Below are positions 1 to 34,896 of a DNA stretch of 34,896 nucleotides, piece after piece (the stretch's first letter is position 1; each line of letters opens with the position of its first letter). Below the pieces are notes generated by a model. It saw nothing but the letters and a program-made list of their open reading frames with translations. It was not told where the DNA came from and did not search any database. A program made the translations under genes and the position numbers. Source of the stretch: Candidatus Roizmanbacteria bacterium RIFCSPLOWO2_01_FULL_40_14 (GTDB lineage: Bacteria > Patescibacteriota > Microgenomatia > GCA-001788215 > 2-01-FULL-40-14). The stretch is taken from positions 29,176-64,071 of the forward strand of contig MGAO01000043.1 of NCBI GenBank assembly GCA_001788215.1, written 5' to 3'.

Positions 1-1075
1 TTCCTAAATGGCCGCACGGACAGGGATTTGCTGCTGCTATCAGAATAAACTGCGCCGGATAGGTTACTTGTCCGGCTGCACGCGCTATGGAAACAATACC
101 GTCCTCTAAAGGCTGACGCAGCGCTTCGAGAACAGTTCGAGGAAATTCGGGCAACTCGTCCAAAAATAATACGCCTCGATGCGCCAATGAAATTTCACCC
201 GGCATGGGATTACTCCCACCGCCAATAAGTCCAATTCGAGAAGTGGTATGGTGAGGTGATCTAAACGGGCGTGATTTTACGACAGATTCACCGGGAGGTA
301 AATTTCCCGTAATTGAATATATCTTGGTCACTTCAAGCGCTTCCAACTCAGTAAGCGTGGGGAGAATAGAGGGAAATGCGCGCGATAACATCGTTTTACC
401 GGCCCCGGGAACTCCTTTCAGTAGGACATTATGTCCACCCGCTGCTGCTATCTCGAGTCCCCGTTTCGCCTGTTCTTGCCCTTTTACATCTGCCATATCA
501 AATACTGCATGCGTCTCTGTTTGAAGGGATGAAAATAAAATATGCGGCTCAGATGATATTTCAATAGTATTGGTCAAATAGCCGAATATTGTTAAGAGCG
601 AATCAAATCCGAATATTGAAATACCGGATATAATCGCCGCCTCTTTTGCATTTGATTTCGGCAGAAATAGCCGTTTGAATTTTTTCTCTCGTGCCATAAT
701 AGCAAGAGGCAATACGCCATTGGTATGCCGTACCGTTCCATCAAGAGATAATTCACCAATAACAATAGCGTCTGAAGTATCTGCGGCCAGTTGTTCAGAA
801 GCGAGCAATATTCCCAACGCAATAGGTAAATCATAGGAGGGGCCTGCCTTCGGGAGATCTGCAGGTGCTAGATTAACAATGATACGATACGCGGGGAACT
901 CAGCATTAATATTTAAAATGGCTGATCGGACACGTTCTTTTGCTTCTGAAACCGCTTTGTCGGGAAGACCGACGATCGTGAAAGAAGGAAGACCTTTTTT
1001 AATTACCGTTACTTCGACTTCAACAGGGACCGCGGTAAGTCCCACTATTGCTCCCGATGTTACTTTAGCAATCAT
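1..1075 (-). CDS. comM: YifB/ComM family Mg-chelatase-like AAA+ ATPase (runs off the window start)
   Basis: Not in the ORF track because it has no stop in the window. Manual translation from ATG 1075 gives [22 protein letters not shown]...[22 protein letters not shown]...[18 protein letters not shown]...RPFRSPHHT...[20 protein letters not shown]...LRQPLEDG...AANPCPCG. Confidence 0.95.
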
Positions 1076-1125
1076 TGAAAAAAGTATATCAAAAAATTGA
1101 ATGGAAAATCGATATCAAAAGCGTA

Positions 1126-1392
1126 CTACTTTTCTTTCGTCTTTTGATACCACGTAAAAAGATCGGCGGCTGGTTTATTGATTTCGGGTAATATCTTTAG
1201 TAATTTATTCCGAATAGAAAGGGATGTTATTTCTTTCTCTCCTTGTGACGTTAGCCATTCGTTAATTCTGCTGACGACCTGTTTTGTTTGTTCACTGGTC
1301 AGACCCGCTGCTCCCATGACCCGCGCTATTTTAACTTCACTAAATAGTTCCTTCGATCCATCTCGTTTTATAACAATATATTTTTCCATCAT
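1126..1392 (-). CDS. Stand-alone ATP-cone domain protein
   Basis: N-terminal VIKRDGSKELFSEVKI is the ATP-cone signature (VxKRDG..E.F...KI); 88 aa with no other domain. Confidence 0.8.
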   Translation of the reverse strand: MMEKYIVIKRDGSKELFSEVKIARVMGAAGLTSEQTKQVVSRINEWLTSQGEKEITSLSIRNKLLKILPEINKPAADLFTWYQKTKEK

Positions 1393-1473
1393 CCTATCCT
1401 ACCAAATAACAAATAATAGAACAATAAGACTCACCCGCATATTCTCTTTCGAGCTGAGCGGGTTGATATAATT

Positions 1474-1482
1474 TGATATACT
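1474..1482 (+). promoter_or_regulatory. Extended -10 promoter of rnpB
   Basis: TG-A-TATACT, ending 7 nt before the predicted 5' end of RNase P RNA. Confidence 0.6.
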
Positions 1483-1488
1483 ACACAT

Positions 1489-1876
1489 GAGGATACCGGA
1501 TAATCACCCGCTCAGGATTAGGCACTCTGTGCCTAGCTCTGAGCGGGAGGAAAGTCCAGACAGCATGAATATGTGGGGTGGCGACGTAAGTCGCCTAGTC
1601 GTAAGACAGGGTGTCCCACTCAGGAAACTGAGCGGGGACAGATACTGAATTAACCGTATCTGAGAGCCATAGAGACGAGCTAGATCCTAAACCTTCCGAT
1701 TCGGAGGACACGGAACTAGAATGTGAGACGATAGCAATCCCACCCGCTGCAACCACCGATCGGCTCGTCATACCGTTTGCATATTCCGGAAGAGCCAAAG
1801 CTTGTGGGCATAGACAAATGATTATTTATCCTGAGTTTATCGAAGGAAAAACAGAATCTGGCTTACGAGTATCCTC
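1489..1876 (+). ncRNA. rnpB: RNase P RNA
   Basis: CR-I GAGGAAAGTCCAGA and CR-V ACAGAATCTGGCTTA (P4 with compensatory changes); P1 GAGGATAC/GTATCCTC; P2 ATAATCA/TGATTAT; CR-IV TAGACAAATG; P8/P9 with GTAA tetraloops. Confidence 0.93.
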
Positions 1877-2009
1877 TAGAGATTCTTTCCAAACTGAAAA
1901 CTTTGAAGTTTGGAATTAGAATCTCTTGAGTCCTTCCGAAATGAGTACTTCAGCAGCGTGGACGTAGACCACGGGCTGAACACGAATGAAGGAGGACACT
2001 TTACATCGA

Positions 2010-2127
2010 AAAGCCGAGTGCTAAGATATGGCGGGCAACATGATAATCCCAAATCTAATTCGAACGTGAGTAAAGTTGAGCATCTCCCAGAATAGAACAG
2101 AAAGCCGAGTGCTAAGATAGGACGGGC
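2010..2127. repeat. 27-nt direct repeat, two copies, period 91 nt
   Basis: AAAGCCGAGTGCTAAGATATGGCGGGC (2010-2036) and AAAGCCGAGTGCTAAGATAGGACGGGC (2101-2127), 25/27 identical. Confidence 0.9.
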
Positions 2128-2132
2128 TATAT

Positions 2133-3119
2133 TCAAGAACTTTTTTCAGGAGTATTCAGAGGTCGTATCGTTTCTTCAAATAATACTTGAAGACATACGA
2201 AAAAAGGAACGGCGAGAATCGCGCCGATAAATCCGGCCAGTCGCGCTCCAATAAGAATAGAAATAATACTCACCATGGGAGGAACGCCGACGGCACGTTT
2301 CATAACCAGCGGAACTGCTAAATGGTTTTCTATTTGTTGCACTATAAAATAAAGTAGTGCAACAGCGGCTGCTAACCATGGTGAAATCAACGATGCAACA
2401 ATAATAGCGGGAATAGCCGAAATGATTGGTCCTACCATGGGTACAATCTCAAGAAATCCGGCTAAAATAGCAAGAGGCAACGCAAAGTCTATGCGCAGTA
2501 ACACAAGACCAGTATATGTTAAGAGACCAATTAAAATCATCAACGAAATTTGACCGCGTGTCCAGGCACCGAGCCGGTCTTCAATTTTGAGCAGTACTTG
2601 CACAATACGCTCTTTATATTCTTCTCCGAGAAGATTTCTTAAAAATATGCGCAGATGACGTCGTTCAAGAAGCATATAAAAGGTGAGAGCAAAAAAGGTA
2701 AATACATTGACGAGCGATGAAACAATGCCGAACGTCGCTTTTACAATATTTCCTGAAAGTGAAGTGAGTTGATCAGTAAGCCGTGTCGGTGAAATATCAA
2801 TATACGGCGAAATATTTTCAATCACATTTCCAAGGACTAATACTAATCGTTCTGTTTCTCGTCCGAGTATGGGCGCAATGCCGGCTACGGTAAAAAAGAC
2901 AAAGGCTATCAATGCTGAATACACAATAAGAATTGCGACAATGCGCGGCATTTTGAAAGATTCTAGTGCGTCAACAGGTGCTCGTAAACCAGAAGCGGCA
3001 ATAACAGAGAGTGAAACCAGAAAAACTATCTCACGAATCTGGACAACAAGCCAGAGTAGCAGTAAAACTCCAATGGTAAAAAGAATTGTTTTATATGATA
3101 TTTCAACACGTTGCACCAT
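2133..3119 (-). CDS. AI-2E (PerM) family transporter
   Basis: Multi-TM 328 aa with motifs GFLEIVPMVGP, QQIENH..P.VM and GFIGAILAVP. Confidence 0.9.
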   Translation of the reverse strand: MVQRVEISYKTILFTIGVLLLLWLVVQIREIVFLVSLSVIAASGLRAPVDALESFKMPRIVAILIVYSALIAFVFFTVAGIAPILGRETERLVLVLGNVIENISPYIDISPTRLTDQLTSLSGNIVKATFGIVSSLVNVFTFFALTFYMLLERRHLRIFLRNLLGEEYKERIVQVLLKIEDRLGAWTRGQISLMILIGLLTYTGLVLLRIDFALPLAILAGFLEIVPMVGPIISAIPAIIVASLISPWLAAAVALLYFIVQQIENHLAVPLVMKRAVGVPPMVSIISILIGARLAGFIGAILAVPFFVCLQVLFEETIRPLNTPEKSS

Positions 3120-3201
3120 GCCATACGTAGTTTAGATGAGAATGTGTATTTTTGCAAGCTGACAGCTTCGTCTGATACAATAGAGTAATCTGAAGGGTAA
3201 A

Positions 3202-3287
3202 GGAGGGTTGGCTGAGCGGTTCAAAGCGGCGGTCTCGAAAACCGTTCTCTCGTAAGAGAGGCACAGGTTCGAATCCTGTACCCTCCG
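3202..3287 (+). tRNA. tRNA-Ser(CGA)
   Basis: Acceptor GGAGGGT/ACCCTCC, anticodon loop CT-CGA-AA, long variable arm, GGTTCGAATCC, G discriminator. Confidence 0.95.
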
Positions 3288-3292
3288 CATTT

Positions 3293-3613
3293 ATGAAACT
3301 ATTGCGCGATTATCAAAAAGAGGTTGAAGAGCTAACAATTAAATTTAATTTTAATTGGTCAACATATGTTGAATTTATTCATTTAGTAGAAGAGGTTGGA
3401 GAACTCGGAGAAGCTTTAACTGTTCATCACGGCGACAGACAAGAAGGGGATGGTCAACAAGCGTTAGCTGATCACAATGATATAGAGGAAGAAATTGGGG
3501 ATATACTGTTTACGCTGTTAGCGTTAACCAACCAGTTAAATATTGATTCATCAAATAGTCTTGAGAAAGCATTTAAAAGATATAAGGGAAAAATTATCAA
3601 ATCACAAAAATGA
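3293..3613 (+). CDS. MazG-like nucleotide pyrophosphohydrolase
   Basis: LVEEVGEL ... EEEIGDILF motifs. Confidence 0.88.
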   Translation: MKLLRDYQKEVEELTIKFNFNWSTYVEFIHLVEEVGELGEALTVHHGDRQEGDGQQALADHNDIEEEIGDILFTLLALTNQLNIDSSNSLEKAFKRYKGKIIKSQK

Positions 3614-4062
3614 AAAAAGAATTTTCAGCGGGAGGCATTGTATTCAAAAGATCAACAGATCAAAAGATCAAAGGAGCAAATATTCTTTGGTTAATCTGTC
3701 AGCATTCGCAACATAAAGGTTGGGTATTCCCGAAAGGATTGATCGGTGATTCAATTGACAATGAATCGCGTGAAGATACGGCTGTTCGTGAAGTAAAAGA
3801 AGAAACGGGGACTGATGCAGAGATTATAAGGCAATTGCCAACACCGATACAATACTGGTATCAACTTAAAGGTCAGAAAATATTTAAGACCGTTTATTTC
3901 TATCTCATGAAGCATCTCGGAGGAGATTTTAAAGATCGGGACCATGAAATGATGGATGTACGTTGGTCGACAGAAGAAGAAGTAAAAAAAACGTTAACCT
4001 ATGACAATGACAAGAAAGCGTTTGAAGAAGCATTGAAGATATTTCAACAATTGTCACCCTGA
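3610..4062 (+). CDS. NUDIX hydrolase
   Basis: SAGGIV, WVFPKG and Nudix box G...ESREDTAVREVKEETG. Confidence 0.92.
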   Translation: MKKEFSAGGIVFKRSTDQKIKGANILWLICQHSQHKGWVFPKGLIGDSIDNESREDTAVREVKEETGTDAEIIRQLPTPIQYWYQLKGQKIFKTVYFYLMKHLGGDFKDRDHEMMDVRWSTEEEVKKTLTYDNDKKAFEEALKIFQQLSP

Positions 4063-4078
4063 GCAAAACGAAGGATCT
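4052..4078 (+). repeat. REP-like element (GTCAYCCTGAG-N5-CGAAGGATC family)
   Basis: TGTCACCCTGAGCAAAACGAAGGATCT; related copies at 1828-1847 and, inverted, at 29708-29737. Confidence 0.6.
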
Positions 4079-4103
4079 ATACAATTTTTGTTTTAATTTT
4101 TTC

Positions 4104-4176
4104 GTTCCCGTAGCTTAACTGGATAGAGTACAGCCCTCCGAAGGCTGTGATGCGAGTTCAACTCTCGCCGGGAACA
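4104..4176 (+). tRNA. tRNA-Arg(CCG)
   Basis: Acceptor GTTCCCG/CGGGAAC, anticodon arm CAGCC-CT CCG AA-GGCTG, T arm GCGAG-TTCAACT-CTCGC. Confidence 0.93.
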
Positions 4177-4196
4177 CCTGATATACTATGTCATCT

Positions 4197-4282
4197 GGAG
4201 AGGTGCGAGAACGGCTAATCGGTACGCCTGGAAAGCGTATGCCCTTCGGGGCTTGCAGGTTCGAGTCCTGTCCTCTCCGCCA
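4197..4282 (+). tRNA. tRNA-Ser(GGA)
   Basis: Acceptor GGAGAGG/CCTCTCC, anticodon arm TACGC-CT GGA AA-GCGTA, variable arm GCCC-TTCG-GGGC, encoded CCA. Confidence 0.95.
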
Positions 4283-4415
4283 GAAGCGATGCTGTCATCC
4301 TCAAACATACGAATAGATTGATATAAAGAGCTAATTACCTTTTTTATCATAAAATGTTAATCCTGCTCCAGTAATCTTTTTGGTGTTATTTAGCCTTAAA
4401 AAGTGTTCGAATCTC

Positions 4416-4434
4416 ACTCTCTTCGAGAGTTTTT
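4416..4434 (+). terminator. Probable intrinsic terminator after the tRNAs
   Basis: ACTCTC-TTC-GAGAGT followed by TTTT. Confidence 0.45.
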
Positions 4435-4452
4435 GAAGCTCATACGATGATT

Positions 4453-5234
4453 CTATAAATGCTCGTCCTTAACAACCTTGGGAAGATTATCCCAGATAGA
4501 TCGCCACATAAAAGTCATTAGGTCTACAATTTCCTTACTCTCAATAATTACCCCCATAAATGGTGTTTGCATCTTAAAGATCCATATTTTGGTTCCACAA
4601 ATTAATATGAGTGCTTCAAAATCGTTTCTTGGAGGAAGTAACTTAATTTCTCGAAAATCGGTATCGCTAGTTGCAGTTCTACTCCAATGAGAAGGGAATT
4701 TATTAGAGATTATATATATCTTTGAGTTTTTAATTTGTCTTCTATAGTGAGTTAATTTTCGTGTGAATACTTGATCTCCAATAAAGTTATAAAAATTTTC
4801 AACATCTCCTATTTGATAGGCGACATTATTATCTCGTAATGTTCTAAAAAAATCTTTTTTCAGATTCCATATATTTTCAGCCCTTCGTAAATTTCAATTT
4901 TCGATATATTGGCTTTATTGTTTATCACTGCTTTTAATTGAGGTACTATTGTTTCTAACTCTTTCTGACACTCGTGCCATTTCTCTTGATTAGTCTTGAC
5001 AATATCAATCAGTACATCAGGATCAACAGCTTTATATATTTTTTCTTTCTGAATCTTGCCTTCTGATAACAAACCTTTCTCTTTAAGATTAGAAACACAG
5101 GAATAGGTAGTTGTCCTTTTTATGCCTGCATTTTTTGCTAGGGTAGTAATAGTAACGGGCCCGTTTCTTAAAGCTACTATATATAACTTAGCCTCATTAT
5201 CGGTTAATCCAATTTTTTTAAGAATTTTCTTCAT
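4453..5234 (-). pseudogene. TrmB-family transcriptional regulator, frameshifted at ~4881
   Basis: N-terminal wHTH (IGLTDNEAKLY...AGIKRTTTY) stops at 4860. The -1 frame continues open from 4881 to TAG 4453 (AENIWNL...GVIIESKEIVDLMTFMWRSIW), resembling a TrmB C-terminal domain. Confidence 0.8.
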
Positions 5235-5335
5235 AACGACGACGACTATCGTCAAAGAATGGTAAGTAAATTAGATTGTTATTATAACATAATTCTATTA
5301 TATACGAACTATTTTAGACGTATTATTAGAAGTTA

Positions 5336-5363
5336 TTGACTCACAGCAAGGAAAAAGTAAAAT
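5336..5363 (+). promoter_or_regulatory. Sigma70-like promoter
   Basis: TTGACT-N16-TAAAAT, 10 nt before ATG 5374. Confidence 0.5.
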
Positions 5364-5373
5364 AAGCATTCAT

Positions 5374-6033
5374 ATGCAAAAGACTAAACTCTTTTGGTAC
5401 GTATTAACTATCGCTCCAATACTCTTATTGGTTATCGGCTATTTGTATCCTAGTTCATTTTTCTCCAACCAGCAAAAACTGAGAAACTTTATTGTCTCTT
5501 TTGGGTCTATGGCACCTCTGGTTTTTATAACCATACAAATTATCCAAGCAGTTTTAACACCCATTAGTCACTATGTAGTTGGGCTATTAGGAGGGTTTAT
5601 GTTTGGTGTATGGCCAGGATTTTTATATAACTGGATCGGGAGAATGATTGGATCATTAATTGCATTTTATCTTGGCAGAAAGTTTGGAAGAAATATTGTT
5701 AAGCATGTTGTGAAGGAAAAAAATATAGATAAGTACGATAATTTTTTTGCAAAAGGAGCACTTGTCCTTTTTCTCATGTATTTTTTACCTGCATTTCCCG
5801 ACGATGAACTTTCTTATTTAGCTGGATTTTCTACTATGAAGGCACAAGTTTATATCCCTATTATGATGATTGGTCATGTTGGTGGTAGTTTGGGACTTGC
5901 CTATGCAGGAAACGGAATTTCTTACAAAGATCCATTATTTATTTTTCTGTCTCTAGTAACATTCTTGGGAGGGGCGGTTTTTGTCTTCAATTATAAAAAA
6001 TTACAGATCACTCATAGTATATATGATAAATAG
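5374..6033 (+). CDS. TVP38/TMEM64 (DedA/VTT-domain) membrane protein
   Basis: GGFMFG...G...G..IAFYLGRKFG and LPAFPDDELSYLAG motifs. Confidence 0.88.
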   Translation: MQKTKLFWYVLTIAPILLLVIGYLYPSSFFSNQQKLRNFIVSFGSMAPLVFITIQIIQAVLTPISHYVVGLLGGFMFGVWPGFLYNWIGRMIGSLIAFYLGRKFGRNIVKHVVKEKNIDKYDNFFAKGALVLFLMYFLPAFPDDELSYLAGFSTMKAQVYIPIMMIGHVGGSLGLAYAGNGISYKDPLFIFLSLVTFLGGAVFVFNYKKLQITHSIYDK

Positions 6034-6871
6034 AGAGCTGCTTACTCATGAAGATTTTCGTCCTCCATCGGAAGAATACGTGGAGGCAGTAAATAATTTT
6101 TTTGAAATAGAAAGTGATCAGGTGTTGAATTTTAATTTATTACCAAAGCGAATTCCTCTTCAAAAGCTTTGGCAAGAAGCTTTACCACTTATCGATCAAA
6201 ACCCTCAAGATAGGGAACTATACATTGGATGGGATTTAATTGATAGGAAACTTCAGATAACTGAAGTAACCGAAGGCTTAAAATACGAAGAAATTGTCCA
6301 AGATCCTATCCAAAAGAGCTTGAGTTTTCAAACAGGTGGAGAATTACAGCCGCTGAATACTCATTTAATAGATTTTCATACCCATCCTTTCGTTCCTGAT
6401 TTAGAGCGATCAACTCGTAAAAAACATTTACAAATTTATAGAATGCCACGATCTACTGTTTCTGACCTATTTGGTTTTTCTAAAGATTCAGGACGTCTTG
6501 CACGAGTAATAGTTGATATATCGCAAAGGAAAAATGAGAAAGTTGGTTCATCTTTCGTTGCAATGAAAACAACCGCTTCATGGAATACAAACCAGCCAGG
6601 ATGGCAGACTTATCTTTGGGAACTTCTGAATTCGGAATACTTGGGTCTCCCCATTCATATCCATGAAACCGTGGATGAAGTATTTTGTGGTCATCTTGTA
6701 ATTGAAAGAAGACTTCAGCCAGATGAACAATGGAGTAGAACAGCAGGTTTAGCAATTTACCGAGGGCTAGTTTGGGAAGATACTGACAAACCTCAGTATG
6801 CGATAAGATATGATGAATTTTATCGACGGCTTTTAGCCATGAAGAAAAGTAGGTTTTTCGGACTGTTATAA
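6023..6871 (+). CDS. Hypothetical protein with JAB/MPN-like HxH...SxxD motif
   Basis: Long ORF, probable ATG 6023 overlapping the upstream stop; IDFHTHP...STVSDL. Confidence 0.65.
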   Translation: MINRELLTHEDFRPPSEEYVEAVNNFFEIESDQVLNFNLLPKRIPLQKLWQEALPLIDQNPQDRELYIGWDLIDRKLQITEVTEGLKYEEIVQDPIQKSLSFQTGGELQPLNTHLIDFHTHPFVPDLERSTRKKHLQIYRMPRSTVSDLFGFSKDSGRLARVIVDISQRKNEKVGSSFVAMKTTASWNTNQPGWQTYLWELLNSEYLGLPIHIHETVDEVFCGHLVIERRLQPDEQWSRTAGLAIYRGLVWEDTDKPQYAIRYDEFYRRLLAMKKSRFFGLL

Positions 6872-6960
6872 AAATGAGTATTTTCTCAACTACAAAAAGT
6901 TTATTGTTTTAATATCTATATCAAGTTCTTTCGTTCAATTTAATTTTTTCGTATAATATC

Positions 6961-7092
6961 CTTGGGAGAAACCGTTGTACTTTGAGGTTAGAAATTGACT
7001 ATCTTTAGCTTCGTTATGCTCTGGGTAGGCAAGCATTATTTTGCAGACCCAAGGCAGGAAGTGTTCGAAACAAAGTGCATCCTCCCCGCAAG
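6961..7092 (+). ncRNA. Candidate structured RNA (6S-like rod, or leader of the MFS gene)
   Basis: TATAAT at 6952-6957. End-to-end pairing: CTTGGGAG/CTCCC..CAAG, TGTACTTTG/CAAAGTGCA, central bubble, GCTTC/GAAGT, TGGGT/ACCCA, GCAA/TTGC. Confidence 0.5.
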
Positions 7093-7103
7093 ATTTACTC
7101 ATA

Positions 7104-7724
7104 ATGAAACGACGTTCTATTAAACTGCACCATTATTTTCTGTTGGATATTAACCCAGTTATTCGCTTTCTTATTTTGTCTGATACCGTTCTGATTGGAG
7201 CCGCAGGGCTACTTGGACCCATCTTTGCTCTCTTTATTGAAGAATTTATTCAAGGAGGCAATGAAGCTATTGCCGGACTTGCCGCGGGTATTTATCTTTT
7301 TACCAAAAGTCTTATGCAAATCCCCGTTGCGCATATCATTGATAAAGTTCGAGGTGAAAAAGATGATTTCTGGTTAATGTTTGTTTTTACATTACTTATT
7401 GCGTTTACTCCGCTATTATATCTTTTTATTAATACGCCGATGCAACTCTATATTGTCCAATTTATTCTCGGACTTTTTTCGGCATTCACCTTTCCAAGCT
7501 ATATGGCGATATTTACCCGGCATATTGATAAGACAAAGGAGGGAACTGAATGGGGTATTTATTTTACGCTGACCGACTTAATTAGCGCTGCTTTTGCAGC
7601 CGTTGGTGGCTATATAGCAGTTTCTGAAGGGTTTCCAACCTTAATCATTTCAGTTGTGATTTTGTCAATTATTGGTGCACTGCTTTTATTACCGATCAAA
7701 CCCTATATTAAAATTTTCCGCTGA
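7104..7724 (+). CDS. Half-size MFS transporter (about 6 TM)
   Basis: Hydrophobic 206 aa from ATG 7104; GLLGPIFALF, motif-A-like AHIIDKVRG, KEGTEWG. Confidence 0.8.
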   Translation: MKRRSIKLHHYFLLDINPVIRFLILSDTVLIGAAGLLGPIFALFIEEFIQGGNEAIAGLAAGIYLFTKSLMQIPVAHIIDKVRGEKDDFWLMFVFTLLIAFTPLLYLFINTPMQLYIVQFILGLFSAFTFPSYMAIFTRHIDKTKEGTEWGIYFTLTDLISAAFAAVGGYIAVSEGFPTLIISVVILSIIGALLLLPIKPYIKIFR

Positions 7725-7773
7725 TTTTATTCTTCATCTATTTATTTTTATCCGTAATTGATATGATGTGTTT

Positions 7774-8187
7774 ATGGCCGGAAAAACAGGGTATGTACTA
7801 TTGTATAGTGGAATAATCGTTGTCATCTTTGCTGCCGTAAGTATGGTTTTGGCATTAACGGCAACTATTAAACCCGTACAATTTTACCAGCCCGAAGATA
7901 TATCCCTTGATTTCTCACGTATGGTTCCTTCCTATCAAATTCCTGGTTTGCCTGAAGCAATACGTCCTGATGAAAATCTCAACACTGATTTAGCTTCTTC
8001 TGAAGTGTTGAGCGATTCGTTTAATTTACTAATCCATATGTTTCTCATGGGATTTCTCGTGAATGTCGGTACGAAGTTGGCTACTCTTGGAGGTAATCTG
8101 GTCCGTCCTATTGTCGTTAAAGTAAACAAACAAGAACAAGTCATTTCACCAAAACAACCGGATAATTCTGCCAATTCACCACAGTGA
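7774..8187 (+). CDS. Hypothetical membrane protein (2 TM)
   Basis: Two hydrophobic segments; TGATATGAT extended -10 ends 6 nt before ATG 7774. Confidence 0.7.
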   Translation: MAGKTGYVLLYSGIIVVIFAAVSMVLALTATIKPVQFYQPEDISLDFSRMVPSYQIPGLPEAIRPDENLNTDLASSEVLSDSFNLLIHMFLMGFLVNVGTKLATLGGNLVRPIVVKVNKQEQVISPKQPDNSANSPQ

Positions 8188-8834
8188 TATCTTTTTATTT
8201 ATCCAGTTTTCTAGCCGAAATACAATCACGAATTTTTCCGACAAGATTATCTTTTCATCATGCAGTTCCCTACTTTTCACAGTATGAATCGCGTGAATTA
8301 GTTGACGATCCGAAATGGAAGCAGTCGGGTGCAAAAACAAAAGATGAATATGCATATTGGAGTCATAACTCGTGCGGCATGGCGTGTCTGAAAATGATTT
8401 TGAAATACAAACTGAATAAAGAAATTCCAATAGTAACTCTAGCGAAAAAATGCACGGAATACGGCGGATACATTTTGAAAAAGGATGAAGCTGAGGGATT
8501 GTTTTACGAACCATTCTGCCTGTTTGTGAAAGAAGAATTTAATATTAATGCTTCTGTTGCACCTTTTTTAACTCTGAAAAGAATATTGTTTGAAATAAGC
8601 AAAAATAACTTAGTAATTACATCTGCTCATCCGGATATCAGAGATAGAAATAATCCAAAACCAAAAGGCTCTGGCGGTCATCTCGTGTTAATCACCGGAT
8701 ATGATTTGAAAAAGAAAACAATAACCATCCACAATCCCAGCGGTTCTTACCAAAAATCACAGGAACATTATGAAATGAGTTTTAAAGAGTTTAAAAAGTT
8801 TTTCGCGGAAAGAGGGATAGTAATATATATGTAA
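8184..8834 (+). CDS. Peptidase C39-like (papain-fold) protein
   Basis: VPYFSQ, SCGMACLKMIL (Cys), GHLVLITGYD (His), IHNP. Confidence 0.85.
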   Translation: MISFYLSSFLAEIQSRIFPTRLSFHHAVPYFSQYESRELVDDPKWKQSGAKTKDEYAYWSHNSCGMACLKMILKYKLNKEIPIVTLAKKCTEYGGYILKKDEAEGLFYEPFCLFVKEEFNINASVAPFLTLKRILFEISKNNLVITSAHPDIRDRNNPKPKGSGGHLVLITGYDLKKKTITIHNPSGSYQKSQEHYEMSFKEFKKFFAERGIVIYM

Positions 8835-8845
8835 TGCCGTATATC

Positions 8846-8881
8846 ACGTAGTTAATTGCCGATTACTAATCGGCACTACGT
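8846..8881. repeat. GTAG-flanked REP-like hairpin
   Basis: ACGTAG...TGCCGATT-ACT-AATCGGCA-CTACGT, followed by a second hairpin TGTA-GCAGCAC-TT-GTGCTGC. Confidence 0.5.
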
Positions 8882-8987
8882 CTCAAAGGTGTAGCAGCAC
8901 TTGTGCTGCACAATTGCATATTTATTAAAATGATTCAAATCATTTCAATAGATTCAAAATTAAGTTTTGTGATATAAGTAAATTACC

Positions 8988-9683
8988 ATGGAACCTCAAC
9001 AACCAACTTCTTCTCAACCACCAGACCCGATTCCACCAGCAGAACCCGCTCATCATACACCGTTAAAAATTATTCTGATTGCAATTGGCATTCTCCTTGC
9101 GGGTGCTATTCTGGTATTTGTGTATCAAACAATTCAGGCCAATCGAAGTTGGCGCTTCACCGAACCGCCAGACATGATGGGATCAATTAACCAAGTATCC
9201 CCTTCTCCCATACTTGATGAAACTGCAGAGTGGAAGACGTATACAAATACTAACAGTATTTCTGGATTCCAAATAGATATTCCTTCTATCTGGAAAGAAT
9301 TAGAACATTCTTCAAGTTTTGAAAATTCGAGTATGTTTCAGGCACCTGATGGCAGCCAGATTGACTTGACGGTAGAGCAAACTACTTTCAATGATTTAGA
9401 TTCATATCTTAGTGATCTTGATAAAACTAATACTACTGCCTGGGAAGGAAAGCCTTCTAAAACGATCAAGCAAACTCAACTAATTACGATTGGAAATGCA
9501 AAAGGCATTATTCGCGTAGAAGATTGGTTGGCGGCTGGATTTACTACGAAAGTAACATACATTATAAACGATAATAAGGTCTTTTCTATAACGCTTCTTC
9601 CATATGGTGACGGTAATTTTGAAACACAGGAGGCTGCAAAGAAGTACGACCATATCCTCTCCACGTTCACATTCCTCGAATAA
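8988..9683 (+). CDS. Membrane-anchored exported protein, PsbP-like C-terminal domain
   Basis: Pro-rich N-terminus, one TM, WKTYTN...FQIDIPSIW and C-terminal ILSTFTF, typical of PsbP-like CPR proteins. Confidence 0.7.
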   Translation: MEPQQPTSSQPPDPIPPAEPAHHTPLKIILIAIGILLAGAILVFVYQTIQANRSWRFTEPPDMMGSINQVSPSPILDETAEWKTYTNTNSISGFQIDIPSIWKELEHSSSFENSSMFQAPDGSQIDLTVEQTTFNDLDSYLSDLDKTNTTAWEGKPSKTIKQTQLITIGNAKGIIRVEDWLAAGFTTKVTYIINDNKVFSITLLPYGDGNFETQEAAKKYDHILSTFTFLE

Positions 9684-9778
9684 AAGCACACCGAGAGAGC
9701 GCGGCTACAAAAAAGTCCAGCAAGCTGTCCCACTACAAATTTGTGAAAATTCGTTATGATTCGTGGAAATCCTGAAGT

Positions 9779-10255
9779 TTACCTCTTTGGAGATGATTTC
9801 TTTTTACGAGCTTTACCAGCAAGACCTGCTTTACGACGCTCTTTAACCCGAGGATCACGCGTCAAGAATCCGCTTTTCTTAAGTAGTGGTCGATATTCAT
9901 CGTGATTTATGGTATCAAGCGCACGCGCCATACCATGAACAACAGCATCAAGTTGTCCATTTTTCCCGCCGCCATATACGAGCACCGTAACCGCATAGTC
10001 ATTGAGCGTCTTTGTCACACGCAATGGTCCCCGATAGGCTACTTTATTTACTTCTCCGGGAAAGTAGTCGGCAACATCTTTTTTGTTTACCAGAAAATCG
10101 CCAGCTTTGATATTTTGACCGTGGACAACCACTGACTTCTTGTCAGATAGAGGGTATAGTCGTACCTGCGCACTTGCTTCCCGACGACGACCAACGGCTT
10201 GATAATATGTTTTTTGAGCTGTTGGTTTTGATGTTACTTTACTTGTTTGTACCAT
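9779..10255 (-). CDS. rpsI: 30S ribosomal protein S9
   Basis: AVGRRREASAQVRL, GGGKNGQ, LTRDPRVKERRKAG...SPKR. Confidence 0.97.
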   Translation of the reverse strand: MVQTSKVTSKPTAQKTYYQAVGRRREASAQVRLYPLSDKKSVVVHGQNIKAGDFLVNKKDVADYFPGEVNKVAYRGPLRVTKTLNDYAVTVLVYGGGKNGQLDAVVHGMARALDTINHDEYRPLLKKSGFLTRDPRVKERRKAGLAGKARKKKSSPKR

Positions 10256-10288
10256 ATTGAATATACGTCGTAATTAATAACTCGTAAA

Positions 10289-10708
10289 TTATTTCTGTTT
10301 AATCTTATCGCTGTAGGGGTGTTTTTCGTCAGCATAAATATATAATCTGCTTAACCATTGATCCCGTAATTTATTTTTTGGTAACATACCCGATACGGCA
10401 TGTCGAACAATCTCATCAGGCTTTCTCTCTCGTAACTGACCCAGCGTTTCTTTCCGTAAACCGCCCGGATATCCGGAATATCGTGTATATACTTTTTGGT
10501 CTTCTTTTCGGCCCGTTGCTTTTACCTGTTTTGCGTTAATGACCACAACAAAGTCACCGCAATCCATATGTGAAACAAAGTATGACTTATTTTTTCCACG
10601 GAGTAAATTCGCAATGACAGTTGCCTCTCGTCCTATTACTTTATCAGCAACATCAACGAGATGCCACGTTCTTTGTATTTGATTTTGTTTTGTGTTGGTG
10701 AGCGGCAT
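10289..10708 (-). CDS. rplM: 50S ribosomal protein L13
   Basis: WHLVDV, LRGKNK, DCGDFVVVINA, SGYPGG, GMLPKN. Confidence 0.97.
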   Translation of the reverse strand: MPLTNTKQNQIQRTWHLVDVADKVIGREATVIANLLRGKNKSYFVSHMDCGDFVVVINAKQVKATGRKEDQKVYTRYSGYPGGLRKETLGQLRERKPDEIVRHAVSGMLPKNKLRDQWLSRLYIYADEKHPYSDKIKQK

Positions 10709-10943
10709 CGCGCTTCTCCTTTGTTAAATCGCTAATTTCAAGAGTCACTTGTGGTGCATTATCTCCCCGTCTTGCGGGTGCCGGCTGTATGGTTACCTGC
10801 TTACGAAGCACTTTTCGTACGTGCTCAACAATATGTTTACCTTTCGATCTTGTTGTCTGAATTTTCTTATATACCAGAAGGTTTTTGACGAGGTTTTCCG
10901 TAAGAGCTGCACGATACGATGCGCCACGTCCGATCTTTTTCAT
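10653..10943 (-). CDS. rplQ: 50S ribosomal protein L17, minimal and divergent
   Basis: Directly after rpoA; KKIGR...R.AL..NL...L, IQTT..K and RRGDNAP motifs. Confidence 0.85.
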   Translation of the reverse strand: MKKIGRGASYRAALTENLVKNLLVYKKIQTTRSKGKHIVEHVRKVLRKQVTIQPAPARRGDNAPQVTLEISDLTKEKRDAAHQHKTKSNTKNVASR

Positions 10944-11857
10944 GATACCAGCACGACTCCTTTTTTCTTTAATTGGTCTTGGATCTGATCGATCGATTTC
11001 GCCCCAAGGTTTCGTACTTTCTCAACATCAGTTCGTGATTTTCCTTCAAAATCAGCAAGGGTAGCAAAACCACCTTTCTTAAGCGCATTGGTTATACGGA
11101 TAGGAAGTTCTAATTCTTCAACTGATGATTTAAGAACCGTTTGTGATGTTGAGACAGATTGCTTCGGCTGATTGTTATTTCCTTCTTGTGGATTGTACAT
11201 ATGCTGAAAGTATGATACGAGTGTCTGAGATGCGTAAGTCAAGGCTGTTTCTGGATCAATAGCACCATTAGTCCATACATCAAGAATAAGCTTATCAAAA
11301 TTAGTTTCTCGACCTACTCGAGTTTCTTCAACAGAAAAATTTACCCGTCGAACAGGAGAGTATAAACTATCCACGGGTATGGAACCCATCTCAGATAGTA
11401 AACGGTCTTCTGAAGGTACATATCCCATACCCTGTTCGACCCATATGGTCATTTCAAGCTTTGTATTCTTATCGGTCAGTGATGCAATATATTCATCAGG
11501 ATTAGATATAGTCACCTCAGCGGGAAGCGTTATATCTTTTGCAGTGACTTCGCCTACTCCCTTTTTCTCAAGAGTAAGTTTTGCTTCTTGTTCACCTTCA
11601 AGGTGAAAGTTTACTTTTTTAAGATTCAGAATAAGCTCGACAATATCTTCTCGCAAACCTTTCAAGGTAGAAAACTGATGCTTGGCTCCCTTAATCTTAA
11701 GTTTTGATATCGCTGTTCCGGGAATACTGGACAATAGTATGCGGCGCAAGCTGTTTCCCAACGTTGATCCATATCCCTGCGGAAGTGGCTCAATTTCAAA
11801 TTGAGCATAGTTTGCAGTTTTTTCTTTTGCGGTAACGGTAAAGAATGGTTCGTTCAT
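10940..11857 (-). CDS. rpoA: RNA polymerase alpha subunit
   Basis: IEPLPQGYGSTLGNSLRRILLSSIPG, YSPVRRV, alpha-CTD NLGAKS. Confidence 0.98.
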   Translation of the reverse strand: MNEPFFTVTAKEKTANYAQFEIEPLPQGYGSTLGNSLRRILLSSIPGTAISKLKIKGAKHQFSTLKGLREDIVELILNLKKVNFHLEGEQEAKLTLEKKGVGEVTAKDITLPAEVTISNPDEYIASLTDKNTKLEMTIWVEQGMGYVPSEDRLLSEMGSIPVDSLYSPVRRVNFSVEETRVGRETNFDKLILDVWTNGAIDPETALTYASQTLVSYFQHMYNPQEGNNNQPKQSVSTSQTVLKSSVEELELPIRITNALKKGGFATLADFEGKSRTDVEKVRNLGAKSIDQIQDQLKKKGVVLVS

Positions 11858-11865
11858 ACTAGTAT

Positions 11866-12486
11866 TTATCGTGAATAGTATTCTACTATAAGCTGTTCTT
11901 CTATGTCTTCACTAATATCTTCTCTTTTCGGATAAGCTGTAATTTTACCAGCTGTTGCCTTTTTTTGCAACCACCCTGGTGTCATGAGAGTTTTTTCCGA
12001 TAACGACTTCTCAATGACCGGTATCCTAACACTTTTCGGCTTTAAACTAACGATATTGTCGATTGAAACTTGGTAGGATGGAATGTCTACCCGACGATCT
12101 GAAACTCGTATATGTCCGTGTCGTACTAACTGTCGGGCCGCTGCACGAGTCGGGGCAAATCCGAGTCGGTAAACAACATTATCCAACCGCCGCTCTAAAT
12201 GAGACAATAAAGCCTCTCCCGTAACTCCTTTGGTTTTGGCAGCTTCTTGATAATATCGTTTAAACTGATTTTCCATTATACCATACATTCTTTTTACTTT
12301 TTGTTTTTCTCGCAATTGTTTCCCATAGTCAGATGGTTTTCTTCCCATTCTTTGACCATGCTGTCCAGGGCGTATCTTTGCTCGTTTGAGAAATGATGCA
12401 TGTGCCTTTGATCCCGCTGTTTTCAAGCCCAGATCTACTCCCTCACGTCGTGCTAGTTTATTTCGTGGTCCTCGGTAACGTGCCAT
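11866..12486 (-). CDS. rpsD: 30S ribosomal protein S4
   Basis: MARYRGP, PGQHG, QLREKQK, LERRLDNVVYRLG, IVEYYSR. Confidence 0.98.
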   Translation of the reverse strand: MARYRGPRNKLARREGVDLGLKTAGSKAHASFLKRAKIRPGQHGQRMGRKPSDYGKQLREKQKVKRMYGIMENQFKRYYQEAAKTKGVTGEALLSHLERRLDNVVYRLGFAPTRAAARQLVRHGHIRVSDRRVDIPSYQVSIDNIVSLKPKSVRIPVIEKSLSEKTLMTPGWLQKKATAGKITAYPKREDISEDIEEQLIVEYYSR

Positions 12487-12488
12487 GG

Positions 12489-12875
12489 TTATACTCTTCG
12501 TTTCTTCTTTGGCCGCACGCCGTTGTGCGGAATTGGTGTAATGTCGGCAATTAGACTTAATTTAATACCCGAATTTTTGAGTGCTCGAAGCGCTGCTTCT
12601 CGACCCATACCAGCCCCTTTGAGATATACTTCTAGTTCGTTTGTTTGGAATGGCTTCATGCTCTCAAGTAGTTGGGTAACAATTTTTGTGGCCGCATACG
12701 GCGTTGCCCGACGGGCGCCTTGAAAACCAACACTCCCTGACGAACCAGAGCATATTACATTTCCCTCGTGGTCAGTTACCGTAACCAGAGTATTATTGAA
12801 GGTAGACGTAATATACATGCGTCCTTTTGAGACGGTTTTTTCTTCTTGTTTCTTTTTTGATTTTGCTTGTGCCAT
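12489..12875 (-). CDS. rpsK: 30S ribosomal protein S11
   Basis: STFNNT, TPYAA, DITPIPHNG.RP.KKRRV. Confidence 0.98.
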   Translation of the reverse strand: MAQAKSKKKQEEKTVSKGRMYITSTFNNTLVTVTDHEGNVICSGSSGSVGFQGARRATPYAATKIVTQLLESMKPFQTNELEVYLKGAGMGREAALRALKNSGIKLSLIADITPIPHNGVRPKKKRRV

Positions 12876-12882
12876 AGGTTAA

Positions 12883-13284
12883 TTATTGTTGCGGTGCTTC
12901 TACTTTTGCACGCTCTTCTTTCTTAAGTGCACCGACCGTCTTTCTTTTTCCCCGTTTCGTACGGGCATTTGTTTTCGTACGCTGTCCACGTACCGGGAGT
13001 CCTTGCGCGTGACGTTTTCCTCGATAAGAACCGATTGTTTGTAAACGCTTTATGTTATCAGCTATTAATCGACGCAAATCTCCCTCAACCATATAGTCAG
13101 CTTCAATTACTTTTTGAATACGTGCAATCTCTTCCTCTGTAAGCTCGCGAACCCGTTTTGCCGGTTCAACCTTTGCTTTTTTAAGAAGACTTTGTACATT
13201 ATTCCTCCCAATACCATAAATTGCTGTTAATGCAAAATGCACTGGTCTTCCTTCTGGTAAATCTGTTCCTGCTATTCTTGGCAT
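12883..13284 (-). CDS. rpsM: 30S ribosomal protein S13
   Basis: MPRIAG, ALTAIYGIG, GLPVRGQRTKTNARTKRG. Confidence 0.98.
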   Translation of the reverse strand: MPRIAGTDLPEGRPVHFALTAIYGIGRNNVQSLLKKAKVEPAKRVRELTEEEIARIQKVIEADYMVEGDLRRLIADNIKRLQTIGSYRGKRHAQGLPVRGQRTKTNARTKRGKRKTVGALKKEERAKVEAPQQ

Positions 13285-13285
13285 A

Positions 13286-13525
13286 TTATTTTATTCGAAA
13301 TACAATGCGTCCTTTTTCGCGATCGTAGGGCGTCATCTCTATACGAACTCGGTCACCGGGCATAACGCGGATATAATGCATGCGCATTTTACCGGACAAA
13401 TGACACAACACGTTCGTATTGAGTAATTCTTTATCTTCTGCATTGTCAATCGTAACCCGAAACATAGTATTAGGAAGTGCTTCAGTCACGGCTCCCTCTA
13501 CTAGAAAAGTTCCTTTATGATTCAT
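13286..13525 (-). CDS. infA: Translation initiation factor IF-1
   Basis: [39 protein letters not shown]. Confidence 0.97.
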
Positions 13526-13537
13526 CGATCGTTTCGC

Positions 13538-14317
13538 TTATGTCAAAACAAGTAACCCACCGCGCGTTAAAGCGATGGTCTTCTCGAAACAAGAAGCAAT
13601 TGTACCATCTTTAGTTCGGATTGTCCAACCATCAGCCTCGTCTATATACACGTCTGGTTTGCCCATGACATATATTGCTTCAATGGCCAATGTCATGCCT
13701 ATTTTTAATTCTGGTGTTTTTGAAAGTGGCCTCATAAGTAGTCCGGGAACTTCAGGATCTTCATGTAATTTCTTCCCTACTCCATGGCCTACTAATTCTT
13801 CAACAACCCCATACCCTTCCGGTTCAATAGTATTCTGAATCGCTTGTGAAATATGACCAATGCGATTACCCAATTTAACTTGAGCAATTCCATTTTTTAA
13901 TGCTCTCTCTCCTGTTTTCAAAAACTTATTAATTTTATCATTTGGATCTTTGTCCGCCAGCTGGCGGATTGGATCTTCTACTCTAACCGTCCAACTCATA
14001 TCCGTATGAAATCCCTGATAGTACATACCGAGATCAACCGTAACAACATTGTCTTCTTTCAGAATTATTTCTTTATGAGGAATACCATGGACAACACAAT
14101 CGTTGATACAAATACAGCTTGCCCATCGATATCCTTTCACCCGCTTAAATGACGGCTCTCCACCTTCTTTTCTGATCAGATCATCGGCAAACTTATCAAT
14201 CTTAGCCGCCGAAATACCGGGTTTAACTTGTATAAGTGTTTCTGTAAGGACGCGCTTAAGCTTTTTTCCGCCTTCCTGCATAGTTGCAATTTCTTTTTCA
14301 GATTTTAGATGGATCAT
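13538..14317 (-). CDS. map: Methionine aminopeptidase type I
   Basis: VVHGIP, VDLG...GFHTD, GHGVG..LHEDP, LAIE. Confidence 0.96.
   Translation of the reverse strand: MIHLKSEKEIATMQEGGKKLKRVLTETLIQVKPGISAAKIDKFADDLIRKEGGEPSFKRVKGYRWASCICINDCVVHGIPHKEIILKEDNVVTVDLGMYYQGFHTDMSWTVRVEDPIRQLADKDPNDKINKFLKTGERALKNGIAQVKLGNRIGHISQAIQNTIEPEGYGVVEELVGHGVGKKLHEDPEVPGLLMRPLSKTPELKIGMTLAIEAIYVMGKPDVYIDEADGWTIRTKDGTIASCFEKTIALTRGGLLVLT
13942..13977. repeat. 16-bp perfect palindrome between 9-bp direct repeats, inside map
   Basis: TTGGATCTT-TG-TCCGCCAGCTGGCGGA-TTGGATCTT. Confidence 0.85.
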
Positions 14318-14994
14318 ATCTTTTTTTCTTTGATAATTTCTACAAGTTCATTAATTACTTGCTCGATAGACATATTGCTCGTGTCGAACTCAATCGCATC
14401 AGATGCTTTTTTGAGTGGATTAATCGCGCGCGACATATCCCGATTATCTCGCTCGATTGTTTCTTGCAAGACCTTCTCAAACGAGACATACTCTCCTTTT
14501 TCTTCAAGCTGCTTCTGTCGTCTCAAAGCCCGCGTCTTCTGATCAGCTATCAAATATATCTTGATATCGGCATTTGAAAGCACCACAGTACCTATATCTC
14601 TTCCTTCCATAACAACACTAAATTTTGAGGCTATTTCCTTTTGTATTTTCACAAGATATGATCTGATCTTAGGATATTGAGCAACAACAGCAGAACCACG
14701 GCTCACCTCTGATGTTCGTATGTTATCTTGAACATTTTCATCGTTGAGATACACGTCAAAAGAAAATTTGTCCCGAGCAGGTCTAAGACGTAAGGGGACT
14801 TTCTTAAGTTCTAAAAGAAGTTCGACAGGATTTTCGAGCGATATATTTTTTCGTAAACCAAGAACAGCAACGGCACGATACATAGCTCCAGAATCAACAT
14901 ATCGTGCATTGATTTTTTTTGCAAGCAATCGAGCAATTGTCCCTTTTCCAGCGGCCACTGGACCGTCAATTGCTATTTGCATATGTTGTTTCAT
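14314..14994 (-). CDS. cmk: (d)CMP kinase
   Basis: IAIDGPVAAGKGT, DSGAMYRA, VMEGRDIGTVV, RDNRD..R...PL. Confidence 0.96.
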   Translation of the reverse strand: MKQHMQIAIDGPVAAGKGTIARLLAKKINARYVDSGAMYRAVAVLGLRKNISLENPVELLLELKKVPLRLRPARDKFSFDVYLNDENVQDNIRTSEVSRGSAVVAQYPKIRSYLVKIQKEIASKFSVVMEGRDIGTVVLSNADIKIYLIADQKTRALRRQKQLEEKGEYVSFEKVLQETIERDNRDMSRAINPLKKASDAIEFDTSNMSIEQVINELVEIIKEKKI

Positions 14995-15533
14995 TTCACC
15001 TTGAGGTGTTTGAGGATATCCTGATGAACCTTTTTAATGGATTGTTGACCATTAATTTCAACCAATAATTTTTTCCGTTTATAATGTGATATAACGGGCC
15101 TCGTATATTTATGAAAGCTTTCAATACGGACTCGTATGGCTGCAATGGTTTCATCTTCACGAACGATATCGTTTCGGTACGCAAGACGCCAAAGCGCTTC
15201 TTTATCTGAAATGTTTATATAAAATACGTTATCTATCTTGTGTGTAAACTCTTTTGCCTGCATTGCGGTTCGGGGAAAACCGTCGAGAATAAAACCAATT
15301 TGATATTCTGGTTTTTTTAAGTACTCTTCAATGATTTGGATTGTTTTTGAATCAGGGATTAAAACACCCGCATTCATCGTTTCTTTCACATAGCGGCCCC
15401 ATGACGTTTTTTCTTTTGCCATCTCGCGAAATATATGCCCTGAGGATAAGTAGGCAATTTTAAATTTTTTGCTCAGCAGATTTCCTTGTGTTGATTTGCC
15501 GGATCCTTGGATCCCCATGAGAATGATTTTCAT
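14991..15533 (-). CDS. adk: Adenylate kinase (short form, no LID)
   Basis: GIQGSGKSTQ, SSGHIFR, LDGFPRT..QA; position after secY. Confidence 0.93.
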   Translation of the reverse strand: MKIILMGIQGSGKSTQGNLLSKKFKIAYLSSGHIFREMAKEKTSWGRYVKETMNAGVLIPDSKTIQIIEEYLKKPEYQIGFILDGFPRTAMQAKEFTHKIDNVFYINISDKEALWRLAYRNDIVREDETIAAIRVRIESFHKYTRPVISHYKRKKLLVEINGQQSIKKVHQDILKHLKVK

Positions 15534-15535
15534 AA

Positions 15536-16822
15536 TTAATTCAAAAACCCTTCATAATTTCTCGTGATCAGTTGTGCTTCCATTGCTTTCATGGTTTCAA
15601 GCACCACTGATACCACAATCAAAACACCCGTTCCTCCCAATAATAATACTGAAATACCGGTAACGCCTTGTACTAATGCGGGAAGAATTGCTATTGTACC
15701 AAGAAATAAAGCTCCTGCCAAGGTAATACGGGTCAGAATATAATTGAGATAGTTAGCGGTCGCACTCCCGGGACGAATTCCCGGAACAAATCCCCCGTAT
15801 TTTTGTACTTCTGATGCTATTTTTTCAGGATTGAAAGTGATTGCGGTATAAAAGTAGGTAAATCCGACGACGAGCAAGAAATACAGGAGATTGTACGTGA
15901 TGCTACTTGGATCAAAGAAACGGGCAAGACTCGTAAAAAAATTAGCAATAGCAGGATTGGGTACTTGCCCTAAAAAGTTGGCCAACATAGACGGAAGCAA
16001 TACTAATGAAACCGCAAAGATGATCGGAATGACGCCGGCCTGATTTAATCGCAGGGGTAAATGGGTTGTCTGGCCCCCATACAAAGCTTTTCCCCGCACC
16101 CGTTTTGCGTACGCTATGGGCACTTTTCTCGTTGCTTCATTGACGAGAACAATACTGGCTACGACAAATACCGCAAGTGCGGTAAAAAGAACGAACTGCA
16201 GTATATTTTCTCCGGTCACGACGGTTTTTGCCTGCCAAACCATCACCGGCAATCGACCGACAATGCCACCAAAAATAAGAAGAGATATACCGTTTCCAAC
16301 GCCATGTTGCGTTATCAGCTCACCCAGCCAAATAAGAAGCATAGATCCGGCCGTCATGGTAACCACCAACGCAATAATCTCATGTACCGCCAAGGTGCTG
16401 ATAACCTGTTGGCTTCTTAAGAGAAAGTACATACCGGTACTTTGCAGGAGTGCAAGAGGAATAGTAAGAAGTCTCGTATATTGATTGATTCTTTCACGAC
16501 CCGCTTCTCCTTCTTTCTGCATTTCCTCCAGTGCCGGAAACACTTGAGTCAGTAATTGAAAAATGATAGAAGCGTTAATGTAAGGATTTAATCCGAGCGC
16601 CATGACAGAAAAGTTAACCAATGTTCCTCCGGAAAAAATATCAAGGAGTGCTAAAAATTGGTTTTCGCTAAAAAACTGGGCAAGTCGCGATGTGTCCACA
16701 GCGGGAACTGGAATGTGGGCGAAAATACGAAAGATAAGAAAAATAAGTGCCGTAAAGTACACCTTTTTCTTTAACTCGGGTGTTCGCAAAATGTTAATAA
16801 TGGGAGAGAGAATAGAATTCAT
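15536..16822 (-). CDS. secY: Preprotein translocase SecY
   Basis: LGLNPYINASII, GVGNGISL, NQAGVIPIIFA, PGIRPG, GGT..LIVVSV. Confidence 0.98.
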   Translation of the reverse strand: MNSILSPIINILRTPELKKKVYFTALIFLIFRIFAHIPVPAVDTSRLAQFFSENQFLALLDIFSGGTLVNFSVMALGLNPYINASIIFQLLTQVFPALEEMQKEGEAGRERINQYTRLLTIPLALLQSTGMYFLLRSQQVISTLAVHEIIALVVTMTAGSMLLIWLGELITQHGVGNGISLLIFGGIVGRLPVMVWQAKTVVTGENILQFVLFTALAVFVVASIVLVNEATRKVPIAYAKRVRGKALYGGQTTHLPLRLNQAGVIPIIFAVSLVLLPSMLANFLGQVPNPAIANFFTSLARFFDPSSITYNLLYFLLVVGFTYFYTAITFNPEKIASEVQKYGGFVPGIRPGSATANYLNYILTRITLAGALFLGTIAILPALVQGVTGISVLLLGGTGVLIVVSVVLETMKAMEAQLITRNYEGFLN

Positions 16823-16826
16823 CTTA

Positions 16827-16945
16827 AATTCCTAATTTTAAATTGACCTAATTTCTAACAAAATTTCAAATTTCCAATGTCTAACGGTTTATTTGTTTTG
16901 AAATTAGTCATTTGGCATTTTATTAGTCATTAGTAATTAGGAATT
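16827..16945. repeat. Inverted low-complexity repeat array between rplO and secY
   Basis: Outer AATTCCTAATT/AATTAGGAATT, inner CTAATTTC/GAAATTAG and AACAAA/TTTGTT, built from degenerate short units. Confidence 0.75.
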
Positions 16946-17459
16946 ATTTCAGTTTCTGGGTAGATTTGATCGATGGGGATTTTGTTTCTTTTCTAGCAAC
17001 TTGTTTCTCTTTCTGTTCCCCAACGGTCCCTCCTGCTTTTTCAATTTTCTCTCGCGCCCCTTTGCTCGTCGGCAGTGTAACGGCAAGCGCAACAGACAAT
17101 TCACCATCGCCTAAAATTTTCACGCCCGTTTCCTTTGCTTTCTCCCCGACAATATGATGCTTGATGAGCGTTTCAATCGTTACCTGAGTATCTTTTTTGA
17201 GAATATTTAAATATTTTACATTGACACCAACAATTTTCTTGGTGTCTGGCTTTAACTTTCCTTTTCCTCGAAGAAGAGGAAGTCGTTTATAAAAACTTGA
17301 ACCAGCGGCAACTCCTTCAAACTGGAGAGGTACTTTTCCACGGGCTTTGCGGCCTTTTGTTCCACGTCCCACAGTGTGTCCGCCTTTACCTGAGCCGTAT
17401 CCGCGACCCAATCGTTTTTTACTTCCCTCTGTTGTTTTTGGTCTATTTGATAAATTCAT
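16944..17459 (-). CDS. rplO: 50S ribosomal protein L15
   Basis: KRLGRGYGSGKG, GRGTKG, FEG, KILGDG, KIEKAGG. Confidence 0.97.
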   Translation of the reverse strand: MNLSNRPKTTEGSKKRLGRGYGSGKGGHTVGRGTKGRKARGKVPLQFEGVAAGSSFYKRLPLLRGKGKLKPDTKKIVGVNVKYLNILKKDTQVTIETLIKHHIVGEKAKETGVKILGDGELSVALAVTLPTSKGAREKIEKAGGTVGEQKEKQVARKETKSPSIKSTQKLK

Positions 17460-17463
17460 TAAG

Positions 17464-17931
17464 TCACTCCGTTCGTAGCTTTCCCAATGCCTTCATTGTA
17501 GCATAGACATTGGTAATTTTATTGTTTGTTCCCAGTATTTTCCCTACTACATCTTTTATTCCCGCTAACTCCAAAACGGTTCGTACGGAACTTCCCGCAA
17601 TAATACCAGATCCTTTCGGTGCCGGTTTAAGAAAAATTTTTGCTGCACCAAATTTAACTTCAACGCGATGCGGTATGGTTCTTCCATCTTTTAACGGAAC
17701 TTTCAATAGATGCTTTTTTGCATATAACGATCCTTTTCTAATACCCGATATAACATCCTTTGCTTTACCCAATCCTGCTCCAACATTTCCTTTACGATCA
17801 CCGACGACTACCAGCGTTGAGAACCCAATACGGTTTCCCCCGCTTGTTTTTTTTGAAGTGCGGTTCACCTGAACAACGCGGTCCTCGAATGAACTTTCTG
17901 GTTGATTAATATGATCAGATCTATTTCTCAT
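17464..17931 (-). CDS. rpsE: 30S ribosomal protein S5
   Basis: VNR..K...GG, LVVVGD..G.VG.G.GKA, PAPKGSGIIAG. Confidence 0.97.
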   Translation of the reverse strand: MRNRSDHINQPESSFEDRVVQVNRTSKKTSGGNRIGFSTLVVVGDRKGNVGAGLGKAKDVISGIRKGSLYAKKHLLKVPLKDGRTIPHRVEVKFGAAKIFLKPAPKGSGIIAGSSVRTVLELAGIKDVVGKILGTNNKITNVYATMKALGKLRTE

Positions 17932-17934
17932 AGG

Positions 17935-18276
17935 TTAAAAATCTAACCCTTCCTCTCGAGCGCCTTCTGCGAGCGCTTTGATGCGTCCGTGATATTTGTA
18001 CCCGCGCCGATCAAAATAAGCTTTTCCGACTTTCTGTTTTTTTGCCTTTTCGGCGAGTAATTTTCCAACCATTCGTGCAATTTGCATTTTCTGTGTTTCC
18101 TGAAGTTTTTGCGCTTCTGTGTTTTTTGTTCCTTTGATCTCATGGTCTGACGCACTTACCAACGTTGCGCCCTTCGAATCATCGATAATTTGTACATAAA
18201 TATGCTGATTGCTTCGAAATACCACGACCCTATTTCGCTTATAGTTTTTCACTGTTTTTTTTGTTGCTTTTTTCAT
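17935..18276 (-). CDS. rplR: 50S ribosomal protein L18 (short N-terminus)
   Basis: [40 protein letters not shown]. Confidence 0.96.
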
Positions 18277-18282
18277 ATCGTT

Positions 18283-18831
18283 TTATGCTGCACCGGCTGC
18301 CTTAGCTGCTTTACCGGGCTTGATTCTGACATATTCACCCTCGTAGCGGATACCTTTTCCTTTGTAGGCATCAGGTGGTCTAACTCGTCTAATCTGTGCT
18401 GTAATCTCGCCTACGTGCTGCTTATCAATTCCTGAAACCATAATTTTTGCGCCTTTTGTCTGAAAGGTTATTCCTGGCGGTTGTTCAATTTCAACCGGAT
18501 GAGAAAATCCAATAGTTAGGACAAGCTTATCTCCGGCAATCTTTGCGCGATACCCTACCCCTTTAATTTCTAGTGTTTTCGCAAAACCTTCCGTAACTCC
18601 TTTTACGGCATTGGCGACTAAGCTTCGCGCCAAACCATGCAATGCCTTTTCGTTAATTGAATCGCCGCTTCGAGTCATTACTATTTGACCGTCTTCCTGT
18701 TTTGTCGTGATCTCTTTTGGCACGACAACTGACAGCTCCCCTTTTGGGCCTTTGACCATAATCCGCTTATCCGATTGGGTAATCGTGACATTTTCTGGTA
18801 TTGATATTGGTTGATTTCCTATCCGTGACAT
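18283..18831 (-). CDS. rplF: 50S ribosomal protein L6
   Basis: MSRIG, KGPKGEL, GVGYRA, GFSHPV, PDAYKGKGIRY. Confidence 0.98.
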   Translation of the reverse strand: MSRIGNQPISIPENVTITQSDKRIMVKGPKGELSVVVPKEITTKQEDGQIVMTRSGDSINEKALHGLARSLVANAVKGVTEGFAKTLEIKGVGYRAKIAGDKLVLTIGFSHPVEIEQPPGITFQTKGAKIMVSGIDKQHVGEITAQIRRVRPPDAYKGKGIRYEGEYVRIKPGKAAKAAGAA

Positions 18832-18844
18832 AATCGCTCCGTTC

Positions 18845-19255
18845 TTACCATATCTGACAGATCAGTTCTCCACCCATTCCCTGTTTTCGCGCTTCTTTGT
18901 CCGTCAGTAATCCTTTGGATGTTGAAATAACCGCTGTTCCATATCCGGAAAGAACTGATGGAATATGATCTTTATCAACATATATCTTTCTTCCCGGCTT
19001 ACTGACGCGCTTGGCGTTTTCCATTGCCGGTTTAGTACCGGTATATTTTAAATCTATCTCTAATACTTTTTGTTCTGATTTTCCACTCTTTGAAACCTGA
19101 CTTTTAACTTGCAATCTTTTAATATATCCCTTTCTCTCGAAAATATTTGCCAGTTCTACTTTCAGTTTTGAATGCGGTACCACAACACGTTGTTTACCGG
19201 CCATATAACCATTTCTAATATGAGTTAATAAATCTCCAATTGGATCGTTTACCAT
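18845..19255 (-). CDS. rpsH: 30S ribosomal protein S8
   Basis: [33 protein letters not shown]. Confidence 0.97.
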
Positions 19256-19434
19256 GATGCTTTGGTCACACCGGGAATTTCTCCCTTATGTGCTAACTCT
19301 CTAAAACATAATCGACAAAGGCCAAATCGCCGCATATAACCACGCGGTCGACCACAAAGTTGACAGCGGTTAATTTTCCGTGATGAAAATTTTGGTTTTC
19401 GTTTTGCTTTTATGATCAGTGATGTTTTTGCCAT
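19249..19434 (-). CDS. rpsZ: 30S ribosomal protein S14, zinc-binding (type Z) form
   Basis: MAKTS...RCQLCGRPR...[11 protein letters not shown]...IPGV.KASW; ATG 19434. Confidence 0.96.
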
Positions 19435-19454
19435 AAGTCGCTTCGCTCCTAAGA

Positions 19455-19529
19455 ACACGGGATGAAACGGGATTTAAACTGGAATCAACGGGAAATTATA
19501 TCCTGTCATCATCCTGTTTTATCCTGTGT
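19455..19529. repeat. Inverted repeat array between rplE and rpsZ
   Basis: ACACGGGATGAAACGGGAT pairs with ATCCTGTTTTATCCTGTGT; ACGGGA and ATCCTGT units repeated. Confidence 0.8.
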
Positions 19530-20064
19530 GCTTCTGGAATGGCATACCCATTTTTTCTAATAATACCTTTCCCTGCTTGTCATCGGTAGCCGTCGTAACA
19601 ATTACTACTTCCAGACCTCTTATTTTATCAAGTGATTCAAAATTCACTTCGGGAAACACAATCATCTCAGAAAATCCAATACTAATATTGCCATGGCCGT
19701 CAAACGTTCCTGCATTAATACCGCGGAAATCGCGGACCCGCGGCAAAACGATTTTAATGAGTCTTTCTAGAAATTCATACATGCGCTTACCCCGCAGGGT
19801 TACTTTTAATCCAATAGGCATACCGGCCCGTAATTTGAAGGCCGAAATTGACTTTGTGGCACGGGTTACTTTTGGTTTTTGTCCGGTTATAAGGGCCAAT
19901 TGTTCAGCCATTTTATCGATAATCTTTTTATCTTTGAGTGCCTCACCAAGCCCCATATTGACAATTATTTTTTTTACCTTCGGTACCATATGAACATTGG
20001 CTATCGAAAGCTCTTTTGACAGAGCCGGTATGGTTTCTGATCGGTATGTTTGAAGTAGTGTCAT
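19519..20064 (-). CDS. rplE: 50S ribosomal protein L5
   Basis: KIIVNMGLG, ITGQKP, FKLRAGMPIG.KVTLRG, LPRVRDFRG. Confidence 0.98.
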   Translation of the reverse strand: MTLLQTYRSETIPALSKELSIANVHMVPKVKKIIVNMGLGEALKDKKIIDKMAEQLALITGQKPKVTRATKSISAFKLRAGMPIGLKVTLRGKRMYEFLERLIKIVLPRVRDFRGINAGTFDGHGNISIGFSEMIVFPEVNFESLDKIRGLEVVIVTTATDDKQGKVLLEKMGMPFQKHTG

Positions 20065-20067
20065 AGG

Positions 20068-20373
20068 TTAAATTTGTTTATTCCCTTTCTTTGTAATTCG
20101 CTTTTTCTCTCCTTTTACCAGCGTGTATCCAATTCGTGTAGCAGTTTTAGTTACGGGATCAACAAGCGCTACTTTTGACGCATCGATCGGTCGTGGGATA
20201 TCGATAATACCTCCCGGATTTTTTTCATCACGGCGCTTAATATGACGCTTATATATATTGATTCCCGCAATACGAACCGTGTTTTTCTTTGGGTATACCC
20301 TTTCTATCTTTCCCGTCTTACCTTTATCCTTTCCGGTTCTGACAATAATGTTATCTCCTTTTTTTAATTTCAT
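20068..20373 (-). CDS. rplX: 50S ribosomal protein L24
   Basis: KKGD....TGKDKGK.G KOW motif. Confidence 0.97.
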   Translation of the reverse strand: MKLKKGDNIIVRTGKDKGKTGKIERVYPKKNTVRIAGINIYKRHIKRRDEKNPGGIIDIPRPIDASKVALVDPVTKTATRIGYTLVKGEKKRITKKGNKQI

Positions 20374-20377
20374 AGTT

Positions 20378-20752
20378 TTAATAGACCTCCTTGGCCATGC
20401 TCGCTATTTTGTTGTACCCTAAGTCTTTAATTTCCCGTGCAATCGGTCCAAACACTCGAGTACCTTTTGGTAATTTTTCTTTTAAATTTTCTAAAACAAC
20501 ACCGGCGTTATCGTCAAATCGGATTACTGAACCATCGACTCGTCGTGTTTCTTTCTTAGTCCGCACGATTACTACCAATACTTTTTCATGCTCCTTTACT
20601 GAACCGACAGGCGAAGCTTTTTTAACAATGCAACGAACCACATCACCGACACGGGCTATCTTCAAATTACCCTTGCCAGGTATGCCAATTACGTGTAATA
20701 TTTTTGCGCCTGAATTATCAGCTGCGTTTATATTTGATCTCAGTTGTAACAT
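20378..20752 (-). CDS. rplN: 50S ribosomal protein L14
   Basis: ADNSGAK, IRFDDNA, PKGTRVFGPIARE. Confidence 0.98.
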   Translation of the reverse strand: MLQLRSNINAADNSGAKILHVIGIPGKGNLKIARVGDVVRCIVKKASPVGSVKEHEKVLVVIVRTKKETRRVDGSVIRFDDNAGVVLENLKEKLPKGTRVFGPIAREIKDLGYNKIASMAKEVY

Positions 20753-20759
20753 GGTCGTT

Positions 20760-20990
20760 TTACTGCTTCTTTGTAACTTTAAATCTCTTGTCTTTACTCA
20801 TTGGTCTTGTCTCTTGAATCTCAACCATATCTCCATCTTTAAGCTTCATTCCCTCAACATGTGCTTTATATTTTTTGCTGCGCGTAACAGTCTTTTTGTA
20901 AATGGGATGCTGTATGGTACGCACCACAGACACTACTACTGTTTGATTCATTTTGGTCGATACGACGGTACCGGTAAGAAGTTTACTCAT
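20760..20990 (-). CDS. rpsQ: 30S ribosomal protein S17
   Basis: G.VVS.KM..TVVV, HP.Y.K, ETRPMSK.KRF; SD GGAGGT before ATG 20990. Confidence 0.96.
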
Positions 20991-21207
20991 GCGTACCACC
21001 TCCTGCCGCTTCTTCTAGAATTTGCTGTTCTCGCAAAACGGTAAGCATCAATGCAATCTCATGCTTTAGATTACGGACAATATTTTTGTTTTTTTCTTCA
21101 CTTGTCTTCAATTGCATACGCGCTACCTCTTCACGTTTTTTTTCAATGAGTGTTTCAAGCTCTTTTGCTTTCTTCTGCATAATTTGTTGTTTTGCTTTCT
21201 TTTTCAT
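20983..21207 (-). CDS. rpmC: 50S ribosomal protein L29
   Basis: Between rplP and rpsQ; helical, with N...R.LK..IA...TVL.E; start MKKKAK at 21207. Confidence 0.85.
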
Positions 21208-21211
21208 ATTG

Positions 21212-21619
21212 TTATTCTTTGCTGACAATTTTTGTCTTAATCGGCATTTTATGTCCGGCTTGTCTGAGTGCGTCAAGTAATATAGCATCATCGAGACCGC
21301 CCACTTCAAAAAGAACTCTTCCCGGTTGGATTACCGCAACATAGTTTACTATGTCTCCTTTTCCGCCTCCCATACCTGTTTCATTTGGTTTACCTGAAAT
21401 AGGCTTGTCGGGAAATATACGAATCCATAATTTACCGCCTTTTCTGGTTCGTCGCGAAATGGCAACACGGGCTGCCTCAATTTGATTTGCCGTAATCCAT
21501 CCGCACTCAAGTGCCTTTAGTCCCATTTCTCCAAATGAAACGTTCATACCTCGACTTGCATTTCCCGGCATTTTTCCTCTGAATTGTTTTCTGTGTTTTT
21601 GTCGTTTTGGTTGTAACAT
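21212..21619 (-). CDS. rplP: 50S ribosomal protein L16
   Basis: MLQPKR.K.RKQFRG, QIEAAR, WIRIFPDKP, MGGGKG. Confidence 0.98.
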   Translation of the reverse strand: MLQPKRQKHRKQFRGKMPGNASRGMNVSFGEMGLKALECGWITANQIEAARVAISRRTRKGGKLWIRIFPDKPISGKPNETGMGGGKGDIVNYVAVIQPGRVLFEVGGLDDAILLDALRQAGHKMPIKTKIVSKE

Positions 21620-21626
21620 ACGTTTT

Positions 21627-22262
21627 TTATTTCCTGCAAACCCATACTTTCACACCAACATATCCTGATTTCGTCAAAGAGGGCGCAATAGCAAATTGAA
21701 CATCTTCCCGTATGGTTGTTAAGGGCACCGAACCCATAGCGTACTTTTCGACTCTACCGATTTCTGCTCCGCCTATTCTACCAGACAATACTATTTTGAC
21801 TCCTTTTGCACCGGCGTTCATAACTCTCTGCATAGCTTGATTCACCACTCGCTTATGATGCATACGTCGTGCGATTTGATCAGATATCATTTGTGCAACA
21901 AGCCGAGCTTCAAGGTCCGGCTTTTTCACTGGTTCTATTCGAATATCAATTTTGATATTGCCTCCGTCTTTTTTAAGGAATGTTTCCACTTCCTTTTTAA
22001 GCTTTGTCAATTCTTCACCGCCGCGCCCAATGGCGACTCCCGGCCGCGCAACGTGAAGCGTTATCGTAATCTGTCGAATTGATCGCTCTATTTCTACCCG
22101 CGCCAAACCCGCATTTTGCATTTCACGGTGCAGCATGCGCCGCAACCGCACATCTTCTACGAGTGTTTTTCTAAAATATTTTTTATCTTCGGAAAACCAC
22201 CGAGAATCCCAAGTATGTAATACCCCGAGTCGTAATGCATTTGGATTTACTTTTTGTCCCAT
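21627..22262 (-). CDS. rpsC: 30S ribosomal protein S3
   Basis: MGQKVNP..LRLG, ARPG..IGRGG, SGRIGGAEI. Confidence 0.98.
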   Translation of the reverse strand: MGQKVNPNALRLGVLHTWDSRWFSEDKKYFRKTLVEDVRLRRMLHREMQNAGLARVEIERSIRQITITLHVARPGVAIGRGGEELTKLKKEVETFLKKDGGNIKIDIRIEPVKKPDLEARLVAQMISDQIARRMHHKRVVNQAMQRVMNAGAKGVKIVLSGRIGGAEIGRVEKYAMGSVPLTTIREDVQFAIAPSLTKSGYVGVKVWVCRK

Positions 22263-22268
22263 ATATTT

Positions 22269-22841
22269 TTATTTACCTCCAATAACTTTTCGTGTTACAG
22301 TTGCTTTCTTCTGATACTGATTACTTTTCATCCGCTGTTTACTTTCCATTCCTATCTTTTCCCGATAACCTTTCTTTACTTCAACGATTTTCTTTTCACC
22401 TTTCTTAGGTTCTTCTTTTGGCGTGATTTTTTCAACTTTTAACCCGCCTGCAACGCTTTGCGTAGCAATGCGGGCAGGTTTTTCATTTTTAATTTTTACT
22501 TTGCTTTCCTTCATTTCATCTAAAATAACGGTAATATGACTCGTTTGTTTCTGATACTGATGGGCCGTACCGCGCGAAGCGGCGCGCCATCGTTTAAATC
22601 GCGGACCTTCATCTACCGTCAGTTGTTTGATATACAATCTATCTTTTGATAGTTTTGCATTATTTTCTGCATTGGCGATGCCACTTTCAATCGTTTTTTT
22701 GATAAAAAATGCTGCACGTTTTGGTAGACGTTCAAGCGTTATCAAAGCTCTCTCAAGCGGTAAATGCCGAACAGCAGATGCGACAAGCCGCGCTTTTCTT
22801 GGTGTTATACGAATATAGTTACTTTGTGATTTAATTTCCAT
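22269..22841 (-). CDS. rplV: 50S ribosomal protein L22 with ~80-aa C-terminal extension
   Basis: RITPRKARLVA, ANAENN, VDEGP, SHITV; extension after ILDE. Confidence 0.96.
   Translation of the reverse strand: MEIKSQSNYIRITPRKARLVASAVRHLPLERALITLERLPKRAAFFIKKTIESGIANAENNAKLSKDRLYIKQLTVDEGPRFKRWRAASRGTAHQYQKQTSHITVILDEMKESKVKIKNEKPARIATQSVAGGLKVEKITPKEEPKKGEKKIVEVKKGYREKIGMESKQRMKSNQYQKKATVTRKVIGGK
22441..22480. repeat. Palindromic element inserted in-frame in rplV
   Basis: AACCCGCCTGCA-ACGCTTTGCGTAGCAA-TGCGGGCAGGTT, encoding PARIATQSVAG. Confidence 0.85.
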
Positions 22842-22866
22842 AGTCACTCCGTTCCTGTGTGCTTCA

Positions 22867-23154
22867 TCACGTTTTCTCCAGTACCCGCTTTGTTACCTTT
22901 CCGTGTCCTCTAAACGTACGAGTCGGTGCAAATTCTCCCAGACGATAGCCAACCATATCTTCACTGATAAATACTTCAGTAAATACCCGGCCATTGTGAA
23001 TAGCAAACGTATGTCCGACAAATTCTGGAGCCACTTGACTGGCACGAGCCCATGTTTTGATTGGCATTTTTTTAGCAGATTCTTTTTGCTGTAAAACTTT
23101 TTTGAGCAATTTTGGATCTACGTATGGTCCTTTTTTACTGGATCGTGTTGACAT
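22867..23154 (-). CDS. rpsS: 30S ribosomal protein S19
   Basis: [30 protein letters not shown]. Confidence 0.98.
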
Positions 23155-23156
23155 AG

Positions 23157-23912
23157 TTATTTTCTCCTCTCAATAATTAATCGGTCGCTCGACTTTTTTC
23201 GTCGGGTTCTGACACCCATTGCTTTTTTACCCCAGGGCGTTTTAGGACTCGGCATACCAATACCGCTTCTTCCTTCTCCTCCACCGTGCGGATGAGAACC
23301 AGGATCTTGCGCAACACCCCGTACCGTTGGTCTTACTCCCATATGGCGCTTTGTTCCTGCTTTACCGATATTCCGATGTTTGCGTTCGGTATTTGAAAGT
23401 TGTCCAATAGTTGCATAACACTCTTTTCGTACCATACGAACTTCACCGGAAGGAAGTTTCATACGAACATATTCGCCCTCTTTTCCCATAATAGTTGCAT
23501 AGTTTCCGGCGCCGCGCGCCATCTGACCGCCTTTTCCCGGCGTCAATTCAATATTGTGAACTTGTGTTCCAATCGGCATATGCGATACGGGAAGTGCATT
23601 ACCAATGGTCATTTCTGCTTTTTCACCTGAAATAACAGACGCCCCTTCCTGCAATCCATCGGGAGCTAAAATATATCGTTTATCTCCATCCTCGTACACA
23701 ACGAGTGCAATATCAACGCCCCGATTGGGATCATATGCAATATGGTCAACTCGGGCAAGGATATCATGTTTACTTCGGTTAAAGTCAATAATACGATACA
23801 TTCGCTTGTGCCGTCCTCCTTTATGGCGCATAGAGACTTTTCCCGTCGCATCTCGCCCAGCTTGATAAGATAAATTTTTGTGTAATTTTCTCGGATAATT
23901 GTGCTTATTCAT
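23157..23912 (-). CDS. rplB: 50S ribosomal protein L2 (short N-terminus)
   Basis: [34 protein letters not shown]. Confidence 0.98.
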
Positions 23913-23914
23913 AG

Positions 23915-24217
23915 TTATTTCGTCTGCTCAGGTGTAATACTGAATGCATCAATCGTCTGATCCTTTGCAATTTTCACCAGCGCATATCGCCGATTAGCCA
24001 TCTGAGTTGCCCGTCTCATCCGGCCAACTCGTTTTTCTTTTCCGACACGATTTATTGTTTTAACCGATTTCACATTTACTGAAAAAAGTTTCTCAACAGC
24101 TTCTTTTATCTGATGCTTATTGGCTCCCTTCTCAACTTCAAACGTATACAGCTGATCGCGTACGCGATTGATTGATTTTTCGGTAATGACTGGTTTTACT
24201 AAAATAGTTTGGGTCAT
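23915..24217 (-). CDS. rplW: 50S ribosomal protein L23
   Basis: PVITEKS, YTF.V...ANK.QIK.AVE.LF.V. Confidence 0.96.
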
Positions 24218-24987
24218 GATTTTATGATCGTTTCTTGTAATACACTAATAGCATCTTTGCTGAAAATGAGTCGTTTCGTGTTTAACACGTCATAGGTATG
24301 TAATAGCCGTGCATCCTGCACCGTAAGATTTTCAATGTTGCGACCAGCTCGATAGAGCACGTCAATCTTTTTAGGCGTCGCGACGATCATTTTCTCTTGA
24401 ACTTTTCCGTGTTTTACGTGGCCGGTAATACTGTTTAATGCTTTGATAAATGCCTTTGTCTTTGCTTCCAACTTTTCAAATCCTTCAACCACGATAACAC
24501 GCTCATTTTTAAATTGAGACGTCAGTGCTGAACAAAGCGCCAATTGTTTCATCTTTCTGCTCATCGATTTCTCAAATGGACGAGGTCGGGGACCGTGTGC
24601 TTTTCCGCCGCCGACAAAAATTGAGGCATAGCGATCACCGTGCCGAGCACGACCGGTACCTTTCTGACGCCAGATTTTCCGGCGGCTCCCCGTTACTTCA
24701 CCACGTGTTTGCGCTATTGCGCCGCCCTGTCGTTGATTTATTTGATATACCCGAACTGCCTGCGCCATAAGGGATGTATTCACCGCAGCATCAAACAATT
24801 CTTTGGGCAATTCCATTGTCCCTTTTTTCTTCCCTGCAATATCAACGACGTCAACGGTAAGATTTGACGTTTTTGTCGCTGATTTTTGTTTCTGTATTTT
24901 CTTTGGTTCTTTGGATCCCTGCCCGCCATCGCTGCGTTTAGGCGCTGGCAGGCGGGTTTGGATCTTTGGATCTTTTATTTTTGCCAT
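24214..24987 (-). CDS. rplD: 50S ribosomal protein L4 with N-terminal extension
   Basis: TRGEV.G, QKGTGRARHG, GGG.AHGP.P. Confidence 0.97.
   Translation of the reverse strand: MAKIKDPKIQTRLPAPKRSDGGQGSKEPKKIQKQKSATKTSNLTVDVVDIAGKKKGTMELPKELFDAAVNTSLMAQAVRVYQINQRQGGAIAQTRGEVTGSRRKIWRQKGTGRARHGDRYASIFVGGGKAHGPRPRPFEKSMSRKMKQLALCSALTSQFKNERVIVVEGFEKLEAKTKAFIKALNSITGHVKHGKVQEKMIVATPKKIDVLYRAGRNIENLTVQDARLLHTYDVLNTKRLIFSKDAISVLQETIIKS
24910..24972. repeat. Palindromic element between TTTGGATC repeats, inside rplD
   Basis: TTTGGATC-[CCTGCCCGCCA..17 nt..TGGCAGGCGGG, 24918-24956]-TTTGGATC-TTTGGATC. Confidence 0.85.
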
Positions 24988-24990
24988 ACG

Positions 24991-25794
24991 TTACTCCTTT
25001 TGTTGTTTTACTGTACTTTCACCAGGTTTTTCTTCAATCTTCTTTTCGACGTGTCCTGCTGGTTGACTTTCTTCTACAGATTTTTCTGCGACCTGTTCTT
25101 TTGGCTGTTCAACTAATTGTTCTTCTTCCACAAGCGGCTTTTCAAGCCTCTCTAAGAGAGTAATACGTAAAAGTCCCCTTTTTGGACCGGGGACGGTGCC
25201 TGAGACTACTAATTCGTTATGATCTTTATCGATGCTAATAACGCGAAGGTTTTTAACCGTGACCGTCTCGCCTCCCATTCGACCTGCCATATGCTTTCCT
25301 CGATAGACGCGTCCTGGCGTGGTACCCGGACCTATCGACCCCGGAGCGCGCAAACGATCAGATTGGCCATGGGTTGCCGGACCGCCCTTAAATCCCCATC
25401 TTTTTACCACACCGGCAAAACCTTTTCCTTTTGATGTTCCGGTTACTGAGACAACATCTCCAGGTTGTAATACCTGACCAACCGATACCGCGTCGCCCGT
25501 TTTCATTTTTTTGTCGGCAAAAAGTGCGGAATCCACATGAACTTCTCTAAAAAAACGCGGCGCTTGTTTATCAAGCCCCGCTTTTTTAAGATGTCCTGTT
25601 TGTGGTTTGGAAATGCTACGTTTTGACTTTTCACCAAATCCAAGTTGAACAGCTGTATATCCGTCGGTGTCCACTGTTTTAACTTGAGTAACCCAACACG
25701 GACCAGCAGAAATAACCGTCACCGGCATACGTTGTCCTTTTTCATCAAAGGCTTGTGTTTGCTTTATTTTAGTACCGAGAATTGAGCCAATCAT
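24991..25794 (-). CDS. rplC: 50S ribosomal protein L3 with charged C-terminal tail
   Basis: DGY.AVQLG, GTSKGKGFAG, THG, PGSIG, GRMG. Confidence 0.98.
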   Translation of the reverse strand: MIGSILGTKIKQTQAFDEKGQRMPVTVISAGPCWVTQVKTVDTDGYTAVQLGFGEKSKRSISKPQTGHLKKAGLDKQAPRFFREVHVDSALFADKKMKTGDAVSVGQVLQPGDVVSVTGTSKGKGFAGVVKRWGFKGGPATHGQSDRLRAPGSIGPGTTPGRVYRGKHMAGRMGGETVTVKNLRVISIDKDHNELVVSGTVPGPKRGLLRITLLERLEKPLVEEEQLVEQPKEQVAEKSVEESQPAGHVEKKIEEKPGESTVKQQKE

Positions 25795-25800
25795 AACGAC

Positions 25801-25826
25801 AAAAAAATCACCCCAAATAGGGTGAT
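25801..25826 (-). terminator. Terminator-like hairpin in the rplC 5' leader (candidate attenuator)
   Basis: On the minus strand, ATCACCC-TATTTG-GGGTGAT runs into a T-run that ends 6 nt before the rplC ATG. Confidence 0.65.
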
Positions 25827-25896
25827 CGTGGCGACTACCTATTCAGGAATGTTACAGCAACGTGTTAAGCGTATTCGCTGTTCATTATTAAAATCG

Positions 25897-25905
25897 ATTG
25901 TACCA
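25897..25905 (-). promoter_or_regulatory. Extended -10 promoter of the ribosomal operon
   Basis: TG-G-TACAAT on the minus strand, about 100 nt upstream of rplC. Confidence 0.5.
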
Positions 25906-25921
25906 TCTTCGTTTCAGCCTG

Positions 25922-27028
25922 TCAACGCACTGATAAGCGGCTGCTTTCTATGAAAAGTGTCTGGAGTATATGGTTTGATTCTTCTGCTGTTGCTCTTCTC
26001 GGCTGTCCGAAATCTTCAATTAATATAGGAATATATTCCGCGTCGATTAATCGATCGTCATAAAACACATAGCGTCCCACAATACCTTCCCGCGTTTTCT
26101 GAGACCACATTTGGTCAAATATGAAATTGCCATGGGAATAGACAATCAATTTGTCCTGATAAATCTCAGGAGGCTGAATCCAGTGGGGATGATTACCAAT
26201 AATCAAATCGGCGCCGGCGTCAATGGCACGACGGGCTATCTCAATCTGCCGGGAAGTAGGTTGATGCGTATACTCAACACCCCAGTGAAATGAAACAATA
26301 ACCACATCTGACTGACTTTTTGCTAATCTGATTTCTTCTTCATACTTCTCATCGTCAACATGAGAGACACCGACTTGTCTTCCAATGTCGTTGTACCCTA
26401 AAAAGGAAAATTTCATGCCATTTACTTCTTTATAAACAGAATTGGTAACACCAGCCGGCAATAATTCAGCGTCTTGCAGTACTCTCACCGTCATATCAAC
26501 TCCTTCTTGTCCCCAATTTCCCATGTGATTATTGGCAATGTTTACCACATCAATGCCTGCAAATAGTAACCCATCTACATTTCGGGTGTCTCCACAAAAA
26601 ATCATACCCGTATTGGTCGTCGGACAATCTTCAACCAAGGGTGTTTCCAGATTAATAATAGTAATATCGCCTGATCGCAGTAAATCTGCTGTTTTTTCAA
26701 ATGCCCAGTGAAAATTGTTTTTCTCTACGGTCTTTGCATTTACGCTGCGTGCGGTCAAAATATCACCCGTTGCGATAACCGTTGTTATCCGTTCAGCTGA
26801 TAGTGTCGCGGTCCAGTCATGGTCTGTTGAAAAAATAGAATCTAAAGAAATAGGTTGGGGGGTAAAGTCTGCTTTCTTAGGGTTGGAAGAAATGAAATTA
26901 GTCTTATAATCTAAATCAGTAAGACTGATTTTTCGGTTACGAGGATATAAAGCAAGAAGTATGAGTACTCCTTCAATGAAAATAATCGTGATTAACACAA
27001 TAACGACCGCAGGCGAATTATTTTTCAT
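25922..27028 (-). CDS. CapA (PGA_cap) family metallophosphoesterase, membrane anchored
   Basis: ATGDI, NLETP, ANNHMG, SFHWG.EY, GAD.IIGNHPHW.Q, YS.GNF.FDQ; probable start MKNNS at 27028. Confidence 0.92.
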   Translation of the reverse strand: MKNNSPAVVIVLITIIFIEGVLILLALYPRNRKISLTDLDYKTNFISSNPKKADFTPQPISLDSIFSTDHDWTATLSAERITTVIATGDILTARSVNAKTVEKNNFHWAFEKTADLLRSGDITIINLETPLVEDCPTTNTGMIFCGDTRNVDGLLFAGIDVVNIANNHMGNWGQEGVDMTVRVLQDAELLPAGVTNSVYKEVNGMKFSFLGYNDIGRQVGVSHVDDEKYEEEIRLAKSQSDVVIVSFHWGVEYTHQPTSRQIEIARRAIDAGADLIIGNHPHWIQPPEIYQDKLIVYSHGNFIFDQMWSQKTREGIVGRYVFYDDRLIDAEYIPILIEDFGQPRRATAEESNHILQTLFIESSRLSVR

Positions 27029-27073
27029 GAATCGATGTTGAAGTAATGTCATCCTGACGTGTATAATAAAATC

Positions 27074-27907
27074 ATGAATGATGCTAATGGCATACAAAAG
27101 CAAGAAAATAATAACTCTGAAACACGTGATACGCAAATAAATTCCCCAGAAAAAAATACTAACAAATCTCGCAAAGGGAGAAAAAATTTGACGATCGTCA
27201 TTCTCAGTATGCTAGTACTCACAATACTAGTCGCTGGATATTTTTTATATCAGGACTGGCAAATAACAATGAGAAAAGCTCGGCAAAATATGGAGCTTGC
27301 CTCGGGTACTCCCACTCCTGATATAACGGCGATTCCAACAATAGATATCTCTCCCAAAACGCCAACTAATTTTCCGAACAGTTTTACATATAACAATTTT
27401 ACTGTTAGTTACCCTGATGACTGGCATCTACTAGATGCATCGACAGATGAAAATTTTCCAATAAGCCGCCGACTTACGCCACTTTATCCTGCAGATTCCA
27501 GCAAGGTAATTGCGCTGCAAAAAGACGATGTAAATTTAATTCTAACAATACAAGAGGTTGATGGGAGTTCTGCAGGAGGAATATTTTTTGATAACAAAGA
27601 GTATAACGAGTATGTTTCGAACAGGGATGTTGTACATATTGGAAATTCAACATTCTATCTATCAAGAAATATTCATTCTGCTTCAGCATTGGTAGACTCA
27701 CATGGCGGTCCCTATACATGGAGTGCTTTATCTGAATATTTTCCAAATAAAGAAACACGTCCAGGGACCTTCTTTAAAGGCTACAATGATGTTATAACCA
27801 GAAACGGTTATCTGTATAATTTTATACTTGTTAGTGAAAATGGTGGTCAGACAGATTCAGAAATTCAAAACGAAATGGTGAGTATTCTTGAGTCAATAGA
27901 ATGGTAA
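27074..27907 (+). CDS. Membrane-anchored exported protein, PsbP-like features
   Basis: One TM, PT linker, FTVSYPDDW, C-terminal ILESI; TATAAT ends 6 nt before ATG 27074. Confidence 0.7.
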   Translation: MNDANGIQKQENNNSETRDTQINSPEKNTNKSRKGRKNLTIVILSMLVLTILVAGYFLYQDWQITMRKARQNMELASGTPTPDITAIPTIDISPKTPTNFPNSFTYNNFTVSYPDDWHLLDASTDENFPISRRLTPLYPADSSKVIALQKDDVNLILTIQEVDGSSAGGIFFDNKEYNEYVSNRDVVHIGNSTFYLSRNIHSASALVDSHGGPYTWSALSEYFPNKETRPGTFFKGYNDVITRNGYLYNFILVSENGGQTDSEIQNEMVSILESIEW

Positions 27908-27963
27908 TCTAATTTACCCATAGGTGAAGGGAAACACGTACGCTCCCATCTATAGCCATAGTA

Positions 27964-28554
27964 CTACAAATCGTTAACTACCTTTTCAACCGCCTCCACA
28001 AATCGAGGTGTTGTCCATGCTTCGGAAGACCGCAACACTTCTTCGCCATCAACTAATACCAGTTTTGTATGCTGCGTATCTATTTCGAACTTTTCTACGA
28101 GCTCTTTTTCATACGCACTCATCGTTTCTTGTTGATAATCAATCTGAAATCCAACCACATTAGATACGGTTAATTTATCAAATCCTTCTGCAATGTCGGG
28201 TGATTCTACCTGGCAGATAGGATCTTCGTCTGAACAAAAATAGAGAACAATAACGCTTTTATCAGAAACTGCTTGCTCGTACAGGCCAGAATCAAACATT
28301 CGATACGGTGCATTTTCTTCACCAGAGATGATTGTACCCGATTCACCTGCATGCGCACTGTCTACCATACCCCCAATGGCACGATCAATTTCGGCTGTCG
28401 GAGAAGCCTGAATAGAACTTTCCGATACTACTTCTGAAGTTTCTCTATATAGATCAGCTTTTTCTGAAAGAAGATTAAATCCTACATAACTGCCCAATCC
28501 GCCCATGAGGAGCCCCAGGAAAATAACGGTAAAAGTTTGTAGCGTTTGTTTCAT
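27964..28554 (-). CDS. Membrane-anchored thioredoxin-fold protein with non-canonical Cys spacing
   Basis: N-terminal TM; IVLYFCSDEDPIC...IDY...KFEI..QHTKLVL.DG.EV.R. Confidence 0.65.
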   Translation of the reverse strand: MKQTLQTFTVIFLGLLMGGLGSYVGFNLLSEKADLYRETSEVVSESSIQASPTAEIDRAIGGMVDSAHAGESGTIISGEENAPYRMFDSGLYEQAVSDKSVIVLYFCSDEDPICQVESPDIAEGFDKLTVSNVVGFQIDYQQETMSAYEKELVEKFEIDTQHTKLVLVDGEEVLRSSEAWTTPRFVEAVEKVVNDL

Positions 28555-28611
28555 GGAAGATCGTGTAAGAAGTATAATACCGTTATTGAGAAGCAGATTC
28601 AAATGTCTTTT

Positions 28612-29652
28612 TTACTGTCCCCTTTTCTTTTTCCAAATCTCTTTATAGAGCTTCTTTGCCGTTTCAGGATTTTCTTTTAAATAGTCCATAGCCGCTTCTC
28701 TTCCTTGTCCAATAACCGTATCTTCATACTTTACAAATGCCCCAGAGCGCGTGAGCACTTCCGTTTCAAGACCCATATCAATCAACTCTCCCTCCCGATT
28801 AATACCAGTCGGCAAAATGTCAAATTCAGCAATTTTAAACGGCGGTGATACTTTGTTTTTAACGATTTTAGCCCGATGACGGCTCCCAATTACATCATCT
28901 CCCCGCTTTAATGTCTTAATTTTTCTGACATCCATGCGAATAGACGCGTAAAATTTCATCGCGAGCCCTCCGGGGGTTGTCTCAGGATTGCCAAACATGA
29001 CACCGATTTTTTGCCGAATTTGATTGGTAAAAATAGCAATGGTTTTTGATTTGGAAATCACACCGGTAAGCTTGCGGAGTGCTTGACTCATCAGCCGCGC
29101 CTGTACGCCCATCTGTGCTTCTCCCATTTCCCCTTCAATTTCAGAGCGCGGGACGAGCGCCGCAACAGAATCGACGACGATAACATCAACGCCTCCTGAA
29201 CGAATAAGCGTTTCGGCAATTTCAAGTGCTTGTTCTCCGGTATCCGGCTGTGAAACGAGAAGATCATCAAGTTTTACGCCGACAATTTCAGCCCAGGTAG
29301 GATCCATTGCATGCTCTGCATCGATAAATGCCGCAACTCCTCCTCTTCTCTGTACTTGGGCAATAATGGAAAGAGCCATGGTGGTTTTACCCGAAGCTTC
29401 AGGACCGAATATTTCAATGATTCGGCCGCGAGGAACGCCGCCGACTCCGAGAGCAAAATCTACTGTATACGATCCGGTTGGCACCACATCTTCTTCAGAT
29501 GGTGGTTTTCTCTCACCAAGCCGCATAATAGCGCCGGTTCCATACTGTTTTTGGATTTGCTCCATCGCCATCTTAACCGCTTGAAGTTTTGGACTATCTT
29601 TTTCATCGGTTTTTTCTGGAGAACTTTCTTTTGATGGTCTTCCGCGTGTCAT
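28612..29652 (-). CDS. recA: Recombinase RecA
   Basis: [63 protein letters not shown]. Confidence 0.99.
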
Positions 29653-29662
29653 AAAATCAATC

Positions 29663-29737
29663 GTCATTGCGAGGGTGTAAATGACGAAGCAATCCCTTAC
29701 TTTAATAGGATCCTTCGGATTTCATCCTCAGGATGAC
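29663..29737. repeat. REP-like composite hairpin
   Basis: GTCATTGCGAGG...CGAAGCAATCC paired with GGATCCTTCG...CCTCAGGATGAC. Confidence 0.7.
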
Positions 29738-29803
29738 AGTAATACCTGTCAAATATTTTTACCCAATACTAGAGGATTTTGTGATAAAATGCAAGGGGTA
29801 AAT

Positions 29804-29874
29804 CGGGGAATAGTTTAACAGTAGAATGCGCGGCTGGGGGTCGTGCGGCGGCAGTGCAACCCTGCCTTCCCCGA
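29804..29874 (+). tRNA. tRNA-Pro(GGG)
   Basis: Acceptor CGGGGAA/TTCCCCG + A, anticodon loop CT-GGG-GG, T arm GGCAG-TGCAACC-CTGCC. Confidence 0.88.
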
Positions 29875-29930
29875 CAAACTAGAGTAGAAAAGCATATACA
29901 AATGCTGTATGTGTATACTAGGCTACATAT

Positions 29931-30515
29931 ATGAAAGATAGAATGTTTGGAATCATCGGCAAAATAAATGACGCACTGACCGTTTTTGGATATAGCATAT
30001 GGAAACCTGTAATGGAACGTGCAGGTATTGAGACAAAGCTTACCAAATCAACAGAAGAAAGAATAGAATACTTAGCAAACGTTATAAGAACAATTCATGA
30101 AGCAGGAGGGATCAAAGAAATTCGTGCGGCACTGGGTGGAGATGATGGGGATATGGATGAGTTGGCAGAAGCGCTCATCCGAGCAGGCATAGTTCCACCA
30201 CCAGGAGTTCAAATCTTACGAATTAAAATCACGCAGGCACCAATGGGTCCTGCTCCTGAAAATGTGAGAAGTGCATGGGTTGGCACGGAACTGTTAGCCG
30301 TTAACCTTCCACCTTCTATAGGAGAGGAAGATTTTACAACGGGACAAGCAGGACCGCCACGAGAATCTTATGCCGTGTTGACAGAATCCGCAATCGCGGC
30401 ATTACAAGAAAAGTCCCCAGAGGCAGCAGAATGGTTTTATGAAAACGTACCACCTGATTTACCAGTGCTCACTTTTGGCGCAAATGAGGTTGAAATAATT
30501 ACGGAAACAGATTAA
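29931..30515 (+). CDS. Hypothetical protein
   Basis: 194-aa ORF with upstream TATACT; motif P.GPAPE.VR.AWVG; family not recognised. Confidence 0.7.
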   Translation: MKDRMFGIIGKINDALTVFGYSIWKPVMERAGIETKLTKSTEERIEYLANVIRTIHEAGGIKEIRAALGGDDGDMDELAEALIRAGIVPPPGVQILRIKITQAPMGPAPENVRSAWVGTELLAVNLPPSIGEEDFTTGQAGPPRESYAVLTESAIAALQEKSPEAAEWFYENVPPDLPVLTFGANEVEIITETD

Positions 30516-30533
30516 TAATATTGATAGCTTTAT

Positions 30534-30956
30534 ATGTATCTTCCCATTAAAATCGGCTTATCTCCCACCCTCAAAATCAGAGGGATTATTGCGGTGGAAG
30601 ATATTTGCAAAGATCAAATTATCGAGCGCTGCCCTATACTTCTTATTGAAGTAAAACAGGAATCTCTGATCAAAGACACACCGCTGAACAATTACATATT
30701 TGAGTGGAATAAAGAATATATAGCAATCGTACTGGGGTATGGCAGTTTATACAATCACTCATATAGACCGAATGCACGATATGCTCATAACTATCAGGAT
30801 AAACTCACTATTTTCCGGGCAATCAAAGATATTAAAAAAGGAGAAGAAATTTTTGTAAACTACAATTATGTGCCCACAAGCAAAGCAAAACTCGATCTAG
30901 AGATTTCATCCCTCGATAAAACATATAATACGAAACGCTTGGGAAAAGTGAGATAA
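30534..30956 (+). CDS. SET domain protein-lysine methyltransferase
   Basis: RG..A..DI, GSLYNHSY.PNA, AIKDIKKGEEIFVNY. Confidence 0.9.
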   Translation: MYLPIKIGLSPTLKIRGIIAVEDICKDQIIERCPILLIEVKQESLIKDTPLNNYIFEWNKEYIAIVLGYGSLYNHSYRPNARYAHNYQDKLTIFRAIKDIKKGEEIFVNYNYVPTSKAKLDLEISSLDKTYNTKRLGKVR

Positions 30957-30966
30957 TCCGAAAAGA

Positions 30967-33138
30967 TTAGTTTATATACGGCCGTATGAAGAGAAAGTCG
31001 AAACTGTTTATTCTTGCATCACCATTCGTATCGTAAGAAGCAGTATTGGTGTAATAACTTCGTAAGATTGCAGAGAGTTCAGTAGCTGATATCTTCCCGT
31101 CTTTTGGATTGTTGTCTCCGGGAATAGGAATGGTAGTTGGTGTAGGAGTATTGGTAGGAGTAGGGGTATTTGCTGGAATGCAGTCTTGAATAAACGGAGC
31201 AAGTTTAAGGAAATCAAAACCCGCATGCATAAAGGTATCACCACCAACATTCCAGTTGGGATGTATGAAAACACTTTGCGGATAGGTACTAGTATCCTCA
31301 AGCTGAATATTCCCCGCTAAATAGACAGCACCTAGGTTGTTGTTCTGACCGAAACTGACCGGGCCTGCGCTGCTCTGCCAGTTGAAGGTTTTAAGCAAAT
31401 CTGCGTTTATTAGATTTATCTGTTGTCCATACCAGTCAAGTACTAGTTCAGGAAAATAGATTTGGTCGAAACCAGGATCGCCGTTTGATTCAATTCCCCA
31501 GACAAGAGCCGGTTTGTCCAGAAAACGAGTAATATCTATTGAGAACGACGAAACCTGGCCGTTATATGTTTTTAAAATGTTCGTAGATGTAGTCCAATTA
31601 AAGTTGTCACTGCGGGAACTAGGCGTTACAGTACTATAATCATCGTTGTTATACATGAATGTTAAGCGCGCCCCATTCGTTTGTGTTGCTCCCTTGGCAA
31701 ATCCGAATTTCCCTCGCAGCAGTACTTTACCCCCAGTAAATTCTTTATGTCTGCAATACCGAAGCAAAGGCTCGTCCAGGGTATTTAGAGGCGGGTACGT
31801 AAACTGCGGGTTGCTTATATTTTTTATCTCCGAAATCCGCCTGAGTGCCGCAAAGTGATCGCCGTACTCAGAATAATTGGCAAAATTAAAACCTGGTTCT
31901 ATCTGATGTTGTTCATTCCAGTCATTCCAAGACTCAAGAAATACATCTTTATCGTATTGTTTTGCCATATCAAGAGACACTTTTAAAAATCCCTCTTTTT
32001 CAGGAAACATCCCGTTTCCGGTCCGTGTTATGACCGTACGAGGTATTGAAAGACCGGATCCTCTATCGCTCGTAGTCGGAAACAGTGCCCGCTCGTCAAA
32101 AGCCGGATACACATGGAAAGCCATCTTCCCAGCAGCATCGCCAACTGCAAAATTTATACTGTTTCGATAATTAGCAAGATACGTATCGCGGTTGGTTGAT
32201 GAGTTTAACAGTGGGGTAATTTGCTTGTCAACACCGAAAGTATTAAAAAATACACCAATGTTTTCTGCAGTTGCAATTCTATATATCTCCGGAATAGATG
32301 CGAAACTTTCTCCCCGATAATCCTTGGTTGACCCGGTCATGACCAGGTAAAAATCTCCTGCCTGCGCTTTTACTTCACTGATCCACTTTTTCATATCGGC
32401 AACATTTCCCCAGTTATATATTGTCTGGTTTGAAGGTGTAGGACAATCCGATTGAGGATATAGAGAATCTCCATGTTTATATAGTGCACTCCACGTTTGT
32501 CCAGTTGGATAATTTGCAATCCAGAAAACAGGCTTTCCGTCAATCCGTAAATAGGCCGGATTACTTGCAAACGACTGGAGGTGCGAAATAATTACTTGTT
32601 TGTTCCCCTCATAAAAAAGGCGGCATCCGTTACTTTGCATCGGGAGACCGCGCGCATTTGCTAATCCGTGTTTGGGATGATCGATCCCTACTCCTCCATA
32701 CGCCTCTATTCCAAGTTTCATCCCCACTTGGTTGGCAATAGTTAGATGATTGGTAAACGTCTGGTTCCACGCCCCGTCATAAACGGATGCAAACATCCCA
32801 TCAATTCCCGCGGCTTTGGCAAGTTCAAAATGATACTTAATAACATCATTTTGTGTAAACGAGCTGTACGGACCGGTCAACGGAAGTCCCAAGCGGGAAG
32901 CGGTTTCACGCCTCCATGGACTTAAAAAAGTAGTCCCGTCGCTTCCACCTGTAACACTCCATGATTTTTTGCTCCAGTTCTGCCAGGTTTGATGCCGCCA
33001 GTCAGGACTTACGTCATACGTTGAGTACCATAGATGGTATTGCACATAGACGTTCGTTACGGCAAAAGCTGACCGGGCACTAAATAGAAATAACAGTAAT
33101 ACAAAAATTGATTTGAAAAGACAGGAAGTTCTTTTCAT
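30967..33138 (-). CDS. Secreted GH99/GH71-like glycoside hydrolase with PT linker and dockerin-like C-terminus
   Basis: Signal peptide from ATG 33138; YH.WY, P.TGPYSS, AK.AGIDG, IDGKPV, SWNDWNEQHQIEP; GDNNPKDGKI...DTNGDARINSFD. Confidence 0.75.
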   Translation of the reverse strand: MKRTSCLFKSIFVLLLFLFSARSAFAVTNVYVQYHLWYSTYDVSPDWRHQTWQNWSKKSWSVTGGSDGTTFLSPWRRETASRLGLPLTGPYSSFTQNDVIKYHFELAKAAGIDGMFASVYDGAWNQTFTNHLTIANQVGMKLGIEAYGGVGIDHPKHGLANARGLPMQSNGCRLFYEGNKQVIISHLQSFASNPAYLRIDGKPVFWIANYPTGQTWSALYKHGDSLYPQSDCPTPSNQTIYNWGNVADMKKWISEVKAQAGDFYLVMTGSTKDYRGESFASIPEIYRIATAENIGVFFNTFGVDKQITPLLNSSTNRDTYLANYRNSINFAVGDAAGKMAFHVYPAFDERALFPTTSDRGSGLSIPRTVITRTGNGMFPEKEGFLKVSLDMAKQYDKDVFLESWNDWNEQHQIEPGFNFANYSEYGDHFAALRRISEIKNISNPQFTYPPLNTLDEPLLRYCRHKEFTGGKVLLRGKFGFAKGATQTNGARLTFMYNNDDYSTVTPSSRSDNFNWTTSTNILKTYNGQVSSFSIDITRFLDKPALVWGIESNGDPGFDQIYFPELVLDWYGQQINLINADLLKTFNWQSSAGPVSFGQNNNLGAVYLAGNIQLEDTSTYPQSVFIHPNWNVGGDTFMHAGFDFLKLAPFIQDCIPANTPTPTNTPTPTTIPIPGDNNPKDGKISATELSAILRSYYTNTASYDTNGDARINSFDFLFIRPYIN

Positions 33139-33157
33139 AACTTCTATTATTATATCT

Positions 33158-33691
33158 TTATCTCCCACATGCCGGCCAGGCGCCTGCCCCGCCACGAGAG
33201 ATTTTAAAAGCTGCAGTTTTAATAGATTCTTCTGGATTAAACCGAAGATCCAGATTCGGATCTGCTCCCATCGCATTTCTTGTACTGATCCAGGTGCCCG
33301 CAGCAAACTGATACATGCCACCGTAATTGTTTTTTGCATTATATGACGTTGCATTAAATCCGGACTCGCATTGCGCTATGTTGTGAAGCAGACTCCGGTC
33401 AATATGATATTCGTCACTATAACGGGTAAACCAGCTATCCAGATCTGTTCCAGTATATGAATATTGTGTAGGAGTTGGCGGCATAGGTGTTGGTGTATTG
33501 GTTGGAGTAGGTGTATTCGTCGGGGTGGGAGTATTTGTCGGCGCCGGGGTATTGGTGGGCGTGGGGGTTATATCATAGCTCTCAATATGGGCACTTAATA
33601 CGGGAGATTCCTCATGATGACGTGACCTTGTAGAAATAATCGTGCTAAAAAGCACGATCCCGGCAGCCGCAATGATACCTATTGCTGGCAT
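33158..33691 (-). CDS. Rpf-like / lytic transglycosylase domain protein with PT-repeat stalk
   Basis: IAQCESG, GGMYQF...TW, GAWPAC; N-terminal TM; (TPTPTN)n linker. Confidence 0.85.
   Translation of the reverse strand: MPAIGIIAAAGIVLFSTIISTRSRHHEESPVLSAHIESYDITPTPTNTPAPTNTPTPTNTPTPTNTPTPMPPTPTQYSYTGTDLDSWFTRYSDEYHIDRSLLHNIAQCESGFNATSYNAKNNYGGMYQFAAGTWISTRNAMGADPNLDLRFNPEESIKTAAFKISRGGAGAWPACGR
33488..33568 (-). repeat. 18-nt coding tandem repeat (TPTPTN)
   Basis: About 4.5 degenerate copies encoding the Pro/Thr linker. Confidence 0.85.
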
Positions 33692-33800
33692 ATACAGATT
33701 ATACACTAACAAAATTTATGACCATCTTGACAACGATATGTCTATGAGTCCAAAATAAAATACTGCGTATTAACATACGTAGTATTTTGCACGTTCTGTG

Positions 33801-33850
33801 TCCCGCCTCAGGCGGGAATATTTGTATCGTTTCTCCCCCGCCATGGCGGG
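33801..33850. repeat. Two CCCGCC-n-GGCGGG mini-palindromes
   Basis: TCCCGCC-TCA-GGCGGGA (33801-33817) and CCCGCC-AT-GGCGGG (33837-33850). Confidence 0.75.
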
Positions 33851-33880
33851 TCGGGATTCACTATCTTGTGATAATTCTGT

Positions 33881-34372
33881 ATGAATAATTTTATTAAACT
33901 CGTAGGAGCAATTGCTCTTTGTCAGACAGCTGGTATCATAGGCTTATTTTTTACCGTATCTGCAATTCCCACGTGGTATGCACAACTCGAAAAACCAGTT
34001 TTTACTCCTCCCAACTGGATATTTGGTCCTGTTTGGATAGTATTGTATACCCTTATGGGAATTTCTCTTTTTCTCATATGGAAAAAAAGGCAGTACATGC
34101 AGAAAACAGAAGATGCAACTATAGTCACCTCTTTATTTCTGTTTTATGTCCATCTCGTTATAAACGCATATTGGTCCATCGTTTTTTTTGGTATGAAGGA
34201 TATAGTGAGCGCGTTACTCATTATCGTCATTTTAGCAGAAATGATTCTTCTTCTGATAGTAAAGTTTTTTCGTATCGACCGAATAGCAGGACTTCTTCTT
34301 ATCCCCTATTATTTTTGGGCATTGTACGCTTCGTTTCTCAATTTTTCTATTTGGCAACTAAATCGTACATAG
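33881..34372 (+). CDS. tspO: TspO/MBR family tryptophan-rich sensory protein
   Basis: WY..L.KP.F.PP.WIFGPVW..LY.LMG, N..WS..FFG, AG.LLIPY..W. Confidence 0.93.
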   Translation: MNNFIKLVGAIALCQTAGIIGLFFTVSAIPTWYAQLEKPVFTPPNWIFGPVWIVLYTLMGISLFLIWKKRQYMQKTEDATIVTSLFLFYVHLVINAYWSIVFFGMKDIVSALLIIVILAEMILLLIVKFFRIDRIAGLLLIPYYFWALYASFLNFSIWQLNRT

Positions 34373-34507
34373 CCGGGATCGCCACGATATATTTAGTGAT
34401 TCGTTTTGTATATATTTGTATATATATGATGGCCGCGTTAAAACCGTTCCACTTGCCACTATATGTTTCAAATCACCCTCTATACTACCCCCTTTGATAG
34501 AAATAAA

Positions 34508-34539
34508 CACAAAAAGCCCGTCGTAACGGTCTTTTTGTG
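34508..34539. terminator. Possible bidirectional intrinsic terminator
   Basis: CACAAAAAG-C-CCGT-CGTA-ACGG-T-CTTTTTGTG. Confidence 0.55.
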
Positions 34540-34626
34540 ATATTTGCGAACTGCTTTGCAGTATAACAAACACCCTTTTTTCTGACAATATGGTATTTAT
34601 ATATCGCACCCGATCAATTCACGCTC

Positions 34627-34655
34627 TTGCATGAACATCGTCACTTCGTTATAAT
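34627..34655 (+). promoter_or_regulatory. Sigma70 promoter, probably leaderless
   Basis: TTGCAT-N17-TATAAT, 8 nt before ATG 34664. Confidence 0.65.
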
Positions 34656-34663
34656 CATCTGCA

Positions 34664-34896
34664 ATGGACTCAGACAATAAAAAACTTACCAAGAAAGAAC
34701 GTCGAGAGTTAAAGCGACAACAGCGTTTAGAAATCGAAGAAAAAAAACAAAAACAGGATTCCTCAAAGAAATATATCGGATGGGGAGTTGGTATTGCTGT
34801 ATTAATTGGACTCGGTTTTTTTCTAAAAGTTGCATTTACTCCACCTCCTCCCGGAACCATCCCGGAAATTCAATCAATCAACGCAACTGATCATAC
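34664..34896 (+). CDS. Partial membrane-anchored protein, possibly DsbA-like (truncated by window end)
   Basis: MDSDNKKLTKKERRELKRQQ..., then a TM (YIGWGVGIAVLIGLGFF), ending ...INATDH; the DsbA guess rests on architecture only. Confidence 0.6.
   Translation, partial: MDSDNKKLTKKERRELKRQQRLEIEEKKQKQDSSKKYIGWGVGIAVLIGLGFFLKVAFTPPPPGTIPEIQSINATDH

Follow-up and report, generated by a model that had tools for sequence, protein, structure and literature searches.

Rickettsia palindromic elements (RPEs) are about 100–150 bp long and not known outside Rickettsia, and double-hairpin elements are found in fungal mitochondria. To our knowledge, no enzyme is known for these fungal elements or for the GC clusters of yeast mitochondrial DNA. 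The RPEs were reportedly described by Ogata et al. in 2000. The GC clusters were analysed by Wu and Hao (2015, PMC4478555), and REPs, including intragenic GTAG- and CGTC-tagged ones, by Di Nocera et al. (2013, PMC3733652), where REP copy number is described as not tightly linked to tyrosine transposase genes. The NTS/SRM hairpin repeats, with the Ssn single-domain GIY-YIG ssDNA nucleases, were reported by Chenal et al. (2025, PMC11893778); the cognate hairpins of Ssn nucleases number in the hundreds per genome, and those nucleases similar in size to the small GIY-YIG proteins considered below bind hairpin repeats in single-stranded form and cut them.

The window analysed here is a stretch of 34,896 nucleotides from Candidatus Roizmanbacteria bacterium RIFCSPLOWO2_01_FULL_40_14. 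An earlier note on this DNA had proposed that one palindromic element is inserted in the genes for ribosomal proteins L22 (rplV) and L4 (rplD). Both copies were present at the coordinates it gave (Table 1), in opposite orientations, in frame and with lengths divisible by three. The two-armed element pattern matched twice in the window and not at all in 100 dinucleotide-preserving shuffles. The arms are inverted and hairpin-forming, as the note had claimed, but they do not form a perfect palindrome: the 9-nt arms contain one C·A mismatch and one T·G wobble. The minimum-energy fold of the 36-mer was comprised of the pairings CCCGC/GCGGG and TGC/GCA and an inner 4-bp stem. The copy 1 peptide, PARIATQSVAGG, corresponds to residues 124–135 of the 192 in L22, where it lies between NEK and LKV, and the copy 2 peptide, TRLPAPKRSDGGQG, to residues 11–24 of the 257 in L4, between KIQ and SKE.

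Table 1. Positions in the window of the two element copies, the genes that contain them and the adjoining repeats.
Feature	Position	Strand	Details
rplV (L22)	22269..22847	-	192 aa; ~80-aa C-terminal extension contains copy 1
rplD (L4)	24214..24987	-	257 aa; ~45-aa N-terminal extension contains copy 2
Element copy 1	22443..22478	+	36 nt; antisense reading by rplV = PARIATQSVAGG
Element copy 2	24918..24956	-	39 nt; sense reading by rplD = TRLPAPKRSDGGQG
Flank TTTTTCAACTTTTAA	22428..22442		near-repeat of the flank across copy 1
Flank TTTTTCATTTTTAA	22479..22492		partner of 22428-22442
Two tandem 8-mers TTTGGTTC TTTGGATC	24902..24917		abut copy 2; repeat family D7
Two tandem 8-mers TTTGGATC TTTGGATC	24957..24972		abut copy 2, opposite side

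The element boundaries were sharp. Dozens of unrelated contigs from four metagenome runs matched the element alone and diverged exactly at 22442/22443, 22478/22479 and 24956. In one run (X7), the summed depth at the element was 3310, compared with about 11–90 in the neighbouring bins. A 36-mer identical to copy 1 was present in genomes G018 and G048. Metagenome assemblies were broken by the element, with contigs ending inside copies.

The suggestion that the element helps to build the ribosomal-protein extensions was not borne out, as the nearest relative (G001) has extensions of L4 and L22 that lack the element. Its L22, with 53% identity over residues 3–191, carries the same C-terminal extension with the common end KKGY..QYQKK..TRKVIGG, but with different GC hairpins in it, and its L4 has an N-terminal extension of similar length. 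The L4 of most relatives was alignable only from about residue 25 onward, and no relative above 50% (L4) or 61% (L2) identity was found, including by an L2 metagenome scan. The element was absent from all 109 ribosomal-operon loci compared from other organisms. Since relatives have the extensions without the element, and none of these loci carries it, the element appears from sequence comparison to be an addition of 12–14 residues to Lys-rich L22 and L4 tails that were already present.

Analysis of the 853-kb host genome, which is from an uncultured bacterium and 83% complete, identified further copies, giving 24 curated element loci, with exact ends in 11 copies. Thirteen of the loci lie inside long ORFs and 11 copies are non-coding; the genes occupied include those for S15, L4, L22, ValRS, ArgRS, PheT, TrmD, PyrG and GyrB. 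The element is GC-rich and 36–42 nt in size, and consists of 5'-CCCGCCTGC, a variable inner stem-loop, AGCRWT and GCGGGCAGG-3', the ends being 9–11 nt long and imperfectly inverted (one mismatch, one wobble). Longer variants represent an extension of the same inner stem, in which 36-mer positions 11 and 21 show covariation across 17 distinct sequences (A-T in eight, T-A in seven, G-C in one and T·T in one). In one instance (C37), a copy is nested within another. The search with Rfam covariance models (ribozymes, introns, riboswitches) returned tRNAs as the sole matches. A longer, autonomous element sharing these ends was not identified, there being no credible end pair 75–4000 nt apart in the genome except a 108-nt tRNA-carrying copy. 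Element repeats can cause errors in gene calling and tRNA detection.

Within this one genome, copies are found in either orientation, in three different frames and, in 11 cases, outside coding sequence; the conservation is thus at the nucleic-acid level, in agreement with the earlier note. The recurrence of the peptide PKRSDGG in L4, S15 and GyrB, and of PARNAS.. in several proteins, would be expected of a shared peptide motif or of chance resemblance in GC-rich islands. The orientations, frames and non-coding copies, together with the absence of matches in the shuffles, argue against both, and the recovery of the rplV/rplD locus in 20 runs from 11 studies (aquifer and soil samples), as well as of the element in many independent assemblies, argues against an assembly artefact. 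No RNA run was among the data sets listed as containing the locus. We regard this group of explanations as having almost no likelihood.

The element is probably a small, non-autonomous DNA-level insertion element that is filtered by selection and translated through. It would spread at the DNA level, through transposition or homing-like copying, by means of conserved imperfect inverted ends around a variable stem-loop, and would insert precisely, in either orientation and without duplicating the target. In a gene-dense genome most insertions would land in genes, and the survivors would be those that are a multiple of three in length, free of stops and read as a small hydrophilic peptide in a surface loop or tail. 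These would be transcribed and translated as 12–14 extra residues, which in L22 and L4 would fall within the existing Lys-rich tails.

Canonical-end copies inside genes of the host genome were all multiples of three in length. Such lengths were observed for 17 of the 19 copies in long open frames vs 22 of 39 others (Fisher p 0.016), and the same antisense frame (PAR[NI]A..AGG) was used by 14 of the 19. A 38-nt subfamily was present only outside genes in the host genome, where variants of other than 3n length were never found within ORFs. An adaptation of the element to six open frames was considered and rejected, the mean of 4.8 open frames, compared with 4.5 in shuffles, being explained by GC content.

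Comparison with uninterrupted homologues showed that the insertions are precise. In a PDB homologue of PyrG, a gap of 13 residues coincides exactly with kPARNASHSDAGG, and the E. coli homologue of GyrB has one of the same length at AAPATPKRSDGGR. Uninterrupted comparators were available for five sites; none of these showed a target duplication, and the insert was exactly the element. Transfer RNA genes are also interrupted, at or near anticodon-loop positions, 37/38 included. The in silico removal of C32:56562-56669 restored a canonical tRNA-Thr(cgt), and the element alone accounted for the difference between interrupted tRNA-Val, tRNA-Glu and tRNA-Arg-like fragments and the intact genes nearby. 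In Microgenomates, complete replacement tRNA genes flanked by the element ends are also found within broken tRNA genes. In the five non-CPR MAGs searched for such tRNA cassettes, the long end-to-end matches were arrays or nested hairpins.

The interruption of tRNA genes by the same ends near the anticodon loop (37/38 included), and the stability of the hairpin, are also compatible with removal or skipping at the RNA level, by intron-like excision or translational bypass, in which case the proteins would lack the extra residues. However, excision would not need a 3n length, a stop-free reading or one preferred benign frame, all of which were seen, and non-3n variants were absent from host ORFs. 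Each interrupted tRNA carries a complete replacement tRNA, an indication that the outer gene is not restored through splicing, and no Rfam ribozyme or intron family was matched. Removal at the RNA level is thus a very improbable explanation.

The insertion-element reading was examined further at the target sites and flanks. The target bias was weak, with T at position -3 in 29 of 57 copies and TTCG in 5 of 57, and a strict 4–5-nt target sequence was rejected. Insertion into the loops of pre-existing hairpins was likewise discarded, as 21 of 58 joined flanks had the junction in the loop of a predicted hairpin, compared with 41% for random sites. The copy 1 flanks share a 7-nt exact direct repeat, TTTTTCA, and have a periodicity of 7–8 nt, and the 8-mers beside copy 2 are part of an ~83-nt block held in common with rpsO. 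About a quarter of the element copies are flanked by site-specific 7–8-nt tandem repeats; at element sites without a comparator, flanking repeats ranged from 7 to 16 nt, with no fixed length. The 7–8-nt flanking tandem repeats are not accounted for by clean cut-and-paste and count against the insertion-element reading.

The earlier note had proposed a tiny mobile or selfish hairpin family. The dispersed family was confirmed, but filled/empty polymorphism was not seen, as no contig joint in four DNA runs skipped either copy. In a filled-site comparison within one genus (G005 vs G040), the intergenic stretch was too diverged to define an empty site. Mobility is instead suggested by the distribution, nesting and precise insertion of the copies. 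The one single-contig relative with copies (G057) has about seven distinct ones, and four of the five that could be oriented on one side of dnaA were co-oriented, numbers too small to indicate a strand bias relative to replication.

Of 61 related genomes, 39 contained the family, and reversed-pattern controls gave counts near zero. Near-identical ends were observed in MAGs of CPR, Verrucomicrobia, Lentisphaerae, Kiritimatiellia and Desulfobacteraceae, the copy numbers of five non-CPR MAGs being 31, 132, 81, 21 and 15, and predicted viral contigs also carry the family (23 of 127 family loci). Literature searches by keyword and by the two end motifs gave no description of the family.

Ends that are identical across phyla around an inner stem that varies with compensatory changes are also what would be expected of a protein-recognised hairpin. 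The element could then be a host motif kept by selection, either an ssDNA site for a conserved protein, such as a transformation-modulating Ssn-type nuclease, or a DNA or RNA structural signal, and its presence in genes would be tolerated as a by-product. The host-motif and insertion-element readings overlap. The hundreds of cognate hairpins per genome of the Ssn nucleases fit such a motif, as does the tracking of GIY-YIG gene number by element copy number, and the N. elongata NTS oligo in the supplement of PMC11893778 includes the stem core of the element, CCCGCCTGCGCGGG. However, the copy number varies from 0 to 132 among genomes, 22 of the 61 relatives have no element, and copies lie at unrelated, non-orthologous sites, are nested and disrupt tRNA genes. 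Furthermore, none of 58 element copies fitted the published SRM search pattern on either strand with 10-nt flanks included, and a distinct SRM-like family (31 pattern matches) is already present in the host genome. We consider a selected host motif unlikely.

If the element is a non-autonomous insertion element, an enzyme would act in trans. Two RAYT-like HUH Y1 genes, of a kind that the earlier note had suggested looking for, were identified in the host genome (C25:3329-4057 and C29:3237-3959; 44–53 bits vs an NCBIfam cut-off of 80). They do not adjoin element copies, as their contigs carry no copy, and none was found near 18 Y1 loci of other genomes. The host genome also contains four small (~95 aa) GIY-YIG genes (C9:20191-20415, C9:21796-21999, C26:3734-3955 and C48:24714-24923). 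No listed copy lay within 1.2 kb of the GIY-YIG or Y1 genes in the host genome, the GIY-YIG comparison being based on about 250–300 nt around each gene and on ORFs within 1.2 kb of non-coding copies. In five other genomes, three copies lay within 1.5 kb of 30 GIY-YIG loci vs about 2.3 expected; several copies, among the matches listed for other genomes, were 12–150 nt from a small GIY-YIG gene.

Across the 61 genomes, the element count correlated with GIY-YIG matches (Spearman 0.63), Y1 matches (0.38) and genome size (0.37), in an analysis that ignores phylogeny and in which the GIY-YIG count itself rises with genome size (0.44). The genome with the most copies (G062, 132), which may be incomplete, had no Y1 match and one UvrC-sized GIY-YIG match, and another with 31 copies (G021) lacked a Y1 homologue. 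No TnpB/Cas12f-type domain was found in the 83% complete host genome. The copy-number correlation and the tight adjacencies in other genomes keep an Ssn-like single-domain GIY-YIG ssDNA nuclease as a tentative candidate. A RAYT-like HUH Y1 protein seems rather improbable, and the chances are about even that the enzyme is something else or is no longer present. It is conceivable, although doubtful, that the element belongs to a mobile system spanning several phyla, with the conserved ends as its termini and a hairpin-specific ssDNA nuclease as its driver. Such a system would have two forms: hairpins without cargo, which would survive as in-frame loops in essential genes, as in L22 and L4, and cassettes that would land in a tRNA gene together with a replacement copy of that tRNA, so that host tRNA genes would be replaced in successive waves.

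If the insertion-element reading is correct, a 36–42-nt sequence remodels essential proteins in streamlined bacteria, namely three ribosomal proteins, three aminoacyl-tRNA synthetases, gyrase and CTP synthase, and would contribute to the unusual insertions and extensions that have often been reported for CPR proteins. The near-identical ends across phyla point to shared recognition machinery or frequent transfer. How REP-like hairpins multiply would become directly testable with a few small proteins and oligonucleotides. Were the two-form system true, it would represent a self-rescuing, gene-drive-like element that, at about 40–115 nt, would rank with the smallest known mobile DNAs.

Of the described systems, REPs resemble the element in being GC-rich imperfect palindromes of 20–40 nt with many dispersed, sometimes intragenic copies. 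They differ in the terminal GTAG/CGTC tag, which the element, with its ends CCCGCC and GGCAGG, lacks; where GTAG is present, it is internal and confined to copies with a terminal T in the inner stem. In addition, more than half of the element copies in the host genome are intragenic, and the RAYT-like genes have no flanking copies (no REPtron). The NTS/SRM repeats are likewise short hairpins with a CCCGC/GCGGG-type stem, in up to hundreds of copies and many phyla, and small GIY-YIG genes are present in the host genome, with element copy number tracking GIY-YIG gene number across genomes. However, the 5' HGTCWY tag is absent from the element, no copy flanks a GIY-YIG gene in the host genome, and in-frame gene occupation and tRNA cargo are not among the features described in the sections of PMC11893778 compared. 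The yeast GC clusters and the fungal double-hairpin elements are also small GC-rich palindromes spreading in AT-rich, gene-dense genomes, coding sequence included, but they are organellar, eukaryotic and unrelated in sequence, whereas the element is bacterial and cross-phylum.

Like MITEs and IS200/IS605-derived palindrome-associated elements, the element is non-autonomous with inverted ends. It is much shorter than typical MITEs, has no fixed-length target duplication, and no parent IS with these ends was found in the genome. Insertion 3' of a conserved 4–5-nt target, as for IS200/IS605, was matched by no more than the weak bias described above, and the absence of target duplication fits single-strand transposition. 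The element cannot belong to the RPE sequence family (RPE-1 to RPE-8), given its size of 36–42 nt and its occurrence in other phyla. It also differs in its conserved 9–11-nt end pair, its variable inner stem and the ability of its ends to bracket a tRNA gene. The analogy drawn in the earlier note nevertheless stands for a dispersed family lying in frame in housekeeping genes. As with RPEs, palindromic repeats without a transposase of their own are inserted in frame into conserved protein genes, are absent from orthologues and would be read through as peptide at tolerated sites.

The paired hairpins in rplV and rplD are real, and the element they represent belongs to a widespread family of hairpin insertions tolerated in frame, apparently an unpublished one. 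Both sequences singled out in the earlier note were present at exactly the places it gave, and the two-armed pattern had no match in 100 shuffles of the window. Both genes run on the minus strand. The opposite orientations described for the copies were borne out, with L22 reading its copy in antisense, as the peptide PARIATQSVAGG, and L4 reading its copy in sense, as TRLPAPKRSDGGQG. Single-strand folding of both copies was stronger than that of shuffled sequences (z = -1.7 to -3.4). The arms pair, as expected of the palindrome claimed, but not perfectly: the pairing includes a C.A mismatch and a T.G wobble.

Coordinates of the features discussed. Positions without a contig name are those of the window; C numbers are contigs of the genome under study (G000), unless G001, the nearest related genome, is named; L254 and higher L numbers are fetched loci.
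Feature	Position	Strand	Remarks
rplV (L22)	22269-22847	-	192 aa; C-terminal extension ~80 residues
rplD (L4)	24214-24987	-	257 aa; N-terminal extension ~45 residues
Element copy in rplV	22443-22478	+	CCCGCCTGC-A-ACGC-TTT-GCGT-AGCAAT-GCGGGCAGG
Element copy in rplD	24918-24956	-	39-nt variant
Other GC-rich palindromes, different sequence types	1507-1547; 13953-13968; 33801-33816		41, 16 and 16 nt
rpsO (S15)	C6:11897-12349 (L373)		Block ~96% identical to window 24890-24975; GATCCAAA-type 8-mers
G6PD-6PGD open frame	C11:2462-4942		826 aa
~75-nt non-coding units	C38:1400-1600; C47:2780-2980; C20:14340-14540 (L273-L275)
Partial tRNA-like sequences with hairpins	C20:25884-26311; C32:56345-56430 (L276, L277)
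tRNA-Thr(cgt) cassette	C32:56562-56669		L512 1501-1608; outside window; relatives in L504-L515
20-nt palindrome	C26:6254-6273		Paralogous stretch C10:19590-19618
SRM-like match (example)	C19:8224-8284
Small GIY-YIG gene	C26:3734-3955		ATTCCGGA-type hairpins beside it
L22 hairpins of G001	G001:C133 (L254)		L22 codons ~108-135

The assembly searched comprised 853 kb in 48 contigs (~40% G+C, 83% complete). Further copies were plentiful: 11 had exact ends, and a profile search with inspection gave 24 loci, of which one is 72 nt long and lies nested within another copy. Thirteen of the 24 lay in long open frames and 11 in non-coding sequence. The host genes, named from their translations, encode the ribosomal proteins S15, L4 and L22; the C-terminal part of a class-I aminoacyl-tRNA synthetase (two copies), ArgRS and PheT; TrmD, PyrG and GyrB (these three confirmed against solved structures); and a G6PD-6PGD fusion, a family-2 glycosyltransferase and an O-antigen-ligase-like membrane protein. 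Canonical ends were present on nine intragenic copies, all of them 36, 39, 42 or 72 nt long, and a 38-nt subfamily (4-5 copies) was intergenic only. When copies fetched from other genomes were included, length was a multiple of three in 17/19 copies in long open frames versus 22/39 others (Fisher p = 0.016). A single antisense frame, PAR[NI]A..AGG, was used by 14 of the 19 open-frame copies, and its product is a small hydrophilic peptide. Freedom from stop codons showed no excess over the G+C expectation.

Several neighbouring features were observed. The G6PD-6PGD frame joins glucose-6-phosphate dehydrogenase to 6-phosphogluconate dehydrogenase and contains a second GC-hairpin-like peptide, HPRPDRGSQGDSRLRGNDN, in addition to its one element copy. 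A conserved non-coding unit of ~75 nt with the closing stem ACCCGCC..GGCGGGT occurs in three copies, each with the element in the loop between GTTCGAA and GTAGAAC; it matched no Rfam family. A second small insertion family is represented by the perfect 20-nt palindrome CCTGCCTGCCGGCAGGCAGG, which one member of a pair of paralogous stretches has and the other lacks, likewise with no target duplication.

Insertion was assessed against the uninterrupted version of the site, at four kinds of site in the same genome. On C32, the 5' part of a tRNA-Val(cac)-like sequence reads GGCTAGA, element, GCGTTCG; its intact counterpart, 60 nt downstream, has GGCTAGAGCGTTCG. In the C20 example, a tRNA-Glu-like part runs CATCGTC, element, TAGCGG, where the intact neighbour has CATCGTCTAGCGG. 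In a third example, resembling tRNA-Arg, the break follows GGATAGA. These splits were read by eye, the MAFFT gap placement being one-sided. On C37, one copy is nested in another, whose inner stem it separates from the AGCAAT, and in-silico removal of the C32 cassette restored a canonical 74-nt tRNA-Thr(cgt). At every comparator site, the extra DNA was the element exactly, with no target duplication.

In all, four hairpin copies were seen in tRNA-like 5' fragments, each a short distance upstream of an intact tRNA gene (Glu-ctc, Val-tac, Arg-tct and Val-cac). Three of the four share a D-arm split point between TAGA and GC, and one fragment has a second, different hairpin in its D-loop.

The same ends also enclose tRNA genes. 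Of 151 genomes in the class, 20 had ends 75-105 nt apart (controls, 0), and a complete tRNA lay between them in 12/12 fetched loci; in the genome under study, the anticodon loop of one tRNA-Thr(cgt) gene contains another, complete tRNA-Thr(cgt) gene. Deletion of the insert restored an outer tRNA with the inner tRNA's anticodon at six of the 12 loci (Thr-cgt in the genome under study, Thr-tgt, Gly-ccc, Leu-cag, and Ala-cgc twice). The flanks of the other six, read by eye, were recognisable tRNA parts, truncated or further disrupted. Inner and outer tRNAs were 60-78% identical; for tRNA-Ala, the inner copy of one genome was 92% identical to the outer copy of another. This layout shows the conserved ends to be the limits of an inserted unit, the middle of which can be a short stem-loop or a gene.

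The ends are identical everywhere. Inner-stem positions 11/21 covary in 17 distinct 36-mers (A-T 8, T-A 7, G-C 1, T.T 1), and the 39- and 42-nt variants have the same inner stem lengthened (for example, TCAGC/GCTGA and TCCCGCA/TGCGGGA). When contigs of four metagenome runs were matched to the window, the matches of dozens of unrelated contigs ended exactly at 22442/22443, 22478/22479 and 24956; the unit therefore extends from CCCGCC to GGCAGG. The metagenome assemblies break within the element, and in one run (X7) summed depth was 3310 and 506 at two element bins versus ~11-90 alongside.

The nearest relatives are distant (L4 50% identical in the closest genome; L2 no more than 61% identical across the metagenome collection), and empty sites were therefore readable only at the protein level. 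L4 of G001 has an N-terminal extension of similar length without the element. Its L22 has the same extension, with the conserved end KKGY..QYQKK..TRKVIGG, and two different GC hairpins, CCCTCGCCGCGTCAGACGCGGCTTCGGCGGGCAAG and CCCGCCTGACGGTGAGGCAGGG, at the equivalent place; the L22 tail looks like a hot spot for GC-hairpin inserts. The element was absent from all 109 ribosomal-operon loci of other organisms (462 kb). Since the G001 tails exist without it, the element sits in pre-existing tails, and the proposal that it helps build ribosomal-protein extensions holds for 12-14 residues only. The best PDB homologue of PyrG lacks 13 residues exactly at kPARNASHSDAGG, where the synthetase half meets the glutaminase half, and E. 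coli GyrB lacks 13 residues at AAPATPKRSDGGR.

Direct repeats of 7-16 nt were present in the flanks of 8/24 copies in the genome (null 3%) and 6/39 elsewhere. Overall, the flanks showed a 7-8-nt tandem periodicity, with 28% above the 95th percentile of random sites (p = 9e-5; null drawn from the genome under study only). The rplD copy has two TTTGGATC-type 8-mers on each side, and the same ~83-nt block of element and 8-mers occupies the same place in the N-terminal tail of S15; the shared unit is therefore larger than the hairpin. Similar GATC-containing 8-mers lie beside copies in C37 and G001. At the site where S. aureus TrmD has 2 residues, the TrmD of this genome has 25, which makes both copies of the repeat additional. 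Because the spacing from one repeat to the next is often not divisible by three, simple duplication of a target in an intact frame cannot account for the repeats. They may come from slippage at the hairpin, or from copying of element and flank between genes.

Beyond this genome, copies (up to 2 mismatches in the ends) were found in 39 of the 61 same-class genomes searched, at 0-31 per genome, with reversed-pattern controls near zero. Identical 36-mers occurred in different families. A one-genome-per-species scan gave at least 124 loci, with 33 clear family members among the matches listed; by record title, these family members included Patescibacteria, Saccharibacteria, Verrucomicrobia, Lentisphaerae, Kiritimatiellia and Desulfobacteraceae MAGs. 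Five of the non-CPR MAGs among them had 31, 132, 81, 21 and 15 copies over the whole genome, with copies also in arrays and nested in one another. In predicted viral contigs, 23/127 loci were family members, several per contig.

The RAYT/IS200-type HUH transposase or nuclease envisaged beside the copies has counterparts in the genome, but no copy lay near a Y1 or GIY-YIG gene. Two paralogous 240-aa proteins carry the HUH and YxxxNP motifs of RAYT/IS200 Y1 transposases, scoring above the Pfam Y1_Tnp cut-off and below the NCBIfam REP_Tyr_transpos equivalog cut-off, and four GIY-YIG proteins (~95-109 aa) are the size of published Ssn nucleases. Y1 homologues were found in 35/61 relatives, with up to 19 matches, and some of these relatives have their Y1 genes flanked by a distinct set of hairpins. 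The element-rich genomes G021 (31 copies), G006 (15) and G062 (132), the last a non-CPR MAG, had no Y1 match. Element count correlated more strongly with GIY-YIG match count (Spearman 0.63) than with Y1 (0.38) or genome size (0.37), uncorrected for phylogeny. Small GIY-YIG genes tightly adjoin copies in some other genomes; within 1.5 kb of 30 GIY-YIG loci there were 3 copies versus ~2.3 expected, G062 had no small GIY-YIG gene, and 0/58 copies fitted the published SRM pattern. Given this mixed evidence across genomes, an Ssn-like nuclease is named only as the leading candidate enzyme.

Other hairpins were seen around these gene families. Some Microgenomates genomes (G031, G017, G020) have an expanded set of RAYT-like Y1 genes, with 10-19 matches, and GGCGTCGCCTTGC..GGCGACGCC exemplifies the hairpins flanking relatives' Y1 genes (loci L168, L171). 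A separate SRM-like family, found genome-wide in the genome under study, gave 31 sequences that fit the SRM pattern published for Ssn nucleases, most of them TGTCATTCCCGC... In the relatives, CCCGCCTTCGCCAAGGCTACGGCGGGCAAG represents a common 30-nt family.

The mechanism by which the element spreads is one that we infer. Without the defining features of RPEs or of intragenic REPs, the element is close to both in behaviour.
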